Notes: a model not told the origin generated them from the sequence alone. Numbered from the stretch's first letter, positions 1 to 64,000 are shown. The stretch is 64,000 bases of DNA from an uncultured virus (IMG/VR IMGVR_UViG_3300029951_000448) (IMGVR_UViG_3300029951_000448), one strand, 5' to 3'. Numbers and translations are program-made.

Positions 1-403
1 CAATCTGGCTCGATGTCTGGTTCGGCCACTTCTGCGTCGTCTTCGTATCGATGAAGACACGCGTCAGATCCCGTCCATCCACCTCAATCACGTTTGTAAT
101 TGGGTTGACATCGATGTTGTCGACCTGGCCGTATATCCAACTTTGCAGGTCCGAGGCTGAGTAAGCATTCGGGTTCTGTGGGAAACCAATGAACAGCTCG
201 ATAAACATGTCCTGCTGGTTCGAAAACCAGATGGCATTGCGGTCTGTCGGCAGAAGTGCGCCGGCAAACTTGCAGCGGAACGTGTCGGCGCTGAAGAAGG
301 AGGTATTGGTCAGATCGAAATCCACCCAACCAGTAATCAGTTCGCCATTCAATTTGACTGCGCCCCGCGGCTGACGGCCAACCGGTGCGAGGAAAGCCGT
401 CAT
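1..403 (-). CDS. Baseplate hub / late control D-like protein (C-terminus runs off the window)
   Basis: Translated by hand from ATG at 403, which overlaps the upstream TGA: MTAFLAPVGRQPRGAVKLNGELITGWVDFDL...IEVDGRDLTRVFIDTK, open to position 1. GRD motif and position after the LysM tail gene fit Mu gp44/P2 gpD-like hubs. Confidence 0.75.
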   Translation of the reverse strand, partial: MTAFLAPVGRQPRGAVKLNGELITGWVDFDLTNTSFFSADTFRCKFAGALLPTDRNAIWFSNQQDMFIELFIGFPQNPNAYSASDLQSWIYGQVDNIDVNPITNVIEVDGRDLTRVFIDTKTTQKWPNQTSSQI

Positions 404-1368
404 GAGGAAAGGACGCCGCCAGAAGTGCCGTTGTTATACGGCGGGATGATCAGGGTGTTGACGCCGGTCAGCGTCGGATCACTGAGGTTGTTGGCCTGCG
501 CAATCTGCGTCCACGCGCTAGGGTCGCCATACTCTTTCGAGGCGATATCGAACAGGTTTCCGCCGCCGACCGTGATTACTCGGCCACTCGAATTGATCTG
601 ACCGAGGTTCGTCTGCATCCGGCCCAGGAGGGCGCCAATCTGCGTGTACTGGACCTGCAATGTGGTCGCGTTAAGAATCGATGTGAACACGCCCACGTTT
701 TGCAGGACCGGCACGGATGGGAGAACGCCGGCCGGAACACCGACGCTCGCCAGAATGTTGTCGACAGAGCCAATCTGCGACTCAACGTACGAGACCGCCT
801 GATGGATCGGACCCAATACCGAGGCAACCGTACTCAACGAGGCACCCACGAACGTTTTCACGATCGAGACTGCCGATGAAACCGTGCTCATCAGGCCGGA
901 AAGCGTACTGTCTCCGGTTGCTGATGTGAGGGTATTGGCCGAGTCCAGATCGCCATTGATCAGGTCGTCAGCGTCAGGACCGGCATCGGCATAGACCGGC
1001 GCCGTCAGATCCTGAAGCACCTCGCAGACGATCTTGTACGGAATGCGGGCAAAGCGGTAATCCGGCTCGAACGACCTGATGTAGACCATCAGATACAGTT
1101 CATCCCACGACAGCGCGACCGGTTGCGCCGCGTCCTTCATTTGCGAGAGCGTCAGCGCGCGGTCGAGCGCCGACTGACCGTCCTGCGTTGGGAAAAAGTA
1201 ACCGGACCACTCCAGCGGGCGCGGATCGCTGCCCATCGCATCGATGACACGTACACCGCCAACCAGTTTCTTGATCGAAAGTCGCTGATCCCCGCCAAAC
1301 CCGATGACTTCCGGTATCTCGATATCCTGAAACGTGAAGTCTCCAAGGACGAGGGTGATGTCGCTCAT
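400..1368 (-). CDS. Tail tube initiator / baseplate protein with C-terminal LysM domain
   Basis: C-terminal GGNLFDIASKEYGDPSAWTQIAQANNLSDP..LIIP is a tail LysM signature; follows the tape measure gene. Confidence 0.8.
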   Translation of the reverse strand: MSDITLVLGDFTFQDIEIPEVIGFGGDQRLSIKKLVGGVRVIDAMGSDPRPLEWSGYFFPTQDGQSALDRALTLSQMKDAAQPVALSWDELYLMVYIRSFEPDYRFARIPYKIVCEVLQDLTAPVYADAGPDADDLINGDLDSANTLTSATGDSTLSGLMSTVSSAVSIVKTFVGASLSTVASVLGPIHQAVSYVESQIGSVDNILASVGVPAGVLPSVPVLQNVGVFTSILNATTLQVQYTQIGALLGRMQTNLGQINSSGRVITVGGGNLFDIASKEYGDPSAWTQIAQANNLSDPTLTGVNTLIIPPYNNGTSGGVLSS

Positions 1369-3272
1369 TTCAGGGCCGGCATGGGGAGTGAAACGTTGTT
1401 GTCGACGCCGCCGATGTACATACCGGAGCCGAGCGGGCCGGCGAAGTATGGCGAAACGGCGGTGGCGATCTTCCTGCCATCAAGATTGATCGTGGTATGG
1501 ACTGGGCCACTTGCGCCACCCGAACCGCCAGCGACAGACGTGCTCGCATGCCCTTTGTCACCACCACCAAACATCGAACTGATCGCGCGGTACGGCCAAG
1601 CGAACGCATGGAGCACGCTGCTTGTGGCATTCGATGCGGTCTGAACCGGAGCGGTATTGGATGCTGCTGCGATCGTGCGCAGGATGTCTGCGCCTTCCTT
1701 CAGCATGTTCGTGATCGCCGGCAACATGGTCTTGCCGAACTGGTTCTTGAAGTCCGTCCACGCCGCGGTAAAGTCGTCTTCTGCACCACCGGCAGAACCT
1801 TTGTACATGTTCGTGACCTGATCGGCGCCCATCGCTCCCTTGGCGAGCTTGTAGTCCCGCACCAACTGGAATTGCTGGGTCGTCATGATCGACGCCTGAT
1901 TCGACGCATTGCGGTTCGACAGCACGTCATTGACGGCCTTCAGGATTGCAGCCTGCGAGGTAATGCCTTTCTTCGCCAGCGCGGGCAGCAGGACGTCATT
2001 CATCCACCGTGCGGGGTCGGACTGGAGCAGGGCGCTATCCTTGATGTCACTCATAATCAGCGACTTCATCGGCTTGCCATTGATCTCGCCATGCGTCTGC
2101 ATCTGCAAGGTCGCCAGGCCAAGGTCTTGCAGCAGGCCCATGGTCTTCTTCGGCGTACGGCCGGCGACCAGGTTCTGGTAGATGCTCATCATGGCGACGG
2201 CGGCTTTCGATCCCCCCTGCTCGATCATCAGGCCTTCCATGTGCTGGAGGCCTTCATCAGACAAACTGCGGAAAGCTGTACCGCCCTGCTGCGAGAAGTT
2301 GCCGAGGTCCTGAAACTTCAGGAAACCGCCCGAACCGGTGACGAGCTTTTCGGCGAGGTCCAGATTGCGGGCAAATGACGCATCGTCTTTCGTCCCACCG
2401 CGCCGGTCGATGAACTTCATCAGGCTTTTCAGGCCTTCGTCATCCAGTTCACCGACCTTGCTGCCGTAAATCGCAGCATTTGCCTTGCCGAGCGTCACTA
2501 CCTGAGGTGTAAAACGCTTCACCTCGTCAAACGAATTGAAGAGGCCGGCCGATTCGGCCATTGCGCTCATCAGTTCGGTCTGCGATACGCCGTATGCCTG
2601 GGTCGCCCTGGCAAATTTATCGGCTTCTTCGTTGACCGCATCACCAAGACCCAGCGCCTTGAAGCGCATTGTGGCGTCCTGATAGTCCTTGGCGCCTTCG
2701 TAGAACTTATGCCCGACATACCCGGCCACCATCGCGGCGCCCAGCGGGATAAGTGCGTCATCCATCAGGCCGACACCGATACCGCCAATGCCTACGCCAT
2801 GGTTGCCCATGTGCAGGTTGCCACCGTGGATTCGTCCACCGCCGTGACGACCGCCGCTCCCGCCGGCACCAGGAATGAGAGGTGGAACACCATTCCCGCC
2901 ACCGCCCGGAACGCGACCGAGTGCGCGCATTCCAAGCAATTTCTTTTCGAGCAGATCCGCTTCAAGATTGGCGCGGTTCAGTTCCCGTTCAAGCCCAATG
3001 CCTGCGGTCGGGATAGCACCATTGATGCCACGAAGCCGCTTTTCTGCGACGATTGCCTGATCACCGACACCCTTCAGGCCCGCATCGAGCTTGGCAGAGG
3101 CCACAATCAGGCCTTTGATGCCAGCGACTTCGGTGCCCATCGCCTTCAGTTGACGGGTGACGCCCGCAGCGAGTACGTCAACCCTTTCAAACTGTTCCGA
3201 CAACTTGAGCAGTTGCGGCGTTACCAGGTCATTGAGCTTGAGCGTGGCGCCGATCGCATAGACGTCAATCAT
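1365..3272 (-). CDS. Tail tape measure protein
   Basis: 635 aa, Ala/Gly-rich helical; C-terminal INLDGRKIA motif; downstream of sheath, tube and chaperone. Confidence 0.85.
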   Translation of the reverse strand: MIDVYAIGATLKLNDLVTPQLLKLSEQFERVDVLAAGVTRQLKAMGTEVAGIKGLIVASAKLDAGLKGVGDQAIVAEKRLRGINGAIPTAGIGLERELNRANLEADLLEKKLLGMRALGRVPGGGGNGVPPLIPGAGGSGGRHGGGRIHGGNLHMGNHGVGIGGIGVGLMDDALIPLGAAMVAGYVGHKFYEGAKDYQDATMRFKALGLGDAVNEEADKFARATQAYGVSQTELMSAMAESAGLFNSFDEVKRFTPQVVTLGKANAAIYGSKVGELDDEGLKSLMKFIDRRGGTKDDASFARNLDLAEKLVTGSGGFLKFQDLGNFSQQGGTAFRSLSDEGLQHMEGLMIEQGGSKAAVAMMSIYQNLVAGRTPKKTMGLLQDLGLATLQMQTHGEINGKPMKSLIMSDIKDSALLQSDPARWMNDVLLPALAKKGITSQAAILKAVNDVLSNRNASNQASIMTTQQFQLVRDYKLAKGAMGADQVTNMYKGSAGGAEDDFTAAWTDFKNQFGKTMLPAITNMLKEGADILRTIAAASNTAPVQTASNATSSVLHAFAWPYRAISSMFGGGDKGHASTSVAGGSGGASGPVHTTINLDGRKIATAVSPYFAGPLGSGMYIGGVDNNVSLPMPALK

Positions 3273-3309
3273 TTTTGGATTACACTCAAGTACTTAGCAC
3301 GGAGGAACG

Positions 3310-3525
3310 ATGGAAATCGCCGAATTCTTTGATCAAATGGAGCGCCAATATCGCAATCCCCCTTGGGATTGGCCTCGATCAATGGCCGAAGATCAACTCG
3401 ATTTTTGGCAACGGGCATTCCCGCAGTGCGAGTTGGAAAGCGGCGCATATATCGGGGAGCAAATCATTCTTCGAGTAAAGGGCGGCGCCAATGTGATCAC
3501 CCTCTCGAACCTGGAACTGGCATGA
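3310..3525 (+). CDS. Hypothetical protein (moron, antisense to tail operon)
   Basis: GGAGG RBS before ATG; fills the gap between tail genes. Confidence 0.55.
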   Translation: MEIAEFFDQMERQYRNPPWDWPRSMAEDQLDFWQRAFPQCELESGAYIGEQIILRVKGGANVITLSNLELA

Positions 3526-3773
3526 GGTTCATCTACCGCACGCACGAATGGCTGGCTGACCGGATTTCCTGGGTGCAATACCCGAAACCGCGCGTCAGGA
3601 ACCACAACGGCTATGCGACTGGCTGGAAACTTAGATGGCAGATGCGCAAGCCCATGAACCGGCTGTTTGCGCTGTTTCTGCCTACGATGATGCTGTTCGT
3701 GCCGTATGTCGGCGTGTATCTGGCAATTCTCAGCGTGATTTTTCTGTTTGCTTATTTCAATCGCCGCTGGTAA
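3522..3773 (+). CDS. Small membrane protein (moron)
   Basis: ATGA overlap with the previous gene; long C-terminal hydrophobic stretch LFALFLPTMMLFVPYVGVYLAILSVIFLFAYF. Confidence 0.6.
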   Translation: MRFIYRTHEWLADRISWVQYPKPRVRNHNGYATGWKLRWQMRKPMNRLFALFLPTMMLFVPYVGVYLAILSVIFLFAYFNRRW

Positions 3774-4239
3774 TCCGTGGTCTGCGCCATCCCATGCCGG
3801 CGAGCCACGCAAACATCGTCTTGCCGATGATCATTCCGACACGCTCACGGCTATGGATTGCTGCAGGGCCGATGATCGGGCGAGGCGGTTGATTCGGCGT
3901 ACCGAGGTCGAACCACACCAGATGCGGATCGTCTGAACCAACCGCTGCCTCGTTCTTCTCTACCGTCCGCTGGACCGACTTCTGCATCTCGCCCGTGCGG
4001 TAACCTGGGTCGTTTTCCGAGTAACCAAGGCGCGCGCGCTCCTGTTTCGTCCGGTCGGCGAGTTCTTCCCACGCCGGATAGGGACCAATCTCGGGCTGGT
4101 ACTCGCCGATGATCCCTTGCGCCGTCTTCTGGATCTCTTCAGCCGACTTGTCGACGATGTGATGCGTGACTTCCGGGCCTGAGACCGCAAGTCGCTCAAG
4201 ATGCGCCGCAAACGCTGCGAAACTCTTGAACTCGGTCAT
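3757..4239 (-). CDS. HK97 gp10-like / virion morphogenesis (neck-tail completion) protein
   Basis: RTGEMQKSV...VGSDD..LVWFDLGT..QPPRPIIGPA resembles the RTG.L..S / E.GT...PPRP family signature. Confidence 0.75.
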   Translation of the reverse strand: MTEFKSFAAFAAHLERLAVSGPEVTHHIVDKSAEEIQKTAQGIIGEYQPEIGPYPAWEELADRTKQERARLGYSENDPGYRTGEMQKSVQRTVEKNEAAVGSDDPHLVWFDLGTPNQPPRPIIGPAAIHSRERVGMIIGKTMFAWLAGMGWRRPRITSGD

Positions 4240-4418
4240 TTTTTGGCCTCGAAAGTGCGCGAAATGAAGCTGTACTGCTTGCCGCTTTCCAGTTCGGAAA
4301 ACATGATCGACCAGGCCGTGCGCTTTATCTCATCCAGCGCAAACGCCACATCAAACGGAACGCCGTTCTTGACTAGCCACAGGCATTGCCGGATCGGTGT
4401 GGCGTCGACTATTTTTTT
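4236..4418 (-). CDS. -1 frameshift extension of tail assembly chaperone (gpT-like)
   Basis: Slippery A AAA AAA immediately before the chaperone TAG; the -1 frame is open for IVDATPIRQCLWLVKNGVPFDVAFALDEIKRTAWSIMFSELESGKQYSFISRTFEAKK and its stop overlaps the next ATG. Confidence 0.8.
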   Translation of the reverse strand, partial: KKIVDATPIRQCLWLVKNGVPFDVAFALDEIKRTAWSIMFSELESGKQYSFISRTFEAKK

Positions 4419-4789
4419 ACGGCTTCGTCTTCCTCGTCATCTTCTTCAGGGTTTGGAAAGTGCTCCCTGATGCCCTGCTTGATGGCAACAAACCCTTCCT
4501 CGCCAAGACGGGAAATCAGCGCGCGCATCTGGGCACGATTGCTCGGCGGCGGCGCCACTTCGCCATTGATCGAAACCACGTAGATCGCGGGGATGCACAT
4601 GATCCGGTAGACATCGTTCTTTGCCAGATCGCCCAATGCCTCGATCAGGTCGAACTGGGCGAGTACCCCAGGTTTCTTGAGGGCAATCACGCGCCCCAGC
4701 GAATCAGTGACCGAGAATTCCTCGTTCGCCGCCCGTACAATCTGTTCGCTGGGCGTTGCGGTATGGGGTTTGATGGTGACTTTGGTCAT
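4409..4789 (-). CDS. Tail assembly chaperone (gpG-like)
   Basis: Directly downstream of the tube gene; ends acidic-VKK at the slippery site. Confidence 0.8.
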   Translation of the reverse strand: MTKVTIKPHTATPSEQIVRAANEEFSVTDSLGRVIALKKPGVLAQFDLIEALGDLAKNDVYRIMCIPAIYVVSINGEVAPPPSNRAQMRALISRLGEEGFVAIKQGIREHFPNPEEDDEEDEAVKK

Positions 4790-4792
4790 CGA

Positions 4793-5239
4793 TTACACCC
4801 CGACGCTCAACGGAATCTTCTTCGACGCCACCCAGCCCACTTTCGGATTCACCTTGTCGAGACCCTTCCACGAACCGGCATCCGTCAGGTCGAGCTGCAC
4901 GCCGATGTACTGGAACTGCGTCACCGAACCATCGAGTTCGTTGATGGTCTGCGTGATGACGGCAACCGGAGGCGGCAACTGGGCGTAGAAGTTCGCTTCG
5001 TACTGGGCAAACGCGGCTTCGACGCTCGAATCCTGCCGGTCGAACTCAAACGTGCCTTCGTGGCCGTTCGGGACATTGCGGAAAACCGTGGTGCCGGTGA
5101 TGTTCTCGGACTCGAGCTTTTTCGTGCGTGCGCGCGAATCGAACGAGATCATGCCGTTAAACGTGAGTTGGCCGAGAATCGAATCGAAGATCGTAATCTG
5201 CGACCCGTCGCGGCCAATATTGAAACTATTGACGCCCAT
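4793..5239 (-). CDS. Tail tube protein
   Basis: 148 aa beta-rich ORF directly after the sheath; GGAG RBS. Confidence 0.8.
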   Translation of the reverse strand: MGVNSFNIGRDGSQITIFDSILGQLTFNGMISFDSRARTKKLESENITGTTVFRNVPNGHEGTFEFDRQDSSVEAAFAQYEANFYAQLPPPVAVITQTINELDGSVTQFQYIGVQLDLTDAGSWKGLDKVNPKVGWVASKKIPLSVGV

Positions 5240-5252
5240 TTGGCGCTCCTGG

Positions 5253-5277
5253 AAAGAGAAAAGCCCCTTGCGGGGCT
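5253..5277 (-). terminator. Rho-independent terminator between sheath and tube
   Basis: Minus strand AGCCCC-GCAA-GGGGCT followed by TTTCTCTTT. Confidence 0.65.
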
Positions 5278-5284
5278 GGACGGG

Positions 5285-7276
5285 TTACGCGGGATTGACG
5301 GTCACTTGGACAGTGCCGCCGCCTTGCAGGGAGATCACGAACACTCGGACGATCGACTCGTAGATGACCTTCACCAGTGTCTGCATCAGGCCAGTGGCGA
5401 CCTGTGACGTCGGGTTATTCGCCGCGTTGGTCTGCACCGAGAACGGCACGGTGCCAGGGTTGTTGACGTCACCGATGTACTCCAGGTTTTGCCAGAGGTT
5501 CATTTCGAAGCCAGTGATGGCATCGTTCACGGATTGACGCAGATCGGTCGTCTGCGGATTGCCCACCACCCAGCCGAAGTTCGACGCCAGCGACAGTGCC
5601 TGGAAGTTCGTCATCGCCGTGTAGCCCTCGGAATTCGTCGCGGCGAACGTCGAGCAGTTCATGTCCGTCTGGAAGGCGAAGTAGTTTCCGCCCGGCGCCG
5701 GATTGGCGAGGTAGTCCACGCGGCCCTGTACAGCAGCGAGCGCTTCCGAATCCGCGTACAGCAGGTTCTGCGCCGAGCGCTGCGTGCCGATCAGCCCGTT
5801 GACAGGCTTGTTGAGCGTCGACTGGTTCGGCGCCATGTTCGCGCGCATCGGTGCCCAGAATGTCGCGGGACCAACGAGGCGCTGCACGTTGTTGACCGTG
5901 TCCTGCCAGTACACCCAGTCGCCGACCAGACACTTGAAGCTGTAGTTGTCGACCCCGGCCGAGGCGAGCAGGGACGCAGTGTTCGCGACGTTGGTGCCGG
6001 CTGGTGCTTGCCCGGCGCCGAAGATGCCGTACAGTTCAGCGAAAGCGCCGACGGTGTTCCACTGCGTGGACGTCGAATGGTCGACCAGGTTCATGGTCAG
6101 CACGTTCGCGTTTTGCAGCGCGTACATGCCGGTGGGCGGCGTGGAGTTCGTGCCCACCAACGTGGCATCGGTCACGCCGGCCGCGCCGTCCGTGCCACCC
6201 GAGAAGGTGTATGTCGCGAGTGCTGGCGCAGCCGCCGAGGTGCCGATCGTGGCAATGACGAGTTGCGACGGACCACGAACGCCGGACTGGCCGTTGTTGA
6301 TCGCCCCGACGAGATTGGTCCAGCAACCCGTGCCGAAGGTGTACGAACCCGCTGTGCCCGCGCCGCCGCCCGTGAGGGCGCCAGTAGCCGACGTGTAGCC
6401 CGTGCCCGGCACGAGGATATTGGGCGCACCCAGACCCCATACGAGGTTGATGATTGCACCAGTACCGACTCCGGACGTCTGGATCTGCGTGTTGCCGGAT
6501 ACCGGTGCCGCGCCGCCGCCGAGCGAACCCGCATTCGTGACGGTCAGCGCGGTGATGACACCGGCTGTGGCCGTCACCGTCAGAACCACGCCATTCGCTA
6601 GCGTGATGGTGTCGCCGGTCACATAACCAGTGCCACCGCTACCGCCGCTGCCCGTGATGTTGGCGGACAGCGCTTTGAGAGTCGCTTGCGCGATCGCCTG
6701 GAGACCGCCTGCAGTCTGCGGGGCACTCATTGCCAGCGCGGGGACGGACGTATAGCCAGTGCCCGGCGTCGTGGTGCCGGGAATCACACCCACGCCAAGG
6801 TTGTCGTAGATCTCCGACAACTGGCCGGGCAGCGCGACCGTGCACTTGAACGTGGCCGGCTTCGTGCCGTTCGACATCGTGGCCTGAAGCGTGTTGCCGA
6901 CGACACCGGTATAGAAACCGGTGAGCGTCGCGCCGGTAGTCGCCGCGCCATCCTTGATTGCGGACGTGGCAGCGGTATCCGTACCATCCGTCACACGCAC
7001 TGCGACGTTATTCGTCTGCCCCATGCCGAAATAAATCGCCATGGCGGTCGCGAGATCGTGCGAACGCACGGTCACCGGGCCAAGCGAAAGGCTGGCGATC
7101 TGCGGCGAACCTACGCCGTAGGCGGAGTTCACCGGACCCCATGAAGCGACGCCAACACTCCCTAGCCCATTGGTCGCAATACCCTGCACGACAGGCGGAG
7201 GTGCGACCACCTGAACATATGCCCCGGGCGGCAGTTGCCCGGCGAGATTCAACTGCCCAGCCTGGTAAGTCGGCAT
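5285..7276 (-). CDS. Contractile tail sheath protein
   Basis: N-terminal PGAYVQ..GVASWGPVN, an FSGGTDG motif and sheath-like C-terminus; 663 aa. Confidence 0.9.
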   Translation of the reverse strand: MPTYQAGQLNLAGQLPPGAYVQVVAPPPVVQGIATNGLGSVGVASWGPVNSAYGVGSPQIASLSLGPVTVRSHDLATAMAIYFGMGQTNNVAVRVTDGTDTAATSAIKDGAATTGATLTGFYTGVVGNTLQATMSNGTKPATFKCTVALPGQLSEIYDNLGVGVIPGTTTPGTGYTSVPALAMSAPQTAGGLQAIAQATLKALSANITGSGGSGGTGYVTGDTITLANGVVLTVTATAGVITALTVTNAGSLGGGAAPVSGNTQIQTSGVGTGAIINLVWGLGAPNILVPGTGYTSATGALTGGGAGTAGSYTFGTGCWTNLVGAINNGQSGVRGPSQLVIATIGTSAAAPALATYTFSGGTDGAAGVTDATLVGTNSTPPTGMYALQNANVLTMNLVDHSTSTQWNTVGAFAELYGIFGAGQAPAGTNVANTASLLASAGVDNYSFKCLVGDWVYWQDTVNNVQRLVGPATFWAPMRANMAPNQSTLNKPVNGLIGTQRSAQNLLYADSEALAAVQGRVDYLANPAPGGNYFAFQTDMNCSTFAATNSEGYTAMTNFQALSLASNFGWVVGNPQTTDLRQSVNDAITGFEMNLWQNLEYIGDVNNPGTVPFSVQTNAANNPTSQVATGLMQTLVKVIYESIVRVFVISLQGGGTVQVTVNPA

Positions 7277-7296
7277 TTAGCGTGCTCCATAAATGC

Positions 7297-7318
7297 AAAA
7301 AGCCGCCAAGAGGCGGCT
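7297..7318 (-). terminator. Rho-independent terminator upstream of sheath
   Basis: Minus strand AGCCGCC-TCTT-GGCGGC-TTTTT. Confidence 0.7.
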
Positions 7319-7340
7319 CTGCGAATGCGAAAAGGGGGAA

Positions 7341-7514
7341 TTACTGCGGGGCGATCTTGCGGCAGTGATGATCGAGATGGTGAGATTGCATCTCAGCGAT
7401 CACATCAGCATCCGTGATCTTTTCGCCCTTCTTGCGGCCATCGAATGCATGGATCACGACCAGATGAAAGTCGGCCTTCGCTTTCGGGGCCGTCACAACA
7501 GTTTCTTCAGCCAT
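7341..7514 (-). CDS. Small hypothetical protein (MAEETVVTAPK...)
   Basis: GGAG RBS; fills the gap before the sheath gene. Confidence 0.6.
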   Translation of the reverse strand: MAEETVVTAPKAKADFHLVVIHAFDGRKKGEKITDADVIAEMQSHHLDHHCRKIAPQ

Positions 7515-7525
7515 GTCGGCTCCAG

Positions 7526-8368
7526 TTAGTAAGTTCGGGTAATGATCGGGACGCCTGTTTGCGTCTCGAAGGTGATTTGCGTGGCAACCACGGTTGCGAG
7601 GGTCTGGCTGACCGTAGTGGCGTATTCGACCTCGTAAAACAGGTCGCGCCGGTAGGTTTTGGCCTTCTCCAGCAGGTCGGATATCGTCCCGGCGGCAGAC
7701 AGGACGCGTGCGCCGAAGCCATCGGGCATCGTCAGGAAGGCAATCTGCGCCAGCGAACTCTTGATTGCCGTGGATACCTGATTGCGGGATGTCGGATCGG
7801 GCGCCCAGACGGTGATCTGGATACGCTGCTGCTGACGCTCCCATTCGGTCGTCACAAGGCCAGTCGTCCCTACACGCGCCACGATCGGAACCGTGTTCGT
7901 CGGCAACGTGATAACCGCACCGCTCGATGTCGTCCCGGGAAACTGCGCGGCAACCAGCGCAGCGAGTCCCGTTGCGATCGACGTCAGCGTATCGGTTGAC
8001 TGCACCGAGTAGATGAACGGCTGTTTGTCGACCAGTAACGCAAGGTTGTGCACAGTGAAAGGCGACGGCATCGCGCCGCCGACCGTCACCACGTTTGCAG
8101 CCGCCGTCAGCGTGAGCGTCGGCGTCTGAATCGACATGACGTTCTGCTTCGGGCGATAGCGCGTCACGTTGCGTTCAGTGCCAGCGGGGAAAATGCTGAC
8201 GTTGGTCAGGTCGTTCTGAAGGTCCGCATCGAGCGATGATGAAGTCGGCCAGCCAGGATAGACCTTGATCGTCTTGCCGGTGACGGAGGTTTGGCCGGTA
8301 CCGTTTGGGTATACGTAACCCGTGATCTGGGCGGCCATGGTGTTCATGACATCGGAAATGTCAGCCAT
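7526..8368 (-). CDS. Tail terminator / neck protein
   Basis: Start MADISDVMN; synteny between head-closure and sheath genes; IKVYPGWP and QITVWAP strands. Confidence 0.65.
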   Translation of the reverse strand: MADISDVMNTMAAQITGYVYPNGTGQTSVTGKTIKVYPGWPTSSSLDADLQNDLTNVSIFPAGTERNVTRYRPKQNVMSIQTPTLTLTAAANVVTVGGAMPSPFTVHNLALLVDKQPFIYSVQSTDTLTSIATGLAALVAAQFPGTTSSGAVITLPTNTVPIVARVGTTGLVTTEWERQQQRIQITVWAPDPTSRNQVSTAIKSSLAQIAFLTMPDGFGARVLSAAGTISDLLEKAKTYRRDLFYEVEYATTVSQTLATVVATQITFETQTGVPIITRTY

Positions 8369-8555
8369 TTGGCGCATCTCCCGACACATCGACCTCCACA
8401 TCCGAAAACGTCAGCGTGGCTTGGGCGACCTTGCCGCCCTCAATGGACCATTCGACCTTCGTGATGCAGCCTTTGATCTCGCTGCCCTCCGCGTCGAATA
8501 CCTTGGTGCCGAAAGGAGTGCCGTCACTGACAATGCGGATTTGATGATTTTTCAC
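8361..8555 (-). CDS. Hypothetical protein
   Basis: GTG start overlapping the upstream TGA; coupled to the next gene. Confidence 0.55.
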   Translation of the reverse strand: MKNHQIRIVSDGTPFGTKVFDAEGSEIKGCITKVEWSIEGGKVAQATLTFSDVEVDVSGDAPNG

Positions 8556-9199
8556 GTCTGCGCCTGTATGGCCGTGCATCGCCACCCGAGATCCGTCAAT
8601 TCAGCACTCGAGATGATGTAGCGACGGTCAATATCGTCGGTGATGATGTCGGCAGTCAGAAGTGTGACGCCGGGATAAGCGGGGAACAGGATCGCCCACC
8701 AGGGCAAGCGGACGTCACCAGGTAGAACTGCGCCATCCTTCTCGCCCTTCGTGCCCTGAAGCACAGAAGCAGGCCAAGCCGTCATCAGTTCGGTCTGGTT
8801 CGAGTCGATCGTGCCACCGTACGGATTCTCGCCGGCTGCAGTCTGCTGCTGCGGGCGGAAAATGTTCAGTGTGCGGTTGCAATCCACTGCGAGGATCGGC
8901 AGCGTCGTCTGCATGGCAGCGATGAAATACGTCTTGTCATTGCTGACGAGGTAGTCGCCTACCTGCGTAACCGTTCCATCCAGCAATGCGTACCAGAGCG
9001 GCTTACCATACACATTCGGCTTGCCATACTTCATGTCCATCGCGTTGAAGCTGGCGTTTAGCGTGCCGAGCAGCGTTGTTGGCGCGATGGGATTGGCGGC
9101 CGATGTTGGGCGATAGAGGCTGTAGCAGGGGCCGATGTGCGTTGCGGCGGTGCCGTAGCCCTTATAAATGAGCTGCTGAAGTCGTCCTGCGTCCATCAC
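8552..9199 (-). CDS. Head closure / head-tail joining protein
   Basis: Synteny; VGDYLV..KTYFI and ADIITDD..RRYII beta-barrel-like repeats typical of stopper proteins. Confidence 0.6.
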   Translation of the reverse strand: MMDAGRLQQLIYKGYGTAATHIGPCYSLYRPTSAANPIAPTTLLGTLNASFNAMDMKYGKPNVYGKPLWYALLDGTVTQVGDYLVSNDKTYFIAAMQTTLPILAVDCNRTLNIFRPQQQTAAGENPYGGTIDSNQTELMTAWPASVLQGTKGEKDGAVLPGDVRLPWWAILFPAYPGVTLLTADIITDDIDRRYIISSAELTDLGWRCTAIQAQT

Positions 9200-9624
9200 A
9201 ACTCCAGAGTGTCAATTCCCATGCCTACCGACGAACACAGTTCAGACGTGATTGCGACCGCCTGTCGCGCGCCGTGGCCGAGATACATCGCTGTGTTTGC
9301 GTAGTCCTGACCGCTGCCTATAGCCATGAACGGCTGCTCGACAACAATCGGTTGATCGTTGTTCGCGTACAGGACTGCCTTTCCATCCAACCGGATATGC
9401 AGCAAGCGGGCATACATGTCGCCTTGCGGGGCTGGTAGTTGGCCGGCAACACAGCCGCCTTCGACCCATTCCGCCAACTGCATTGCGCGCGGAGTGTCGC
9501 CAGCCGATCCAATCAGCGCGCCATCAAGCAGGCGACGAATCTTTGTAATCGGGAACTTGCCGCCGTTCATCTCCATCATGCGATCGGCAGCTAGTGTTTT
9601 CCCGTCCCACGCGATGACTGTCAT
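9196..9624 (-). CDS. HslV/proteasome-beta-like Ntn peptidase
   Basis: N-terminus MTVIAWDGKTLAADR (Thr nucleophile after Met removal), then TKIRR, GSAGD and AIGSG motifs. Confidence 0.8.
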   Translation of the reverse strand: MTVIAWDGKTLAADRMMEMNGGKFPITKIRRLLDGALIGSAGDTPRAMQLAEWVEGGCVAGQLPAPQGDMYARLLHIRLDGKAVLYANNDQPIVVEQPFMAIGSGQDYANTAMYLGHGARQAVAITSELCSSVGMGIDTLEL

Positions 9625-10020
9625 TCAAACCACCAGCGCGTTAGAGCATCCGCCGAAGTTCGGGCCAGGAGGGACGCCGAGGAAGTTGCACAGCCGTTTG
9701 CGCCACGAATCGAACAGGCGATCACGGTCAGCCTGCTCATTCTTGTTGTGTGTCCATACTGCGGCAACGTCCGTATCCAGATTCGCGCTCGTGCCCGGGA
9801 TCGCGCTTTCCAGCGTGTACAGGTTCGTGAGGTACGTGTTGACGACGACTGCGCCCTCGTTCGCACTCATGTGCTGAAGGCGGTATTCGAGCGCCAAGTA
9901 CGTCCGCATGATCCACGGGTACGGAAACACCACATTTCCATCGCCGAGCAATGGGTATCCGCAAAAACGGCGCACATCGGTCAACTGGGCATCGGTGAGG
10001 GTAAATGGTGTGAAAGCCAT
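9625..10020 (-). CDS. Head-tail adaptor protein
   Basis: Helical 131 aa protein with early DVRRFCG, two genes after the capsid. Confidence 0.65.
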   Translation of the reverse strand: MAFTPFTLTDAQLTDVRRFCGYPLLGDGNVVFPYPWIMRTYLALEYRLQHMSANEGAVVVNTYLTNLYTLESAIPGTSANLDTDVAAVWTHNKNEQADRDRLFDSWRKRLCNFLGVPPGPNFGGCSNALVV

Positions 10021-10023
10021 CGC

Positions 10024-10218
10024 TTACTCGAAAATTGCGCCGGACTGAATGAGCCGAAGAATCAGATCTGCATCCGTGGCCGGGTCAAACTCCGTGCCTG
10101 CGGTGAAGTGGCGATGTGACTTACCGAGAATCGTCAGTCCGTGATTCTTCTTGAGTACGAATCGCGGCGCCGCGGGTTCGATGGTTTCCGGCACTTCCTG
10201 CTTGGCTGGTCTGGGCAT
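10024..10218 (-). CDS. Small virion-associated hypothetical protein
   Basis: AAGGAG RBS; immediately after the capsid gene. Confidence 0.6.
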   Translation of the reverse strand: MPRPAKQEVPETIEPAAPRFVLKKNHGLTILGKSHRHFTAGTEFDPATDADLILRLIQSGAIFE

Positions 10219-10295
10219 GTGAATCTCCTTTATGAAGCCCCCGAGGGGACAGGGGCTTGAAAAGGAGCCGGAATTGCTCCGGTCCCCTTGCCTGA

Positions 10296-11654
10296 TTACA
10301 ACGATTCGAGCATCACGCAGCGTTTTTGCGCAGCGCTTGATGCGGTGGGGATCGTTGCGGCGGTCGTCGTCGTGTCGGTCGGCACAACGAAGCCGCCGAT
10401 GTACGACCAGGTTTGCGTCACAACCTGCTTGAGCGCATCCAGCGGCTCACGCGTCACGTGCGCGATGCCGTCAACCACGGCAATCATGTCGCCGTCGTCG
10501 GATTCCATCGCCGCGTTGTATGCGTCTGCCGTGAACTCGCCCTCGACCAGTGCACCCTGGCCGCACAGCAGGCCGCGACGCACCACGCCGACGCCCGAGA
10601 GCGTCTGCACCGGGTTCATGTTGGTTTCCTGGATGCGAACACCCAGGAGTTGCGCGACGATACCTTGACGGTATTCTTCGGTCGTCACCTGACCGCGGAA
10701 GAATTGCTGGAACGCTGGGTCGCTGTACAGACCGGTTGCCTGCAACGGATCGCAGTACAGGTTGTACATGCCGCTGTCGTTAGCAACCGGGACCCCGTTG
10801 GCCGACATCGTAGCCTTGGCGTTCAGGATCATCGACATCGTCAGCTTGCCGTTGTTGATGTCATTGGCCGACGAGATCGCTGCGGTCGTCTGGGCCATCA
10901 CGTTGGCCGCCGAAGTGCTCGGACGAACCACATAAGGTGCTACGGCCGAAATGACCGGTTGGGCGGCGGTGCCGTCCGAGACCGTCACGTTGGTCGAGAA
11001 CGTCAGCGTACCCGACACACCGCCAGGCGCGGTCGAAACGTTCGTGCCATCCGCCGCGAAGCCAGTGAGCGAATAGGTATCGGCGCCCACCACAACGTTG
11101 ACCGGGTTCGAACCCGATACGGCGACCGGTTGACCTTGTGCGTTCAGCGTGGTCTGGAAGCCGCGGATATCGTCGACCGAGATGGTCGGGCCGGTAGAAC
11201 CCAGCGTAACGCGCACGCGGGTGTTGCCGCCCATGTACGCATTGAACAGGGTTTGCTGCGCCAGTGCGTCGACCGAACGGAACGCCTGTTCGCCCAGCGC
11301 GTAGGCATTGCGCAGGAAGAAGTCGGCGATAGCGACGCGCTGCGTCACCACGTTCAGTTGCATGTTGCCCGCGTACTGGCCGATGCCTAGGATGTACTGT
11401 TCGAGCGAGTAGTTTTGCGGCGTGAGTCCGGACGTGAAGTCCGAGTTGGCAGCCGGCGCCATCGGGGTCGTGATGACCGGCAGCAGACCGGTACGGGTCT
11501 TGGTGATCGTTTCACCGATGTTGGCGGTGAACGGCTCGCGGTCGGCAATGGAGCGGAAGCCCAGTTTTGCCTTCAGCGGCAGGCCAAAGCGGTGTTCAAG
11601 GAAGCCGAGCTGAATCGCGCTTTGCAGTGCGGTCGGCAGGTTATTCAATGCCAT
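10296..11654 (-). CDS. Major capsid protein
   Basis: ~452 aa from MALNNLP; downstream of the scaffold; strongly biased codon usage; GETITKTR-type N-terminal motif. Confidence 0.85.
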   Translation of the reverse strand: MALNNLPTALQSAIQLGFLEHRFGLPLKAKLGFRSIADREPFTANIGETITKTRTGLLPVITTPMAPAANSDFTSGLTPQNYSLEQYILGIGQYAGNMQLNVVTQRVAIADFFLRNAYALGEQAFRSVDALAQQTLFNAYMGGNTRVRVTLGSTGPTISVDDIRGFQTTLNAQGQPVAVSGSNPVNVVVGADTYSLTGFAADGTNVSTAPGGVSGTLTFSTNVTVSDGTAAQPVISAVAPYVVRPSTSAANVMAQTTAAISSANDINNGKLTMSMILNAKATMSANGVPVANDSGMYNLYCDPLQATGLYSDPAFQQFFRGQVTTEEYRQGIVAQLLGVRIQETNMNPVQTLSGVGVVRRGLLCGQGALVEGEFTADAYNAAMESDDGDMIAVVDGIAHVTREPLDALKQVVTQTWSYIGGFVVPTDTTTTAATIPTASSAAQKRCVMLESL

Positions 11655-11775
11655 GGTGAGTCCTGTATGGTTTGGGTAAGGGTCTTTCCCCTCGCCACCA
11701 GGGCTGTCGGGCAATAAAGCAAAGAACCCGCGCGCGGCGGGCTCAGATCAAAGCGGGTGAGGCCAGATACCGGAT

Positions 11776-12435
11776 CTAGCGTTCCCTGTTGGAGATACCG
11801 AGTTCTTTCGCCTTGGCTGCGCGCTCTTCAGGCGTAGCCTTGCGGGCATCGAACGTTTCCACTTTCGCTTTAGGCGGAGGCGGATTCGGGTTGCTGCTGT
11901 GCGCAGGCGCTTCCTTGAAGAGGTACGGCTTGGCCGTCTTGAAAGCGGCAAGCAGTTCCGTGACGCCGGCCACTTCGCCGTTCTCGTCTACCTTCAGGCT
12001 TGAAATGTCGATCAACTTGATCGCATCAGCATCCTGGAGACCGATCGACAGGGCGGCGCCCTTAACTTCGGAGTTGATGATGCGGCGGTGTGAGGCCTCA
12101 CGCTCGGCGTCGATGATCGCTTTCGTCTTGGTTTCTTGCGCTTCAACGGCTTTGCGCACCGCTTCATCGATTTTTGCCTGCGCCGCAGCTTCATCAATCG
12201 ACTTCGTTTTCTCGCGGAGACTTGCGTTTTCACGACGCAGTTCACGTGCGTGTTCACGCCACTGGTCAGGCACTTCCTCGATGGGAAGGTCGAGCAGCGG
12301 ATTGCCGGTCTTGGCCGGTGGCGTGACAGGTGCAGCAGGCGGTGTAACTGGCGTAGCAGGACCACCACCAGGAGTTCCGGGTTCGCCTTCCATCAAACGG
12401 GCCTGCATCATCATTTGGCGCAACAGGTTCGGCAT
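11776..12435 (-). CDS. Capsid scaffolding protein
   Basis: Pro-rich N-terminus, coiled coil ELRRENASLR, and KTAKPYLF motif typical of scaffolds; lies between portal and capsid. Confidence 0.85.
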   Translation of the reverse strand: MPNLLRQMMMQARLMEGEPGTPGGGPATPVTPPAAPVTPPAKTGNPLLDLPIEEVPDQWREHARELRRENASLREKTKSIDEAAAQAKIDEAVRKAVEAQETKTKAIIDAEREASHRRIINSEVKGAALSIGLQDADAIKLIDISSLKVDENGEVAGVTELLAAFKTAKPYLFKEAPAHSSNPNPPPPKAKVETFDARKATPEERAAKAKELGISNRER

Positions 12436-12498
12436 CGAGCCTCTCCAATGAAAAAGGTCGCATCGAGCGGCCTGGTTGATTTCCGGCATCAAGCCGGG

Positions 12499-13974
12499 TT
12501 ATTCGTTGATCTGCACTTTCTTCTGCGCTTCTTCGTTGCGCTGCTTCATATCCGCATCTGCGAGCAGTTTTTCGGCAGCGGCGTCTTCGATGTCGTATTC
12601 CGCTGCCAGGATCTTGATCGCGGTTTCACGACTCAGCAGACCTGAATCGCACAATTTTGAGAGCGTGGTGGCGCGCGTCAGCATGTCTTGCATCGTCGGC
12701 GCGTACCATGCCGGCCAGCGCAGGCTGATTCCTGACTTGATGTCGAACGTGCCGACCTTGTCGCCATCCTTGAAGACGAGCTCAAACTTGTCAGCCGCCT
12801 TCGCAATCATGCGCAGCAGTTCCAGGAGCCCGCCTTCTCCGTAACTGATGCGGAGCCGATCGGCAAGCCATACCAGCGCCTGGTTCATCAGCTCCATGGC
12901 ACGGCCGGACTGGGCCGAGGACATTTTTTCCGGGCTGGTGCGATTGCCGTGCAGCGTTTCGAGCTGGATTTCGCGTAGGTACTTGATGTACTCGATCACC
13001 GCAGCGCTACCAGTGCCGTTGATCTCCAGCAACTTGGCGTCGCCGTTCTCGCTGACCTTGATCGCGTTGGCAGCGCCCTTGGTTGTCGGCCCCTGTTCGC
13101 CGAACGCCGGTTCCTTGATGAGCAGCGTTGGATCGGACGTGTACTTCAGCCCGCGACCATCCTGCGACAGCTGATAGTCGATTTCAATCTGCGTATCGAT
13201 CGCTTCGTCGCAGAACGTCGGCTTGCCATCCGCCGTATCCCCGCCAGGGAGATTCCGGATCCACACAACAGGCACGAAGCCGAGCGCGTGATTGACGGTC
13301 TTCTCGTCATCGACCACTGGCTTGAACTCAACACCCGCCAGTTTCTTTTCAGCCTGCTCCGACACCTTCCATGGGATGAACCATGTTTCGTCGGTATCGT
13401 CCCACTCGCGCTGGAACCAGAACTGCGCGCCCAGGTCATCGGGCTTGATCGCGTAGCCTGAATCAGCGAGCGTCGATCCCTTGACCTTGTACAGTTCCCG
13501 GACCTTCAGCAGCGTGTCAGGTGCCTTCGGATTCCAGGCCGGCGTCAGGTAGTCCGTATCCATCACGTCGAAAAAGACGCGATTACTGAGCACGCGAAAC
13601 AGGACTGCAACCGAGCCGACACTGCCTTTCGTGGCTGCGTCGATCATGACCGCGTTCACCCCGCATTCCTTGATGAGTTTCCCCATCGTCTGCTTCTGGT
13701 CGGGATCTTTCAGGTCGACCGCGGGAAAGTGACCCTCGGAGAACAGCAGTGAGACCGAATCATTCACCACCGTGCGGCACAGGTTCATGCGCACACTGGG
13801 GCGACGTTTGCGCAACGGAATGTAAGTGCCGTCGCCTGACTCTTCCTCATCGAATGCGTGCCTGAGCTCGTCATAGAGCGTTCCGCATAGCACACGTTGG
13901 AGCGTCTGCAGGCGGAATGTCCGCTCAGGGAAATCCTTGTCTTTCGGGAAATCCTTCTGCAGGGTCTTAAACAT
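12499..13974 (-). CDS. Portal protein (SPP1 gp6-like)
   Basis: 491 aa; SGRAMEL and GLLSRETAI motifs; downstream of the terminase. Confidence 0.85.
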   Translation of the reverse strand: MFKTLQKDFPKDKDFPERTFRLQTLQRVLCGTLYDELRHAFDEEESGDGTYIPLRKRRPSVRMNLCRTVVNDSVSLLFSEGHFPAVDLKDPDQKQTMGKLIKECGVNAVMIDAATKGSVGSVAVLFRVLSNRVFFDVMDTDYLTPAWNPKAPDTLLKVRELYKVKGSTLADSGYAIKPDDLGAQFWFQREWDDTDETWFIPWKVSEQAEKKLAGVEFKPVVDDEKTVNHALGFVPVVWIRNLPGGDTADGKPTFCDEAIDTQIEIDYQLSQDGRGLKYTSDPTLLIKEPAFGEQGPTTKGAANAIKVSENGDAKLLEINGTGSAAVIEYIKYLREIQLETLHGNRTSPEKMSSAQSGRAMELMNQALVWLADRLRISYGEGGLLELLRMIAKAADKFELVFKDGDKVGTFDIKSGISLRWPAWYAPTMQDMLTRATTLSKLCDSGLLSRETAIKILAAEYDIEDAAAEKLLADADMKQRNEEAQKKVQINE

Positions 13975-13983
13975 TTTGGTCCG

Positions 13984-14163
13984 TTACTTGGCGTGCTTGA
14001 AACCGCGTGCGTTCTTTGCGAAGGTTGCCATCTCCCGGACATGCGCATTGCTCGAGCTTTTGGCTGCGTCGAGCTTGGCTTCGGGGATCGGCTTGTCCTG
14101 CGGAATGCCCAGCGCCTTGTGAAGGTCGCCCTTGTGCGCCGGGTTAAGGTGGATTTTGCTCAT
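13984..14163 (-). CDS. Small basic phage protein (KGDLHKALGIP...)
   Basis: GGAG RBS; 59 aa, Lys/Ala-rich. Confidence 0.6.
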   Translation of the reverse strand: MSKIHLNPAHKGDLHKALGIPQDKPIPEAKLDAAKSSSNAHVREMATFAKNARGFKHAK

Positions 14164-14302
14164 TCGGCCGCTCCATTCCATCGTTGCTTTGCTAGCATGC
14201 ACAATTCGAAGGCTTCGCGCAGAGTGCGGCCCAAGCCATGATGAATGCTCACTTGACAATGCCAAAGGTCATCGCGCCACCAGCGATTGATGTGTGGTTT
14301 TT

Positions 14303-14533
14303 TCATGCTGCGACCTCGCCAATTGGTTGATGCCACCATTCAAACCACGCGCGCGCCTTGTCAAACTCGCTTTCGTGGAATTGAACTGCGCCTATCGCCG
14401 GGATCTCGTCAATAAGTGACTGGACCTTGTAATAGAACGCTGCCTGAGGCCCACCGCGAAACCCGTTGTTGATGATGCCGAGAGGATTGCCGCGCACCCA
14501 ACCCTCAGGTACCCAGCCAATGTCGAAACTCAT
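14303..14533 (-). CDS. Hypothetical protein
   Basis: ORF directly after terL with AGGTG RBS. Confidence 0.55.
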   Translation of the reverse strand: MSFDIGWVPEGWVRGNPLGIINNGFRGGPQAAFYYKVQSLIDEIPAIGAVQFHESEFDKARAWFEWWHQPIGEVAA

Positions 14534-14537
14534 TGCA

Positions 14538-15869
14538 TCACCTGTTCATGTGAGGGACGTGGGCCGCCTGTGACGCGATGCCCTTGATGCTCGGCCATTC
14601 GACGTCGACGCAATACCCAATCGCCGTCGTAATGTGCTGATACTTGTTCTTCTGGTCTTCCTGAAACGTCGATCCTTCCTGCAACTGGACCGTCGCAAGA
14701 CCCTTGTCGCACCACTTGGCCGTCGTCGGATTGACGAACAGGCTTCGAACGCCGTCAGCGGTGCAAATCTTCGTGCGGACGGCGTTCTGCCGATCCTTGA
14801 TTGCAGGAGCGGCAGGCTTGACCTTGCGCACGAACTTCCAGTTATGGGCCTTCAGCACGCCTTCAATGTCCGTGTAATCCGACGCGTGACCGTGTTTCTC
14901 GCCAGCCCGGCCAGCCGGATCGCCGTAGATAATGACTTCGCGGTTCTGGTGATTGACGAACTTCTCGACGAACTCCATGGCCGATTGCTTCGATATCGCA
15001 CTGGTCAGCACGATCTCATCGAGCAGATAGAGCCCGTTGTCGCGGCGCACTCCGATTGCAGAAGACAGCGGCGTAAAGTTCTGGTCATGCATCCACAGCA
15101 ACTGTTCGTGCGGCTGGATTCGCTCTGAGGTGTGGTTGCTCTTGCTGTAATCCTCATAGATCCGGCCCGTCGCTGTCTCGAACGAGGCTTCAAATTCCTG
15201 TCTGTATTGCTTCGCCGACATCGCGCGCTTCATGGCGTCGATGACGTCTATCGGCAGGATCTCCGCTGACTTCCAGTGGAATACCTTGAAATTCGGGTCT
15301 TCGCCGGTCTCGGCCTGCATGCACAGGTCGTAATAATGGTTCAGACCATCCGGCACGCCCAGCAGCCAGCACCACGCCCGATAGTCGGGCATGGTCGGAT
15401 TGACCGTGTTCAGCGCCGGGAGAATGTTTGCCTCCCATGCATCGGGCTTAACGTCGGCGAACTCATCGATGCCGCCGCCAGTCCATGGAACGCCCTCAAT
15501 GCGCTGCGGTTTATCCAGACCGATGACATGGATCTCGCTGCCGTTGTCCAGATAGATGATCAGGTCAGACTCGGACGGCCTGCGACTGTGCATGCAGCAA
15601 AGCGCGAATGCCTTCAGGTCGTCCCAGAAGATCTTCTTCGCCTGCGCATGCGTTGGCGCGGCGGCGAAGTACATGCCAGGGTAGGCATAAGCCTGCTTCA
15701 CGACAAAGCGCTTGAACCGCTCGGTCTTTCCGCTACGGCGCCCAGCCGGAACCAGTGGAAACCGGATTCCCGTCGAAACAGCGTCAACCAGCGCGAGCTG
15801 TACCGGATGGTCCTTGAGCGGATACCAGCGCCCTAGCTGGCGGTCCAGCATCAGATTGCCGGTATTCAT
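14538..15869 (-). CDS. terL: Terminase large subunit
   Basis: Walker A-like AGRRSGKT, Walker B GGIDE, RQEFEASF, nuclease domain DQNF..YGDPAG. Confidence 0.95.
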   Translation of the reverse strand: MNTGNLMLDRQLGRWYPLKDHPVQLALVDAVSTGIRFPLVPAGRRSGKTERFKRFVVKQAYAYPGMYFAAAPTHAQAKKIFWDDLKAFALCCMHSRRPSESDLIIYLDNGSEIHVIGLDKPQRIEGVPWTGGGIDEFADVKPDAWEANILPALNTVNPTMPDYRAWCWLLGVPDGLNHYYDLCMQAETGEDPNFKVFHWKSAEILPIDVIDAMKRAMSAKQYRQEFEASFETATGRIYEDYSKSNHTSERIQPHEQLLWMHDQNFTPLSSAIGVRRDNGLYLLDEIVLTSAISKQSAMEFVEKFVNHQNREVIIYGDPAGRAGEKHGHASDYTDIEGVLKAHNWKFVRKVKPAAPAIKDRQNAVRTKICTADGVRSLFVNPTTAKWCDKGLATVQLQEGSTFQEDQKNKYQHITTAIGYCVDVEWPSIKGIASQAAHVPHMNR

Positions 15870-16666
15870 GAAGGGAGTTTCGCTATCAGGTCGGCCAATA
15901 GTTTGGCGTTTGAGTTTCCGCCGCCTTTCTCGGCGAGTGCCAGTTCGGCTTTGCGCTTCTCGATCTCTAGCGCCTTGATCTCTTCATCGAGGCTCTTGCG
16001 CAGGCGGTCATTCTCAAGACGCAGTTTTTCTGCGGCGAGCGCCTTAACATCGTCATCACGCTTGTCGTTGAACATGCCAAGGTGACGGGCGACGTTCTCG
16101 AGCGCCTTGCCGCGGTCCTCAAGCAGAACCTTGAGCCCATCCTTGCCCTGATGCACGCCAGCGTATAGAGCGCGGGCAGCGCCTTTCAGTCGGCGCGTGT
16201 CGTGAACATGAATCTTGCCGCGACCCTCGCCGCCGCATTCAGGGCATTCAGGATTGGGCTCGCGGATTGTCACGAATCCGTATCCGCCTTCGTCGGTCGG
16301 TGGGCGATCGCCCTTATCAGCCGCTTCTTTGTCGGCAGCCTCGAATTCTGCTTCCGTCCACTGATAGGCGAAATTCACGCCCCAGCAGTGTCGGCAGTTG
16401 TCTCGCCGGTATTCAACCAGGTCATTGACGTCGACGTTGGCGAGATCCCACCAGCGCTGGAGAACCTTGTCAGCGGTGATCTGCGTGCGTTTGGAGCGAC
16501 CCCGTTTCGCCGACTGAATCGCTTTCGCAATACCAACATTTACCAACAAGCGGGGACCGACCGTATTTGGATCGCCCTTGTACCCGGCTCGAATTGCCGC
16601 CTGCGTGGCATTCAAGTCAATCAGGTACTCGTCTACGAAGCGGCGCTGCTTGTCTGTCAACGCCAT
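15866..16666 (-). CDS. terS: Terminase small subunit with Zn-finger insertion
   Basis: LTDKQRRFVDEYLIDLNATQAAIRAGY signature; CRHC...CPECGGEG; ARHLGMF. Confidence 0.95.
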   Translation of the reverse strand: MALTDKQRRFVDEYLIDLNATQAAIRAGYKGDPNTVGPRLLVNVGIAKAIQSAKRGRSKRTQITADKVLQRWWDLANVDVNDLVEYRRDNCRHCWGVNFAYQWTEAEFEAADKEAADKGDRPPTDEGGYGFVTIREPNPECPECGGEGRGKIHVHDTRRLKGAARALYAGVHQGKDGLKVLLEDRGKALENVARHLGMFNDKRDDDVKALAAEKLRLENDRLRKSLDEEIKALEIEKRKAELALAEKGGGNSNAKLLADLIAKLPS

Positions 16667-16689
16667 CTGCAACATCCATTAGATAGTGC

Positions 16690-16718
16690 TTGCTATTTGC
16701 CACCTCATAACACATACT
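16690..16718 (+). promoter_or_regulatory. Putative sigma70 promoter of the antisense three-gene cassette
   Basis: TTGCTA-17 bp-CATACT. Confidence 0.5.
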
Positions 16719-16755
16719 CTAATCACACCAGCAGCGAACTCAACCGGAGCCGAAA

Positions 16756-17073
16756 ATGATCAAGAACAGCAAGCAAGCATGGGAAGTAGGTCAAGCCGTT
16801 AATGTCGGCTTCATCAAGGGTTTGACCGTCATTGCGAAGGTCGCAACGCCCGGTGATTCAGCCCCTGACTCGTATGTTATGGCGCGCGGCACACAGATGT
16901 ATTCGTTTGTTCCGCACAATGGCATCAGCAAGATCAGCGATCAGGAAGCGCGCAATCTGGTTGCCAAGGCTGCATGGCAGCGTATGAATGCTGAATCGGC
17001 TGCGATGCTGGCCGCTCAGGATGCAACGCGCGCCGCAGCTTTCCGTGCCGAACTGATGGCGATCTCGGCATGA
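16756..17073 (+). CDS. Hypothetical protein
   Basis: GGAG RBS; first gene of the plus-strand cassette. Confidence 0.7.
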   Translation: MIKNSKQAWEVGQAVNVGFIKGLTVIAKVATPGDSAPDSYVMARGTQMYSFVPHNGISKISDQEARNLVAKAAWQRMNAESAAMLAAQDATRAAAFRAELMAISA

Positions 17074-17243
17074 GCAAGACCCAGCAGGCCCTGCAATGGC
17101 TTCAGGAGAACCCCGGCGCCACTCCCTACGCGGCAGCCAAGCAATTTGACCTGTCGCCTTCGACTGTTACGCGTGCGCTTCACGTTTCTGAGCGCACCGA
17201 GCACAAACGCTGCCCGACTTGTGGTCAACTCATAAGGAAATGA
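17070..17243 (+). CDS. Small HTH protein with CxxC (57 aa)
   Basis: Hand translation MSKTQQALQWLQENPGATPYAAAKQFDLSPSTVTRALHVSERTEHKRCPTCGQLIRK; ATGA coupling; below the ORF-track length cutoff. Confidence 0.7.
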   Translation: MSKTQQALQWLQENPGATPYAAAKQFDLSPSTVTRALHVSERTEHKRCPTCGQLIRK

Positions 17244-17244
17244 C

Positions 17245-17742
17245 ATGCCACGAGGCAAACCGCGCCAGTATTGGCATCGCTTTGGGATGGTCTATATGGT
17301 CACCTGCAAGCCAACGGGCAAGGTGTACATCGGACAGACTGGATTGACCTACCCGACAACTCGCTGGCGCATGCATATCCAGCAAGCGAAAAATGGGCAT
17401 CAAACCAAACTTCACGCGGACCTTCGTGAGTACGGAGAGAGCGCCTTTGAATTTATACCTATCGCCTCGGCCTGGAGCGGCGCGTCTCTCGACGAACTTG
17501 AAAAAGTTCTGATCTCTCAGTATCAGGCAATCGCCGAAGGGTACAACGCGCGCCACGGCAAGACTGCGCGACCAAAACCTCCAGAACCGGAACCGCCATG
17601 GACGCCAGAGCGCGAGGCACGTCAGAGGGAGTTAGAGGCGCAAGAGGACATGATGTACGAACTGGACGCGGGCCAGTTCTACCCCGAGCAGTTCGCGCTG
17701 GAGTGCTTGGCAAATGCTGCGGAAGCGATGCGACAGCCTTAA
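17245..17742 (+). CDS. GIY-YIG endonuclease family protein
   Basis: GMVYMVTCKPTGKVYIGQT...RWRMH...LEKVLI...GYN. Confidence 0.85.
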   Translation: MPRGKPRQYWHRFGMVYMVTCKPTGKVYIGQTGLTYPTTRWRMHIQQAKNGHQTKLHADLREYGESAFEFIPIASAWSGASLDELEKVLISQYQAIAEGYNARHGKTARPKPPEPEPPWTPEREARQRELEAQEDMMYELDAGQFYPEQFALECLANAAEAMRQP

Positions 17743-18062
17743 GCCCCAATCGCCGCCCAGGTAGTCCCAGCCGCACTCCCCAACGCCGACAGCGCATTGC
17801 TGGGCCCAAACGGCAACGTGATTGATGCACCCGCAGCCAGCTTGAAGTCCGTCGCTACTGCACTCGCATTGAACGAGAGGTTCAGCGTATTGGCGCTCGT
17901 GTTCTGGACGGTGACCGAGTTCTGATACGTCCCGGCAGGAATGATCACAGCGCTGGTCGTGCCTACCGTGCCACTCATGCTTACGCCGGCGCGAGGGATC
18001 GCATACATTGGGGTAGAGCCGCCAATGTCGCCATAGCGCAGGGGTTGTACGATTCCGGTCAT
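17739..18062 (-). CDS. Small beta-rich protein, possibly virion decoration
   Basis: Ser/Thr/Ala-rich; VQNTSANTLNLSF..LAAGASITL pattern; late operon. Confidence 0.55.
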   Translation of the reverse strand: MTGIVQPLRYGDIGGSTPMYAIPRAGVSMSGTVGTTSAVIIPAGTYQNSVTVQNTSANTLNLSFNASAVATDFKLAAGASITLPFGPSNALSALGSAAGTTWAAIGA

Positions 18063-18125
18063 TTCAGTCTCAGGTTATTTCCCACTCACCCACCACCCCT
18101 CCAATATGATTCTTTGCGGAGGGTG

Positions 18126-19337
18126 TCAGGCCTCTTCAGCCGCACGCTGATAGAAGCGGCCGCCGATCATCGAGTGATCGCGGACATCGATGTATTCCAT
18201 CTGCACGGACTTTGAATGCGTGTCGACGTGCGCGAGGAGAAAGCCCATGTTCCACTTCTCGCCGGCGCAGTAACTAGCCGCTCGGCGATGGCCTGCGCCC
18301 AACTGCAGCCACTGATACGAGCCGAACTGAGGCGAATAATCGGACCAGGCGAAGTAGCGATGATGGTGCCCGTTAAACCCCGGGTATCCTAACGAACGCC
18401 CCTCCGGAAAATGGTGGGCGAGCAAACAGTCATACATCACGTGGTAGTTCTTCGCCAGTTCCTGCTTGAGGTCGCGCTCACTGAACGCCGCCAGATCCAT
18501 CCGGGCGATGTAGTTCACCTGGTAGGCGTCAAGGCCCAGCAGTTTCGGCACCGTGAAGCCGTGCAGATCGGAGAGGATGACCTTCAGCGCGGGAGTTGCC
18601 TCACCAAGATGGCGGAGCAATCTGGCCTCATGGTTGCCTTCGATATAGACGATTTCCGTTTCAGGGCAAGCCGTGCGGACATCTTCGAGGAAAGCATGGA
18701 GCCATCTGATGCGGCCGATGACATCCCACTCCCGCGGATCGACGCCGTATTTGCCGAACTCGGGCAGGTCCAGCGCATCGCCGTTGATGACAACTTTCTC
18801 AGGCTGCACACGTTTGGCCGTATCAACGAAACAGCGCCGCCAGAACGGATCGCACTCGATGTCGTGGATGTCCGACGCAACCAGAACCGTCTGGAAGCGC
18901 TTCGAACTGGGGCGCAGGTATGCATCCTCCCAGCCCGACTTCTCCACGTTCATACGGCGCTGCACATCCTTGCTGGCGTGCTTCGCAATATCACGCTCGA
19001 GCGCGTGTGCATGGCGCGACAGGACTATGCCTGCCTGACGCTTGAACTCGTGGAACGTGCCGAAGTGCCTATTCCATGTGGACTCGGATATGTCCGAATG
19101 CACACGGAAGTAATTCCGGCTTATAACTTTGGTTTCGTCTATCTGCGCGATTCGACGCAGCTCGGCGATACAGTCTTCCGATGTCCAGTCTGGCTGGAAT
19201 TTACGCTGATTCTCGGATATCGGTACTGCGCCGCGAATTCGACCGCGCAGGGTACTCTCTGGCATCCCGATCGCCTTGGCGGCGGCATTGACACTCCCGT
19301 GGAGCTTCACGGCTTTCAGCAAGTCGCTTGTGTCCAC
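18126..19337 (-). CDS. Calcineurin-like metallophosphoesterase with N-terminal HTH
   Basis: SDIH, NGDALD, EGNHE and NGHHH motifs; N-terminal HGSVNAAAKAIGMPESTLRGR. Confidence 0.85.
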   Translation of the reverse strand: MDTSDLLKAVKLHGSVNAAAKAIGMPESTLRGRIRGAVPISENQRKFQPDWTSEDCIAELRRIAQIDETKVISRNYFRVHSDISESTWNRHFGTFHEFKRQAGIVLSRHAHALERDIAKHASKDVQRRMNVEKSGWEDAYLRPSSKRFQTVLVASDIHDIECDPFWRRCFVDTAKRVQPEKVVINGDALDLPEFGKYGVDPREWDVIGRIRWLHAFLEDVRTACPETEIVYIEGNHEARLLRHLGEATPALKVILSDLHGFTVPKLLGLDAYQVNYIARMDLAAFSERDLKQELAKNYHVMYDCLLAHHFPEGRSLGYPGFNGHHHRYFAWSDYSPQFGSYQWLQLGAGHRRAASYCAGEKWNMGFLLAHVDTHSKSVQMEYIDVRDHSMIGGRFYQRAAEEA

Positions 19338-19377
19338 AGAAATTCCTTAGTAGGTCTTATATGACCAAATAAACAGC

Positions 19378-19587
19378 TTAACTGGTCAGGATAGGCGCAA
19401 ACTCGCCACAGAAAGAGTCGGCCGAGGTCTCTGGGAAACGATGCTCAACAAAGCCCGTGCTGCCTTCGTAGATCACTTGCGGCGGATAGCGGCGACATTC
19501 GATCGACTCACGAAGGAACAGCGAGTGCTTGCAGTTTTTGCAAATCTCGGTGCGATCCGCTGACTCTGCTTTGGGTTTGCGAGCCAT
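19378..19587 (-). CDS. Cys-rich hypothetical protein (CKNC..ECRRYPP..CGEF)
   Basis: Recurrent small phage metal-binding pattern. Confidence 0.65.
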   Translation of the reverse strand: MARKPKAESADRTEICKNCKHSLFLRESIECRRYPPQVIYEGSTGFVEHRFPETSADSFCGEFAPILTS

Positions 19588-19692
19588 GAGACACCAGAAT
19601 AAAAGCGCTGCCCGAGAGCAGCAAACGTCGATGAGTTCGACGCGAGGAGAGATTGAGGGAATCCGCAAGCGGTCGCGGTTCGTTGCGTTTGC

Positions 19693-19980
19693 TTGTCGCG
19701 GCGGCACAATCTATTGAGCCACATCACATGCGGCAATGCGCTCGACCCTGGAATTTGGGCCCCGGTTGGCGCATCAATGGTCGATTGCGGCTGTCACCCT
19801 CAAGGGAGCGGACTGGCATGCGGCTGCGTGATAAGCCAATCCAGTCCTAACTGCATCACGCTCCCTTGAAGAACCTCTTGCGAGGTCATTATTCTTTCCG
19901 TTCTGTAGCCGCAGGGCGGCAATAATCGCTCTTTAGCCCGAAAGCGACGCCCAGCGGCTACAAAAGCGAACCCGCGACAA
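19693..19980 (-). ncRNA. Candidate structured RNA in the late leader
   Basis: Outer pair 19693-19701/19972-19980; inner stems 19800-19810/19859-19869 and 19904-19912/19954-19962; no convincing ORF. Confidence 0.5.
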
Positions 19981-20056
19981 ATCTCAGATCATTCCGCGCT
20001 GCTTAAGTCAATTTGCGACGGCTTGAATCATTCTCAGATCACTCTTGAATCATTCC
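19981..20056. repeat. Short phased direct-repeat array
   Basis: TCTCAGATCA at 19982 and 20032; CTTGAATCATTC at 20022 and 20044. Confidence 0.7.
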
Positions 20057-20094
20057 AACTGTCTTCGGATCGCAGCAGGTTTCGCCTGGCGGAA

Positions 20095-20971
20095 TCAGTC
20101 GGGCGCAGAACCAGCAGCGAATGCTTCCAATAGCAGCTCGGCGCATGATGTGTAGAAATGCGCGCATGCCAGTGAATAGGTCCCTGCCATCAAAAAGCCT
20201 CCTGCCGTCGCCTCAGCCATATCCTTCATGGCGTCAACCTGAATTCCCATAGCCCCTGATTCTTGCGCATGTCGTTGTCGATCGCCTTCTGAGCTTCCTC
20301 GACTGTTCGATACGAGTGCCATTTATGCCAGTCGCCCATTCTCAATTCAGACCAGAAGTTTCCTTCGAATCGCGTTCTGGCGTGTTCACTCAATCTATAC
20401 TCGACCACAACTGGCTTTGCGCGCTTGTTGCGGTTTGGTTGCGGGCGTTGGTCTACGATTCCGGCGCGAGCGGCTTTGGCCTGATTGCTGCGCGCGCGGT
20501 AATCGCTCATCAGTGTCTCCGCGCAAATAGCGCCTCGGCAGCCTCATCCGGGCTCAGGCCGGCCTGGTGATATCCGCGCAGGCGTTGGCATGTCGCGTCG
20601 CTTGGAGCCCAGCCACGGGTGATATAGCCAGCATGGAAAGCCGAGTCGGTCGCACTGCGAGTCCATTCGTACAAAATCGCCTGTTCGCGCTCAGACATAT
20701 CGTCGGCAGCTATCAGACCCATCGCTACTCCGAATTCTTGGCGCGGCATTGCACCGCTGCAGGCGGGTTAATCCACAGAAAAGGGATCGGCGGGAGAAAA
20801 TAGGGCTTCTGCGCGCTTGCGGGCTTCGCTCCAGCCACCGTCGCGAGGTTTCAGCGATAGGGTGGGGCGCTTGGCTTCGCGGCGCTGCTCGTTAGCCTTC
20901 TGCGCCTGACGAATCTCGGCCACCCTCTCAGGATTGCCGTAGAGATAGGATTCGAGGGCTTGAGATTTCAT
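20095..20971 (-). other. Four small coupled hypothetical CDS (20095-20229, 20226-20510, 20510-20749, 20768-20971)
   Basis: Tightly packed, mostly with overlapping start/stop codons, downstream of the late promoter. Confidence 0.6.
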
Positions 20972-20985
20972 GGCGGCGGAAATGC

Positions 20986-21019
20986 AAAAAGCCCCGCGAG
21001 CGGTTAGCTGGCAGGGCTT
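20986..21019 (-). terminator. tR'-like terminator downstream of the late promoter
   Basis: Minus strand AAGCCCTGCCAGCTAACCGCTCGCGGGGC-TTTTT. Confidence 0.7.
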
Positions 21020-21163
21020 ATGGAGAATTTTGGAGTGCACGATCCCATCAAAAAGCTGTGGGAGCGTTATGGTCGAGGGCGTCTGCTGGTTTCCGGGGAC
21101 TTGCGCTTGTTTGCGCTATCCGTTTCCGGCTCGGGCTAAACGTCATTTATTTGCTCAGGTCAT

Positions 21164-21192
21164 ATCCTAGAACAGATCGCAAGAGTTTACAA
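21164..21192 (-). promoter_or_regulatory. pR'-like late promoter
   Basis: Minus strand TTGTAA-17 bp-TAGGAT, about 140 nt before a terminator and downstream of the Q-like gene. Confidence 0.65.
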
Positions 21193-21205
21193 CAATTATT
21201 TACGG

Positions 21206-21604
21206 TCACGCCACGAAGTTTGGGGATCCGCTCTTTGCCTTCCAGTAGATATGCACGAAACCGGGAGCCATGTAGTGAGAGACTCCGTTTGCATCGAATA
21301 CCCGGTGGCCGCCGCTCGCGCTGACGCTCAGGCGCATTGGTCCTGGAATGCGAATCGAAACCTTCTTGCCATTCGCCAGGTACTCATATACGCGAAATTG
21401 CTCGGAGCTAATGTCGGTGAATTCGTTCTGGCTCTCGTTGAGAAATTCCTGTTCTTTACTCACTTTCCACTCCAACTCAAGGGGGTTAGAAACCATAGAC
21501 AATGCGCTATACCAAGCCTGCTGCCATGTTTGCCAGTCAACATTCATCCCGGCCTTACGCTGCACCTCGAACCGCTTGCGCATTTGAGATTGTGTGCATT
21601 TCAT
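21206..21604 (-). CDS. Hypothetical protein
   Basis: ORF coupled to the upstream gene (ATGA). Confidence 0.65.
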   Translation of the reverse strand: MKCTQSQMRKRFEVQRKAGMNVDWQTWQQAWYSALSMVSNPLELEWKVSKEQEFLNESQNEFTDISSEQFRVYEYLANGKKVSIRIPGPMRLSVSASGGHRVFDANGVSHYMAPGFVHIYWKAKSGSPNFVA

Positions 21605-22047
21605 GTCGCCGCCCAAAGCAACTTTTGTCCGCGCAATGCAGCATCGGTGTCAATGCGTGGCCGTGCTGGCGTATTCCAATTCCCGCCGCCACGTTCGCCA
21701 ATTAATGTCCAGCCGGCAGCCCGGAGCGATGCGCCGCCTTCGGCTGGCAGTGTGTAGGTAATCAGACGCCGGAACCCGAGCGCCTTGGTTGCCCTCCAAG
21801 CGGCGCCGTACAACATAGAACAACCATTGCGCACGCCGTCAGTACAGCAGCGACTCACCTCTAGCGTCCATCCGTCATCATTCCCACGCGCGACCGGCCG
21901 ACCAACAATTGCCACGCCGCGCACCATCTCGCCCTCGGATGCCGCGATGCTGAACTTGTGGCCGATTGTCGGCTTATGGTGTCGATGATGCTGGGAGACG
22001 AATGCATTCGCCTCTTCGAGCGTGATCGGGACGATTTGAAGGCTCAC
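21601..22047 (-). CDS. XF1762-family protein (Mom/GNAT-like fold inferred)
   Basis: ANAFVSQHHRHHKP...GRPVAR..DDG.TLEV.R...ITYTL..E.GASLRAAGW. Confidence 0.75.
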   Translation of the reverse strand: MSLQIVPITLEEANAFVSQHHRHHKPTIGHKFSIAASEGEMVRGVAIVGRPVARGNDDGWTLEVSRCCTDGVRNGCSMLYGAAWRATKALGFRRLITYTLPAEGGASLRAAGWTLIGERGGGNWNTPARPRIDTDAALRGQKLLWAAT

Positions 22048-22580
22048 GCGCCGACTTCTTCCAAAACCCCAAACGCTTTCATTGCGCCGACTCGATGCGA
22101 GCTAACGGCGCCACGAAGGCATTCGAGAACAGTTTCATAGTCGCGCTCGTACTTCTGCCAAGAGCCTGCCGCAAGGTTAGCCATATGAGCGCGCTCATGA
22201 CCTTCGTATGCGTGCTGGCCCGTTCCCCTGCATTTCGTACAGGTATTCATGTTGTGGAACTTGTCCGTCTCCAACCCACGACCGCCGCACTTCTTGCAGT
22301 TCTCGTCGAGCCATTCACGGATCGCAGTGTGGCAGAGCGCCTTCGTCACGTTCCGCTTCTTGCGCTCGTAGAACCGTTCGCCCAGCAGATAAACACAGCG
22401 AGCATAGGCGCGATGATCGTTGGCCCACTTCAAGCGCTCAAGCAGCGCACCAAGCGGTTCTCCTGACATACCACGCGCTGCGATGTAATCGGCGTCGGTC
22501 GGGCCATTGTCGCTCCAGCGTAAATTGCCAGAGTTGACTGCCCGCGCTTCACGTCGTCGGAAACCACTAAAACTTGCCAT
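22044..22580 (-). CDS. Q: Late antiterminator Q (lambda Q-like, Zn finger)
   Basis: CKKCGGRG and CTKCRGTG; position at the end of the nin region, before the promoter-terminator pair. Confidence 0.75.
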   Translation of the reverse strand: MASFSGFRRREARAVNSGNLRWSDNGPTDADYIAARGMSGEPLGALLERLKWANDHRAYARCVYLLGERFYERKKRNVTKALCHTAIREWLDENCKKCGGRGLETDKFHNMNTCTKCRGTGQHAYEGHERAHMANLAAGSWQKYERDYETVLECLRGAVSSHRVGAMKAFGVLEEVGA

Positions 22581-22658
22581 GTGACGCTCCCGTTTTGGCT
22601 TCGCGTATTATACGCTAAACCGCTTCGCACTACTACGAATACTGACTAGATGCAATAC

Positions 22659-23212
22659 CTATTCTTCGAACCCGGTTTGGCCTAGAAATTCGTACCGCAC
22701 CCGATCCTCGCTATCTCGTTCATTCAACTCAGCCATCCCCGCATGAATCTCGCGCGACAGGTTGCGCTCGGGGGCGTCGCGATTCTTGCGGTGATACGGA
22801 GCGAGAAAATCTCCATTGCCATCAGTCAGAATCTCAGCGCCGGGACATGGGTGATTACGTCTCGCGTGTTTTGTTGGCGGTGGAGGGCGTCGCAGTTTCC
22901 ATATCGCAAGCGCAGCAAGACATGACAGCGAGCAAACCCACCAACCAGCAGTGAAGCCCCATAGGAATGTCATGGCTAGTGTCCGCAAGGTAGGTCTTGA
23001 GCCGACATGGCATGCGCCCCGCACGATAGGCAAGTGACCATCCCTTGCATGCGTGGCGTGATAGCGAACGCCTCGGCGATTTCCCTCCGAAGAATTTGCG
23101 CCGTGACGTCCAGTGGGTTACCCGCGCGACAATCGCACCGATCGGGTCCGCAATAGACGAAGCAATGCTTGTCTTCGTGGATGTACTTTGGAAAGTGGCC
23201 GACGATACTCAT
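22659..23212 (-). other. Two small hypothetical CDS (22659-22973 with N-terminal TM; 22976-23212 Cys-rich)
   Basis: Packed ORFs in the nin region. Confidence 0.55.
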
Positions 23213-23634
23213 GCTTTCTCCCTCGGATGCGCCGCACAAAACTCGGCCAGGTTCGTAAATACGCGCTTCTCGCCGTAGTAGACGGTGACGAGCTGGGCGC
23301 TGTTCATAAAAAAATCCGCGGCGACTTCTTGGCTAACACCTTCGACTCCGACGATGCCCGCGAGATAGGGTGCATAAGCAGCCGTCAGTTGCGGCGTATT
23401 TAGCGCAGTCTGCAGCCGCCGCACCTCTGCTACAAGCTCAAGGATTGCGGTGGGGTTGGCGGCAGCGATGTATGCACTATTCTCAACATAGTCCGGCAGG
23501 CATCCGCCTTTGGTCACCGTGACCGCTACTAACGATCCACCGCTTTCCGGCTGAATGCCGCCAAATCCACGATCGCACCACGGTCCTGGCGTCGCCGCCT
23601 CGGCAAGCCGCTCAAGTTCATCGATGTCGGTCAT
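23209..23634 (-). CDS. Ead/Ea22-like protein
   Basis: LERLAEAATPGPW...YIAAANPTAILELVAE signature. Confidence 0.8.
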   Translation of the reverse strand: MTDIDELERLAEAATPGPWCDRGFGGIQPESGGSLVAVTVTKGGCLPDYVENSAYIAAANPTAILELVAEVRRLQTALNTPQLTAAYAPYLAGIVGVEGVSQEVAADFFMNSAQLVTVYYGEKRVFTNLAEFCAAHPREKA

Positions 23635-23849
23635 TTCGCCACCACCGCGATGACTGCTACGCCCACGCCGATAATCGCCAGAATGCCAAGCACAAGCGCA
23701 GTCGGCCCCCAAATCGGTGCCGTGATCCACCACCACCACCACGTTGCCACTACCGTGACGTTCAGAAGCTTGAGCGCCAGGAAGAGGATGAATAGAAGGC
23801 CCATCAGGCCGATACCGCCAGATTTTGCTGATTCGTTGTTGCTAGACAT
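23631..23849 (-). CDS. Small two-TM membrane protein
   Basis: GIGLMGLLFILFLALKL..WWWWWITAPIW pattern. Confidence 0.75.
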   Translation of the reverse strand: MSSNNESAKSGGIGLMGLLFILFLALKLLNVTVVATWWWWWITAPIWGPTALVLGILAIIGVGVAVIAVVAK

Positions 23850-24459
23850 TTACTTCCTCCATTTCCAAAGTAACTTCTTTCTTCATGCGCCGGACTTCGG
23901 CGCGGTAGTGGGCTTTCATTTCGATGATTTCAGGGATGGTGAGCTTCAGTGGTTCGTGCGGGCCTTCTAAGCGCTCGACTTCTACCAGCCCGATCTTCCT
24001 GACGAGGTTCACCCGGTACGCAACCAGAAAGCCGGATTGGTGCCGGTTACATGGCAGACACTGCTTATGCACGTTGGCCGGATCGAACCGGATAGCGGGG
24101 CTAGATCCTCGCGACAAATAATGCCCCGCATCCCATTGACCTTTCCATGAGGCAGGGCGACCGCATGAGATACACGGCAACGCTGCATCCCGCAAACGAA
24201 TCCAAGCATTAAACGCCGCCTGCAATTCCTTAAGATGCGTGCCGCGTGTCTTGATCTTCTCCGCGCGCTCTTTCATTGACTGGCGTTCGGCTGCCTTGGC
24301 CTTGGCCAGCTTCTTTGCCTTATCTCGCTCCGTCAGGGCAATTGCGCAAGGAACGCTGCATGCTTTGCTTAGGCTTGAGATTGGCTGGAAACTATTTCCA
24401 CAATGGCGGCAGCGTTTGGGCTTCAGCGCCTTCTTGAGAGGTGTGGAAGTACGGATCAT
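23842..24459 (-). CDS. ninG: NinG/Rap recombination endonuclease
   Basis: QAAFNAWIRLRD..PCISCG..WDAGHYLSRG..RFD..NVHKQC..CN. Confidence 0.92.
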   Translation of the reverse strand: MIRTSTPLKKALKPKRCRHCGNSFQPISSLSKACSVPCAIALTERDKAKKLAKAKAAERQSMKERAEKIKTRGTHLKELQAAFNAWIRLRDAALPCISCGRPASWKGQWDAGHYLSRGSSPAIRFDPANVHKQCLPCNRHQSGFLVAYRVNLVRKIGLVEVERLEGPHEPLKLTIPEIIEMKAHYRAEVRRMKKEVTLEMEEVNV

Positions 24460-25102
24460 GCCCGTCCTCCTTTTCTCCCCTTGAAGCTGAATGCGAATGC
24501 CCATGGTCCAATGATGAATCTCCAGCACGATCCGTCACGACAAACCATCTTGGATAGGGTTATGACGTTGTAGTGGCGAGTACGCATGCCATCCTTGCTG
24601 CGCTTGCGGTCGTACCAGACTTTTTTGCCGCCATGGCCTTTTGCTTTGCTAACGATCATTTCAGCCCATTAGCCGCGCGCCACTTAAGCCACGGTCCACG
24701 AATTGAGGCGTGAAAATCGCTTTCCGCCTCGGCGTTTGAGTCGAGTTCGGCACGGCTTTCAACCCGACAAGCATTGCGAATAACGCGGGCCGCCTGCTCT
24801 GCGCTCGTCACGTCGGCAGGCAGCATGAATTCATCGTTCAGGAATTCCCAAAAATTCGGATCAGCGCAAAGCATCCCCGCCAGCTTCGCCAGCGGTCCGC
24901 CTTTAGCCTTCTCCGCTTCCGGTGCGCGTTGCTCGAAGTCAGCGACTAGCGGAGCGATGGCGACGGGCATGTCGATCTGGCCGAATGCAGCAAAGAATGC
25001 GGCGCGGAACCGCGGGTCGATATCGATCTGGACGCGAAGGGTGCCATCGGCCATTTCTTTCATGGCGCGGCGGGTGCCTGAGATAACTTGGATATCGCTC
25101 AT
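24456..25102 (-). other. Two hypothetical CDS (24456-24659; 24656-25102)
   Basis: ATGA-coupled; the second has the LC.DP.F..C.VESRAELD pattern seen in phage nin regions. Confidence 0.6.
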
Positions 25103-25755
25103 ACAATCCCCTTGGCGGAATCGCGGAAAATCTTTTCAAGCGCTTGAACTTTTTCCGCCTTCGGTTTGTCGGAGCGAAGCTCGAAGTTGATTTTGTTGGT
25201 CAATCCATTCTTGGCAGTCAGGAGGATGATTTCACCAACGCCGCGCGACAATCCGAGATTAGCGACGCTCTTGCACAGTGGCAGAATGTTCAGGCCGAGG
25301 TTCTTTTGAATCAGCAGGTCAATTCCGAATGCCCCAATCAGACCCACAAGCTCGTCGTACTGACCGCGCTCTTTTTTGAACAGGTATCCGCCGCCGCGCC
25401 CGACTTCCAGCCAGCCCTTACCGCCAAGCTTCTCCGGCGTGGTATTGATGGCCGTGAAAGCCTTGTCCCGATCCATGTCGAGAATGATGCATTCGACGTG
25501 GGTATGCCCAAGCGCGCGACAGGCCGTCAAGCGACGATTGCCATCCACCAGTTCACGGTCGGCGGTAATCAGGACAGGGTAGAGTTGGCCGTATTCCCTG
25601 ATGGCGTCGATTAGCTTCTTGAGCTTCGCACCTTCCTTGGTTCGGGCGGCCGGGTTGTACGGTGTATGCGAGATCGTCGCGATGGGAACAATCAGAATCT
25701 TGCGCTCCGATACCTTGGAGTCGAATACGAGTTTGGTCACTTTGTTTGTGCTCAT
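25099..25755 (-). CDS. ParB/Srx N-terminal domain protein
   Basis: PYNP..LIDAIREYGQLYPVLI...VDGNRRLTACRALG. Confidence 0.85.
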   Translation of the reverse strand: MSTNKVTKLVFDSKVSERKILIVPIATISHTPYNPAARTKEGAKLKKLIDAIREYGQLYPVLITADRELVDGNRRLTACRALGHTHVECIILDMDRDKAFTAINTTPEKLGGKGWLEVGRGGGYLFKKERGQYDELVGLIGAFGIDLLIQKNLGLNILPLCKSVANLGLSRGVGEIILLTAKNGLTNKINFELRSDKPKAEKVQALEKIFRDSAKGIV

Positions 25756-26045
25756 TTCGCCGCCTTCCAATGGACGTATCCAGCGCTATCGATGTGATCG
25801 ACGCGCGCAGTCAAATCCCCCGCCTTCGCATCCCTTGCAGCCTTAGCCCGACTTTCTTCGGTGTTGCGCCCTGATTCGTATTCCCGTTCTGCTGCATCGT
25901 GCAGCTTGTGCGCGAGGCCAGAGAGTTCCGCGATTTCGAAAGCGGCGAGACGATCGATGCCGCGGGCGGTGAAATACTCAATGCGGCAAATCTTTGCCTT
26001 GCAAAGCACAATTAGTTCGGCGGTGTTTAAGATTTTTTCTCTCAT
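25752..26045 (-). CDS. Hypothetical protein
   Basis: Coupled ORF with GGAG RBS. Confidence 0.6.
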   Translation of the reverse strand: MREKILNTAELIVLCKAKICRIEYFTARGIDRLAAFEIAELSGLAHKLHDAAEREYESGRNTEESRAKAARDAKAGDLTARVDHIDSAGYVHWKAAK

Positions 26046-26251
26046 TGATTTTCTCCGGTAACAAGCCATCTGACATCACACTGTGACAGCGCCTTGACCA
26101 TCTGGGCTAGCACGTCGACTCCTGGCTTACGCCGTCCAGCCAGGTAGTGCGAGATGTTCTGAAGCGAGATTCCAGTCCTCGCCGAAAATGTGGATTGATT
26201 CATTGGATGCGTTTCGATTGCCTCGCGCAGGCGGTCGCCAAAGGTGCTCAT
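26042..26251 (-). CDS. XRE-family HTH regulator
   Basis: [40 protein letters not shown]. Confidence 0.9.
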
Positions 26252-26787
26252 GCCGCCGCCGCTAGCAATTCGTCATACCGCTCCAGAAACGCACGCCTGG
26301 CTGCAACTGGGTGAAGTGGGATAATCTTTCCAGCCAGCGGATCAATCCCTTCAATGGATGTCCATATGTGCGTGTCTGCATCCTTTCTCACCATCAAATC
26401 ACGCTGCTCAGTGCAAAGCGCGATCAGGTCTGCGCGTTTGACTTCCGGAGGTAACTTTGGATCTAAACCAAAGCGTGCAAACACCGCAGCTTCTACGCGG
26501 TCTTCGATCACGCCATAGTCGGGAAGCATTCTCTTCAGGGGCTTCGGAATGTCGCCAATAAACGCCTCAGCCGCATCATGCAGAAGGCCCGCGAATGCAA
26601 ATTCAGGAGGCACAATGTGAGATACGAGAACGCTGTGCTGCGCCACGCTGTAGAAGACTTTCGTCTGACCGCCAAATCGGCAGATTTGAGAAAGTCCGTG
26701 GGCGATCGTTTCGATACCGAACTTGCTGCGGCCCGGATCGGTAAAGTCGAAATATTCGCCGTCAATGGTTAAGATTGTGGGAGTCAT
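26248..26787 (-). CDS. HD-domain phosphohydrolase (YfbR/YfdR-like 5'-deoxynucleotidase)
   Basis: [34 protein letters not shown]. Confidence 0.9.
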
Positions 26788-27943
26788 GCTTGCTCCTTTG
26801 GTAATTCGCTCGTATCCCAGAATTGTTCGTCTTCAGTCGCATTTCCCGCCTCACAAGACAACGCCGCTTCCTGCCTCTCGTGCGAGAGGGCGCGCTGCTG
26901 AAGTTCTGCTGCAAACTCCATGAGTGCATTGGCCGAACCGGGATGCATCCCGCGCTTCGTGGCAAGTTCGTAGAGACTGGTTTTATCCCAGCCGATTACT
27001 TGGGTCATGCTGCCTCCAATGCGTCGAAATGCTCGATCCGCACGAACTCGAAATCGAGTGGCGAAATAAACTTTAAAACCCGAAACCTTTGTTGCGTAAG
27101 GATGTGCGCGATTCTCGGCTGAGATTTATGGCCAAACCCGGAAATTGAGCCGCTTGACAGGCTGTACACTCTGTTTGTGGGTTTCTCAAAAGACACGAAA
27201 CCCACCGACGCCGAGGGCATAAGGCCCCAAGCCCTCGTACTCCCTTTCCCCAAGGGTGTTGGTGCATAAACCCCTCTCATGCGGCTGCTCCGAAAAGTGC
27301 TTCGATGAGTGGGTCGCGGCGAGCAGGACGATTGCGCTCCTGCATCAGTCTCGCTTCCTTGTCTGCTTGAGCTTTGACGCCCACCACTGAACGCGGGCAA
27401 TCCTTGCGATGCCGCGGGTATTTCTTCTTTGGCGGGTGAGGGCGTTTCGCATCTTCGCCATCGCCGATAACCCAGCGCTTCACGGTGTAGCCATCACGGC
27501 ATGGGCTCGGATCGTAGTCGGCAACATGAATCAGCTTCTCCGCCTTCAGTTCACGGATGAAGTAGTCGATATCCTGACGGCACCAGATTCCGAGGTCGGT
27601 GAGCGTGTTGGCTGATACCGGGCCGTGTGTCTCGATCAACTCAAGCATCTCGACCATTCTTGGCGTAGGACGGGGCAGCTTCGGTTTGCTCATACAGCCT
27701 CCTTCGGCCGGTTGGGCGAAAGCGGTCCTTGCTCCTCGATGATCTTGAGGAGGTCATTTACTCTGAAAGCTGGTTGGCTCATTTCCGTTGCTCCCACATT
27801 TGTTTAAGCCCATCCTTCAACTGCTGCTCTGCCTCGGCGCCAAATGCCTTTCCGATGTCGGCGAGGTATCCCCTGCGTTGATCGAGAGTCCATGAGGCGA
27901 TTTCCTCGAGGACTTCAGCGAGGCGAGCGGCGTCGTAGATCAT
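26784..27943 (-). other. Run of small coupled CDS (26784-27008, 27005-27280, 27277-27693 wHTH-like, 27690-27782, 27779-27943)
   Basis: Consecutive ATGA overlaps. Confidence 0.6.
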
Positions 27944-28836
27944 TCGTCCGCCCAGTCAGTTCCGGTTTTCTCAGGGATACGTACCTCGGTCTTGATGCCC
28001 TTCAGCGAAAGGCGATTAGCAAGCGAGTACGCCGCTGTCTGGCCGGTGAAGTTCTCATCGTTATCGCCGAACACAATCAGGTGTTTCAGACCTTCGGGCG
28101 CTTCCCAGTCGCGCATACCGCCGGCAGAGATCGCAGCCCATACCGGCATGGCGAACAGCACAGAGGCGCGCAGGGCGGTTTCGATGCCTTCGGCGAGGCC
28201 AAGGCATTCAGCCATCGGTGCGAGACGGATGGCACCGGTCTTGATCGTTCCGGCCATCACTTTCTTAGGCTCGTCGACCGGCGCTTTGCCGCCTTGCCCA
28301 TCCAGCCAGGTACGGTGCATGGTCGAGGGCTTGCCATCGGGCATCGCTACCAGTGCCAGCATCGCCGGGTATGCCTGGCCTGCGTCATAGCGCAGGGAAG
28401 GGTGTAGGCGTATCGTATTCGGCACGTCTGCGATTCCGGTGCGGCGATTCAGGTACGTCCACACCACGTCGCCATGCTCCACGGCACGCGATTGCGAATA
28501 GACGCGGCGCAAATTCTGCTGCTTCTGTTCGTCGGTGAATTCCTGGCGCGGGGCGTCCTGTTTCGAGATTCCCAACACGCGCTCTACTTCTCGCGCCGCC
28601 TCGGCGAACGACCAACCGTTCAGCTTGCGCAGCAGGGAAAATCCGTCGCCGGCACCACATTTCGAACAGAACCACGACCCGCGGCCATCCTTGTTATCGA
28701 AGCGGTATCGGTCGGTTCCTTTGCACATAGGACAGGGGCCATGTTTCTTCGAAAGGAATTCGGACGCGACGCCTAGGGATATCAGGATCGACTCCCAGCG
28801 GTCTACGCAGAGATCGCCGATGCGTTCACGCTGCAC
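27940..28836 (-). CDS. Primase (Zn-binding domain + TOPRIM)
   Basis: HGPCPMCKGTDRYRFD..CSKCGAGDG; AEGIETAL; FGDND; TDWAD. Confidence 0.92.
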   Translation of the reverse strand: MQRERIGDLCVDRWESILISLGVASEFLSKKHGPCPMCKGTDRYRFDNKDGRGSWFCSKCGAGDGFSLLRKLNGWSFAEAAREVERVLGISKQDAPRQEFTDEQKQQNLRRVYSQSRAVEHGDVVWTYLNRRTGIADVPNTIRLHPSLRYDAGQAYPAMLALVAMPDGKPSTMHRTWLDGQGGKAPVDEPKKVMAGTIKTGAIRLAPMAECLGLAEGIETALRASVLFAMPVWAAISAGGMRDWEAPEGLKHLIVFGDNDENFTGQTAAYSLANRLSLKGIKTEVRIPEKTGTDWADE

Positions 28837-30580
28837 GTTTAGCCCCCTTGGCAAAGCGGATCATCTTGTGGGTAACGAAGTCCTTGGTCTCTTGCGATGG
28901 TTCGCAGGCGTTATCAAAAAGACCTTTTGGCCAGACGCCAAACTTGTCTTTGTACGTATGGCTTACCCAGCCGGTCGAATAACCGCGCATCGTGCGCAAA
29001 CCCAGGAGTTCGGAGTAGAACTGCTGCTTCTCTGCGGGCGTCGCCTTGCACTTCGTCTTTTCGAGCTTGACCAGCTCGCCGTCACCCTCGGCGATATCGT
29101 TCTGCTTTTCGGGAGCAAAACCGCATTGCGGGCATTTGTGGCCGACCTTCAGATACGAACACTTCGGGCATGCTTTTGGCAGTTTTTCCTTTGGCTTACT
29201 TTGCGAAGACTTCTTCGGCGTGCCGTCGTCCAGTTCCATCGGCATATCATCGGTGGGATAGCCGAGGCGCTTGGCTGTGCCCGAGTGATCGAGAATCAGC
29301 GCCTTCTCCTTGCCTTCGAAAATGCGCAGGACGCGACCGGCCATCTGGATATACCGAATCAGGCTGTTGGTCGGGCGAGCCAGGATCAGCGTCTTACAGG
29401 CCGGAAAATCCCAGCCTTCGCAAAGAATCCCAACGTTCGAAATGATCATGGTCCTGCCGCTCGTCACGCGCTGGAGAATTGCCTTGCGTTCGTCTTCCGG
29501 GGTGTACGAATCAATGTGTTCTGCTGCCACGCCGGCAGCTAGGAAGCGCTCCACGATGTGCTTGCTGTGCGCGATGTTCGATGCAAAGCAAACGGTCGGC
29601 GTGTCGTTAGCCAGGCGCTTCCAGTGGTGGACGATATCGCCGATCAGTTCCGTCTTGTCTGAGGCCTCGCCTGCGTCCTTGTCGGACCAGTCCAGTTCGC
29701 CCATGGGATTGCGAACCTGCTTGTAGCCGCTCATGTCCGGCTCACCAGGGGCGTACACGTCGCAATCAACCAGGAAACCGTCTTCGATCAACTCGGCAAT
29801 CGTCGTTGCCACAACCATCTTTTCGAACAGCGGGCCGCCGATTTCCGGAAAGGTTTTTCCTAGCCCCTTCGACCACGGCGTGGCCGAAAGTCCAAGGATC
29901 GGCTTGCCCTTGGCGAGTTCGATAATGCGGCGATAGTCCTTCGAACCGGCAACCGCGTGCGCCTCATCAATCACGATCAGGTCGCATTCCGGCAGCCCGC
30001 GCTTGGCGACGGTCTGGATCGAACAAACGATGATTTGCTGCCATTCGCCGCGGGTATTCGCGCCCTGGATAACGCCGCAATCGATACCCGAGCGATAGAA
30101 GCGACGATGCGCCTGCTCGACCAGGTGGATGCGATTGCACAGGAACGCGACGCGCTTGCCCTTGATGCGCGCGCCCTTGATGATCGACATGCCGATCTCA
30201 GTCTTGCCCGAGCCAGTGGGCGATGCGAGCATCAGGCGCAGATCGCCACCGGCCAGCGCAAGGCGCAATGCACGCACTGCGGAGGCTTGATACGGGCGTA
30301 GGCCATTCTCAGGATCATCCCGACCAAGGGAACGGGATTTTTCAGTTTCGCCGTTTTCGCTACCCCCAGTAGGAGTAGTAAGGTCTGCTGTAAAACCCTC
30401 TCCTTGGCTAGGGCTTTTAGGTAGTTTATGGCTATGGCTATGGATAAGGTTATTTTTGGGTTCCCACTCCGAACCCACATCGGAACCGAAAAATAACCCA
30501 TTGGGTTTTTCGGAGTCCTTAGCATGGTTTTGATTGAAAAACCCACTGGGTTCTTCTTGGGATATGTTTAGGTTATCCAT
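28826..30580 (-). CDS. SF2 DEAH helicase (RadD/YejH-like) with C-terminal Zn finger
   Basis: LRPYQ, SPTGSGKT, DEAH, LSATP, EGWDFP, QMAGRVLR, CPKC..CPQCG; ATG at 30580 has an AAGGA RBS. Confidence 0.92.
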   Translation of the reverse strand: MDNLNISQEEPSGFFNQNHAKDSEKPNGLFFGSDVGSEWEPKNNLIHSHSHKLPKSPSQGEGFTADLTTPTGGSENGETEKSRSLGRDDPENGLRPYQASAVRALRLALAGGDLRLMLASPTGSGKTEIGMSIIKGARIKGKRVAFLCNRIHLVEQAHRRFYRSGIDCGVIQGANTRGEWQQIIVCSIQTVAKRGLPECDLIVIDEAHAVAGSKDYRRIIELAKGKPILGLSATPWSKGLGKTFPEIGGPLFEKMVVATTIAELIEDGFLVDCDVYAPGEPDMSGYKQVRNPMGELDWSDKDAGEASDKTELIGDIVHHWKRLANDTPTVCFASNIAHSKHIVERFLAAGVAAEHIDSYTPEDERKAILQRVTSGRTMIISNVGILCEGWDFPACKTLILARPTNSLIRYIQMAGRVLRIFEGKEKALILDHSGTAKRLGYPTDDMPMELDDGTPKKSSQSKPKEKLPKACPKCSYLKVGHKCPQCGFAPEKQNDIAEGDGELVKLEKTKCKATPAEKQQFYSELLGLRTMRGYSTGWVSHTYKDKFGVWPKGLFDNACEPSQETKDFVTHKMIRFAKGAKRAA

Positions 30581-30590
30581 GGGATTGATC
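30450..30590. other. Putative replication origin (palindromic iterons)
   Basis: AACCCATTGGGTT at 30495 and AACCCACTGGGTT at 30540 plus degenerate copies, in an AT-richer stretch after DUF1376. Confidence 0.55.
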
Positions 30591-30917
30591 CTTGCGGGGC
30601 CTGCCGGGGCTTTTCTTACCGTTTTCGCGATTCGCCTCAGCCTTCGTTTTCGACTTGGCGATTTCCTCATCAATGCGCTTGTGGCGATATCCCTCTTCAG
30701 TCAGCGTGAAGAACCTGGACAGCACCTTGTCGACAGCCTCGCGATCCTTGGTAGTGAGCGCGCGAGTCATCGTGTACAGCTCATCCTTCTGAAGCGGCAA
30801 CGGCTCTTCGGACGAGTAATAACAATCGATCAGCCGGTTGTAAGCGCCGTCCTCGAGCATCGACAGCCGGAGCGTATCCCGCAGGTAGTCGCCCATGTAG
30901 CGCTTGTAAAAATTCAC
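30573..30917 (-). CDS. DUF1376/YdaU-family replication initiator domain
   Basis: MNFYKRYMGDYLRDTLRLSMLEDGAYNRLIDCYY..E.PLP...HKRIDEEI..ANRENGKK. Confidence 0.88.
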   Translation of the reverse strand: MNFYKRYMGDYLRDTLRLSMLEDGAYNRLIDCYYSSEEPLPLQKDELYTMTRALTTKDREAVDKVLSRFFTLTEEGYRHKRIDEEIAKSKTKAEANRENGKKSPGRPRKDQSHG

Positions 30918-31639
30918 TTGCCAAGGCCTTTTTCTGCTTCCATCCTGTGAATCTGATTTTCCGACCGCGCCAAAATCTCGACCCGCATCCGGCGCCAGAG
31001 TCGCGCACGTTCCGTCAGATCTGTAGCGAGAACCATCGCGGCGCCAAGCTGGTCTATGCGAGCCTCGCGCTCGGCGTCGGTGATTTCGTATTCGCGCGCA
31101 TTCATAGCGCCCCCTGAACCCGCATAACCAGCGCACAAACTGCCCAGAGCGCGAGGAATCCGCCGAGGACGAGGGAGGTGAGAATCAGTAGAGGTTTCAC
31201 AGCACACCCCCCATCAAACACTCCACGACGCCAGCAATAGCCAGTGCACAGAGCAGGGCAAGCGAGATGAAAAAGGTTACAGGCGACTCGAGAACCCGGT
31301 CGATGATGGAACGGTCGCGGGGCACGTAGCGCAGGCTGCGGTACCAGTGGTCGCGCTGCATGGCGGTGGTGACTGCGCCGTTGGTGGGAGTGTTGGTCAT
31401 GACGGATCCCTGAGGCCGCGCCACCGAAAGATGGGCAGGGCGGTGCGGCCACATATCGAGGCTTCCTTAGCGGCCTGCTCAGGCGATTTGCCGCTCCCGG
31501 CCCATTGCTTGCCGCTCCATGCGTTGTAGTACGGTCCGCCACAGCCGTCGTCGCTATCGCTTTCGGTTTCCGTCTGCGTCTCATAGACGCCCACGCGTGC
31601 AGGCGGCGTATCAACGGAAAACCATTCGGTCTTGTTCAT
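30914..31639 (-). other. Small hypothetical CDS (30914-31105, 31197-31400, 31397-31639)
   Basis: Coupled ORFs of the early-right operon. Confidence 0.55.
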
Positions 31640-31694
31640 GCCACACCCCGCGCACGGTATGAAGTGCCGACGATTCGCATTCCGATGTTGAGAT

Positions 31695-32498
31695 TCATTC
31701 CGCCACCCCGTATTTCTTTAGCTTCAGATAGAGCGTCTTGTCGGCGACGCCAAGAGACTTGGCAGTGATCCAGCGGACGCCTGAGAAATGTTTCAAGGTC
31801 GCCAGAATCACGCGCCGCTCCAGTGATTCAAGTGACTCGCCAATCTGGTATTCAAGGACTTCGGGCTCGAGCGGCAATATGCGCCCGTGGCCATAAGGGC
31901 CATCCGAGAATCCTTTTTGGACTGGGGTCGTTCCGTGATTCGCAAATTCACCATGCAGTTCGGTCGCTGCCTTGCAGTACGCGGCATGCGCCTCTTCTTC
32001 GGTATCGAAAACTCCAACTTTGATGGACTCCCCATTCGCTCTGATTGCGGCACGAAAGCGCGCGCCTTCTTTGTGAACACCCTTGTATTTGTTGCGCGTT
32101 CGATGTTTGGCCCTGTTGCGCATGTTGTCCGCATGCGTACAAATGCGGAGATTGCACACCCGGTTGTCACTTGGGTTTCCGTTGATGTGATCAACCTCGC
32201 GCGGATCGCCGGCGAACAAACCCATAATCAAGCGATGCATCGCTATGTTCTTGGGGATGCCAGGCAGTAGAGCCGTGCCACGCGCATAACCCAGGCCATT
32301 TATGCTCCATGAGTAGGGGGCAACTAGATCGAAGTTTTCGCGATCGAACAGAACGACGCGCCCGCTCCGCGTATGGATCCGCACAACGGGCTCATCTTTA
32401 CCGATAGAGCATTCGTCATCGCTGCAAGACTGACCGACAAAGTGAGTTGCCCGCACTTCGTGGTGCCCGTCGCGCGGGCCGGATTCGACTGTGCTCAT
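31695..32498 (-). CDS. HNH-AP2 endonuclease fused to a Fis-type HTH
   Basis: MHRLIMG..VDHINGNPSDNRVCNLR; AP2 YKGV..F.TEEEAHAAY..LHGEFA; C-terminal LERRVILATL..TAKSLGVADKTLYLKLKKYG. Confidence 0.85.
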   Translation of the reverse strand: MSTVESGPRDGHHEVRATHFVGQSCSDDECSIGKDEPVVRIHTRSGRVVLFDRENFDLVAPYSWSINGLGYARGTALLPGIPKNIAMHRLIMGLFAGDPREVDHINGNPSDNRVCNLRICTHADNMRNRAKHRTRNKYKGVHKEGARFRAAIRANGESIKVGVFDTEEEAHAAYCKAATELHGEFANHGTTPVQKGFSDGPYGHGRILPLEPEVLEYQIGESLESLERRVILATLKHFSGVRWITAKSLGVADKTLYLKLKKYGVAE

Positions 32499-32526
32499 GA
32501 TTTATGGTCGCCTGTGGTTTGGTGGC

Positions 32527-32892
32527 TTACGCGGCTCGTTGTGCGATGACTTCTTCCATGATGGTCAAGCCGCGGTCCCGCATCTCAAACTGAGAGACGC
32601 CGCGCCAGCCGGTGTACTGCTCAAACAACTTCACGTACTGCGATTGCATGTCCATTGGAGCCTTGGTGCGACTGTTCAGGCAACGCGACAGGTGCGGCGC
32701 ATGCATGCCGGTGAAGCGGGCACACATGGATTGATCGTCTGGCTCATTCATCCCGCGCTTCGGGCGATTGGCCCAGCACCAGGACACTGCATCGCGCTTG
32801 CATGACCACGAGGCGACCACTTCGCCGCTAGCGAACTGAATCGTCGGAAGGCCTTGGAGCCACGGCATTTCAGCTTGATAGTTATTTTTCAT
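32527..32892 (-). CDS. CII-like regulator
   Basis: Position after cro; HTH-like CARFTGMHAPHLSRCLN. Confidence 0.55.
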   Translation of the reverse strand: MKNNYQAEMPWLQGLPTIQFASGEVVASWSCKRDAVSWCWANRPKRGMNEPDDQSMCARFTGMHAPHLSRCLNSRTKAPMDMQSQYVKLFEQYTGWRGVSQFEMRDRGLTIMEEVIAQRAA

Positions 32893-32978
32893 GGGGTTAC
32901 AGGTAGCTTTACAGGTTGGTGTGGACCTAAATTAAAGGCGCCCCAAGGACGCCAACTAAAAACAGGACTACTAACGTG

Positions 32979-33257
32979 TCAAACCGAAACCATTGGGGCC
33001 ATCTTTTCGTCGCCCACCGTACCGCCAGGATTGTTCTGGGCGTCGTCGCTGGACTTGATGCGGTCAATCAGGTCCGTCATGAACAACTCAGGAAACTTAA
33101 TCTTCACGTCCGATGGGATTCCCCGGCCACGCCAGTTTTGAACGCGTTGAACACCGCCGCTCGTCTTGTCGTAGCCCAGCCTCTCGGCAACTTTCGTGGG
33201 GCCGCCAAGGGCGTCGATGACCTTGCTGTCGGGATGAAGTTTGGTGTGTTTGCTCAT
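32979..33257 (-). CDS. cro: Cro-like repressor
   Basis: IDALGGPTKVAERLG...VQNWRGRGIP; divergent from cI. Confidence 0.85.
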   Translation of the reverse strand: MSKHTKLHPDSKVIDALGGPTKVAERLGYDKTSGGVQRVQNWRGRGIPSDVKIKFPELFMTDLIDRIKSSDDAQNNPGGTVGDEKMAPMVSV

Positions 33258-33268
33258 GGTGCCTTCAT

Positions 33269-33322
33269 TAAACACCATGTTTAAGAAAAAAGCAAACACC
33301 GCGTGTATCAACAAGGCGTTTA
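33269..33322. promoter_or_regulatory. OR operator region (three 15-bp imperfect palindromes)
   Basis: TAAACACCATGTTTA, CAAACACCGCGTGTA and TCAACAAGGCGTTTA between cro and cI; match the OL sites. Confidence 0.8.
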
Positions 33323-33341
33323 CTCGGGGGAGAATCGCGTC

Positions 33342-34118
33342 ATGGAAAAAGTGATGCACGAGACTGCCCGCCGGCTCTTTGAGGCGGCAAAACTGGTCCG
33401 GCCAGAAATTGATGGTCCGGCAGATTTGGCGCGCGCCCTGAATCAGAGCGAACAAACCATCAACAATTGGTCATATCGCGGCGAGAATGGCGTCTCGAGG
33501 GACGGGAGGCTGATAGCGCAGAAGGAATTGGGAATTAGCGCCATATGGATTAAGGAGGGCATCGGGCCAATGCTTGTTTCGCCAAAGCACAATTCCAATA
33601 TTCCCGATGCATCAATCACCGCACAAGAACGGGGCGTGATTGTCGATTTGCAGTCCAGGCGCAGCAGTACCCTAGAAAAACCGAATACAGAGCCTGGGCC
33701 AGACATCAAGGGAAAATACCCGTTGATCTCCTGGGTACAGGCCGGAGCCTGGGAGACGATAGTGGATAATTTTGCGCCGGGCGATGCCGAACAATGGCTA
33801 GGCGCTGCGGTAAATGTTTCTGATTCTTCGTTTTATCTCCGCGTCCGCGGCGAGAGCATGTTTGACCCGATGGATCACCGATCCTTTCGTGATGGCGAGT
33901 TGGCGCTTATCGACCCGAATGCCACCGCCGAGAACGGATCTCTCGTAGTCGTCCGCCTCGACGATGAAGCTGAGGCCACTTTCAAGCAGCTCATCATTGA
34001 GGGCGACCGCAAGTATCTGAAAGCCCTCAACCCGAACTGGCCCAACCGGATCTTCGAGGTCAACGGGAACGCTACTATCTGCGGCGTGGTGAAGGGCAAG
34101 TTCGTCGGGGGGTACTGA
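33342..34118 (+). CDS. cI: CI repressor (HTH + S24 autopeptidase)
   Basis: LARALNQSEQTINNW; PLISWVQAG cleavage site; VRGESM and ATFKQL catalytic Ser/Lys. Confidence 0.95.
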   Translation: MEKVMHETARRLFEAAKLVRPEIDGPADLARALNQSEQTINNWSYRGENGVSRDGRLIAQKELGISAIWIKEGIGPMLVSPKHNSNIPDASITAQERGVIVDLQSRRSSTLEKPNTEPGPDIKGKYPLISWVQAGAWETIVDNFAPGDAEQWLGAAVNVSDSSFYLRVRGESMFDPMDHRSFRDGELALIDPNATAENGSLVVVRLDDEAEATFKQLIIEGDRKYLKALNPNWPNRIFEVNGNATICGVVKGKFVGGY

Positions 34119-34346
34119 CGAGCACTGGAAGTGCCGGAGGCGGTGAGGGCCTTGATAGCCCGTTTCCTGCGCGGATTACTTTGTGTTAATCGCGGTGAAA
34201 AACGACGTCACTGCGCGCCGTAGCATGCAAGGCTAGCCTTTACTCCTCCCTGCTGAATGCCGTAGAATAGTTGCATATGTCGGCATCTGCTCGTCTGTTG
34301 ATTTTGGGGAGGGATGGCGCGCCTGCAACACCCACCGGAGGTAATT

Positions 34347-34526
34347 ATGACGACGAATACCAAAATCACGGAACTGTACGGCGTGCAGTTGAAGCCGCGC
34401 GTGATCATTCGCCCGAAGTCCTCTGTGGATGTCTCGACCCCGGCGGCAAAATCCGAAGTGCTTCGCTCGATCCGAAAGGTGATTTCCGCGCACCGCGACG
34501 TATTAGTGGCGTTGAAGGACCGTTGA
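34347..34526 (+). CDS. Putative antitoxin (Phd-like neutralising tail)
   Basis: GGAGG RBS; abuts doc; C-terminal HRDVLVALKDR resembles Doc-antitoxin tails. Confidence 0.65.
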   Translation: MTTNTKITELYGVQLKPRVIIRPKSSVDVSTPAAKSEVLRSIRKVISAHRDVLVALKDR

Positions 34527-34910
34527 GTGTTGGAGCTGCAATACGTCATTACGACGCACGATGAAATAATTGTAGAGCTTGGCGGTCTCGGCGGGAACGG
34601 GCCTGGCGGCTTGGGCGGTATAGAATCGGCGCTCGCGCGTGTCGATAATCACGCGCGCTACAACGGCATTGACGATGTGTTCGGGATCGCCGCGATGTAC
34701 ACGGTTGCGATCGCAAGAGGGCATATATTCAATGATGCCAACAAACGCACCGGCCTCACGTGCGCCCTCGCGTATCTGGAGCGGGAAGGAGTTGATATCC
34801 CGCGAACACCCGAACTCGAAAATGTCGTGGTGCGTGTCGCGAAAGGCGAGATCGAGCACGAACAGTTCGCCTCCTACTTGAGCGCCTTGTGGGAGCAAGG
34901 GCAAGCCTAG
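34527..34910 (+). CDS. doc: Doc-family (Fic) toxin
   Basis: IESALAR...HIFNDANKRT Doc-type motif. Confidence 0.9.
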   Translation: MLELQYVITTHDEIIVELGGLGGNGPGGLGGIESALARVDNHARYNGIDDVFGIAAMYTVAIARGHIFNDANKRTGLTCALAYLEREGVDIPRTPELENVVVRVAKGEIEHEQFASYLSALWEQGQA

Positions 34911-34931
34911 GCCTCCCCCATGCCCGTTTTC

Positions 34932-34958
34932 AAAGCCCAGCCCCGCGCTGGGCTTTTT
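34932..34958 (+). terminator. Terminator (probably bidirectional)
   Basis: AAAGCCCAGC-CCCGC-GCTGGGCTTTTT between convergent genes. Confidence 0.8.
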
Positions 34959-35155
34959 CATATCTTCGCTGTCCGGAACACTTCCGGGTAACTCAGCCTC
35001 ACCAGCCGCGCGCCGGCATCTACCAATACCCGCATTTCCCGGTCACTGAGCATCCGCTCCAGCTCGGCCAGCACATCCGCATACCTCTCGATCGGCGCCC
35101 ACTTTCCCTCGGGTTCGACCTCGGTCATCCGTAGCAATACCTCTTCTCGCGTCAT
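34958..35155 (-). CDS. Hypothetical protein
   Basis: AGGAG RBS before MTREEVLLRM. Confidence 0.6.
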   Translation of the reverse strand: MTREEVLLRMTEVEPEGKWAPIERYADVLAELERMLSDREMRVLVDAGARLVRLSYPEVFRTAKI

Positions 35156-35236
35156 GGCGGACTCCTGATGATCGCTCCAGTCTAGGACGCACGACGGCAC
35201 GCATCCATCGGCTGTTACACATTTCCTCAAAAATAT

Positions 35237-35277
35237 TAAACGTGGTGTTTGACATCTGTATAAACGTGGTGTTTAAT
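35237..35277 (+). promoter_or_regulatory. pL promoter with two OL operators
   Basis: TTGACA-17 bp-TTTAAT overlapped by TAAACGTGGTGTTTG and TAAACGTGGTGTTTA. Confidence 0.85.
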
Positions 35278-35328
35278 AGAGTCACTGAGCAGCACAACAC
35301 ACCACCCAACCAGGACAGGAGAGCGAGC

Positions 35329-35583
35329 ATGGAAAACACGCAAGCGCCGAAGACCGTGATCCGCATCGGGCACCCGGCATATAGCGGCGCGAACGCTGCC
35401 AAGTACTGCTTCAGCAAGTCGGCCGCCGTTCGTGAACTTCGCAACCGCGGTGTCAAGCGTGACGTTGCTCGCGCCAAGGTCAACGGCGTGATGACGAAGT
35501 TCGGCGGCTACGCGACGCTCAGCGAAGGTCTGGGCGATGTGATCGAGGTTGGCAACTACACCGGCGACTATCAGCCGTTTTAA
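35329..35583 (+). CDS. First pL gene, basic hypothetical protein
   Basis: AGGAG RBS; highly biased codons. Confidence 0.75.
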   Translation: MENTQAPKTVIRIGHPAYSGANAAKYCFSKSAAVRELRNRGVKRDVARAKVNGVMTKFGGYATLSEGLGDVIEVGNYTGDYQPF

Positions 35584-35597
35584 CAAAGGAGAGATTG

Positions 35598-35987
35598 ATG
35601 AGCTACGTAACCCCGCCGAATAACCCGTCCGATGCAACGGCGCTCGGAATGGGTCGTATGTCGGACATTGGAGATCGCGCCGAGCCGCAACGCGATGAGT
35701 CTCAAGCGATGGCTGAGATGCCGCGCTACCGCTGCCACAAGGAAGTCTGGGCGCTGAAGATCGCGAAGCTGGAACTGGACGTGACGCTGGCTGTCGCTGA
35801 AGATCGCGAGACGACTGGCGGCGCATGGATCACGCCGGACGAGGAGGGCTACGCGAAGTTCCATGTCCCCTCGCTGTACGTTGCCAAGCACGCTCCGCAC
35901 GAAGGCGGCTATTACGTGGTCTATCCGGACGGCTACAAGTCGTACTCGCCGGCAGCTGCATTCGAAGAAGGCTACGCCCGTATCTAG
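35598..35987 (+). CDS. Conserved phage protein (GGYYVVYxDGYxSxSPxxxFExGY domain)
   Basis: AAGGAG RBS; motif MPRYRCHKEVWALKI...GGYYVVYPDGYKSYSPAAAFEEGY. Confidence 0.8.
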   Translation: MSYVTPPNNPSDATALGMGRMSDIGDRAEPQRDESQAMAEMPRYRCHKEVWALKIAKLELDVTLAVAEDRETTGGAWITPDEEGYAKFHVPSLYVAKHAPHEGGYYVVYPDGYKSYSPAAAFEEGYARI

Positions 35988-36098
35988 TTGTCCGCAGCGA
36001 GAAGCCTTCGGGTTTCTCGGTGCGAGATAGCACCGAATCACCCGCCGTCTAACGGTGGTCGCTCCGGCAAAGCCGGGTAGGCGGAACGTGGCATAACA

Positions 36099-36786
36099 AT
36101 TTGCAGTAGTACGTACGTGCATGTGGCGCACACGAACAGGCCCGCGATGGCCAGCCATTCCACGAAAGTGGCGCGGAACACAGCAACTCCTCGCGTAACA
36201 AGGAGAGCGCCCGACCTAGCCAGGGAGACAGGATCTGCCTGACTGGATCGGAAGGCGTGGGGCCGGGAATACAGACTGGCCTCACGCGCAGCAGTTTTCA
36301 TGGAATCGGAATGCGCCAGTGGTGATGGTGTACCGAAGTAAGTCCGGAGATTGCGGGCCGGGTGCCGGGTATGGGCCGGTATGAGCGAGAAGGTAATAGG
36401 CGGTGCGCTGCCAGCCAGCGATGGCCGAAGCTAGGAATGCCCCACAAGCCGGGTTACTCACCTCCGGCCCGATTCCATGAAAGCTGAACAGCAGTTGGGT
36501 GAGGTGTAGCTCAGATTCTGAATGGGGTTGCCTGACGAGGTGGCCCGTGTAGGCGAGGGGATGCAGGGGTGACGATGTGGAATGGGCCTAGCTAGTCCAG
36601 GAGCCATCAGGTAGCCCCGTAATCGCTTCGAGAGAGCGCCGTCCATGCGGACGGAGGTCGCACACTGCCACCTCTCCCAACTGCTGAACTCCTCGCCCCT
36701 GGATACGGGGCACTACGACCGGCCATCTGGCCATAGTGATAGGGGATGCCGCCCGCTAGGCGGCTTACTAAATTAGTACTGCAAAT
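36099..36786 (+). ncRNA. Large multi-domain structured RNA candidate
   Basis: Closing stem ATTTGCAGTA/TACTGCAAAT; 18-bp stem 36292-36309/36469-36486; stem 36489-36506/36669-36686; many inner hairpins; no plus-strand ORF of 60 aa or more starts before 36746. Confidence 0.7.
36501..36674 (+). ncRNA. tRNA-like scaffold with D-loop insertion (not a canonical tRNA)
   Basis: GAGGTG/CACCTC acceptor-like stem, TA, GCTC/GAGC D-stem, CCGTC/GACGG anticodon-like stem, AGGTC variable region, minimal GCA-CAC-TGC T-arm. Confidence 0.55.
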
Positions 36787-36802
36787 CTCATTGGAGAAGA
36801 CT

Positions 36803-37729
36803 ATGGGCGATTCAGAGCCAACTTACGCCGGTTACACGGCAAGCGAAATTAGCGAACTGCTGGACGCATGCGATGAGGCCGGGGAAGGACTGGATAGTCT
36901 GCTCTGCGACGGCGAAATCGCTGTCAGCATCATCCGTGATCTTCTGGCCGCGCTGCTCGCCGCCTGATCGTCAAATCACCCCTTATCCCCTCAATGCTCG
37001 CGATATCGAGCAAGGAGAAAACATGGAAACGAAATTCACGGACGGCAATTGGTTCGTCTATGTAGACGCAAATGATCATCCCGGAATCGAATCCAACGCC
37101 GGCCAGTCCATCGTCATTTGGGGCGATAAAGATTCGGAGAATGACGACGCCGGGGTTCGTGGCAGGACGCCAGAAGAGGCCTTGGCGAATGCGAACCTGC
37201 TCTCTGCTTCGCCTGACATGTTCCGAGCCCTGACGGCGCTCCGTGATGCGGTGGATCGCTACTTCGGGCCGAGCCAGGCAGGGGCCGCATGGCCGAAGTA
37301 CTTTGATGCCGAAATGCACGCAGCCTGGTCGGCGCTGAACAAGGCAAACCCGACCGTCAAAGAGGCGGAAACCGCTTAGGAGAAACACCATGAACACCCT
37401 GCACAACTGGATTGTTGTATTGGCCTGCGCTTATATGGAGTACACCGAGTACCGCGGCAAGCAGGTGTATCGGCGCACAGTTGGATATGACTGTGTCGTG
37501 TGGTGCTGAGATGGATCGAGATGAGCGCGAGAAATGGAATACACGCCCAATGACCGTGACAGTCACCGAACATTGCGAGCACTGCAAGACGCTCAAGCCG
37601 GATGTGCAGAAGCGGGAGCATGCGCAGTACTGGCCAACCGTCGCGCTGAAGATCACAAGCTGCCTGTCCTGCTTCGAAGTCGCAAAAGAAAAGGCCATAC
37701 GGGAATCCAGGGTTGAATATTCGATGTGA
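36803..37729 (+). other. Small hypothetical CDS (36803-36967, 37023-37379, 37390-37509, 37511-37729)
   Basis: GGAG-type RBSs; 37023 has the T.G.W...ANANLLSASPD phage pattern. Confidence 0.6.
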
Positions 37730-37738
37730 GAGCAGAAC

Positions 37739-38209
37739 ATGAAGCTAATACCGCTAAACAAAGGCGCGTTTGCGATGGTAGACGATTCAGACTTCGAGGA
37801 ATTGTCTAAATTCAAATGGTATCTGAACGGTCCTGGATATGCGTTTCGCTACTCGCCGCGCGTCAATGGTAAGCAGAGAACGCAGGGCATGCATCGCCAG
37901 ATCATGGGCTTGGAACATGGCGATACTCGCAAAGTCGATCATATAGATCACAACCCGCTTAATAACCAGCGATCAAATCTTCGTGTTTGCACCCAAGGGC
38001 AAAACATGTGCAATCGGGGGCCGGCAAAGAGCAATCGATCCGGGCTAAAAGGTGCTGGCTGGAGAGAAGATATGGGCAGATGGCAAGCTCAGATTCAGAT
38101 GGACGGAAAGAATAAGCATCTTGGAATGTTTGATACCGCCGAAGAGGCTCACGCAGCATATCGAAAAGCTGCGGATGAAATTCATGGTGAATTTGCTAAC
38201 TACGGATAG
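37739..38209 (+). CDS. HNH-AP2 homing endonuclease
   Basis: AMVDDSDFEEL..MHRQIMG..VDHIDHNPLNNQRSNLR..SGLKG..HLG.FDTAEEAH.AY..HGEFA. Confidence 0.92.
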   Translation: MKLIPLNKGAFAMVDDSDFEELSKFKWYLNGPGYAFRYSPRVNGKQRTQGMHRQIMGLEHGDTRKVDHIDHNPLNNQRSNLRVCTQGQNMCNRGPAKSNRSGLKGAGWREDMGRWQAQIQMDGKNKHLGMFDTAEEAHAAYRKAADEIHGEFANYG

Positions 38210-38317
38210 ATCGATATGACCCACCTACTTATCGGCGCCAGCATCTGGGCCTTCTGTGCCGCCATGGCTTATCTCTTTGTGCGCGGTGCGTGTCAACGAA
38301 AGGTGGAGGGGGAGTAA

Positions 38318-38512
38318 ATGAAAAAGCAACGTGGTGATGTAGCAGCCGGATTGATTGTCGGGATTGTATTCCTGATCTGTCTTGGCGCATGGCTCACGCA
38401 TATCGTTGACTGCCTTGTGCATCAGCTTTACGTCCTGCTGCTGGTCGGGGTATTTGTGTTCCCCGTTGGCATCTTTCACGGCATCGGTGTTTGGTTTGGG
38501 TTATGGGCATGA
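38318..38512 (+). CDS. Small membrane protein
   Basis: Two hydrophobic segments; AWLTH..C..FPVGIFHGIG.W. Confidence 0.7.
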   Translation: MKKQRGDVAAGLIVGIVFLICLGAWLTHIVDCLVHQLYVLLLVGVFVFPVGIFHGIGVWFGLWA

Positions 38513-38745
38513 GTACCACTCTTGCCGATCAGATCCGCTCCATCGTCGCCGAACAACTATGCATGCCTCCCGCCGAAATAGCCGACCACGACTCCCTGTC
38601 GCAGAAACACAGGATGGACAGCCTGGATCGCGTCGAGATCGGCCTGACAGTGGAGCATGTCCTGAAGGTCGAACTGGATGACGACGTGATGTTTCGCTTC
38701 GACACGATTGCCGCGCTGATTGAGGCGGTTGAGACAACGGTTTAA
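38509..38745 (+). CDS. Acyl carrier protein-like
   Basis: 78 aa, acidic: IRSIVAEQL...MDSLDRVEI...EH...ELDDD...TIAALIEAV, colinear with AcpP including the DSL phosphopantetheine Ser. Confidence 0.85.
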   Translation: MSTTLADQIRSIVAEQLCMPPAEIADHDSLSQKHRMDSLDRVEIGLTVEHVLKVELDDDVMFRFDTIAALIEAVETTV

Positions 38746-38759
38746 CCAAAGGGGTTGAT

Positions 38760-38990
38760 ATGGGATGGGCAGGCGGATCGCGCGTTATGTCGGAAATCAT
38801 TGTGGCTATCAAGCCGCACATGCCGGATGAAAACGCTCGCAAAGAAGTCTACAAGATTCTGATCGGCGTTTTCGAGGATGACGATTGGGATACGCAGGAT
38901 GAATGCGAAGGCGAAGACCCGGCATTTGACGCGGCGCTCGCTGAACTGCATCCGGACTGGTACGAGGAAGACGAGGAAGACGAGGATTAG
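38760..38990 (+). CDS. Acidic hypothetical protein (MGWAGGS...FEDDDWDT)
   Basis: Clean ORF after the ACP-like gene. Confidence 0.75.
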   Translation: MGWAGGSRVMSEIIVAIKPHMPDENARKEVYKILIGVFEDDDWDTQDECEGEDPAFDAALAELHPDWYEEDEEDED

Positions 38991-39245
38991 CCGAACTCGA
39001 CGTGACACCTACCGGGCCTGTAGTGGGCGCAATGAGTGGTGCGACTTCCGTGAGAGAGCGCACCCCGCCAGGGTGACGGCGTGTAGCGTGTCAAGCTGGA
39101 TCGGTTAGGGCTTAAAACTTACCGATGACAGCCCGGAATAGACGGGCGCCCTGAGTGGTGGTGATTGCGGGGTTCAACACCTCGGCAATGACCATATCGA
39201 AAGTGCTGGTAGCGAACGGTTTCCAGTCGCCATCACTGAGGGCAA
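38991..39245 (+). ncRNA. Candidate structured intergenic RNA
   Basis: Hairpins ATCGGT..ACCGAT and GCCCG-GAATAGA-CGGGC; long stem GCCCTGAGTGGTGG/CCATCACTGAGGGC. Confidence 0.45.
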
Positions 39246-39281
39246 ACCTTAACGAATTAAGCACTCCTATGGAGAAAAGTC

Positions 39282-42200
39282 ATGGGTAAAGCAAACAATG
39301 CGCGCCTCTGGGAGCAATTCCAGCCCGCACCCGAGCAGGACGAGGAGAACTCCGGCGTCGCACTGTGGGACGACGACGCATGGGGAAACCGGAGCGAGGC
39401 TGATGCCCATCAGAAACGTCTGCAAGCCGAGGCTGCTGGAGTGGGGATAGGGGAGTGGAACTAATGACCTGCAACTGTGTACGCGACAACGAGAGCCGTC
39501 TTGCTGACCACTACACCGAACACCTTGGCGTTCCAGCCAAGGCAGAGGCGAAGAACGTCGCGATTGTATTCGGCGCCGGCCTTAGCGAACGTCCTTACCT
39601 GCCCTACGCGATCAAAGCCGACAAGCCTGGATTCAAGAGCGCGAAGGGCAAGGAAATCAGCATGTTCTTCAACTTCTGTCCGTTCTGCGGCGTGAAGATT
39701 GAGAAGGAACCAACATGAGCAAGTCACCCGCAAAGCGCGTCGAGTATCTGGAAGATATCGTGATTGGCGCTGGATTCCTGCTCAAGAAATTGCAGTCCCG
39801 GTACGGCTCGGATTTCGGCGCCGGCATGGACGAACAGGTACGTCACTGCATTCGTGATTGCGACGAGGTTGGCCGGGTCAAGACGCAACGTGAGGCGAAC
39901 GGGTCATGAGTCCGCGACCCTTCTTTTTCCGCCGCCTCTCCTCCCGCATCGCCCGCCAGATATGCGGCGAAGAACGGTCACCGGTAAGCGGCGCTCGCGG
40001 CGACGTATTTGCTGGTGCGCTGATTCTTCTCTGCTGCGTCGGCGTAGGTTCAGTTGCGTTGATCCTGGTGCTTGGTGCGCCGCTTCTTAATCTGGTTTGC
40101 TGGGGTGTGAGATGAGCAACGTTCGATTCTTCTGGATTGGTGAGCCATCCGAAATATTCGCCGCCGAGTCATGGGAACAGATTCTTGCCGATGCAGGCGA
40201 GTCGGGAACCGGTCTCGAGAAATTCATTGATGGCGTACCGGTTGACGACTGGGGTGATCCGATTGACTGGGGCGAGATCGATGGTAGCGACCGTCTGACC
40301 GTTCGCGATTGCGACGAGGACGAGCGGCACCTCGGAACGCTCACCGGCTCGATGCATGACCACTACGCATGGCAGGGAAGCGAGCGTTACGGGCTGCCCG
40401 TGATGATGTTCACGCAATACAACTAGGGGACCGTCATGTTGAAGACTGCTGAGTGGCATGTGGTTGACGATTCCGACCGAGACTACACCGTATCGATTTC
40501 CGCCGAGGCAAGAAAACGCCTCTCAGACGAAGGTCTCCGCCGAGCCGCCAACGATAACCAACTGCTCACGACGACCGCGCGCAAGCACGAAGTCCTGGCG
40601 GGCACGATTTGCGGCCTGATCGTGGTGGCGATTGTGTGGGCCATTTTCAGGAGCCTGTGATGAGCATATTTTCATTGCGCAAGCCACTCCGGATGTATGC
40701 ATCGCACTTGAACCGCGCCCAGCGTAAGCGGTGGATGCAAATGCGGCTGGAGCGCTCGCCACGTGTGCCAATCTCAACCGGCTACGTCTCGCCCAGCATT
40801 GCGCGGACGTACACGCATATGAATGTTAGAGGTATCGCATGAAACCTCTCGCCGGAAAGCGCGCCTTCTATCGCATGGGCCAGCGCGCACTTCATGCCTG
40901 CACGTTTGTTCGTGTCAGCCAGTGGCCTGAGTGGGCGCAACGCGCATATCAACAAGGCTATGACGACGAGCGCTGGTCAAAGGCGCGCATGACCGTCAAG
41001 ACGTGGCCTGCCGACAAATTAACGGAGAGCATCCGATGAAATCCCCAATGGTCACCAACCTGGACTGCGTACCGGACAAGGATAGCTATTCCGAGCTTCA
41101 GGTCTTGCGCTCGGCGGCTGGTTTCTATGTCGGCACGCTCCACACAGACGAGGATGGTTTTGTTGAGCCGGGCTCGCGCGATTCGGGTTACTTCGGCACC
41201 CGGCAAGAGGCAGAGCGATATCTGCAAATGGTGAGCGAGGTTCTGAACCCGAGTGAATATTTGAGGATGGAGCCATGAGCGATGCAATGTTGTTGGGTGT
41301 CTTGCGCATGCCCGAGGAAATGATCACCGGTAGCACGCTTTCTCTGGTCCAGTTTATCAACCGGGCACGCGAGGCGGCAGACCGGATCGCGCGTGACGCG
41401 GATTTGATTGACGACCTGACCGAAGCTCTGCAAGCCATCACTGACCAACTTGAGCGCATTGGCGATACCCGGCCCCACAAGGATGGTCGGTACATCGAGG
41501 ATGCTCGCGCTGCACTGGCTAAATCCCTGGGAGCCGCGCCATGACCACACCCTACCAAATCAGCCTACTGCACCACACGTTGGGCCTGAGCGAGCAACGC
41601 CGCGAGCCGTACCGCAATCACTTTGTTGCAGGCGACGGTCATCACGATATGTACCACCTCTCAGCCCTTGAGCGCGCAGGCTTGATGGAGCGCCGAGCCA
41701 CGCCGAAATTTCTTGAGCCTGGCGACATTGTGTTTGCGGCGACGGAAGCGGGGCGCGAGGTTGCGATTGCAGCGCTGCCGGAACCCAAGCCGCCAGCCAA
41801 GCGCACCCGGTACGAGGACTATCTCGATGCGGATGGATGTGCTGGCGACTCATTCACCGAGTTTCTGTGTGGCCGCCAATTTCCGTTGTTCGAGAGTCGC
41901 CGAGCGCCGCGCGACCAGAAAGGCGACCGTTTTGGCGATCAGTACCGCATGTACCGGTTGGGCAAAGAAGCATGGTGCTACGAGCGCGATGTTACTGGCG
42001 AATGGTGCGCCACGAAGAAGGAAGCCAAGGCGAGTTACAAGGCTGCGCTGAAGTCTCGCGCGACTCGGTACAGGGAGGCCGCATGACCCTGATCGATACC
42101 GAGCCCGACCCAACAGAAGAGACCACCTACGGCTATTGCGCCCATTGCGAATGTAACGTGCAGACGGTACGTGCTGACTATGGGCATGGCTACTGTTTCG

Positions 42201-42657
42201 GCAGCATCTGCGCGTGTCACGAAGATTGGCGAGAGGTTTGTCAAAAGTGCGAATCGGAAGTGGGTGAGGCTAGGGGTGAGGAGGAGGAAGTATGAACGAG
42301 TTCTACATCGTCAGTTCGAAGCACACCCGCCGCGATCATCGGTACGTCACGCTCTGGCGTCCTGATGATCGAGGCTACACGTTCCGCGCTTCGTCGGCTG
42401 GCCGGTATTCCGAGGATCGCGTTCGCGCCCATCTTGGCTATTACAACTCCGGTTGCTCCATCGCCGTGCCGTGCGAGGTGATTGACTCACGCACGGTCAT
42501 GACGACGCCGCGAGATCAGTTTGATGGTCCGGACGGCCCTGCGTTTCTTAACACTGCGGCGAACTGGAAACTGCTGCTCGCGAATGTGATCGAGCCGCCT
42601 TCCTATCCGCCTACGCCCCAATACAAGGGTGCACCTAGAAAAAAGGAGTTTGCATGA
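39282..42657 (+). other. Run of about 13 small translationally coupled hypothetical CDS
   Basis: 39282, 39464, 39715, 39906, 40112, 40436, 40660, 40839, 41036, 41275, 41541, 42083 and 42292 starts, mostly ATGA/TAATG overlaps; several CxxC proteins. Confidence 0.65.
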
Positions 42658-43853
42658 CAACCGAACTGACATTGCCCGAACGCGCCGCAGTAGCGCTGGG
42701 CACTGCAAAGCATGAAAAGGAACTGCTAGAACTGGTCGAGCAATCGAAATCGATCACCGAAATCAAGAACAAGGACGCGCGCGAACAGTGCCACAGCACG
42801 GCGATGGTCCTGCGGACTCGCCGCACCAGCATCCGTAAGGCTGGCAAGGATGCGCGCGACGACGCCACCAAGTTCTCAAAAGCGGTGATTGCTGAAGAGG
42901 ATCGGCTGGTTGCTCTCATCGAGCCGGACGAAACGCGATTGATCGCTTTGCGGGACGTTTGGGATGCCGAGCGCGAGGCAGAACGTCAAGCCAAGCTCGA
43001 AGCGGAGCAAAAGCGCGTTGGCGACATCCGATCGCGTATCGCGGATATGGCTGCGATTCCTACCATGATGGTCGGTAAGTCGTCGGAGGCCATCGCGATA
43101 GCAATCGAGAGTCTGGAAGCGACTGAAATCACGCTTGACACACACCAGGAGTTCGCGGGCGAAGGTGAGATGGCGAAGATTGCCACGCTCGACAAGCTCA
43201 GGGAAATGTGGGTGGCGCAAGCGGCGGTCGAGCTGGCTGCAGCCGAAGCCGCCCGCCAAGCCGAACTGGATCGCATCGAACGCGAGCGAGTAGCCGAAGC
43301 AAACAGGCTGGAAGCCAAGCGACTCGCAGACCTTGCCGCTGCGATGGAAGTTGAGGCGCAACTGGCGCGTGACCGGCAAGCGCTGGCAGACAAGCAGGCG
43401 CGTGAGAAGCGCGAGGCAGTAGAAGCGGAACAGCGTGCAGCCAACGAACGCGCCGCAGCAGCAATGCGGGCAGAACAGCAAGCGCATGAACAGCGCATGG
43501 CCTCTGAACGCGCTGAGTTGCAGCGTCAACAGGATGAAATCACCCGCGCCCGTGAAGCAGTGGAGGCGGAAGCCCGAGCCAAGCGCGAGGCAGAGGAAGC
43601 CGCTGCTCGCGCCGAGGCCCAGCGAGTTGCCGACGAACAGGCCGCCGAGGCACGACGCATTCAGGCCGAGAAAGACGCGCGCCAAGCAGAGCACGAACGC
43701 CGTGTGCGCGTCGAGTTTGAACGCGTCGGCCCGGGCGAGAAAAAGATTCTCGATGTGCTGGCCGAACAGTTCGAGGTGAACCGCGAGGTTGCGCTCAATT
43801 GGATCGTGACGTTCGACGTCGAGCGTATTAACCACATGGAGAAAGCAGCGTGA
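42654..43853 (+). CDS. Long coiled-coil protein upstream of the recombination genes
   Basis: E/A/R/Q-rich heptads; AGGAG RBS. Confidence 0.8.
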   Translation: MTTELTLPERAAVALGTAKHEKELLELVEQSKSITEIKNKDAREQCHSTAMVLRTRRTSIRKAGKDARDDATKFSKAVIAEEDRLVALIEPDETRLIALRDVWDAEREAERQAKLEAEQKRVGDIRSRIADMAAIPTMMVGKSSEAIAIAIESLEATEITLDTHQEFAGEGEMAKIATLDKLREMWVAQAAVELAAAEAARQAELDRIERERVAEANRLEAKRLADLAAAMEVEAQLARDRQALADKQAREKREAVEAEQRAANERAAAAMRAEQQAHEQRMASERAELQRQQDEITRAREAVEAEARAKREAEEAAARAEAQRVADEQAAEARRIQAEKDARQAEHERRVRVEFERVGPGEKKILDVLAEQFEVNREVALNWIVTFDVERINHMEKAA

Positions 43854-44506
43854 GGCCTCTGCCAATTTTCCCTGGGGATGTCTACGGTCGGTGGACAGTC
43901 ATATCGCTTGATAAGTCTAAACCAAGGCGAAGATGGTTGTGTCGGTGCATATGCGGATCGGAGAGTCGCATTTACCCAAAAGCCCTAAAAGGCGGCGAAA
44001 CTATTTCTTGCGGATGTTATGGCAGGGAGGCGCGAATAGCCGCAAACACAAAACATGGGCATGGGCGGAAGGGGAAGAAATCAAAAACTTTCCAGGTTTG
44101 GATGGGAATGGTCAACAGATGCCATTCCCCTCAACAGGAGGCATACCCGCACTATGGTGGCAGGGGAATTACGGTGTGTGATGCATGGCGAGAAAATTTC
44201 TCCACCTTCCTTGCCGACATGGGCGAGCAGCCGCCGGGGTACTCGATTGAACGCAATGATGTGAACGGGAACTACGAGCCGGGGAATTGCCGCTGGGCAA
44301 CAACCATTGAGCAACGAAACAACACCCGATCCAACGTCATGATTTCCGTCGCCGATGACTTGATGACGATGGCGGAATTTGCGAGGCGTCATGGGTTTGA
44401 CTATAAGCGCACCAGTCATCGCATAAGGCGGGGCGCGACTGAAATAAACGGCGTCAAATTTGAATTACTTGGGCGCCGCGATTCAATTCGCAAAGAAGCA
44501 GCATAA
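43850..44506 (+). CDS. HNH-type homing endonuclease
   Basis: GRWTV..WLCRCICG..SCGC..W.GM..RC..YGGRGITVC..W..F..DMG..SIERNDVNGNYEPGNCRWAT. Confidence 0.85.
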   Translation: MRPLPIFPGDVYGRWTVISLDKSKPRRRWLCRCICGSESRIYPKALKGGETISCGCYGREARIAANTKHGHGRKGKKSKTFQVWMGMVNRCHSPQQEAYPHYGGRGITVCDAWRENFSTFLADMGEQPPGYSIERNDVNGNYEPGNCRWATTIEQRNNTRSNVMISVADDLMTMAEFARRHGFDYKRTSHRIRRGATEINGVKFELLGRRDSIRKEAA

Positions 44507-44548
44507 CCAACCCTCAAAGTGCGGCCGAGTCTCGCACGCGGAGAAACC

Positions 44549-45391
44549 ATGAACGATTTAACCCTTCCCCAGTCTTCGGACCTGTCGCCGCGCTCGCTAG
44601 ATGAGGCGATGCGCCTAGCCGATGTTTTGGCTAACTCAACCTTTGTCCCCAAGGATTGTCAGGGCAAACCCGGAAACATCCTTGTTGCCATCCAGTGGGG
44701 CATGGAGATCGGCCTGAAGCCGATGCAGGCCATGCAGAACATCGCCGTTATCAATGGGCGTCCGTCGATCTGGGGCGACGCAGCGCTAGCTCTGGTACTC
44801 GCATCGCCCGTTTGTGATGATGTGGTCGAGTTCTACGAAGGCACGGGAGACGACTATTGCGCCGTGTGTATCGCCAAGCGAAAGGGCAAGACCGACAAGA
44901 CAAACAAGTTTTCCATCAAGGATGCGAAGGCTGCGGGCTTGAGCGGAAAGCAGGGTCCGTGGACGCAGTACCGCGACCGCATGCTGAAGATGCGCGCCCG
45001 TGCGTTCTCGTTGCGCGACCAGTTCACGGACGTCCTGAAGGGCATCGCAATCACAGAGGAGGTGATGGACTACTCGACCATCGAGAAGGACATCACGCCC
45101 GGCAAGCAGGCGCCGGCGCAGATCGCCCAGCAAGCCGCAGCCGCCGCTCGTCCGGAGCGTACGCAACACCACGTCGACATCATTGCCAAGCTGGAAAAGA
45201 TTTCGACGGAACTGGGTTTCGAGCCGTTCAAGGAAGAATGGTCGAAGTTGCCGCGTGAAGACCGAGCGGCTATCGGACTCGGTGAGCGCGACCGGATTGC
45301 GTTGCTGGCAGGTGCCATACCCGAACCACAACAAGCGCTTGAAGGGCCTGCCGACGACGCGCAACGCCAACCGGGAGTAGACGATGAGTGA
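44549..45391 (+). CDS. recT: RecT-family single-strand annealing protein
   Basis: GKPGNILVAIQWGMEIGL.PMQA.QNIAVINGRPS.WGD..WTQY..RML..RA..LRDQF.DVL.G. Confidence 0.9.
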   Translation: MNDLTLPQSSDLSPRSLDEAMRLADVLANSTFVPKDCQGKPGNILVAIQWGMEIGLKPMQAMQNIAVINGRPSIWGDAALALVLASPVCDDVVEFYEGTGDDYCAVCIAKRKGKTDKTNKFSIKDAKAAGLSGKQGPWTQYRDRMLKMRARAFSLRDQFTDVLKGIAITEEVMDYSTIEKDITPGKQAPAQIAQQAAAAARPERTQHHVDIIAKLEKISTELGFEPFKEEWSKLPREDRAAIGLGERDRIALLAGAIPEPQQALEGPADDAQRQPGVDDE

Positions 45392-46061
45392 TGTGATTGA
45401 ACAGCGGTCGGAGGCGTGGCGCGAACTCAGGGCGGGCAAACTGACTGCCTCATGTTTCGGCGACGCTATCGACATAGCAGATGCCGAACCCGGCGCGGTC
45501 TACAAGTCCGGCCCGCGCAAGGGTCAACCCAAACTTCCCGAGTCATCAGCGGCGCGCAACACCTACATGCGCGTCGTCGCGTTCGAGCGCACCTCCGGCA
45601 TTCCGAAACATGAGATCGGCGCCAAGTCCCTGAACTGGGGCATTGATGTCGAGCCCTTCGCGCGCGAGGCGTACGAACTCGAAACGGGCAACATCGTCAC
45701 GCAAAGCACCTTTATCGTGCACCCGCAGTTCGATTTCATCGGATGCAGTCCGGACGGACTCGTCGGCACTCTTGGCGGCATCGAAATGAAGTGCCCGCAC
45801 GACGAACAGGTGCATATCAAGACGATGCTGGAGGGGATGCCGAAAGAGCACCTTCCGCAGGTTCAAGGCGGAATGCTTTGCACGGGCCGCGCATGGTGGG
45901 ACTTCGTTTCCTACGATCCCCGCCAGAAGGAAAACCTCCGACTCTACGTGCAGCGCATCGAACGTGACGAAGCGTTCATTCAAAAGCTCTTGACCGGCCT
46001 GCTGCAATTTAATGCTGAAGTCGAAGCCATGATTCGCCAGCTTGAGAAGCGCGCAGCCTAA
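45384..46061 (+). CDS. YqaJ/lambda-type exonuclease
   Basis: EQRSEAW..RAGKLTAS..WG..EP.AR..YE..GCSPDGLV..IEMKCP..QVQ..WDFVSYDP. Confidence 0.93.
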   Translation: MSDVIEQRSEAWRELRAGKLTASCFGDAIDIADAEPGAVYKSGPRKGQPKLPESSAARNTYMRVVAFERTSGIPKHEIGAKSLNWGIDVEPFAREAYELETGNIVTQSTFIVHPQFDFIGCSPDGLVGTLGGIEMKCPHDEQVHIKTMLEGMPKEHLPQVQGGMLCTGRAWWDFVSYDPRQKENLRLYVQRIERDEAFIQKLLTGLLQFNAEVEAMIRQLEKRAA

Positions 46062-46190
46062 CCGCCACATCGAATCCGCTTCCGCCGAAAAAGCGAGGCA
46101 AGCGGCTTGATTTACCCCGCCACAGCATTGCACGCATTGGCTAACGCGCTCCGCGGTAAGTCGGTGTGCGGCACCTAATTGAGAGAGATT

Positions 46191-46862
46191 ATGCGAATAA
46201 ACAGTCAGATGGAAACTGTCGGCGAGACGCTGGAAGATCGCACACAGAACAAGATCAAGAGCGAACCGATGCTTTTCAACTGCAATCACGATAGCGCCTA
46301 TCGGCTGGGCAGCGAGATTACCCGGGAGTTCCTGAGCAAGCTACCTGAAGCATGGAAAGATGGACCGATGGTTGTTGACTCACGCGCACACATGCTCATG
46401 CCAGGATGGTATCCCTGCATTCCCGGCTGGCATCACGATGACGTGCCGCGCACACGCAGCGATGGTCAGCCGAACTATGGACCCGGCCAGGATCGATCGG
46501 AGCATATCGTGGCGCTCGTTGGCGGCGATATCTGCCCGACCGAGTTCGCTACTGGCACTGCAGACTTCGAAGAGCCGGGGCTCGGCGAGACGATCTATTC
46601 CGTCTGGCATCGTCAGGTCGATCTGCTGGTGAAAAACGGCGTGCTCAAGTCGGTCAGCGCGCCATCGAATCGTCTCGTCTGGTTCTCGGATCGAACGTGG
46701 CATCAAGGGACGGCGGCTGTCGGCAATGGTTGGCGATTCTTCATCCGCGCGAGCATCTACAAATCGCCCACGGGTCAGCGCATCGACCGGCGAAACGAAC
46801 GGACCAACGAGACGCGAAAGCAGGTTCAAGTGTACCTGTCGAATCCGTTTCAGGGCTGGTAA
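46191..46862 (+). CDS. 2OG-Fe(II) oxygenase-like protein
   Basis: PGWHHD (HxD), distal WHQG, then GWRFFIR (putative 2OG-binding Arg). Confidence 0.7.
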   Translation: MRINSQMETVGETLEDRTQNKIKSEPMLFNCNHDSAYRLGSEITREFLSKLPEAWKDGPMVVDSRAHMLMPGWYPCIPGWHHDDVPRTRSDGQPNYGPGQDRSEHIVALVGGDICPTEFATGTADFEEPGLGETIYSVWHRQVDLLVKNGVLKSVSAPSNRLVWFSDRTWHQGTAAVGNGWRFFIRASIYKSPTGQRIDRRNERTNETRKQVQVYLSNPFQGW

Positions 46863-46978
46863 AGACCAACAGCGCCTCGGCGCAGCAACGGGCCGCGGCC
46901 CCGATTTCGAGAGCATCAAACAACCGTATCGCCATGCTGCTCGTGGTATCGGCGATGTTGGATTATTGGAGATGAGAG

Positions 46979-47566
46979 ATGCAGCAAGTGGCCGTTCTGT
47001 TTGCGCGCAAGGATAGCGTCTACCAGACGCTGCCGGGCTGTGATGTGTGGGACATCGAGCGGGATGCGCGCAACTGGCCGGGTGACGCTCCTGTCGTTGC
47101 TCATCCGCCCTGCCGCGCGTGGGGAAGGCTCTCCCATATGGCTAAGCCGCGGCTCGATGAAAAGGATTTGGCTCGTTGGGCGATCGCGCAGATCCGGCAA
47201 TACGGGGGCGTGCTTGAGCATCCGTTTGCTTCGAGACTTTGGGAAGACCAGCGGCTCGGTACAGTGGGGATGCCAGACGAGTTCGGCGGTTGGACGCTAC
47301 CGATTCATCAGCATTGGTTCGGACACAACGCTGAAAAGAAAACATTGCTGTACATCGTCGGATGTTCCGCTACCGATATTCCGGCTATTCCCCTCGTGCT
47401 TGGAGAGGCGCCAGCGGTAGTAAGCACAAGCGGCAGGCGTCGGGACGGTACGCGCAACAAGCGCCGGCCGGAAATCCCGAAGGCCGAACGCGAGCATACG
47501 CCTATCGAGCTGGCGAAGTTCCTTGTTGAAATAGCACGGCGCTGTCGCGTTGAAGTGACCGCCTAG
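46979..47566 (+). CDS. Minimal C5 cytosine methyltransferase-like protein
   Basis: AHPPC (motif IV), LEHP (VI-like), Q.WFGH...K.T.L (VIII-like), R..TP..LA (X-like); no FxGxG. Confidence 0.7.
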   Translation: MQQVAVLFARKDSVYQTLPGCDVWDIERDARNWPGDAPVVAHPPCRAWGRLSHMAKPRLDEKDLARWAIAQIRQYGGVLEHPFASRLWEDQRLGTVGMPDEFGGWTLPIHQHWFGHNAEKKTLLYIVGCSATDIPAIPLVLGEAPAVVSTSGRRRDGTRNKRRPEIPKAEREHTPIELAKFLVEIARRCRVEVTA

Positions 47567-47587
47567 CCCCGCCTCATTGGAGTAACC

Positions 47588-48414
47588 ATGACTGAAGAAA
47601 CAGGCTGGTACGCCAGCGATCAAAAGCCGGTTCGATGCGGAATTTACGAACGCAGGGAAGAATGCCTTTGTTGTGTTTCGGCCATCTGGTGGGCCGGAAC
47701 ACGGTTTTACAACGCGAATTTCAGCGGTGAGATCGTTGGATTCATTGGCGAGCAAGAGCAGAACAACATTATATGGCGCGGCCTCGCCGCCGCCCCTACG
47801 GAGTCGAAATGAAACTGACCGTCCTGCAAGAAAGCGCGCTTAATATCGCGATTGATTTGGCCGTATCGATGGGCAATGAACCGTTGGCGGCCCCGCTTCG
47901 CGAAATCCTCGCCGCCCAACCTGACCATTCTGGTGATGGGGGCGAGAAAACAGCCCGCAGCGGATTGCTCGCTCTCATGCTTGACGCTGAGGAAGGTCGC
48001 GCATCGGACGCTCACTTAGGCGCCATGTTTCGCGTGTTGGTTGATGACGACAGCGACGGACTAAGGCGTATCGCTGCCCAAGCCGCCCCCGCGCCGCAAG
48101 GTGGCGACGAACGGGCGCGGTTTGAGGATAGCTGTCGATCCGGTGTATCAGAACGCGAATGGATTGCCATAACCAAACGTGATGGAGAAGGTTACGCTTC
48201 AGAAACCATTGATGACATGTGGGACGGATGGAAACGTCGCGCCGCTCTCGCACAGAAGGCTGTACCAGTAGCGCCGCAAGCCATACAGCGGATTATGGCG
48301 CGCCTAGCAGGTATTCTAGACGAAGACCAGTTCGCCGAGATCGAGCAAATCGCCACCAGCGCCGGAATCAAACCTCCCGCTCCAATAGCGTCAGCCGAGG
48401 AGAACAAGACGTGA
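47588..48414 (+). other. Two hypothetical CDS (47588-47812; 47809-48414)
   Basis: Coupled ORFs. 47588 shares the W....P.R.G.YE...WRGL pattern with 31397-31639. Confidence 0.6.
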
Positions 48415-48938
48415 TTCTCCCGCTCGTTGCATTCGACGAGATTGACCTCGCGGCAGCCAATGGTTGCCTCGTCGAGTGGGGCCACAAGATGGGTCCACTT
48501 GAGCGCGGCAACGAAGCCGGCAAGCACTTCGCTTTGTACGAGAACGGCCGCCCCGTTGCCCTGACCATGCAGTCAACACTGATTCGCGAGTGTGTCGGTG
48601 GCGGCCAAAAGACATCGACCCGCGCAAATACCTGTGAGCTTTCGCGCCTGTGTGCGGTGCGCCCCCATCTGTGCCGCGTCGCGCTTCGCCTGTGGCGAGA
48701 ATTCGTTTTCCCGTTGCTTGGGTACGACCACGTTATCAGTTACCAGGATGCCGACCTCCACAACGGCAACACGTACCGCTTTGATGGCTGGCAGCGCATC
48801 GCCTATAGCCATAGTGGCACCGATGCGCGGAGCGGCCGGAAAGGACGCGACAAATGGATTTGGGCGTGGTCAGCAAAAGGCGCTGAACCTCTTATGCCAA
48901 TCGGAAGGGCGGCAGCTGCCGCAGGAGATGCTGAATGA
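48411..48938 (+). CDS. Mom-like GNAT-fold protein
   Basis: GTG start with GAGGAG RBS; CELSRLC...VISYQDADLHNGNTYRFDGW resembles Mom ELxRL..SYAD..HxGxxYxxxNW. Confidence 0.7.
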   Translation: MILPLVAFDEIDLAAANGCLVEWGHKMGPLERGNEAGKHFALYENGRPVALTMQSTLIRECVGGGQKTSTRANTCELSRLCAVRPHLCRVALRLWREFVFPLLGYDHVISYQDADLHNGNTYRFDGWQRIAYSHSGTDARSGRKGRDKWIWAWSAKGAEPLMPIGRAAAAAGDAE

Positions 48939-49441
48939 CGAGCGAGCCGGTCTACCAAACACGATGGTCGCATCCCGAAACCGTTTGGGGCGACGTATCG
49001 AAAGACGTCTACGACAAGTACGAGACCTTCGGATATGTGGAACGCCGAATCGTCTACACCCATCGCGATCCAATAGCGTCGGCAGAGGAGGCGGTGCCTG
49101 ATGTATGGCGCACAAAGGAGTTCGTGATGAGTAGGCTGATAGAAGCCGCCAAGGAACCGCCGTCCAGTAGAAGCGTTGGAAATTCTGGTCGACCCGTTGG
49201 TGATGTCTGGCGCATGGTGTTGCTTTCGGACCTTCAAGAAGTCGTTCACCACCTAAAAGACGAGGCCACCCATCCCGCAGCAGCGCAACCATCAAGGGCG
49301 GAAGTGCTGACCGATGAGCAGATACGCGGCGTGGTCCATCTTGCCCGCCAGCAGTGGCAGCATCAATGGTCATACACAGTTGACGACATTATTGCGCGCA
49401 CTCTTCCGGATGCAGCACAACCAGATGCGGAGCAGCCATGA
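48935..49441 (+). CDS. Hypothetical protein
   Basis: ATGA-coupled. Confidence 0.6.
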   Translation: MTSEPVYQTRWSHPETVWGDVSKDVYDKYETFGYVERRIVYTHRDPIASAEEAVPDVWRTKEFVMSRLIEAAKEPPSSRSVGNSGRPVGDVWRMVLLSDLQEVVHHLKDEATHPAAAQPSRAEVLTDEQIRGVVHLARQQWQHQWSYTVDDIIARTLPDAAQPDAEQP

Positions 49442-49692
49442 CCGTCCACATTCTCAAATGCGATCACGAGCTGTTCGACATGGTGTGGAGTGGTCGGGTA
49501 GATGGTGGATTCGCTGTTCCTGATCGCGGGTATCAAACAGATGACACCGTGAAGATGTGTGAGCGCAAGGATGGAATCGAAACTGGTCGCGCCTACTTCT
49601 GCTCTGTCGTCCGGGTGTGGCGCGGCGGCGATTTGCCTGACAGACAATGCCTGCTGTCGGTGAAGGAACTTCTCAAGACGAGGGACTGGTAA
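49438..49692 (+). CDS. DUF3850/ASCH (PUA-like) domain protein
   Basis: HILK....FD.V.SG.....DRGYQ.DD.V...E.....TGR. Confidence 0.7.
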   Translation: MTVHILKCDHELFDMVWSGRVDGGFAVPDRGYQTDDTVKMCERKDGIETGRAYFCSVVRVWRGGDLPDRQCLLSVKELLKTRDW

Positions 49693-51419
49693 ATGACAGC
49701 AGACGAAATCAAGGCTCTGATAGAGCGGTTGCGCCACCAGAAGCCGACCGGAAGGCTGCCGAACGCGGACGAGGACGATGCAGCCGATGCTCTCGAATCC
49801 CTCTCCGGCCAGTTCACCGCAAAGACCGAACTGGCGACGCTGTATGCAGCGAGTCTGCGGCAGTCGGAGAGGGAGGTAGAAGCGCTCACGCAAGAAAACC
49901 AGCGCCTCCGCCTCGAATTCCGCGCTGATTGCGAGAAGCATGCGCAGGAGTTGTTTGCGGTGCAGATGGATGCTGAGCGGTATCGCTATTTGCGCGAGAC
50001 AACGAAAGCCGTCAGAGATGATAGCGGGAACAACCGTACCGAGGTTACGCCCGATAGTTTCGATGAGCGAGTAGATGCCGCTATCGCCGCCCGGTCGCAG
50101 AGTGAGGAGAAGCCATGAAACCATACGCCGTAGAAGTCAGCTTCACGATGATCGTGATGGCTGAGGACGAAAGTCACGCGCATGAAGTGGCGGAGGACTG
50201 GGCCGATGACGCATGGCGCGACGATGCATCCAAGGCTTTCAATGTCGATGGTGTCGTCAGTTCGGACGCCGATCTGCTCCGCCATGGTTGGGACGGCTAT
50301 TGCCTGCCCTACGGTGGTGACGGAGAAAGCAACCTGAAGCAGATCCTTGCCAGTCAGGAACCCGAGCCCGCGCGCGACGACAAGACGATTGATATGTTCG
50401 AGGCTACACCGTGACCGACGACGCCTACCAAGCCCTGCGCGATGCCGTCAATCTGGCCCGATCCCAGTACATCCGAAAAGTCGGCGCACTGCGCGCAGCG
50501 TTGTTGCAGCGCGGCCACTCCGAGCAAACAGTCAATGAGGCAATACAGACATGGGCGAATTACGAGAGGTCGAAGCAATGACCACAACTTTGCGTACTCC
50601 CGACTACGCTATTTGCCAACAAGGATACCCAATGACGGGCGACGAAATCGAAGCAATCTGGAACAGAATGCCCGGTGGTCACGAAGGCTTCTGCAAGCAG
50701 TGGGGCTATGTTCAGTTCGCGCGCAAGCTGCTTGAAACGGTAGAGAAACCCGTGTCCGATCTTCAACCACTGAAAGCTGAACTCCGCTGGTGTCTCGAAA
50801 ACGCATCCGGCCCGCGAACGGAAGCCACGTTGAGATGGGCGATTGAGGTGCTGGAAGAGATGGGACAAACAACTGAGGAGCAGCGATGAGCGCGACAGAC
50901 GTTTATGCAGTTTGGCCTGGTGAGCGCCACGAAGAAATCGCCGAACTCCGCAACGGACACGGCAGCGCGCCGGTCGTATGGGGAAAGATGTTCACCAGGT
51001 ATGTTAGCAGTGGGTTCAGCCGCTATCCGGATACTGAATACATGTTCCGTACCGAGGAACTGTGGCCGCTCTGGAAGCGCATGGACATTCCCAAGCCATT
51101 GCGCGCGGTCCTCGCCATGACATACGACCATGTGATCGTGACGCAGGCCAACTACGCGCGCGCGGCAGCGGATATCAGGGAATTCCTGCGCGCCTTTCCG
51201 GTCGACCCAGAGCGCGCCAATCACTGGCCACGTATCGCGGAGATATTCGAGTCACCTCTGGGCTGCCCCGCCATCGGATTCCGTTGGACGTCTGTCTGCG
51301 AAGACCCGTTCAATGGCGATTGGAACGATGAGATTAAGGACTACGATCCGCCCGATTGGTCGCAGAAATGGGACATGTACGCAGCACTTGATGCATTGGA
51401 CGCGCATGCGGAGGCCTAA
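49693..51419 (+). other. Small hypothetical CDS (49693-50118, 50115-50414, 50578-50889, 50886-51419)
   Basis: Coupled ORFs with RBSs. Confidence 0.65.
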
Positions 51420-51549
51420 CCATGGAACGCCGCGAAGTAATCGACCTCTTCGGCGAAACAGTCATCCTCGAAATCAGCGAGTCGAAGGGCAATGGACAGC
51501 ATTATGCGCGAATATAATTCGGGTTACTAAACGTGATTTTGGAGTTTTG

Positions 51550-52134
51550 ATGTCTACCACGACAAATGAAGTGTGGCTTCCTGTAATCGGGTATGAAGGT
51601 ATATACGAAGTAAGCGATTTCGGCCGGGTAAGATCTCTGGCGAGAGCCATCGGATCATGCCATGGATCGACTAGGCGCATACCAGAAAAAATCCTGAAAC
51701 CAATAGTAACGGCCAAGGGATATCGTCAGGTCAATTTGTGCAAAGATGGGGTGAAGAAAGTATTCAGGCTTCACAGAGTTGTAGCGGTGGCATTTCTAGG
51801 GCCGGTTCCAGACGATCATGAGGTTGCGCATAACGATGGAGACCGGGCCAATAACGCGTTGCTTAATCTCCGGCACAGCCTCCATGTCGACAATATAGCT
51901 GACAAGATTACTCATGGGACGGCGCAGATCGGCAATAAAAATTCAAATGCAAAACTGTCAGAATCGGACGTGAGGGCCATTAAATCGCTATTGGCTTCGG
52001 GGATAGACAAGGCCGAGATAGCGAAACAGTTTGAAGTCTCGCGGACCAACATCTATTGGATCTCTACAGGAGCATCGTGGGGTCACGTATGCGCCCATAC
52101 TAACGGTGATCATGATGCATATTCTAACCAATGA
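51550..52134 (+). CDS. NUMOD4-HNH homing endonuclease
   Basis: EVWLPVIGYEGIYEVSDFGRVRS; LHRVVAVAF..EVAHNDGDRANN.L.NL; NAKLSE.DV..I; lower GC. Confidence 0.92.
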   Translation: MSTTTNEVWLPVIGYEGIYEVSDFGRVRSLARAIGSCHGSTRRIPEKILKPIVTAKGYRQVNLCKDGVKKVFRLHRVVAVAFLGPVPDDHEVAHNDGDRANNALLNLRHSLHVDNIADKITHGTAQIGNKNSNAKLSESDVRAIKSLLASGIDKAEIAKQFEVSRTNIYWISTGASWGHVCAHTNGDHDAYSNQ

Positions 52135-52321
52135 AGACCTGATAGCGCTCACAGGAGGTCTAAAACAAGGGGCAGCACAATCCCGATGGATCAAGAGGGC
52201 ATTAGGGATAGATGCCCCCCGCCGCGCCGACGGACATCCAATGCTTACATGGGAGCAGGTCAACCGTCGGCCAGAAGAGAATGCCCGTAGAACAACACCC
52301 AAGTGGAAAAATGCAGCATGA
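52112..52321 (+). CDS. Excisionase-like protein (DUF4224)
   Basis: LTNEDLIALTG..Q..AQ.RW....GI....RADGHP.L; overlaps the integrase start. Confidence 0.8.
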   Translation: MMHILTNEDLIALTGGLKQGAAQSRWIKRALGIDAPRRADGHPMLTWEQVNRRPEENARRTTPKWKNAA

Positions 52322-53337
52322 AACGCACGCCGCGCGATGGACTGCTTCCGCGCATGGAGGCCCGTCAGACGAAAAAGGGCTTCACCTATCGCTACCATCC
52401 GATGGACGGGAAGCCAGTCAACCTTGGCTCGGACAAGATTGCCGCGGTCAAAAAGGTTCTCGACCTGACTGGTGCGGGTGGTGATATAGGAACGGTCAAG
52501 CGCCTGTGGGAACAGTTTCAGGAAACGCCCGGATGGAAACGGTACTCCGCCTATACGCGAACCGACTACGTGCAGTGTAGCGGGCCATTGCTCGAGATTT
52601 TTGGCGACTCGCGCGCGGCGGACATTGACGCTACCGATGTGGCGACCTACCTGCGCAAAGAGCGGGCGTCCGCGCCGGTGCGTGCCAACCGGGAGATGGC
52701 GTTGCTGTCCAATCTGATCGGGCTTGCCATCGAGCGGGGCGAGGCGAAGCACAACCCCTGCCGCGAAGTGAAGCGAAACGAGGAGCAGCCACGAACGGAA
52801 GCGCCGGAGCCGGAAGACTTCGCGGCGTTCGCTACCTGGCTTTCTCAACAGGGCGGCCAGCGGGCGGTGATCGGGATGGCAGCAGAGTATGCGGCGCTCG
52901 CCGGCAACCGCAAGGTGGAGTTTCTGGACCTGTCTTGGCCACAGGTAGATGAGGCGATCGGCGTGATCCGCGTCAAGCGCGCGAAGCAGCGGGGCAAGAA
53001 GCGCGGCGAAGTCATCGAGCATATCGAGATGACGCCGAGGATTCGGGGATTGCTGGGTCGACTCAAGGGAATCGAGAAAGGCGGTCTGTATGTTTTCCCG
53101 AACCGTTCAGGGACGCACTACACCCAGTCAGGCTTCAAGGCGATGTGGGGGAAGTTGATGAACGAGGCGCTGAGGCTAAAGAAGCTAGTCCGTCGATTCA
53201 CATTTCACGACCTGCGCGCATACTACGTGACGCAGCATAAACAGGAACGCGGAGCACTGCCGGATATGCACGCGAACCCAGCGACAACGGCGCGAGTTTA
53301 TGACCGCAGCAAGATCGTGAAGAGACGGGGGCTTTAA
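52318..53337 (+). CDS. int: Tyrosine integrase
   Basis: AGNR..E, FTFHDLRA, MH...TT.RVYDR; adjacent to att. Confidence 0.93.
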   Translation: MKRTPRDGLLPRMEARQTKKGFTYRYHPMDGKPVNLGSDKIAAVKKVLDLTGAGGDIGTVKRLWEQFQETPGWKRYSAYTRTDYVQCSGPLLEIFGDSRAADIDATDVATYLRKERASAPVRANREMALLSNLIGLAIERGEAKHNPCREVKRNEEQPRTEAPEPEDFAAFATWLSQQGGQRAVIGMAAEYAALAGNRKVEFLDLSWPQVDEAIGVIRVKRAKQRGKKRGEVIEHIEMTPRIRGLLGRLKGIEKGGLYVFPNRSGTHYTQSGFKAMWGKLMNEALRLKKLVRRFTFHDLRAYYVTQHKQERGALPDMHANPATTARVYDRSKIVKRRGL

Positions 53338-53344
53338 CGGAGGA

Positions 53345-53372
53345 TTCCCGAATTGGGAATTTTCTGGGAATT
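53345..53372. repeat. Candidate integrase arm-type sites (GGGAA repeats)
   Basis: TTCCCGAATTGGGAATTTTCTGGGAATT; further ATGGGAA (~53511) and TTCCCA (~53566) on the other side of the core. Confidence 0.55.
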
Positions 53373-53377
53373 ATCTA

Positions 53378-53393
53378 CTGTGAGTTTACACAG
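53378..53393. promoter_or_regulatory. LexA (SOS) box
   Basis: TA-CTGTGAGTTTACACAG-TA (CTG-N10-CAG). Confidence 0.7.
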
Positions 53394-53421
53394 TAGGATG
53401 TCTTGAGAAGCTTATGGGGAT

Positions 53422-53469
53422 TGGGGTGGCTGATGGGGCTCGAACCCACGACAACAGGAATCACAATCC
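53422..53469 (-). mobile_element. attP core = 3' half of tRNA-His(GTG)
   Basis: Reverse complement GGATTGTGATTCCTGTTGTCGTGGGTTCGAGCCCCATCAGCCACCCCA: anticodon loop, T-arm and CCA; no 5' half; 85 bp from int. Confidence 0.92.
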
Positions 53470-53601
53470 TATGCATCAAGCCATATTCTGCAAGGGTTCG
53501 ATCTGTGAAAATGGGAACGATAGTCGTAAACTGACCATTGATTTCATTGTGTTTTTACAACGTCATTCCCACGATTTGATGGTGCGCCGGGCGATGCTAA
53601 A

Positions 53602-53617
53602 CTGTACAAACATACAG
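53602..53617. promoter_or_regulatory. LexA (SOS) box
   Basis: CTGTACAAACATACAG, 15 nt before ATG 53633. Confidence 0.8.
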
Positions 53618-53632
53618 TCATTTGCACATGCC

Positions 53633-54476
53633 ATGCCCCGCCACCAACTCCCCGACTTCGCCAGTCCCAGCACCGAAAACCTGCGCGAGCTTTACCGCAC
53701 ATCGGATGACGATCTAACGCGGCGAACAGTGCTCGAAGTCATCCGGTTACGTGCATTGGTGGCAGAGGCCGACTACTACCGGGAGGTTATCCACAAATGC
53801 TGGAACGCAGAGGGTCTGGGCCGGCTGGTAGCGCTTGAGAATTTTCGGGTTCTAATGCTGGATGAGCGGTCGAGAATGGGGCTTCCGAGGGTGCGGGTTG
53901 ATGACGGGGCACCGAGTGATGGGCAAAAGGAGGGAGTGTGAATACCAATCCATTGATCGCGCTGGCCCGATCAGACCGACATACTGAATGCTGCGGTCAT
54001 GACATTTGCGCCGCCTGCGGCTCCCCAGTTAGCACCTATAACGCGAACGCTGATCTGGTCGATCAACGTCCAGAGGCGAGTGAATGGGACTGGTGGTGCG
54101 CTTGCGACAATGCAGATTGCATTCATGCATATGGCGAAGGGTTGTTTCAGGAACCGCTTGGGTGGATGGGTAAGGTGGACGCGCCGCTAGTGCGGGCAGG
54201 GGAGAATTGATGGACGAAGACGAATTCGCCGCCGAGATGAAGTCAGCAATTGAACGCGCGCTGCTTAATCCAGACTACCCGGTTATCAAATCAACCGAGG
54301 AGGCTGACGCTCTGCATGATGACTTCATGACCAGGCTATGGGGATTTGTGCTTGAGGGATTCACGCCTGCCGTGGCAACGGGCGAATATCTTGATCTCTG
54401 GTGCACCAACAACACTGCCCCAGCCGACAAGCCCAAGCCCAACCACGTCCGCGATGCTGTGCGGGCGAATCAATAA
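53633..54476 (+). other. SOS-boxed operon of three hypothetical CDS (53633-53941, 53938-54210, 54210-54476)
   Basis: Coupled starts/stops; the second gene is Cys-rich. Confidence 0.65.
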
Positions 54477-54495
54477 CCGCCTAAATCTTGTGCAA

Positions 54496-54517
54496 CTGTA
54501 CTTTTATACAGTAGAAT
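54496..54517 (+). promoter_or_regulatory. LexA box overlapping a promoter
   Basis: CTGTACTTTTATACAG immediately followed by TAGAAT (-10); TTGTGC upstream. Confidence 0.8.
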
Positions 54518-54673
54518 GAAGGCGGGGCATAAGAGCGCGTCAACGCTCAAATGCCCCTGACCACGCAACCGATCCTCAGGAGATCCGGGCCACATGGCTT
54601 CTGCCATCATACCTTACGCGGCTATCGCCCGCGAGATTCCCCTGAGTCCCCAACCTTCATTCGGGACAAGAAA

Positions 54674-55384
54674 TTGAAGCAAATGCCTTTGACAAAAGGC
54701 CTCTTCGCACTAGTGGACGATGAGGACTACGAAGTGCTTTCCAGGTACAAATGGCATGCCGATTCGAATGGCTATGGGGCTAGAAGGGCAATGCATCCCG
54801 ATGTGCCCAGAAAAGAGATTACGATATATATGCATAGAGGCATCATGGGTCTCTGTCGGGGAGACAAAATGGTGATCGATCACATTGACAGGAATCCACG
54901 GAACAATCAGCGGAACAACCTAAGAATTTGCACCGTTGCCGAAAACGGGCGAAATACCGCGCTCAACAGTAGAAATACGAGCGGGTATAAGGGCGTTTGT
55001 TGGAACAAGAATCAAAAGCTGTGGATGGCGTCGATCCGGGTGCATGGAAAAAGAACGCATCTTGGGTGCTTCCCGACAGCGGAGTTCGCGTACGATGCGT
55101 ACTGTCGCGCTGCCGTGGTTCTCCATGGAGATTTCGTCAACCATGAATTAATTGCACCCGTTGCTGGGTCGTGTGGCACGCTGACGATTGAATGCAAGCA
55201 AAAGAACAAAACTGGATACACAGGAGTTAAGCGTATCGCCGATTCCAGATGGGAGGCCTACATTAAGATAGATCGCAAGAAAAAGTATCTTGGGTCTTTC
55301 CCATCGCCAGAATCTGCACATGAAGCATATCGTAAGGCCAAAAAAGAGCGCGATGGATCAATCGATATCAAGGAAGCGGCATGA
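54674..55384 (+). CDS. HNH endonuclease with two AP2 domains
   Basis: ALVDDEDYE..MHRGIMG..IDHIDRNPRNNQRNNLR..SGYKGV..; second TGYTGV..YLGSF.SPE.AH.AY. Start uncertain (54551, 54674 or 54683). Confidence 0.88.
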   Translation: MKQMPLTKGLFALVDDEDYEVLSRYKWHADSNGYGARRAMHPDVPRKEITIYMHRGIMGLCRGDKMVIDHIDRNPRNNQRNNLRICTVAENGRNTALNSRNTSGYKGVCWNKNQKLWMASIRVHGKRTHLGCFPTAEFAYDAYCRAAVVLHGDFVNHELIAPVAGSCGTLTIECKQKNKTGYTGVKRIADSRWEAYIKIDRKKKYLGSFPSPESAHEAYRKAKKERDGSIDIKEAA

Positions 55385-55581
55385 CCAAACCGACATGGGA
55401 CCAAGCGCCCTACTGGGCGAAGTATCTAGCCATGGACGACGACTATGAATGGCATTGGTGGAGCGCGTGGCCCGAGTACAATCGGATGACGGGGAAATGG
55501 GAATGTGAGTGGGCGCAGAGGCTGGTTGCCACTGTCCCGTATGACGCGTCGGAGACGCTAGAAGGGCGTCCCGAGGAATGA
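55381..55581 (+). CDS. Hypothetical protein (W..AP.WA.YLAMD.D..W.W...P....LE.RP)
   Basis: Recurrent small phage protein pattern; ATGA-coupled. Confidence 0.7.
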   Translation: MTKPTWDQAPYWAKYLAMDDDYEWHWWSAWPEYNRMTGKWECEWAQRLVATVPYDASETLEGRPEE

Positions 55582-55635
55582 GGGGTGGGCGGTACAGCTT
55601 ATTGACTGTGACCGCCCAAAACAGCGGATAGCCTG

Positions 55636-56103
55636 TCAAACTTCGACCAGTGCGCTGAGAATAAGAAAAAGATCGTCCGGGTCAACCTTGTTCGCCGGCT
55701 CGCTCAGATGCCGCAGCCATTTGCAGGACATGAGTTTCGCCGTCACGAGTTGCGAGCAGAACCATGCGCCGATGCTAGTCCAGTTGGCATTGACGACAAA
55801 CGCGAGAATGCCGATCTTGTTATACGGTCGGCCAATCTCATCGTGCATGAACTGGTAAAACTCTCGAGCCTGTTCGTGAGTGGCCGGCAGAGAGATGCGC
55901 GTGACCTTTTCTTTTGCCACGTAATCGGCTGGTCTGATCTGGACGCCCGCAGGAATGCCGTCAATGACATCGCTCCGCGCGCCGAGCAGCGACCCATCAG
56001 GGAGCACCGCGTCGACGTGCGAATACGAGCCGTGCCCGAACCAGCGGATCATGCCCGAACCCAGGCCGGTCCCCTCGACGAACTGGAGAACGATTGCAGA
56101 CAT
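55636..56103 (-). CDS. Permuted NlpC/P60 (YiiX-like) papain-fold enzyme
   Basis: YSHV..., GRPYN, WFCSQLV, and P.DL motifs. Confidence 0.85.
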   Translation of the reverse strand: MSAIVLQFVEGTGLGSGMIRWFGHGSYSHVDAVLPDGSLLGARSDVIDGIPAGVQIRPADYVAKEKVTRISLPATHEQAREFYQFMHDEIGRPYNKIGILAFVVNANWTSIGAWFCSQLVTAKLMSCKWLRHLSEPANKVDPDDLFLILSALVEV

Positions 56104-56104
56104 A

Positions 56105-56236
56105 TCAATTTCCCCTCGTAATCGTCACATGGCAGTCGTGGACCTGCATATCCAGGTTCTTCGGCAGCAGTTGCTGCGCGCAACCGGCGAACGTCAGAAC
56201 GGCCAAGAAGGCCGCCAGCATCTTGACCGTGCGCAT
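56105..56236 (-). CDS. Small lipoprotein (43 aa)
   Basis: Hand translation MRTVKMLAAFLAVLTFAGCAQQLLPKNLDMQVHDCHVTITRGN; lipobox FAGC. Confidence 0.6.
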   Translation of the reverse strand: MRTVKMLAAFLAVLTFAGCAQQLLPKNLDMQVHDCHVTITRGN

Positions 56237-56239
56237 GAT

Positions 56240-56581
56240 TTAGCTCGCAGTGACAGCCGAGCCGACTTCAGCGCCAACCGAGGCGGGCGTGATGGTGCCA
56301 GCAGCAGCGACGAGCTTCGCGTTGACTGCGGTGATGATCGCGCCGACCAGTTGAGCGGCGCCGGTAACGGCAGTCGATTCCATCGTCGGTAGCGTGGCCA
56401 TGATGTTCACGAGGAACGCATTGCCCTTCAGGATGGCCGAGGCGGGGTTCACCCACGTTTGCGGATTGGCTTCGATGTCAGCCAGGGTCGATGTGACGAT
56501 GGGAAGGACGTTCTGGAACACGTCCTGGCCGGCGAGTTCGGCGAGTTGAGTGAAAACTTGCGATGCGGTGAGGGTAGTCAT
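56240..56581 (-). CDS. Ala-rich hypothetical protein (lysis region)
   Basis: AAGGA RBS before MTTLTASQ. Confidence 0.7.
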   Translation of the reverse strand: MTTLTASQVFTQLAELAGQDVFQNVLPIVTSTLADIEANPQTWVNPASAILKGNAFLVNIMATLPTMESTAVTGAAQLVGAIITAVNAKLVAAAGTITPASVGAEVGSAVTAS

Positions 56582-56613
56582 TTCAGTTTCCTTGATGGGA
56601 TTGGTTGTTACAG

Positions 56614-56811
56614 TCAAAACGTGTGGTGGAATTTCGAGACGATCGACCAGGTGGTCACGCTCTTTTGGAATTCGATGCTGCCGCTGGTCGAGTTGCTGAG
56701 GCGCCAGTAGGCTTCGCAGCAGGACAACTGATTGGTCATCTGATTTGCTACTGGCAGCACAATCACTCCGCAACCCGAGAGCAGCAGGCAGAGGAGCGCA
56801 ATGCGGATCAT
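56614..56811 (-). CDS. Small lipoprotein
   Basis: MIRIALLCLLLSGC lipobox. Confidence 0.65.
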   Translation of the reverse strand: MIRIALLCLLLSGCGVIVLPVANQMTNQLSCCEAYWRLSNSTSGSIEFQKSVTTWSIVSKFHHTF

Positions 56812-57020
56812 GCTGCCGGAGACTTCTGTGCTTCTACCGCCTGAGCCTTGGCGTCGATCAATCCTTTCGCGGTGTGGCCGAGGTAGATCAGCGTGCCGGT
56901 CAGGATCGGCAGGACTTCAGCCGGAACGGGATGGCCGTACGAGGTGAATAGCCACTGAATCAGGGCTGCCACTGAAGCGGACGTAACGCCGATGCCGGCG
57001 CTAACGAGTGCGTTGTTCAT
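56808..57020 (-). CDS. Holin-like two-TM protein
   Basis: 70 aa, two hydrophobic helices around HPVPAEV, polar tail. Confidence 0.6.
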   Translation of the reverse strand: MNNALVSAGIGVTSASVAALIQWLFTSYGHPVPAEVLPILTGTLIYLGHTAKGLIDAKAQAVEAQKSPAA

Positions 57021-57023
57021 GAG

Positions 57024-57383
57024 TTACTCCGTATCAGCCAAAGGCCGGCGCTTGATCTTGTCCGACCAGTGCGCAGCATCGGTCAGGACTTCGGTGTTGA
57101 AACTGCGGAAATTTCCCAGGTGGCCCACAAAAAGGTGGCAATTGACACCATCCTTATTCGCTTCGCACAACGTCGCGAGGTTGTTGGGATCAAGCTCGAG
57201 ATCGGGATGCAGATGGAAAGGATGGATGTGATGCACCTCGAGCTTTTCCGACCCGCCGCAAACCTCGCAAACCGGATGCAGCGCGAGGTGATTCTTGCGG
57301 ACCGTGGGCCAATGGCCAGAACGAGCGGTGCCTAGCGGGTGTTTGCCTTGAGCAACCCCGATCAAATGCGTTACGATTTGCAT
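57024..57383 (-). CDS. HNH endonuclease (HK97 gp74-like)
   Basis: W..VRK.HL..HPVCEVCG...EVHHI.P......LD.NNL.TLC...CH...H. Confidence 0.85.
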   Translation of the reverse strand: MQIVTHLIGVAQGKHPLGTARSGHWPTVRKNHLALHPVCEVCGGSEKLEVHHIHPFHLHPDLELDPNNLATLCEANKDGVNCHLFVGHLGNFRSFNTEVLTDAAHWSDKIKRRPLADTE

Positions 57384-57394
57384 GGACGTAAACG

Positions 57395-57420
57395 AAAAAA
57401 GCCGCCCCGAAGGACGGCTT
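57395..57420 (-). terminator. Rho-independent terminator
   Basis: Minus strand AAGCCGTCC-TTCG-GGGCGGC-TTTTTT. Confidence 0.8.
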
Positions 57421-57439
57421 GTGTGATTGAGTTGGAGTT

Positions 57440-58186
57440 CTACGGATTCAGCACTTCGACCGAATACCAGTAAAGCGTCACCGTCTCCGTTGTGGCTCCC
57501 GGTGCGGCTGTAATCGTGAGAGTCTGTGCGGCAGTCATATTGACCGCAGATGTGACAGGTGCAGATGTTCCACTGCTGACGACGCCGATCGGAAGTGCTA
57601 TCTGGGATTGCTGCGAGTTCTGGCTAACGATGTCGCACTGAAGGACGTACGAGACTGAGGCGCTCGCGATCATCATCATCGCGGTACCCGCCAGGCGCAC
57701 TCTCAGCGTATGACTTGCCGTGGCGACAGAGGACCATCCCATCGTGACGCGAATCCGGCCCGATGCGCCCATGGCATTTGCCGGAATCGTAATCGTGGCA
57801 AGCGTCGTCTCGGTAGTCGTACTGGTGACCGAAGCGGCAACGCCCGATTGAGCAATGACCTGTGCAACGCCATGGCCACCGACTTTCGAGACGGTCGGAT
57901 TCGGCAATGAGCCGGTCAGGTCGCCGGATAGCGCGCCAACATTCGATGCTGCGGCACCGCTTGCCAGATTGCTTGCGGCGACTGAACCGGGCGTCGCTGA
58001 GAGATACGCGGACGGATTGATCGACGCTGCAGCTTCTTCTGCTGCTGTAGCTGAATTGGCCGCCGCAATAGCACTAGCCGCCGAGTTCGTGACCGCCTGC
58101 GTGATCTGTTGGTTGACAGCAGGGCTGAGTGTGCCGAGCTGGATCGTTTGCGCGGATCCATTCACGGTGATGGTTAGCGCACTCAT
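57440..58186 (-). CDS. Secondary fibre/spike-like structural protein
   Basis: Ala/Ser/Thr-rich; SGDLTGSLPNPTV motif; beta-sandwich-like C-terminus. Confidence 0.65.
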   Translation of the reverse strand: MSALTITVNGSAQTIQLGTLSPAVNQQITQAVTNSAASAIAAANSATAAEEAAASINPSAYLSATPGSVAASNLASGAAASNVGALSGDLTGSLPNPTVSKVGGHGVAQVIAQSGVAASVTSTTTETTLATITIPANAMGASGRIRVTMGWSSVATASHTLRVRLAGTAMMMIASASVSYVLQCDIVSQNSQQSQIALPIGVVSSGTSAPVTSAVNMTAAQTLTITAAPGATTETVTLYWYSVEVLNP

Positions 58187-58611
58187 GGCGTCACACAAGG
58201 GTCAAGAGACACAGTGCCTTCCAGCAGATAGCCAACGTTGCCGGACGGGTCCGTATATTGCAAATCGTAGACGCCGAGGGATGAGACGGGCAGGCCAGCC
58301 AGGGAGTTACCCGACGCGAAGCCGCTAGGCGTCAGGCCTATGGTGTCGGCATGAGCGAAGACTAGGGCAATCGTTCCCGCCGCTCCGCCATTCTGGATTT
58401 CACTTCCGCCCGCTGTCGGCGCCGTACTGTTCAGTGTGAGAACTGCTACGGTTGACGTGACGAAAGCGCGGATCGTCAAGACAAAGTTATAGCCAGTCAG
58501 ATTCATGGCCGCACCGTTGTCATTGGTCCACGCCATGGCGATGGTCGTGTCCGCGCCAGCCTTCAGGGTAAAGCTGAACTGCCCAACGCCGGATGTCGTT
58601 GTGAGTGCCAT
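58183..58611 (-). CDS. Fibre adaptor (BppU-like) structural protein
   Basis: MNLTGY...IR....GVYDLQYTDPSG.V..LLEGTV pattern. Confidence 0.65.
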   Translation of the reverse strand: MALTTTSGVGQFSFTLKAGADTTIAMAWTNDNGAAMNLTGYNFVLTIRAFVTSTVAVLTLNSTAPTAGGSEIQNGGAAGTIALVFAHADTIGLTPSGFASGNSLAGLPVSSLGVYDLQYTDPSGNVGYLLEGTVSLDPCVTP

Positions 58612-58644
58612 GTATGCCTGGGCTATGGTGAGGGGATGCGGGAG

Positions 58645-59082
58645 TCAGGCGGGGTCTGGCGTAACGAACAATGCGCGTTCAGCGAGACGGCGGCGCAGCA
58701 GTCCAGCAACCACGACACCGCCAGCCAAATCCCACTCTTCGAATTCGTTCGCGGCGCCTTCAATATCGCGCGCGTTGAGCAACTTCAGCAGCGTCGAACC
58801 GGCGAAATTGCCGATGCCGAGATTGAACGTGAAGTCGACGAGAGCATCGAACTCGTCTTGCGACATGGCGATATGGACGAGGCGATTTACCGCGGCAACT
58901 GCGTTCGCTACATCAGCGAGCAGCCATTGTTCGGCTTGTGCCTGAGTGCAGGTCATGCCCTCAACAACGCCTAGCGTGTGGCCGTAGCCGATCGTCCAGA
59001 TGCCGGCCGAATCCTGGTACGCAACAAGACGACAGCCTTCGAAGGATTCCGTCAGGGCGAGACCGCTTTTCGAGTACTGCAT
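58645..59082 (-). CDS. Endolysin (GH24 lysozyme)
   Basis: FEGCRLVAYQDSAGIWTIGYGHT (E-8x-D-5x-T), FDALVDFTFNLG, GLLRRRLAERALF. Confidence 0.95.
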   Translation of the reverse strand: MQYSKSGLALTESFEGCRLVAYQDSAGIWTIGYGHTLGVVEGMTCTQAQAEQWLLADVANAVAAVNRLVHIAMSQDEFDALVDFTFNLGIGNFAGSTLLKLLNARDIEGAANEFEEWDLAGGVVVAGLLRRRLAERALFVTPDPA

Positions 59083-59089
59083 GGCTACC

Positions 59090-59386
59090 TCACTTGTCAG
59101 CCTTCCCATTAATCTGCTGTTGCAGTCCACTGAAGCTCGTTCGCATCTCTGTAGATAGGTCGCGGATCGAATCAATGAGGCGTGTGATATCGGCAGAGAG
59201 TTGATTGACGGATCGCGTCAGATCAGCCTCGGTGACGAAGTGCCCTTCGGCATAGGTCTTGTACTTCGCCAGATCCTTCTCGAGAGAGCCCACCCGGTTC
59301 ACGATCCACCAGAACAGAGCGCCCGAGAAAGTGAGAAACGCCGCCAGGATGACACCGACGATCTGCGCAATGAGTTCCATGCTCAT
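59090..59386 (-). CDS. Holin/antiholin-like single-TM coiled-coil protein
   Basis: N-terminal TM helix plus coiled coil, directly before the endolysin. Confidence 0.6.
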   Translation of the reverse strand: MSMELIAQIVGVILAAFLTFSGALFWWIVNRVGSLEKDLAKYKTYAEGHFVTEADLTRSVNQLSADITRLIDSIRDLSTEMRTSFSGLQQQINGKADK

Positions 59387-59416
59387 GTGTACTGCCCTGT
59401 TGGTTACTGGAAATAG

Positions 59417-59439
59417 AAAAGCCTCCGAGAGGGAGGCTT
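59417..59439 (-). terminator. Terminator-like hairpin upstream of the lysis genes
   Basis: Minus strand AAGCCTCC-CTCTC-GGAGGC-TTTT. Confidence 0.6.
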
Positions 59440-59453
59440 ATGTTATTTGTTAC

Positions 59454-59482
59454 TTGACAAATAGGTCCGATGGGCCTACCTT
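59454..59482 (+). promoter_or_regulatory. Moron promoter with palindromic operator
   Basis: TTGACA-17 bp-TACCTT overlapped by TAGGTCC-GAT-GGGCCTA. Confidence 0.7.
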
Positions 59483-59535
59483 ATCCGTACTGGTACCTCG
59501 CACACCGCGAGGTCCGATATCCCGAAAGGACGATC

Positions 59536-60705
59536 ATGAAACTCAGCTTTCGTGCGATTTTTCGCGCGCTTGGAATTCCCGATGCACTACGAACCACCCA
59601 CACCGGAACAGATCGAGGCGCTGAAAAAAACACTCGGCATGGACGGAAACCAGATGGCCGATCTGTTCGGAATTGCGGACAGGCGCGCGTTTCGCCGGTA
59701 CACAGCCAGAAATGGGAAGGACGAAAACAAGCGGCAGATCAGCGCGTACATGCTCTTCTTCGCCATGGCAAGGCTCGAATTGAGCGACGAGGCTATCGAA
59801 CGAATCCTTGCTCGCATGCGGCAGGCAGGGGCTACGATCGATCTGTCGGCATCCGCTGGCGACTCGCAGCAGTAGCCGCGCTGTCGGCATGTCTTGCTGC
59901 GTGCGGCGGCGGTTCAGGCGCAAACCCGACAGACGTAGTCAAGCCCGTCATTCCGGCATCTACGCTAGCCAGTTCGCCAGTAGCGGCATCCTCGCCGGCC
60001 CCCGCGTCAAGTCCCGCGGCATCTGCACCTTTGGCCGGATCCACGCCAGCAGCACCGTCAGCCATGGCATCAACTCCAGCCATTGGCATCGTCTTCTATG
60101 GCGACGATCAGGTATTTGGCGATGTCATCAACCAGTTCGGCATGGTGACCCTGACTTCGCCGACCGAGCCGGCTGCGCTCCAATCCCTTCTGCAATCCAG
60201 TCTCAACGACTCTGGCGTGACGGTGGCGAACTCGTCATCAGGCGGAACATCGTCATCGCTGCAGAACGAACTCGCCGGCATGGACGGGATGGGCCAAGGC
60301 GAACCCGCGCGAATGATCGCCTCGGGCGCCAAGGTCACCGTCCAGGCGCATTCAATCAATGACTTCCTAGGTGGCGAAACAGTCGAGGAATATCAGGCGG
60401 ATCTCGTCACATGGGTTGAGGATGCGCAGGCAAACGGCATCCAGCCGGTCTTGCAGGAACCGTCTCCGGTTTGCGATGCGAGCAACCCACTCCAATCGGA
60501 ATATGTCGCTGCGATTGATAGCGTCGGGCAGCAACTCAATGTGCCGGTGATTCCGATATACAACTACGTGCAATCGCTGCCAGACTGGTCTGCGCACATG
60601 CAGAGTTGCGAGATTCCGGATGCGTACCTGGATCAACTGGAGGCGGAACAAGCACAAGCGATCATCGCGCCGCTCGTCAAAGCAATTATCGGAGGTCAAT
60701 CATGA
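59536..60705 (+). CDS. SGNH/GDSL hydrolase-like lipoprotein (start uncertain)
   Basis: Lipobox LAAC-GGGSG, Pro/Ala/Ser linker, FYGDD (block I variant), SIND (block III), IPD (block V variant). Confidence 0.7.
   Translation: MKLSFRAIFRALGIPDALRTTHTGTDRGAEKNTRHGRKPDGRSVRNCGQARVSPVHSQKWEGRKQAADQRVHALLRHGKARIERRGYRTNPCSHAAGRGYDRSVGIRWRLAAVAALSACLAACGGGSGANPTDVVKPVIPASTLASSPVAASSPAPASSPAASAPLAGSTPAAPSAMASTPAIGIVFYGDDQVFGDVINQFGMVTLTSPTEPAALQSLLQSSLNDSGVTVANSSSGGTSSSLQNELAGMDGMGQGEPARMIASGAKVTVQAHSINDFLGGETVEEYQADLVTWVEDAQANGIQPVLQEPSPVCDASNPLQSEYVAAIDSVGQQLNVPVIPIYNYVQSLPDWSAHMQSCEIPDAYLDQLEAEQAQAIIAPLVKAIIGGQS
59582..59875 (+). CDS. HTH regulator (KorC/XRE-like)
   Basis: YEPPTPEQIEALKKTLGMDGNQMADLFGIADRRAFRRYT. 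Confidence 0.75.
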   Translation: MHYEPPTPEQIEALKKTLGMDGNQMADLFGIADRRAFRRYTARNGKDENKRQISAYMLFFAMARLELSDEAIERILARMRQAGATIDLSASAGDSQQ

Positions 60706-61442
60706 AGCGCTCCGCGAGAAACACTGTCAGTCGTGGCCGTGGCTGGCGTGCGGCAGCTGTTGCCGCAACTATGGGATGCGCTTCTGTGTCTCATGCCGAT
60801 GGCATTGATGACTACGTCCATCTAGAACTCGGTGCCGGTGCGTCGAGATACGAACACCAGGCGGATGGCACGTGGTGGCAAGAGGGCATGCAGCACGATC
60901 TCGGTCTAAGCGCACCAGTGCTGATGCTTGGCCTGACTGGGCCGCTGTACACCCGAGAATCGTGGGGCATCGACTGGCATATCGACTATGTTTCGCTCGG
61001 GCACGTATCGAGCCAGTGCGAATGCACGCCCGACGACTCTAATTACAATACCCAGACCCATCAGCTAAATCCGGTGCTGCACGCTGTACCGAACGCCAAT
61101 TTCGTCGGCAACGGGAACGCCCAAGGCGTAGCGCTTACGATCGAACCGTACTTCCGGTATCAAAAATGGCGCTTCGGCATCGAGGGCGGCCTGTTCCCTT
61201 ACCGGCCCGACTGGAACGAGACCATCTACGGCTGGCAGGGCAATACGAGCGTGGCTCCGCAAACCCTGCACGCCGATACGCCGCACGCGTGGCAACTCGG
61301 CGAGGTTGTTGGCGTGTCGGTCAGCCGCGGGCCATTCTCTGTCGCCTATCAACACTATTTCATGCCCACCCGGTTCGACGCGCAGCACTCTCCGGCGATC
61401 TGGAAAGGGGCGGATGTGGTGATGGTGAAGTACCGGTTCTAG
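60702..61442 (+). CDS. Outer-membrane beta-barrel protein
   Basis: Signal peptide ending SHA; alternating amphipathic strands; C-terminal VKYRF. Confidence 0.7.
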   Translation: MKRSARNTVSRGRGWRAAAVAATMGCASVSHADGIDDYVHLELGAGASRYEHQADGTWWQEGMQHDLGLSAPVLMLGLTGPLYTRESWGIDWHIDYVSLGHVSSQCECTPDDSNYNTQTHQLNPVLHAVPNANFVGNGNAQGVALTIEPYFRYQKWRFGIEGGLFPYRPDWNETIYGWQGNTSVAPQTLHADTPHAWQLGEVVGVSVSRGPFSVAYQHYFMPTRFDAQHSPAIWKGADVVMVKYRF

Positions 61443-61454
61443 CCGAAGAATCGT

Positions 61455-62423
61455 CTACAGTCGGTTGCTCTTTCGAAGAACAAAGAACAGGTCATCTGAG
61501 CGGATTTTCTTGGACGCGATCATTTCACGCTCAATGATTTGGAGCAGCCGCACTATCGCTACATGGTCTGGGTTGTCCGCAAAAAAATTGCCGGCGCGAT
61601 ATTGAAGAAGCCAGCGCAGCAGCGTGCCGCCCATTGGCTTCATGTCTACGACCGGGAAATTCGAAAACAGAAGCGTTCGGAGATCGGAGCTTCTAACAGA
61701 TTCCGATACGTCGGCGTCACGCACCTCCTTAATGGTGCCAACTTCAAACCTTTCTGTGATCGCCCCCTCATTGTCCCGGAGATCGCGCCGGAAACTAGGG
61801 GGCAACAGATCGAACAACTCGATGATGATCGGCAGCACATCATGCTCGATCTGGAATCTGGTCGGCCCGAAGAAATCGATGCCGACAAAAATCCCATCGT
61901 CCTTCAAATAGCGATTGACGGCTGGCAAGAATGCTTCGAGGTCGGTAGCGTGGTGAATTGCGTGGCAACAAAACACAACATCGAACTGCTCGTCGAGTTC
62001 CACGGGGTGATTAAAGTCAAACGCCTTGAACTCTGTCGAAACCAGTGGAAAGTCCTGGCCAAATCGCGATGACGCGTGAGTCCGCAGACTCGAATCATAT
62101 TCCAGCCCAACTAAACGGGATATAGGCCACGCATGCTGGCCGAGTAGCGTCGCCTCGATATGACCACTGCCGGAACCCAGCGATAGCATGCTCAGAGTGG
62201 GGCTGCCCGCCGCGCTGTTGGCAAGAGGCTGAATATGCTCTCTTCTAGCGTACGCCGCCCAGTGTCCGCCGTCTTCGATGGGGCGGCTAGAAACCAGTTC
62301 ATTGACATATGCTCGCATGCCCGGTGCATGCATCCAGTCCAGCTTCTTTCGCATCTCCTGCCACTCAGCCGACAGGGTGTGGCGGGTCGCCGTTACTTGA
62401 TGATGCTCGGGTTGTTGTTCCAT
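61455..62423 (-). CDS. Class I SAM-dependent methyltransferase
   Basis: LSLGSGSG, GLE, FDVVFCCHAIHH, LKDDGIF motifs. Confidence 0.88.
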   Translation of the reverse strand: MEQQPEHHQVTATRHTLSAEWQEMRKKLDWMHAPGMRAYVNELVSSRPIEDGGHWAAYARREHIQPLANSAAGSPTLSMLSLGSGSGHIEATLLGQHAWPISRLVGLEYDSSLRTHASSRFGQDFPLVSTEFKAFDFNHPVELDEQFDVVFCCHAIHHATDLEAFLPAVNRYLKDDGIFVGIDFFGPTRFQIEHDVLPIIIELFDLLPPSFRRDLRDNEGAITERFEVGTIKEVRDADVSESVRSSDLRTLLFSNFPVVDMKPMGGTLLRWLLQYRAGNFFADNPDHVAIVRLLQIIEREMIASKKIRSDDLFFVLRKSNRL

Positions 62424-62504
62424 GGTGCGAGATGTCCGATTGAAGGGCCAATTAGTCAGCGCATACTAGCAGAATGGCTACCTCAATCGGGCATCATCGC
62501 GAGC

Positions 62505-62753
62505 TCAAATTGCCGTTCCTTGCGGTGGTGCGAAGGACCATGCGCCATTCGCTTCTACGGCCGTCCACCAACACGCCGGCTGAGGCGTCGCAGCCGTGAT
62601 GTCGACGAGATCCGCGACAAACTCCGCAGTGAACCGATCGTTAATAGGAACCTCGTTGCCTTCTGCGTCCGTTGCGGGACCGATGATTTCCATCACCGTA
62701 GGTTGCGAGAATGTCGAATCAATGCGCGCGTACGTTTTCACGATGGTCCTCAT
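62505..62753 (-). CDS. Tail fibre assembly-like protein
   Basis: KTYARI....V.EII....F..EFV..LVDIT.....W......F.PP; coupled to the fibre gene. Confidence 0.7.
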   Translation of the reverse strand: MRTIVKTYARIDSTFSQPTVMEIIGPATDAEGNEVPINDRFTAEFVADLVDITAATPQPACWWTAVEANGAWSFAPPQGTAI

Positions 62754-64000
62754 GCGTATTCGTAAATGACTATCTGGCCTTTGACGCCCGCACCCCCCAC
62801 CTGTGCGGCGCCACTCGATGCGGTGAATGACCCTGAGCCGCCTTGACCAAACTGCGAACCGCTAGCGCCAGTCCCGGTGCCAGAACTCCCGACAATGCCG
62901 CCGCTATAACCCGGCGATATGCCTCCTGTCCCGGATATTGCAACGCCTGAATTAATACAGATAATGCCCATGCCGGCATTTCCCGGCTGGGTAAGAATAG
63001 TTTCAAGTACTGCACCAATCGTAGGATTTGGCAATGTAGTCGAATTGCCCGCTATGATCGGTCCCGGGGTCGGCCCCTGTGGGCCGCCTCCGGGACCGCC
63101 TGGGCATGACGCTAGCGTACCCAGGCTACTGGTACCGCCAGTTTGGCCCGGGGCGCCGGTTCCTGCAGTACTGCCGGCCGCACCGACAGTCCCGGCAATC
63201 GAAGTCACACCCGACAGCGAAAATCGAATTACTGCGCGGCTACCCGAGTGTCCTGCGGTTCCAAATCCGGCTGTGCTCGAAGTCGCTGCAGGACTGCCAC
63301 CACCTTGTCCGCCGCCTCCCTGAATGTCGGCAATGGCCGTCGTAGCGCCTGGCGTCGGCGTATAGGTGAATGCTCCCGGCGTGTTGAAGATCTGGACATT
63401 GAGCAACCGCCCCGTTGCCTGCCCAAGCTGCATGGCATGCTGGGATGCGGTGGCGGGGGCGATTTGAATTGCAGCGCCCGTGCATTCAACGAGTACCCAC
63501 GAAGTGACGTCCTGACGCCAGATCAGGTTTGCGCGACCGCCGGCAATCAGTTCGCCGCCTTGCAGTGCTGAATGTGCCGCGCCGATGACGGGCGATGCGG
63601 TGACGACACCGGGGTTCGGCGTGAAGGTCGATGCACCTGTGTTGGCTGTCTTGATCTTGACCCAGACGTCCATTCCATCGGTCAGCGTCGCGACCGGGAT
63701 GGGGAAGGTGGCCTGATACGTGTTCGCGCTGCCGTTGTCGACCCCGTACGTCAGGTTGCTCGTCAGGATAGATTGCAGGATGCCGTTAGGCAGGATCGGC
63801 GAGCCCGTGTATTGGGCGATGTTGCTGGAGGTCAGCGACGTGGCGCCAAACGGCACCGTGACGACCCAGATACCGATCCAGCCGGTGTCGGGTGACGGAG
63901 TGACCTGGCTGCCGGTCGTGGCCGCAGTGCCCGCCTTGATCTGATAGGCAACAACGCCATCACGGAACGTGTTCGACGTCGATCCGCTGTTGTTCGGGCC
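62750..64000 (-). CDS. Tail fibre protein (N-terminus outside the window)
   Basis: Frame open to the window edge (GPNNSG..KAGTAATTGSQVTPSPDTGW); APATASQHA motif and Gly-rich C-terminal domain. Confidence 0.88.
   Translation of the reverse strand, partial: GPNNSGSTSNTFRDGVVAYQIKAGTAATTGSQVTPSPDTGWIGIWVVTVPFGATSLTSSNIAQYTGSPILPNGILQSILTSNLTYGVDNGSANTYQATFPIPVATLTDGMDVWVKIKTANTGASTFTPNPGVVTASPVIGAAHSALQGGELIAGGRANLIWRQDVTSWVLVECTGAAIQIAPATASQHAMQLGQATGRLLNVQIFNTPGAFTYTPTPGATTAIADIQGGGGQGGGSPAATSSTAGFGTAGHSGSRAVIRFSLSGVTSIAGTVGAAGSTAGTGAPGQTGGTSSLGTLASCPGGPGGGPQGPTPGPIIAGNSTTLPNPTIGAVLETILTQPGNAGMGIICINSGVAISGTGGISPGYSGGIVGSSGTGTGASGSQFGQGGSGSFTASSGAAQVGGAGVKGQIVIYEYA

What the first reader, a model, noticed from the sequence alone, without database searches (positions are those of the whole stretch)
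36099..36786. ~690-nt nested structured RNA in the early-left (pL) transcript
Seen: about 810 nt (35988-36802) without a credible gene in an otherwise densely packed operon. A perfect 10-bp stem (36099-36108/36777-36786) closes a series of self-contained domains: a three-way junction CCGCG[ATGGC-GCCAT][CCAC-GAAA-GTGG]CGCGG, a 12-bp hairpin at 36255-36287, an 18-bp-closed domain at 36292-36486, a 17-bp-closed domain at 36489-36686, and three 3' hairpins. Many non-Watson-Crick positions read as G-U on the plus strand, which points to RNA rather than DNA structure. Known: phages carry large ncRNAs (GOLLD, ROOL), and long stems in lambdoid pL leaders are RNase III sites. Inference: either one large phage ncRNA or a polycistronic cassette of small RNAs cut out at the long stems, expressed immediately after infection or induction (anti-defence decoy, antitermination or antisense roles). 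This is my best candidate for an undescribed system here.
Basis: partly seen in the sequence, partly recalled or inferred. Interest (0 to 1): 0.8.

Follow-up and report, generated by a model that had tools for sequence, protein, structure and literature searches.

The report
Modular structured RNA gene in phages
The gene-free 0.8 kb stretch encodes a large folded RNA made of a conserved core followed by exchangeable stem-clamped domains, and it belongs to a small family of temperate-phage RNAs that matches no catalogued RNA family and whose function is unknown.

Summary
Window 35988-36802 has no credible ORF, and each domain folds better than shuffles (z -2.8 to -4.3; flanking genes -0.7 to +1.9). 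Eight distinct phage contigs carry a homologous element, once per genome.

A ~185-nt 5' core (36114-36295) is conserved. 95% of pair cells are paired, against 33-40% in slid controls. 24 of 46 pairs show compensatory changes. G-U cells outnumber A-C cells 44 to 5, which fixes the RNA on the + strand.

Downstream of the core lie swappable "cargo" domains. Each is clamped by a 9-23 bp stem that opens with CAGUUUU. In two relatives the cargo is tRNA-like.

There is no Rfam 15 match, including GOLLD, ROOL, introns and RNase P, and no match in GenBank phages.

Best reading: a new family of large modular phage ncRNA. It is probably cut out of the early transcript at the long stems. Its function is unknown, and it resembles GOLLD/ROOL in kind only. 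No expression data were available.

The parts
35988..36098 (+). 5' leader. It begins UUGUCCGCAGCG directly after the upstream stop. It holds hairpin GAGAAGCC-UUCG-GGUUUCUC (35999-36018), GAUAGCAC, hairpin CCGGC-AAA-GCCGG (36064-36076) and an AU-rich UAACAA stretch.
   Evidence: The same start motif and a re-paired first hairpin (3 compensatory pairs) occur in L055 behind a different upstream gene. Similar leaders are seen in L075 and L080. z -3.3.
36099..36108 (+). 5' arm of the window-specific 10-bp outer stem. It contains the recurring AGUA motif.
   Evidence: Perfect complement to 36777-36786. Not conserved as a duplex in relatives.
36114..36295 (+). Conserved core D1 (~185 nt). Helices: H1 36117-36133; H2, the GNRA hairpin, 36159-36171; H3 36187-36205; H4, the long hairpin, 36211-36251; H5 36255-36289 with the conserved loop GGGAAUACAGACUG. 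Conserved joining strands: CCAGCCAU, GGAACAnAGC, CGGAAGGC.
   Evidence: CM R1 scores 165.8 bits here and 169-196 bits in the 7 other sequence types. 95% of 360 cells are paired and 24 of 46 pairs are compensatory, with 0 of 500 shuffles reaching this. G-U 44 vs A-C 5. Helix coordinates.
36292..36486 (+). Cargo domain D2, closed by the 18-bp stem CAGUUUUCAUGGAAUCGG / CCGAUUCCAUGAAAGCUG.
   Evidence: L085 has a homologous domain with the same closing stem and the same first and last hairpins but a different middle. z -3.1.
36489..36686 (+). Cargo domain D3, closed by CAGCAGUUGGGUGAGGUG / CACCUCUCCCAACUGCUG.
   Evidence: z -4.3. No homologue in any relative, so there is no comparative support. 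ARAGORN and Rfam do not call it a tRNA.
36687..36772 (+). 3' hairpins: GCCCC-UGGAUAC-GGGGC (36695-36711), GGCC-AUCU-GGCC (36721-36732), GCCGCC-CGCUA-GGCGGC (36748-36764).
   Evidence: Read. The first hairpin is 93% identical over 30 nt to L080. The tail as a whole gives z -1.6, which is not significant.
36773..36786 (+). Conserved 3' motif UUAGUAC (36773-36779) and the 3' arm of the outer stem (36777-36786).
   Evidence: UUAGUA(C) lies just before the Shine-Dalgarno sequence of the next gene in the window, L055, L069, L073, L077, L080 and L085. L075 has AAGUAC.
36793..36805 (+). Shine-Dalgarno GGAG (36793-36796) and the ATG (36803) of the next gene (54 aa, 36803-36967). This marks the end of the RNA module.
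   Evidence: L069 and L080 share an identical 3' end through the SD up to the ATG although their downstream genes differ.

Best explanation
SHOWN. 35988-36802 is an RNA gene, not a spacer. It encodes a + strand, multi-domain structured ncRNA of a family not present in Rfam 15. The family occurs once per genome in at least 8 distinct temperate-phage contigs. Its parts run in a line: a short leader; a conserved ~185-nt core (D1) of five helices joined by invariant purine-rich strands; one to three exchangeable cargo domains; and 3' hairpins ending in UUAGUAC just before the next gene's ribosome-binding site. Each cargo domain is clamped by a long stem whose 5' strand begins CAGUUUU. The window carries two cargo domains (D2, D3). 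Two relatives carry a tRNA-like domain in that slot.

INFERRED. The RNA is made as part of the repressor-proximal early operon, whose genes lie on the same strand on both sides. It is then cut out of that transcript at the 14-23 bp clamps, which are RNase III-type substrates, and at the tRNA-like modules where present (RNase P). This would yield a stable core-containing RNA and separate cargo RNAs.

GUESS. The core is a docking or assembly platform acting in trans, in the manner of the large phage RNAs GOLLD and ROOL. It would present tRNA-like or other cargo to a host factor of the translation or tRNA-targeting defence machinery.
For: Not coding:
- No credible ORF.
- The upstream gene is complete.
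- Gaps in the 8-sequence core alignment are 1, 2, 4, 5 and 6 nt long.

Stability: every domain except the tail beats shuffles, while flanking genes do not.

Homologues: 8 sequence types were found by pattern scans.

Core structure:
- 46 pairs, with 95.0% of 360 cells paired against 32.6-40.4% when partners are slid.
- 24 pairs have changes on both sides.
- 0 of 500 shuffles reach any of the five measures.
- RNAalifold finds 23 of 46 compensatory pairs on an independent MAFFT alignment.

Strand: 44 G-U against 5 A-C cells.

Copy number: one R1 match in each of 9 virus records, three of them 100% complete at 65-68 kb.

Modularity:
- A relative whose downstream gene is 99.5% identical has a different cargo.
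- Contigs from two peat runs bridge 36276 to 36968 with 616 other letters in between.
- The window's D2 recurs in L085.
- CAGUUUU-opened stems of 9-23 bp occur in all 8 elements (plus reading for L069 and L073).

tRNA-like cargo:
- L073 scores 44.4 bits on Rfam tRNA, where the cut-off is 29.
- ARAGORN calls tRNA-??? with a 2-nt anticodon in L073 and a 4-nt anticodon in L077.

Context:
- An S24/HTH repressor lies 0.9-4.5 kb upstream on the same strand in 5 of 6 contigs.
- A YqaJ exonuclease lies 5.7-9.2 kb downstream in 4 of 4 contigs that are long enough.
Against: - No expression data: 24 of 24 runs holding the stretch are DNA runs.
- No promoter-like or terminator-like site of its own was found.
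- There are only 8 sequence types, and several share near-identical blocks. Independent compensatory events are therefore fewer than the cell counts suggest, and alignment A8 was fitted to the model.
- D3 and most of the 3' tail have no homologue, so their structure rests on thermodynamics alone. The tail is not significant (z -1.6).
- The - strand of the window also folds better than its shuffles.
- The outer stem is not conserved.
- Processing by RNase III or RNase P and any trans function are inference only.
- No protein partner is conserved next to the element.
- The tRNA-like modules lack normal anticodon loops, and the L077 one is below the Rfam cut-off (17.2 bits).
Confidence: 0.68

Rival explanations
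1. A cis-acting leader or processive-antitermination RNA. The folded transcript would act on the RNA polymerase or ribosome that makes it, as HK022 put RNA does (recalled), to carry early transcription through terminators or to control the next gene.
For: It lies within an early operon on the same strand as its neighbours and ends immediately before a Shine-Dalgarno sequence. The SD and start codon belong to the conserved module. No promoter or terminator of its own was found.
Against: The gene downstream differs in nearly every relative, which does not fit a gene-specific riboswitch or leader. There is only one copy per genome, whereas put-type sites serve both early operons (recalled). A length of 0.5-1 kb with swappable domains is far beyond known antiterminator RNAs. 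The SD is not sequestered in the predicted fold.
Confidence: 0.12
2. A decaying tRNA island. The cargo domains would be relics of phage tRNA genes and other small RNAs, kept apart by recombination linker sequences (CAGUUUU...AAAGCUG). Only the core, or nothing, would still be functional.
For: Two relatives carry tRNA-like domains without usable anticodons. The window's D3 begins GGGUGAGGUGUAGCUCAGA, which resembles a tRNA 5' end by my reading. Cargo is unique or patchy between relatives. Short conserved boundary motifs fit phage mosaic joints.
Against: D2 and D3 fold far better than shuffles (z -3.1 and -4.3) and keep perfect 17-18 bp clamps, which would be unexpected for decaying sequence. 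D2 retains its paired elements in L085 through one-sided and two-sided changes. The window has no tRNA by ARAGORN or by Rfam at E up to 10.
Confidence: 0.1
3. A DNA-level element: an origin, a recombination or packaging site, or a miniature inverted-repeat insertion. The inverted repeats would act as DNA.
For: There are long inverted repeats. Both strands fold better than shuffles. The domains behave like inserted cassettes.
Against: In the conserved core, G-U cells outnumber A-C cells 44 to 5. This asymmetry is meaningless for duplex DNA and points to the + strand transcript. Stem sequences change while pairing is kept. There are no direct-repeat iterons and no flanking duplications. No transposase, integrase or replication initiator lies next to the element.
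Confidence: 0.03
4. A self-splicing intron or a broken protein gene.
For: PHROG profiles of the upstream protein's family are longer than the protein and align only to their first half. This first suggested a split gene.
Against: The 8 homologues fetched all end at the same C-terminus, and most of the 120 listed are 95-130 aa; the longer ones among those fetched are extended at the N-terminus. There is no group I or group II intron match in Rfam at E up to 10. In relatives the element follows unrelated genes.
Confidence: 0.02

Closest known systems
GOLLD RNA (large phage/prophage ncRNA)
   Same: It is phage-encoded, 0.5-1 kb, and elaborately folded. One part is conserved and another variable. 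tRNAs lie next to it or inside its variable linker (passages of 10.1101/2024.12.08.627333; PMC5737381). Its function is unknown.
   Different: No match to the Rfam model. Here the conserved part is at the 5' end and the variable part at the 3' end, whereas GOLLD has a conserved 3' region. The known hosts and habitats differ. Oligomeric cage formation is untested.
ROOL RNA
   Same: A large ornate ncRNA of phages and prophages, often near tRNA islands, with no known protein partner.
   Different: No match to the Rfam model. ROOL is a single conserved fold of about 580 nt with multistem junctions and pseudoknots, not a core plus swappable clamped domains.
RNase III processing stems of phage early transcripts and rRNA operons (T7 early mRNA, lambda N leader, 16S/23S stems with spacer tRNAs). 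Recalled, not looked up.
   Same: Long double-stranded stems bracket functional RNA units inside a polycistronic transcript. tRNAs sit between units as further processing signals.
   Different: Cleavage here is only inferred. The bracketed units are not rRNAs or mRNAs but non-coding domains of unknown role. The clamps share the conserved base CAGUUUU/AAAGCUG.
P1/P7 C4 and P4 CI immunity RNAs. Recalled, not looked up.
   Same: Small phage RNAs encoded in the immunity region and released from a longer transcript by RNase P acting on a tRNA-like fold.
   Different: Those RNAs are under 100 nt and act as antisense repressors. No target complementarity was sought or found here, and these phages carry a protein CI-type repressor.

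Membership tests
GOLLD RNA | Match to the Rfam covariance model | tested here: not met
   No family reached its gathering score in the whole window. No GOLLD match at E up to 10 in 35500-37300, nor at E up to 0.1 in 7 relatives' loci.
GOLLD RNA | Conserved 3' region with a less conserved 5' region | tested here: not met
   Here the conserved core is 5' and the variable domains are 3'.
GOLLD RNA | Phage or prophage location with tRNAs adjacent or inside | tested here: inconclusive
   Phage location is met. tRNA-like modules occur in 2 of 8 relatives. There is none in the window.
GOLLD / ROOL RNA | Homo-oligomeric RNA-only nanocage | not testable with these tools
   Needs cryo-EM or SEC-MALS of the transcript.
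ROOL RNA | Match to the Rfam covariance model | tested here: not met
tRNA (for the window's domains D2 and D3) | Cloverleaf recognised by ARAGORN or Rfam RF00005 | tested here: not met
   ARAGORN finds 0 genes in the window. There is no RF00005 match at E up to 10 in 35500-37300. The feature is met in relative L073 (44.4 bits, cut-off 29) and is weak in L077 (17.2 bits).
Group I / group II self-splicing intron | Intron core match and a host gene split into two exons | tested here: not met
   No intron family at E up to 10. The upstream gene ends where the 8 fetched homologues end.
RNase III-delimited processing cassette | Near-perfect double-stranded stems of about two helical turns bracketing each unit | tested here: met
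   18- and 17/18-bp clamps in the window. 9-23 bp clamps opened by CAGUUUU in all 8 elements.
RNase III-delimited processing cassette | Cleavage at the stems in vivo, dependent on rnc | not testable with these tools
   No RNA run holds the stretch.
put-type processive antiterminator RNA (features recalled) | A short two-hairpin RNA just downstream of each early promoter, so two copies per phage | tested here: not met
   One core match per record in 9 of 9 records. The element is 525-1050 nt long.
Retron / DRT / IscB-TnpB guide-type ncRNA | An adjacent reverse transcriptase or RNA-guided nuclease gene | tested here: not met
   No such Pfam or PHROG domain within about 5-7 kb in the window or in 5 relatives. 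The HNH_3-AP2 gene at 37739-38209 is a homing-endonuclease type.

The most novel reading that the evidence does not exclude
The family is a programmable RNA platform of temperate phages. The invariant core would fold into a docking or self-assembling unit. The clamped slot behind it would display exchangeable cargo, namely tRNA mimics without anticodons and other folds. These would act as decoys or sponges for host tRNA-targeting defence nucleases or translation factors early after infection or induction. Cargo would be swapped between phages by recombination at the CAGUUUU/AAAGCUG clamps, much as protein anti-defence genes are swapped.
Probability: 0.15. Interest if true: 0.9.

Novelty: new variant of a known kind. 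Interest (0 to 1): 0.72.

Why it matters
Few large, elaborately folded bacterial and phage RNAs are known: rRNA, RNase P, group II introns, OLE, GOLLD, ROOL and raiA. Each has opened new RNA biochemistry. GOLLD and ROOL were recently shown to form RNA-only cages whose purpose is still unknown.

A further 0.5-1 kb phage RNA that again links a conserved fold to tRNA-like elements would be an independent example. It differs in having a clear core-plus-cassette build and a fixed place in the early operon of temperate phages. That would help answer an open question: why do phages carry giant RNAs next to tRNAs?

One member lies in a record that IMG/VR classes as a provirus (G005). Its host may therefore be culturable, which would make induction, deletion and processing experiments feasible. 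The natural cargo swaps also give a ready-made test of which parts matter.

Tried and rejected
Database and collection searches
- Rfam at gathering score on the whole window: 0 matches. Rfam at E up to 10 on 35500-37300: only three chance-level hits, mir-35_2, sR45 and psbNH.
- ARAGORN on the window: 0.
- blastn against 50,697 GenBank phage records: none with the window's region, none with L068's element, and one 75-nt chance-level hit at E 0.09 with L067's element.
- Own-genome and relatives searches were not possible because the assembly is not held.
- Metagenome scan: 5 true loci of 21 stretches. Genome scan: 0 true of 7. Judged with model R1.
- Viral scans: one search gave 6 true of 16 stretches (L076 judged by reading only), one search gave 7 of 7, and one search gave 9 of 11 (L092 and L097 rejected).
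- R1 found no core in 30 loci syntenic for the upstream gene family, no second copy in the window, and none in 3 cultured phages that share the portal gene.

Hypotheses dropped
- Split-gene or intron idea.
- Outer-stem conservation test: negative.
- A pseudoknot between J1/2 (CUCG) and the H3 loop (CGAG). It does not hold in L055, L075 or L085 by my reading.
- A loop pairing AUGG/CCAU. It is invariant, so it cannot be tested.

Expression
- No RNA holder listed among the 24 runs. Contigs laid from 4 DNA runs cannot show expression.

Earlier findings
- Nothing found. One search failed on an argument.

Literature
- Four searches turned up no description of this family.
- Supplement files 1, 2 and 4 of PMC10690425 could not be read. 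Those files list candidate phage RNAs of 29-151 nt, so a sub-piece of the core may be listed there.

Slips
- translated the small downstream ORF one base out of frame (36804 instead of 36803). It was redone with no PHROG match.
- timed out and was repeated.
- One search had a coordinate error and was corrected.

Full report
WHAT IS THERE

The window is a temperate-phage contig. Its own assembly is not held, and the nearest virus record, G001, shares 55% of its sampled words.

Between the stop of a 130-aa gene (35985-35987) and the ATG of a 54-aa gene (36803) lie 815 nt. No ORF there exceeds 87 aa on either strand. The upstream protein aligned only to the first half of four PHROG profiles, which raised the idea of a gene split by an intron. 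That idea fails. The 8 homologues fetched, of 120 listed, all end ...GYxRI as the window's protein does. Most of the 120 are 95-130 aa, and the longer ones among those fetched are extended at the N-terminus.

All are where stated:
- the perfect 10-bp pair 36099-36108/36777-36786;
- the 18-nt arms 36292-36309/36469-36486;
- the 18-nt arms 36489-36506/36669-36686;
- the hairpin 36255-36287;
- the CCAC-GAAA-GUGG hairpin;
- the 3' hairpins.

The 688-nt stretch folds at -313.4 kcal/mol on the + strand (z -3.6, 20 shuffles) and at -291.7 on the - strand (z -6.1).

Domain by domain, with 100 dinucleotide shuffles each, the + strand z-scores are: leader -3.3, D1 -2.8, D2 -3.1, D3 -4.3, 3' tail -1.6. 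Three flanking genes give -0.2, -0.7 and +1.9. The structure is therefore more than composition, except for the tail.

NOT A KNOWN RNA

- Rfam 15 gives nothing at gathering score in the 64 kb.
- At E up to 10 in 35500-37300 it gives only three chance-level hits.
- ARAGORN finds no tRNA or tmRNA.
- GenBank phages hold nothing similar.

RELATIVES

Pattern scans built from conserved blocks, filtered with a covariance model, give eight distinct sequence types:
- the window type (also IMG/VR 3300029882_000082);
- the G001 type (L055);
- L069;
- L073;
- L075;
- L077;
- L080;
- L085 (identical to L087).

They carry seven different dataset ids. Each of nine virus records searched whole has exactly one match. 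Three of these records are rated 100% complete at 65-68 kb; one is a provirus and one has direct terminal repeats.

Contigs of four peat DNA runs show further variants of the core. In 3 of the 4 runs, 2-4 contigs carry other letters over 36199-36245. One variant has CCC-UUCG-GGG in place of CCAC-GAAA-GUGG and a re-paired H5 stem. The family is therefore wider than the eight types I could fetch.

THE CONSERVED CORE

The core spans window 36114-36295, about 185 nt. It has:
- five helices: H1 36117-36133, H2 36159-36171, H3 36187-36205, H4 36211-36251, H5 36255-36289;
- invariant joining strands CCAGCCAU, GGAACAnAGC and CGGAAGGC;
- an H5 loop GGGAAUACAGACUG.

On a plain MAFFT alignment of the eight sequences, RNAalifold predicts 46 pairs, of which 23 have compensatory changes.

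On the model-fitted alignment:
- 95.0% of 360 cells are standard pairs, against 32.6-40.4% when the 3' partners are slid by 1-3 columns;
- 24 of 46 pairs change on both sides;
- none of 500 shuffles reaches any of the five measures.

Two cautions apply. The sequences are related and share blocks, and that alignment leans towards the model.

G-U cells number 44 and A-C cells 5. Read from the other strand, pairing would fall from 95% to 84%. The RNA is therefore the + strand, the same as the flanking genes.

Gaps in the alignment are 1, 2, 4, 5 and 6 nt long, so no reading frame is kept.

WHAT IS NOT CONSERVED

The CCGCG...CGCGG three-way junction and its AUGGC/GCCAU arm exist only in the window. 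The seven other sequences cannot form them, and only the terminal hairpin (H2) covaries.

The 10-bp outer stem is also specific to the window:
- I tested the duplex between the 30 nt before H1 and the 38 nt before the ribosome-binding site against 300 shuffles.
- It beats fewer than 5% of shuffles in 0 of 7 relatives.
- In the window itself, 30 of 300 shuffles do as well.
- A perfect 10-mer complement somewhere in 816 nt is expected about 0.3 times by chance (my arithmetic).
- Only the short motifs AGUA (5') and UUAGUA(C) (3') recur.

The RNA is therefore better described as domains in a row than as one nested molecule.

ARCHITECTURE AND MODULARITY

The element starts immediately after the stop codon of whatever gene lies upstream. 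In four types it begins (U/C)UGU(C/U)(C/U)G(U/C)AGCG followed by a hairpin. Between the window and L055 that hairpin has three compensatory pairs. The element ends at the Shine-Dalgarno sequence and ATG of whatever gene lies downstream. L069 and L080 share this 3' end although their downstream genes differ. Lengths run from 525 to about 1050 nt.

Behind the core come one to three domains, each closed by a long stem whose 5' strand begins CAGUUUU (CAGUUGGG in the window's D3):
- window: 18 bp and 14 or more bp;
- L055: 9 bp, followed by a further 10-bp stem beyond an internal loop (reading);
- L075: 21 bp;
- L077: 23 bp and 22 bp;
- L080: 10 bp;
- L085: 17 bp;
- L069 and L073: 17 bp and 18 bp by my reading.

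The base of the clamp is conserved. The rest differs in sequence but stays complementary.

The contents are mosaic:
- The window's D2 recurs in L085 with the same clamp and the same first and last hairpins but a different middle.
- D3 has no relative.
- L073, L075 and L080 share another module. L069, L075 and L085 share a 3' module.
- The G001 type has a downstream gene 99.5% identical to the window's but a different cargo and next gene. Contigs in two of the four laid runs bridge 36276 to 36968 with 616 other letters. Cargo is thus exchanged between close relatives.

tRNA-LIKE CARGO

In L073 the slot holds a tRNA-shaped domain. It scores 44.4 bits on Rfam RF00005 (cut-off 29), and ARAGORN calls it tRNA-??? 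with a 2-nt anticodon. Its acceptor stem runs straight on into the CAGUUUU clamp.

In L077 ARAGORN calls a 98-nt tRNA-??? with a 4-nt anticodon. Rfam gives only 17.2 bits.

The window's D2 and D3 are not tRNA-like by either tool.

CONTEXT

In the window the order on the + strand is:
- CI-type S24 repressor (33303-34118);
- Phd/Doc module (34314-34910);
- two small genes;
- the RNA;
- small genes;
- HNH-AP2 endonuclease;
- acyl carrier protein;
- RecT-like gene and YqaJ exonuclease (44519-46061).

Across six contigs, an S24 or HTH repressor gene lies 0.9-4.5 kb upstream on the same strand in five. A YqaJ exonuclease lies 5.7-9.2 kb downstream in all four that reach far enough. No promoter was mapped, however. 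The simple scan finds a promoter-like site only before Phd/Doc and a terminator-like site behind Doc.

No protein gene is conserved next to the RNA.

The portal protein is 60% identical to that of Ralstonia phages. This suggests a host in the Burkholderiales. Those phages lack the core.

HOW IT MOST LIKELY WORKS

Shown: a conserved, + strand, single-copy, modular RNA gene.

Inferred: it is transcribed with the early operon. The 14-23 bp clamps are RNase III-type substrates and the tRNA-like modules are RNase P substrates. Cutting at these would release the core and the cargo from the mRNA, as happens with T7 early RNAs and rRNA operons (recalled).

Guess: the core acts in trans as a docking or assembly unit, as proposed for GOLLD and ROOL. 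Both are phage RNAs found near tRNA islands, GOLLD sometimes has tRNAs in its linker, and both form RNA-only cages (passages read).

Nothing here tests expression. All 24 runs holding the stretch are DNA runs.

COMPARISON AND NOVELTY

It works like, but is not a member of, GOLLD or ROOL:
- the Rfam models do not match;
- the polarity of the conserved and variable parts is the reverse of GOLLD's.

Four full-text searches found no description of this family. A screen of IMG/VR intergenic regions reported 8,495 short candidate RNAs of 29-151 nt (PMC10690425; abstract and section 2.1 read). Three of its supplement files could not be read, so a fragment of the core might be listed there.

I rate it a new family within the known kind "large structured phage ncRNA". 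Its distinctive feature is a core-plus-cassette build.

Noticed in passing
window 34314-34910: A Phd-like (70 aa) plus Doc toxin (127 aa; Pfam Fic/DOC 2.5e-9, phrog_577) module sits between the CI-type repressor and the RNA operon. A promoter-like site (34239-34268) lies before it and a terminator-like hairpin (34939-34954) behind it. Its position recalls lambda rexAB.
   Followed up: partly
window 31695-32498 (-) and 37739-38209 (+): Two free-standing HNH_3 + AP2 endonuclease genes. The first also has a Fis-type HTH. In relative L077 an HNH endonuclease gene lies immediately upstream of the RNA.
   Followed up: no
window 38491-38745: A phage-encoded acyl carrier protein (PP-binding 3.1e-12, phrog_5934) in the early operon.
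   Followed up: no
L055 1514-1867; L073 886-1089 (-); L085 and L069 second gene downstream: A small gene family (MSKKHxQRTRA ... VEYRSKYTPHxGAK...) lies zero or one genes downstream of the RNA in 4 of 8 types, by my reading. It has no PHROG match. It is not present next to the RNA in the window.
   Followed up: partly
window 36199-36276, in peat runs X11, X14, X19: Summed contig depth over the core is 4-10 times that of the window-specific parts. In these 3 of the 4 laid runs, 2-4 contigs with other letters cover it. Other, more abundant phage populations in the same samples therefore carry diverged cores that I could not fetch.
   Followed up: partly
window 36489-36515: D3 begins GGGUGAGGUGUAGCUCAGA, which resembles the acceptor and D-arm start of a tRNA (my reading). 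Neither ARAGORN nor Rfam supports a tRNA here.
   Followed up: partly
L077 180-821 (-): The gene downstream of the RNA in the provirus record encodes a 213-aa protein with about 14 tandem GGGIEA repeats.
   Followed up: no
window 34958-35230 (-): A 90-aa ORF with good codon bias lies on the opposite strand between the Doc terminator and the first gene of the RNA-bearing run. The early promoter and operator of that run may lie here. Not examined.
   Followed up: no
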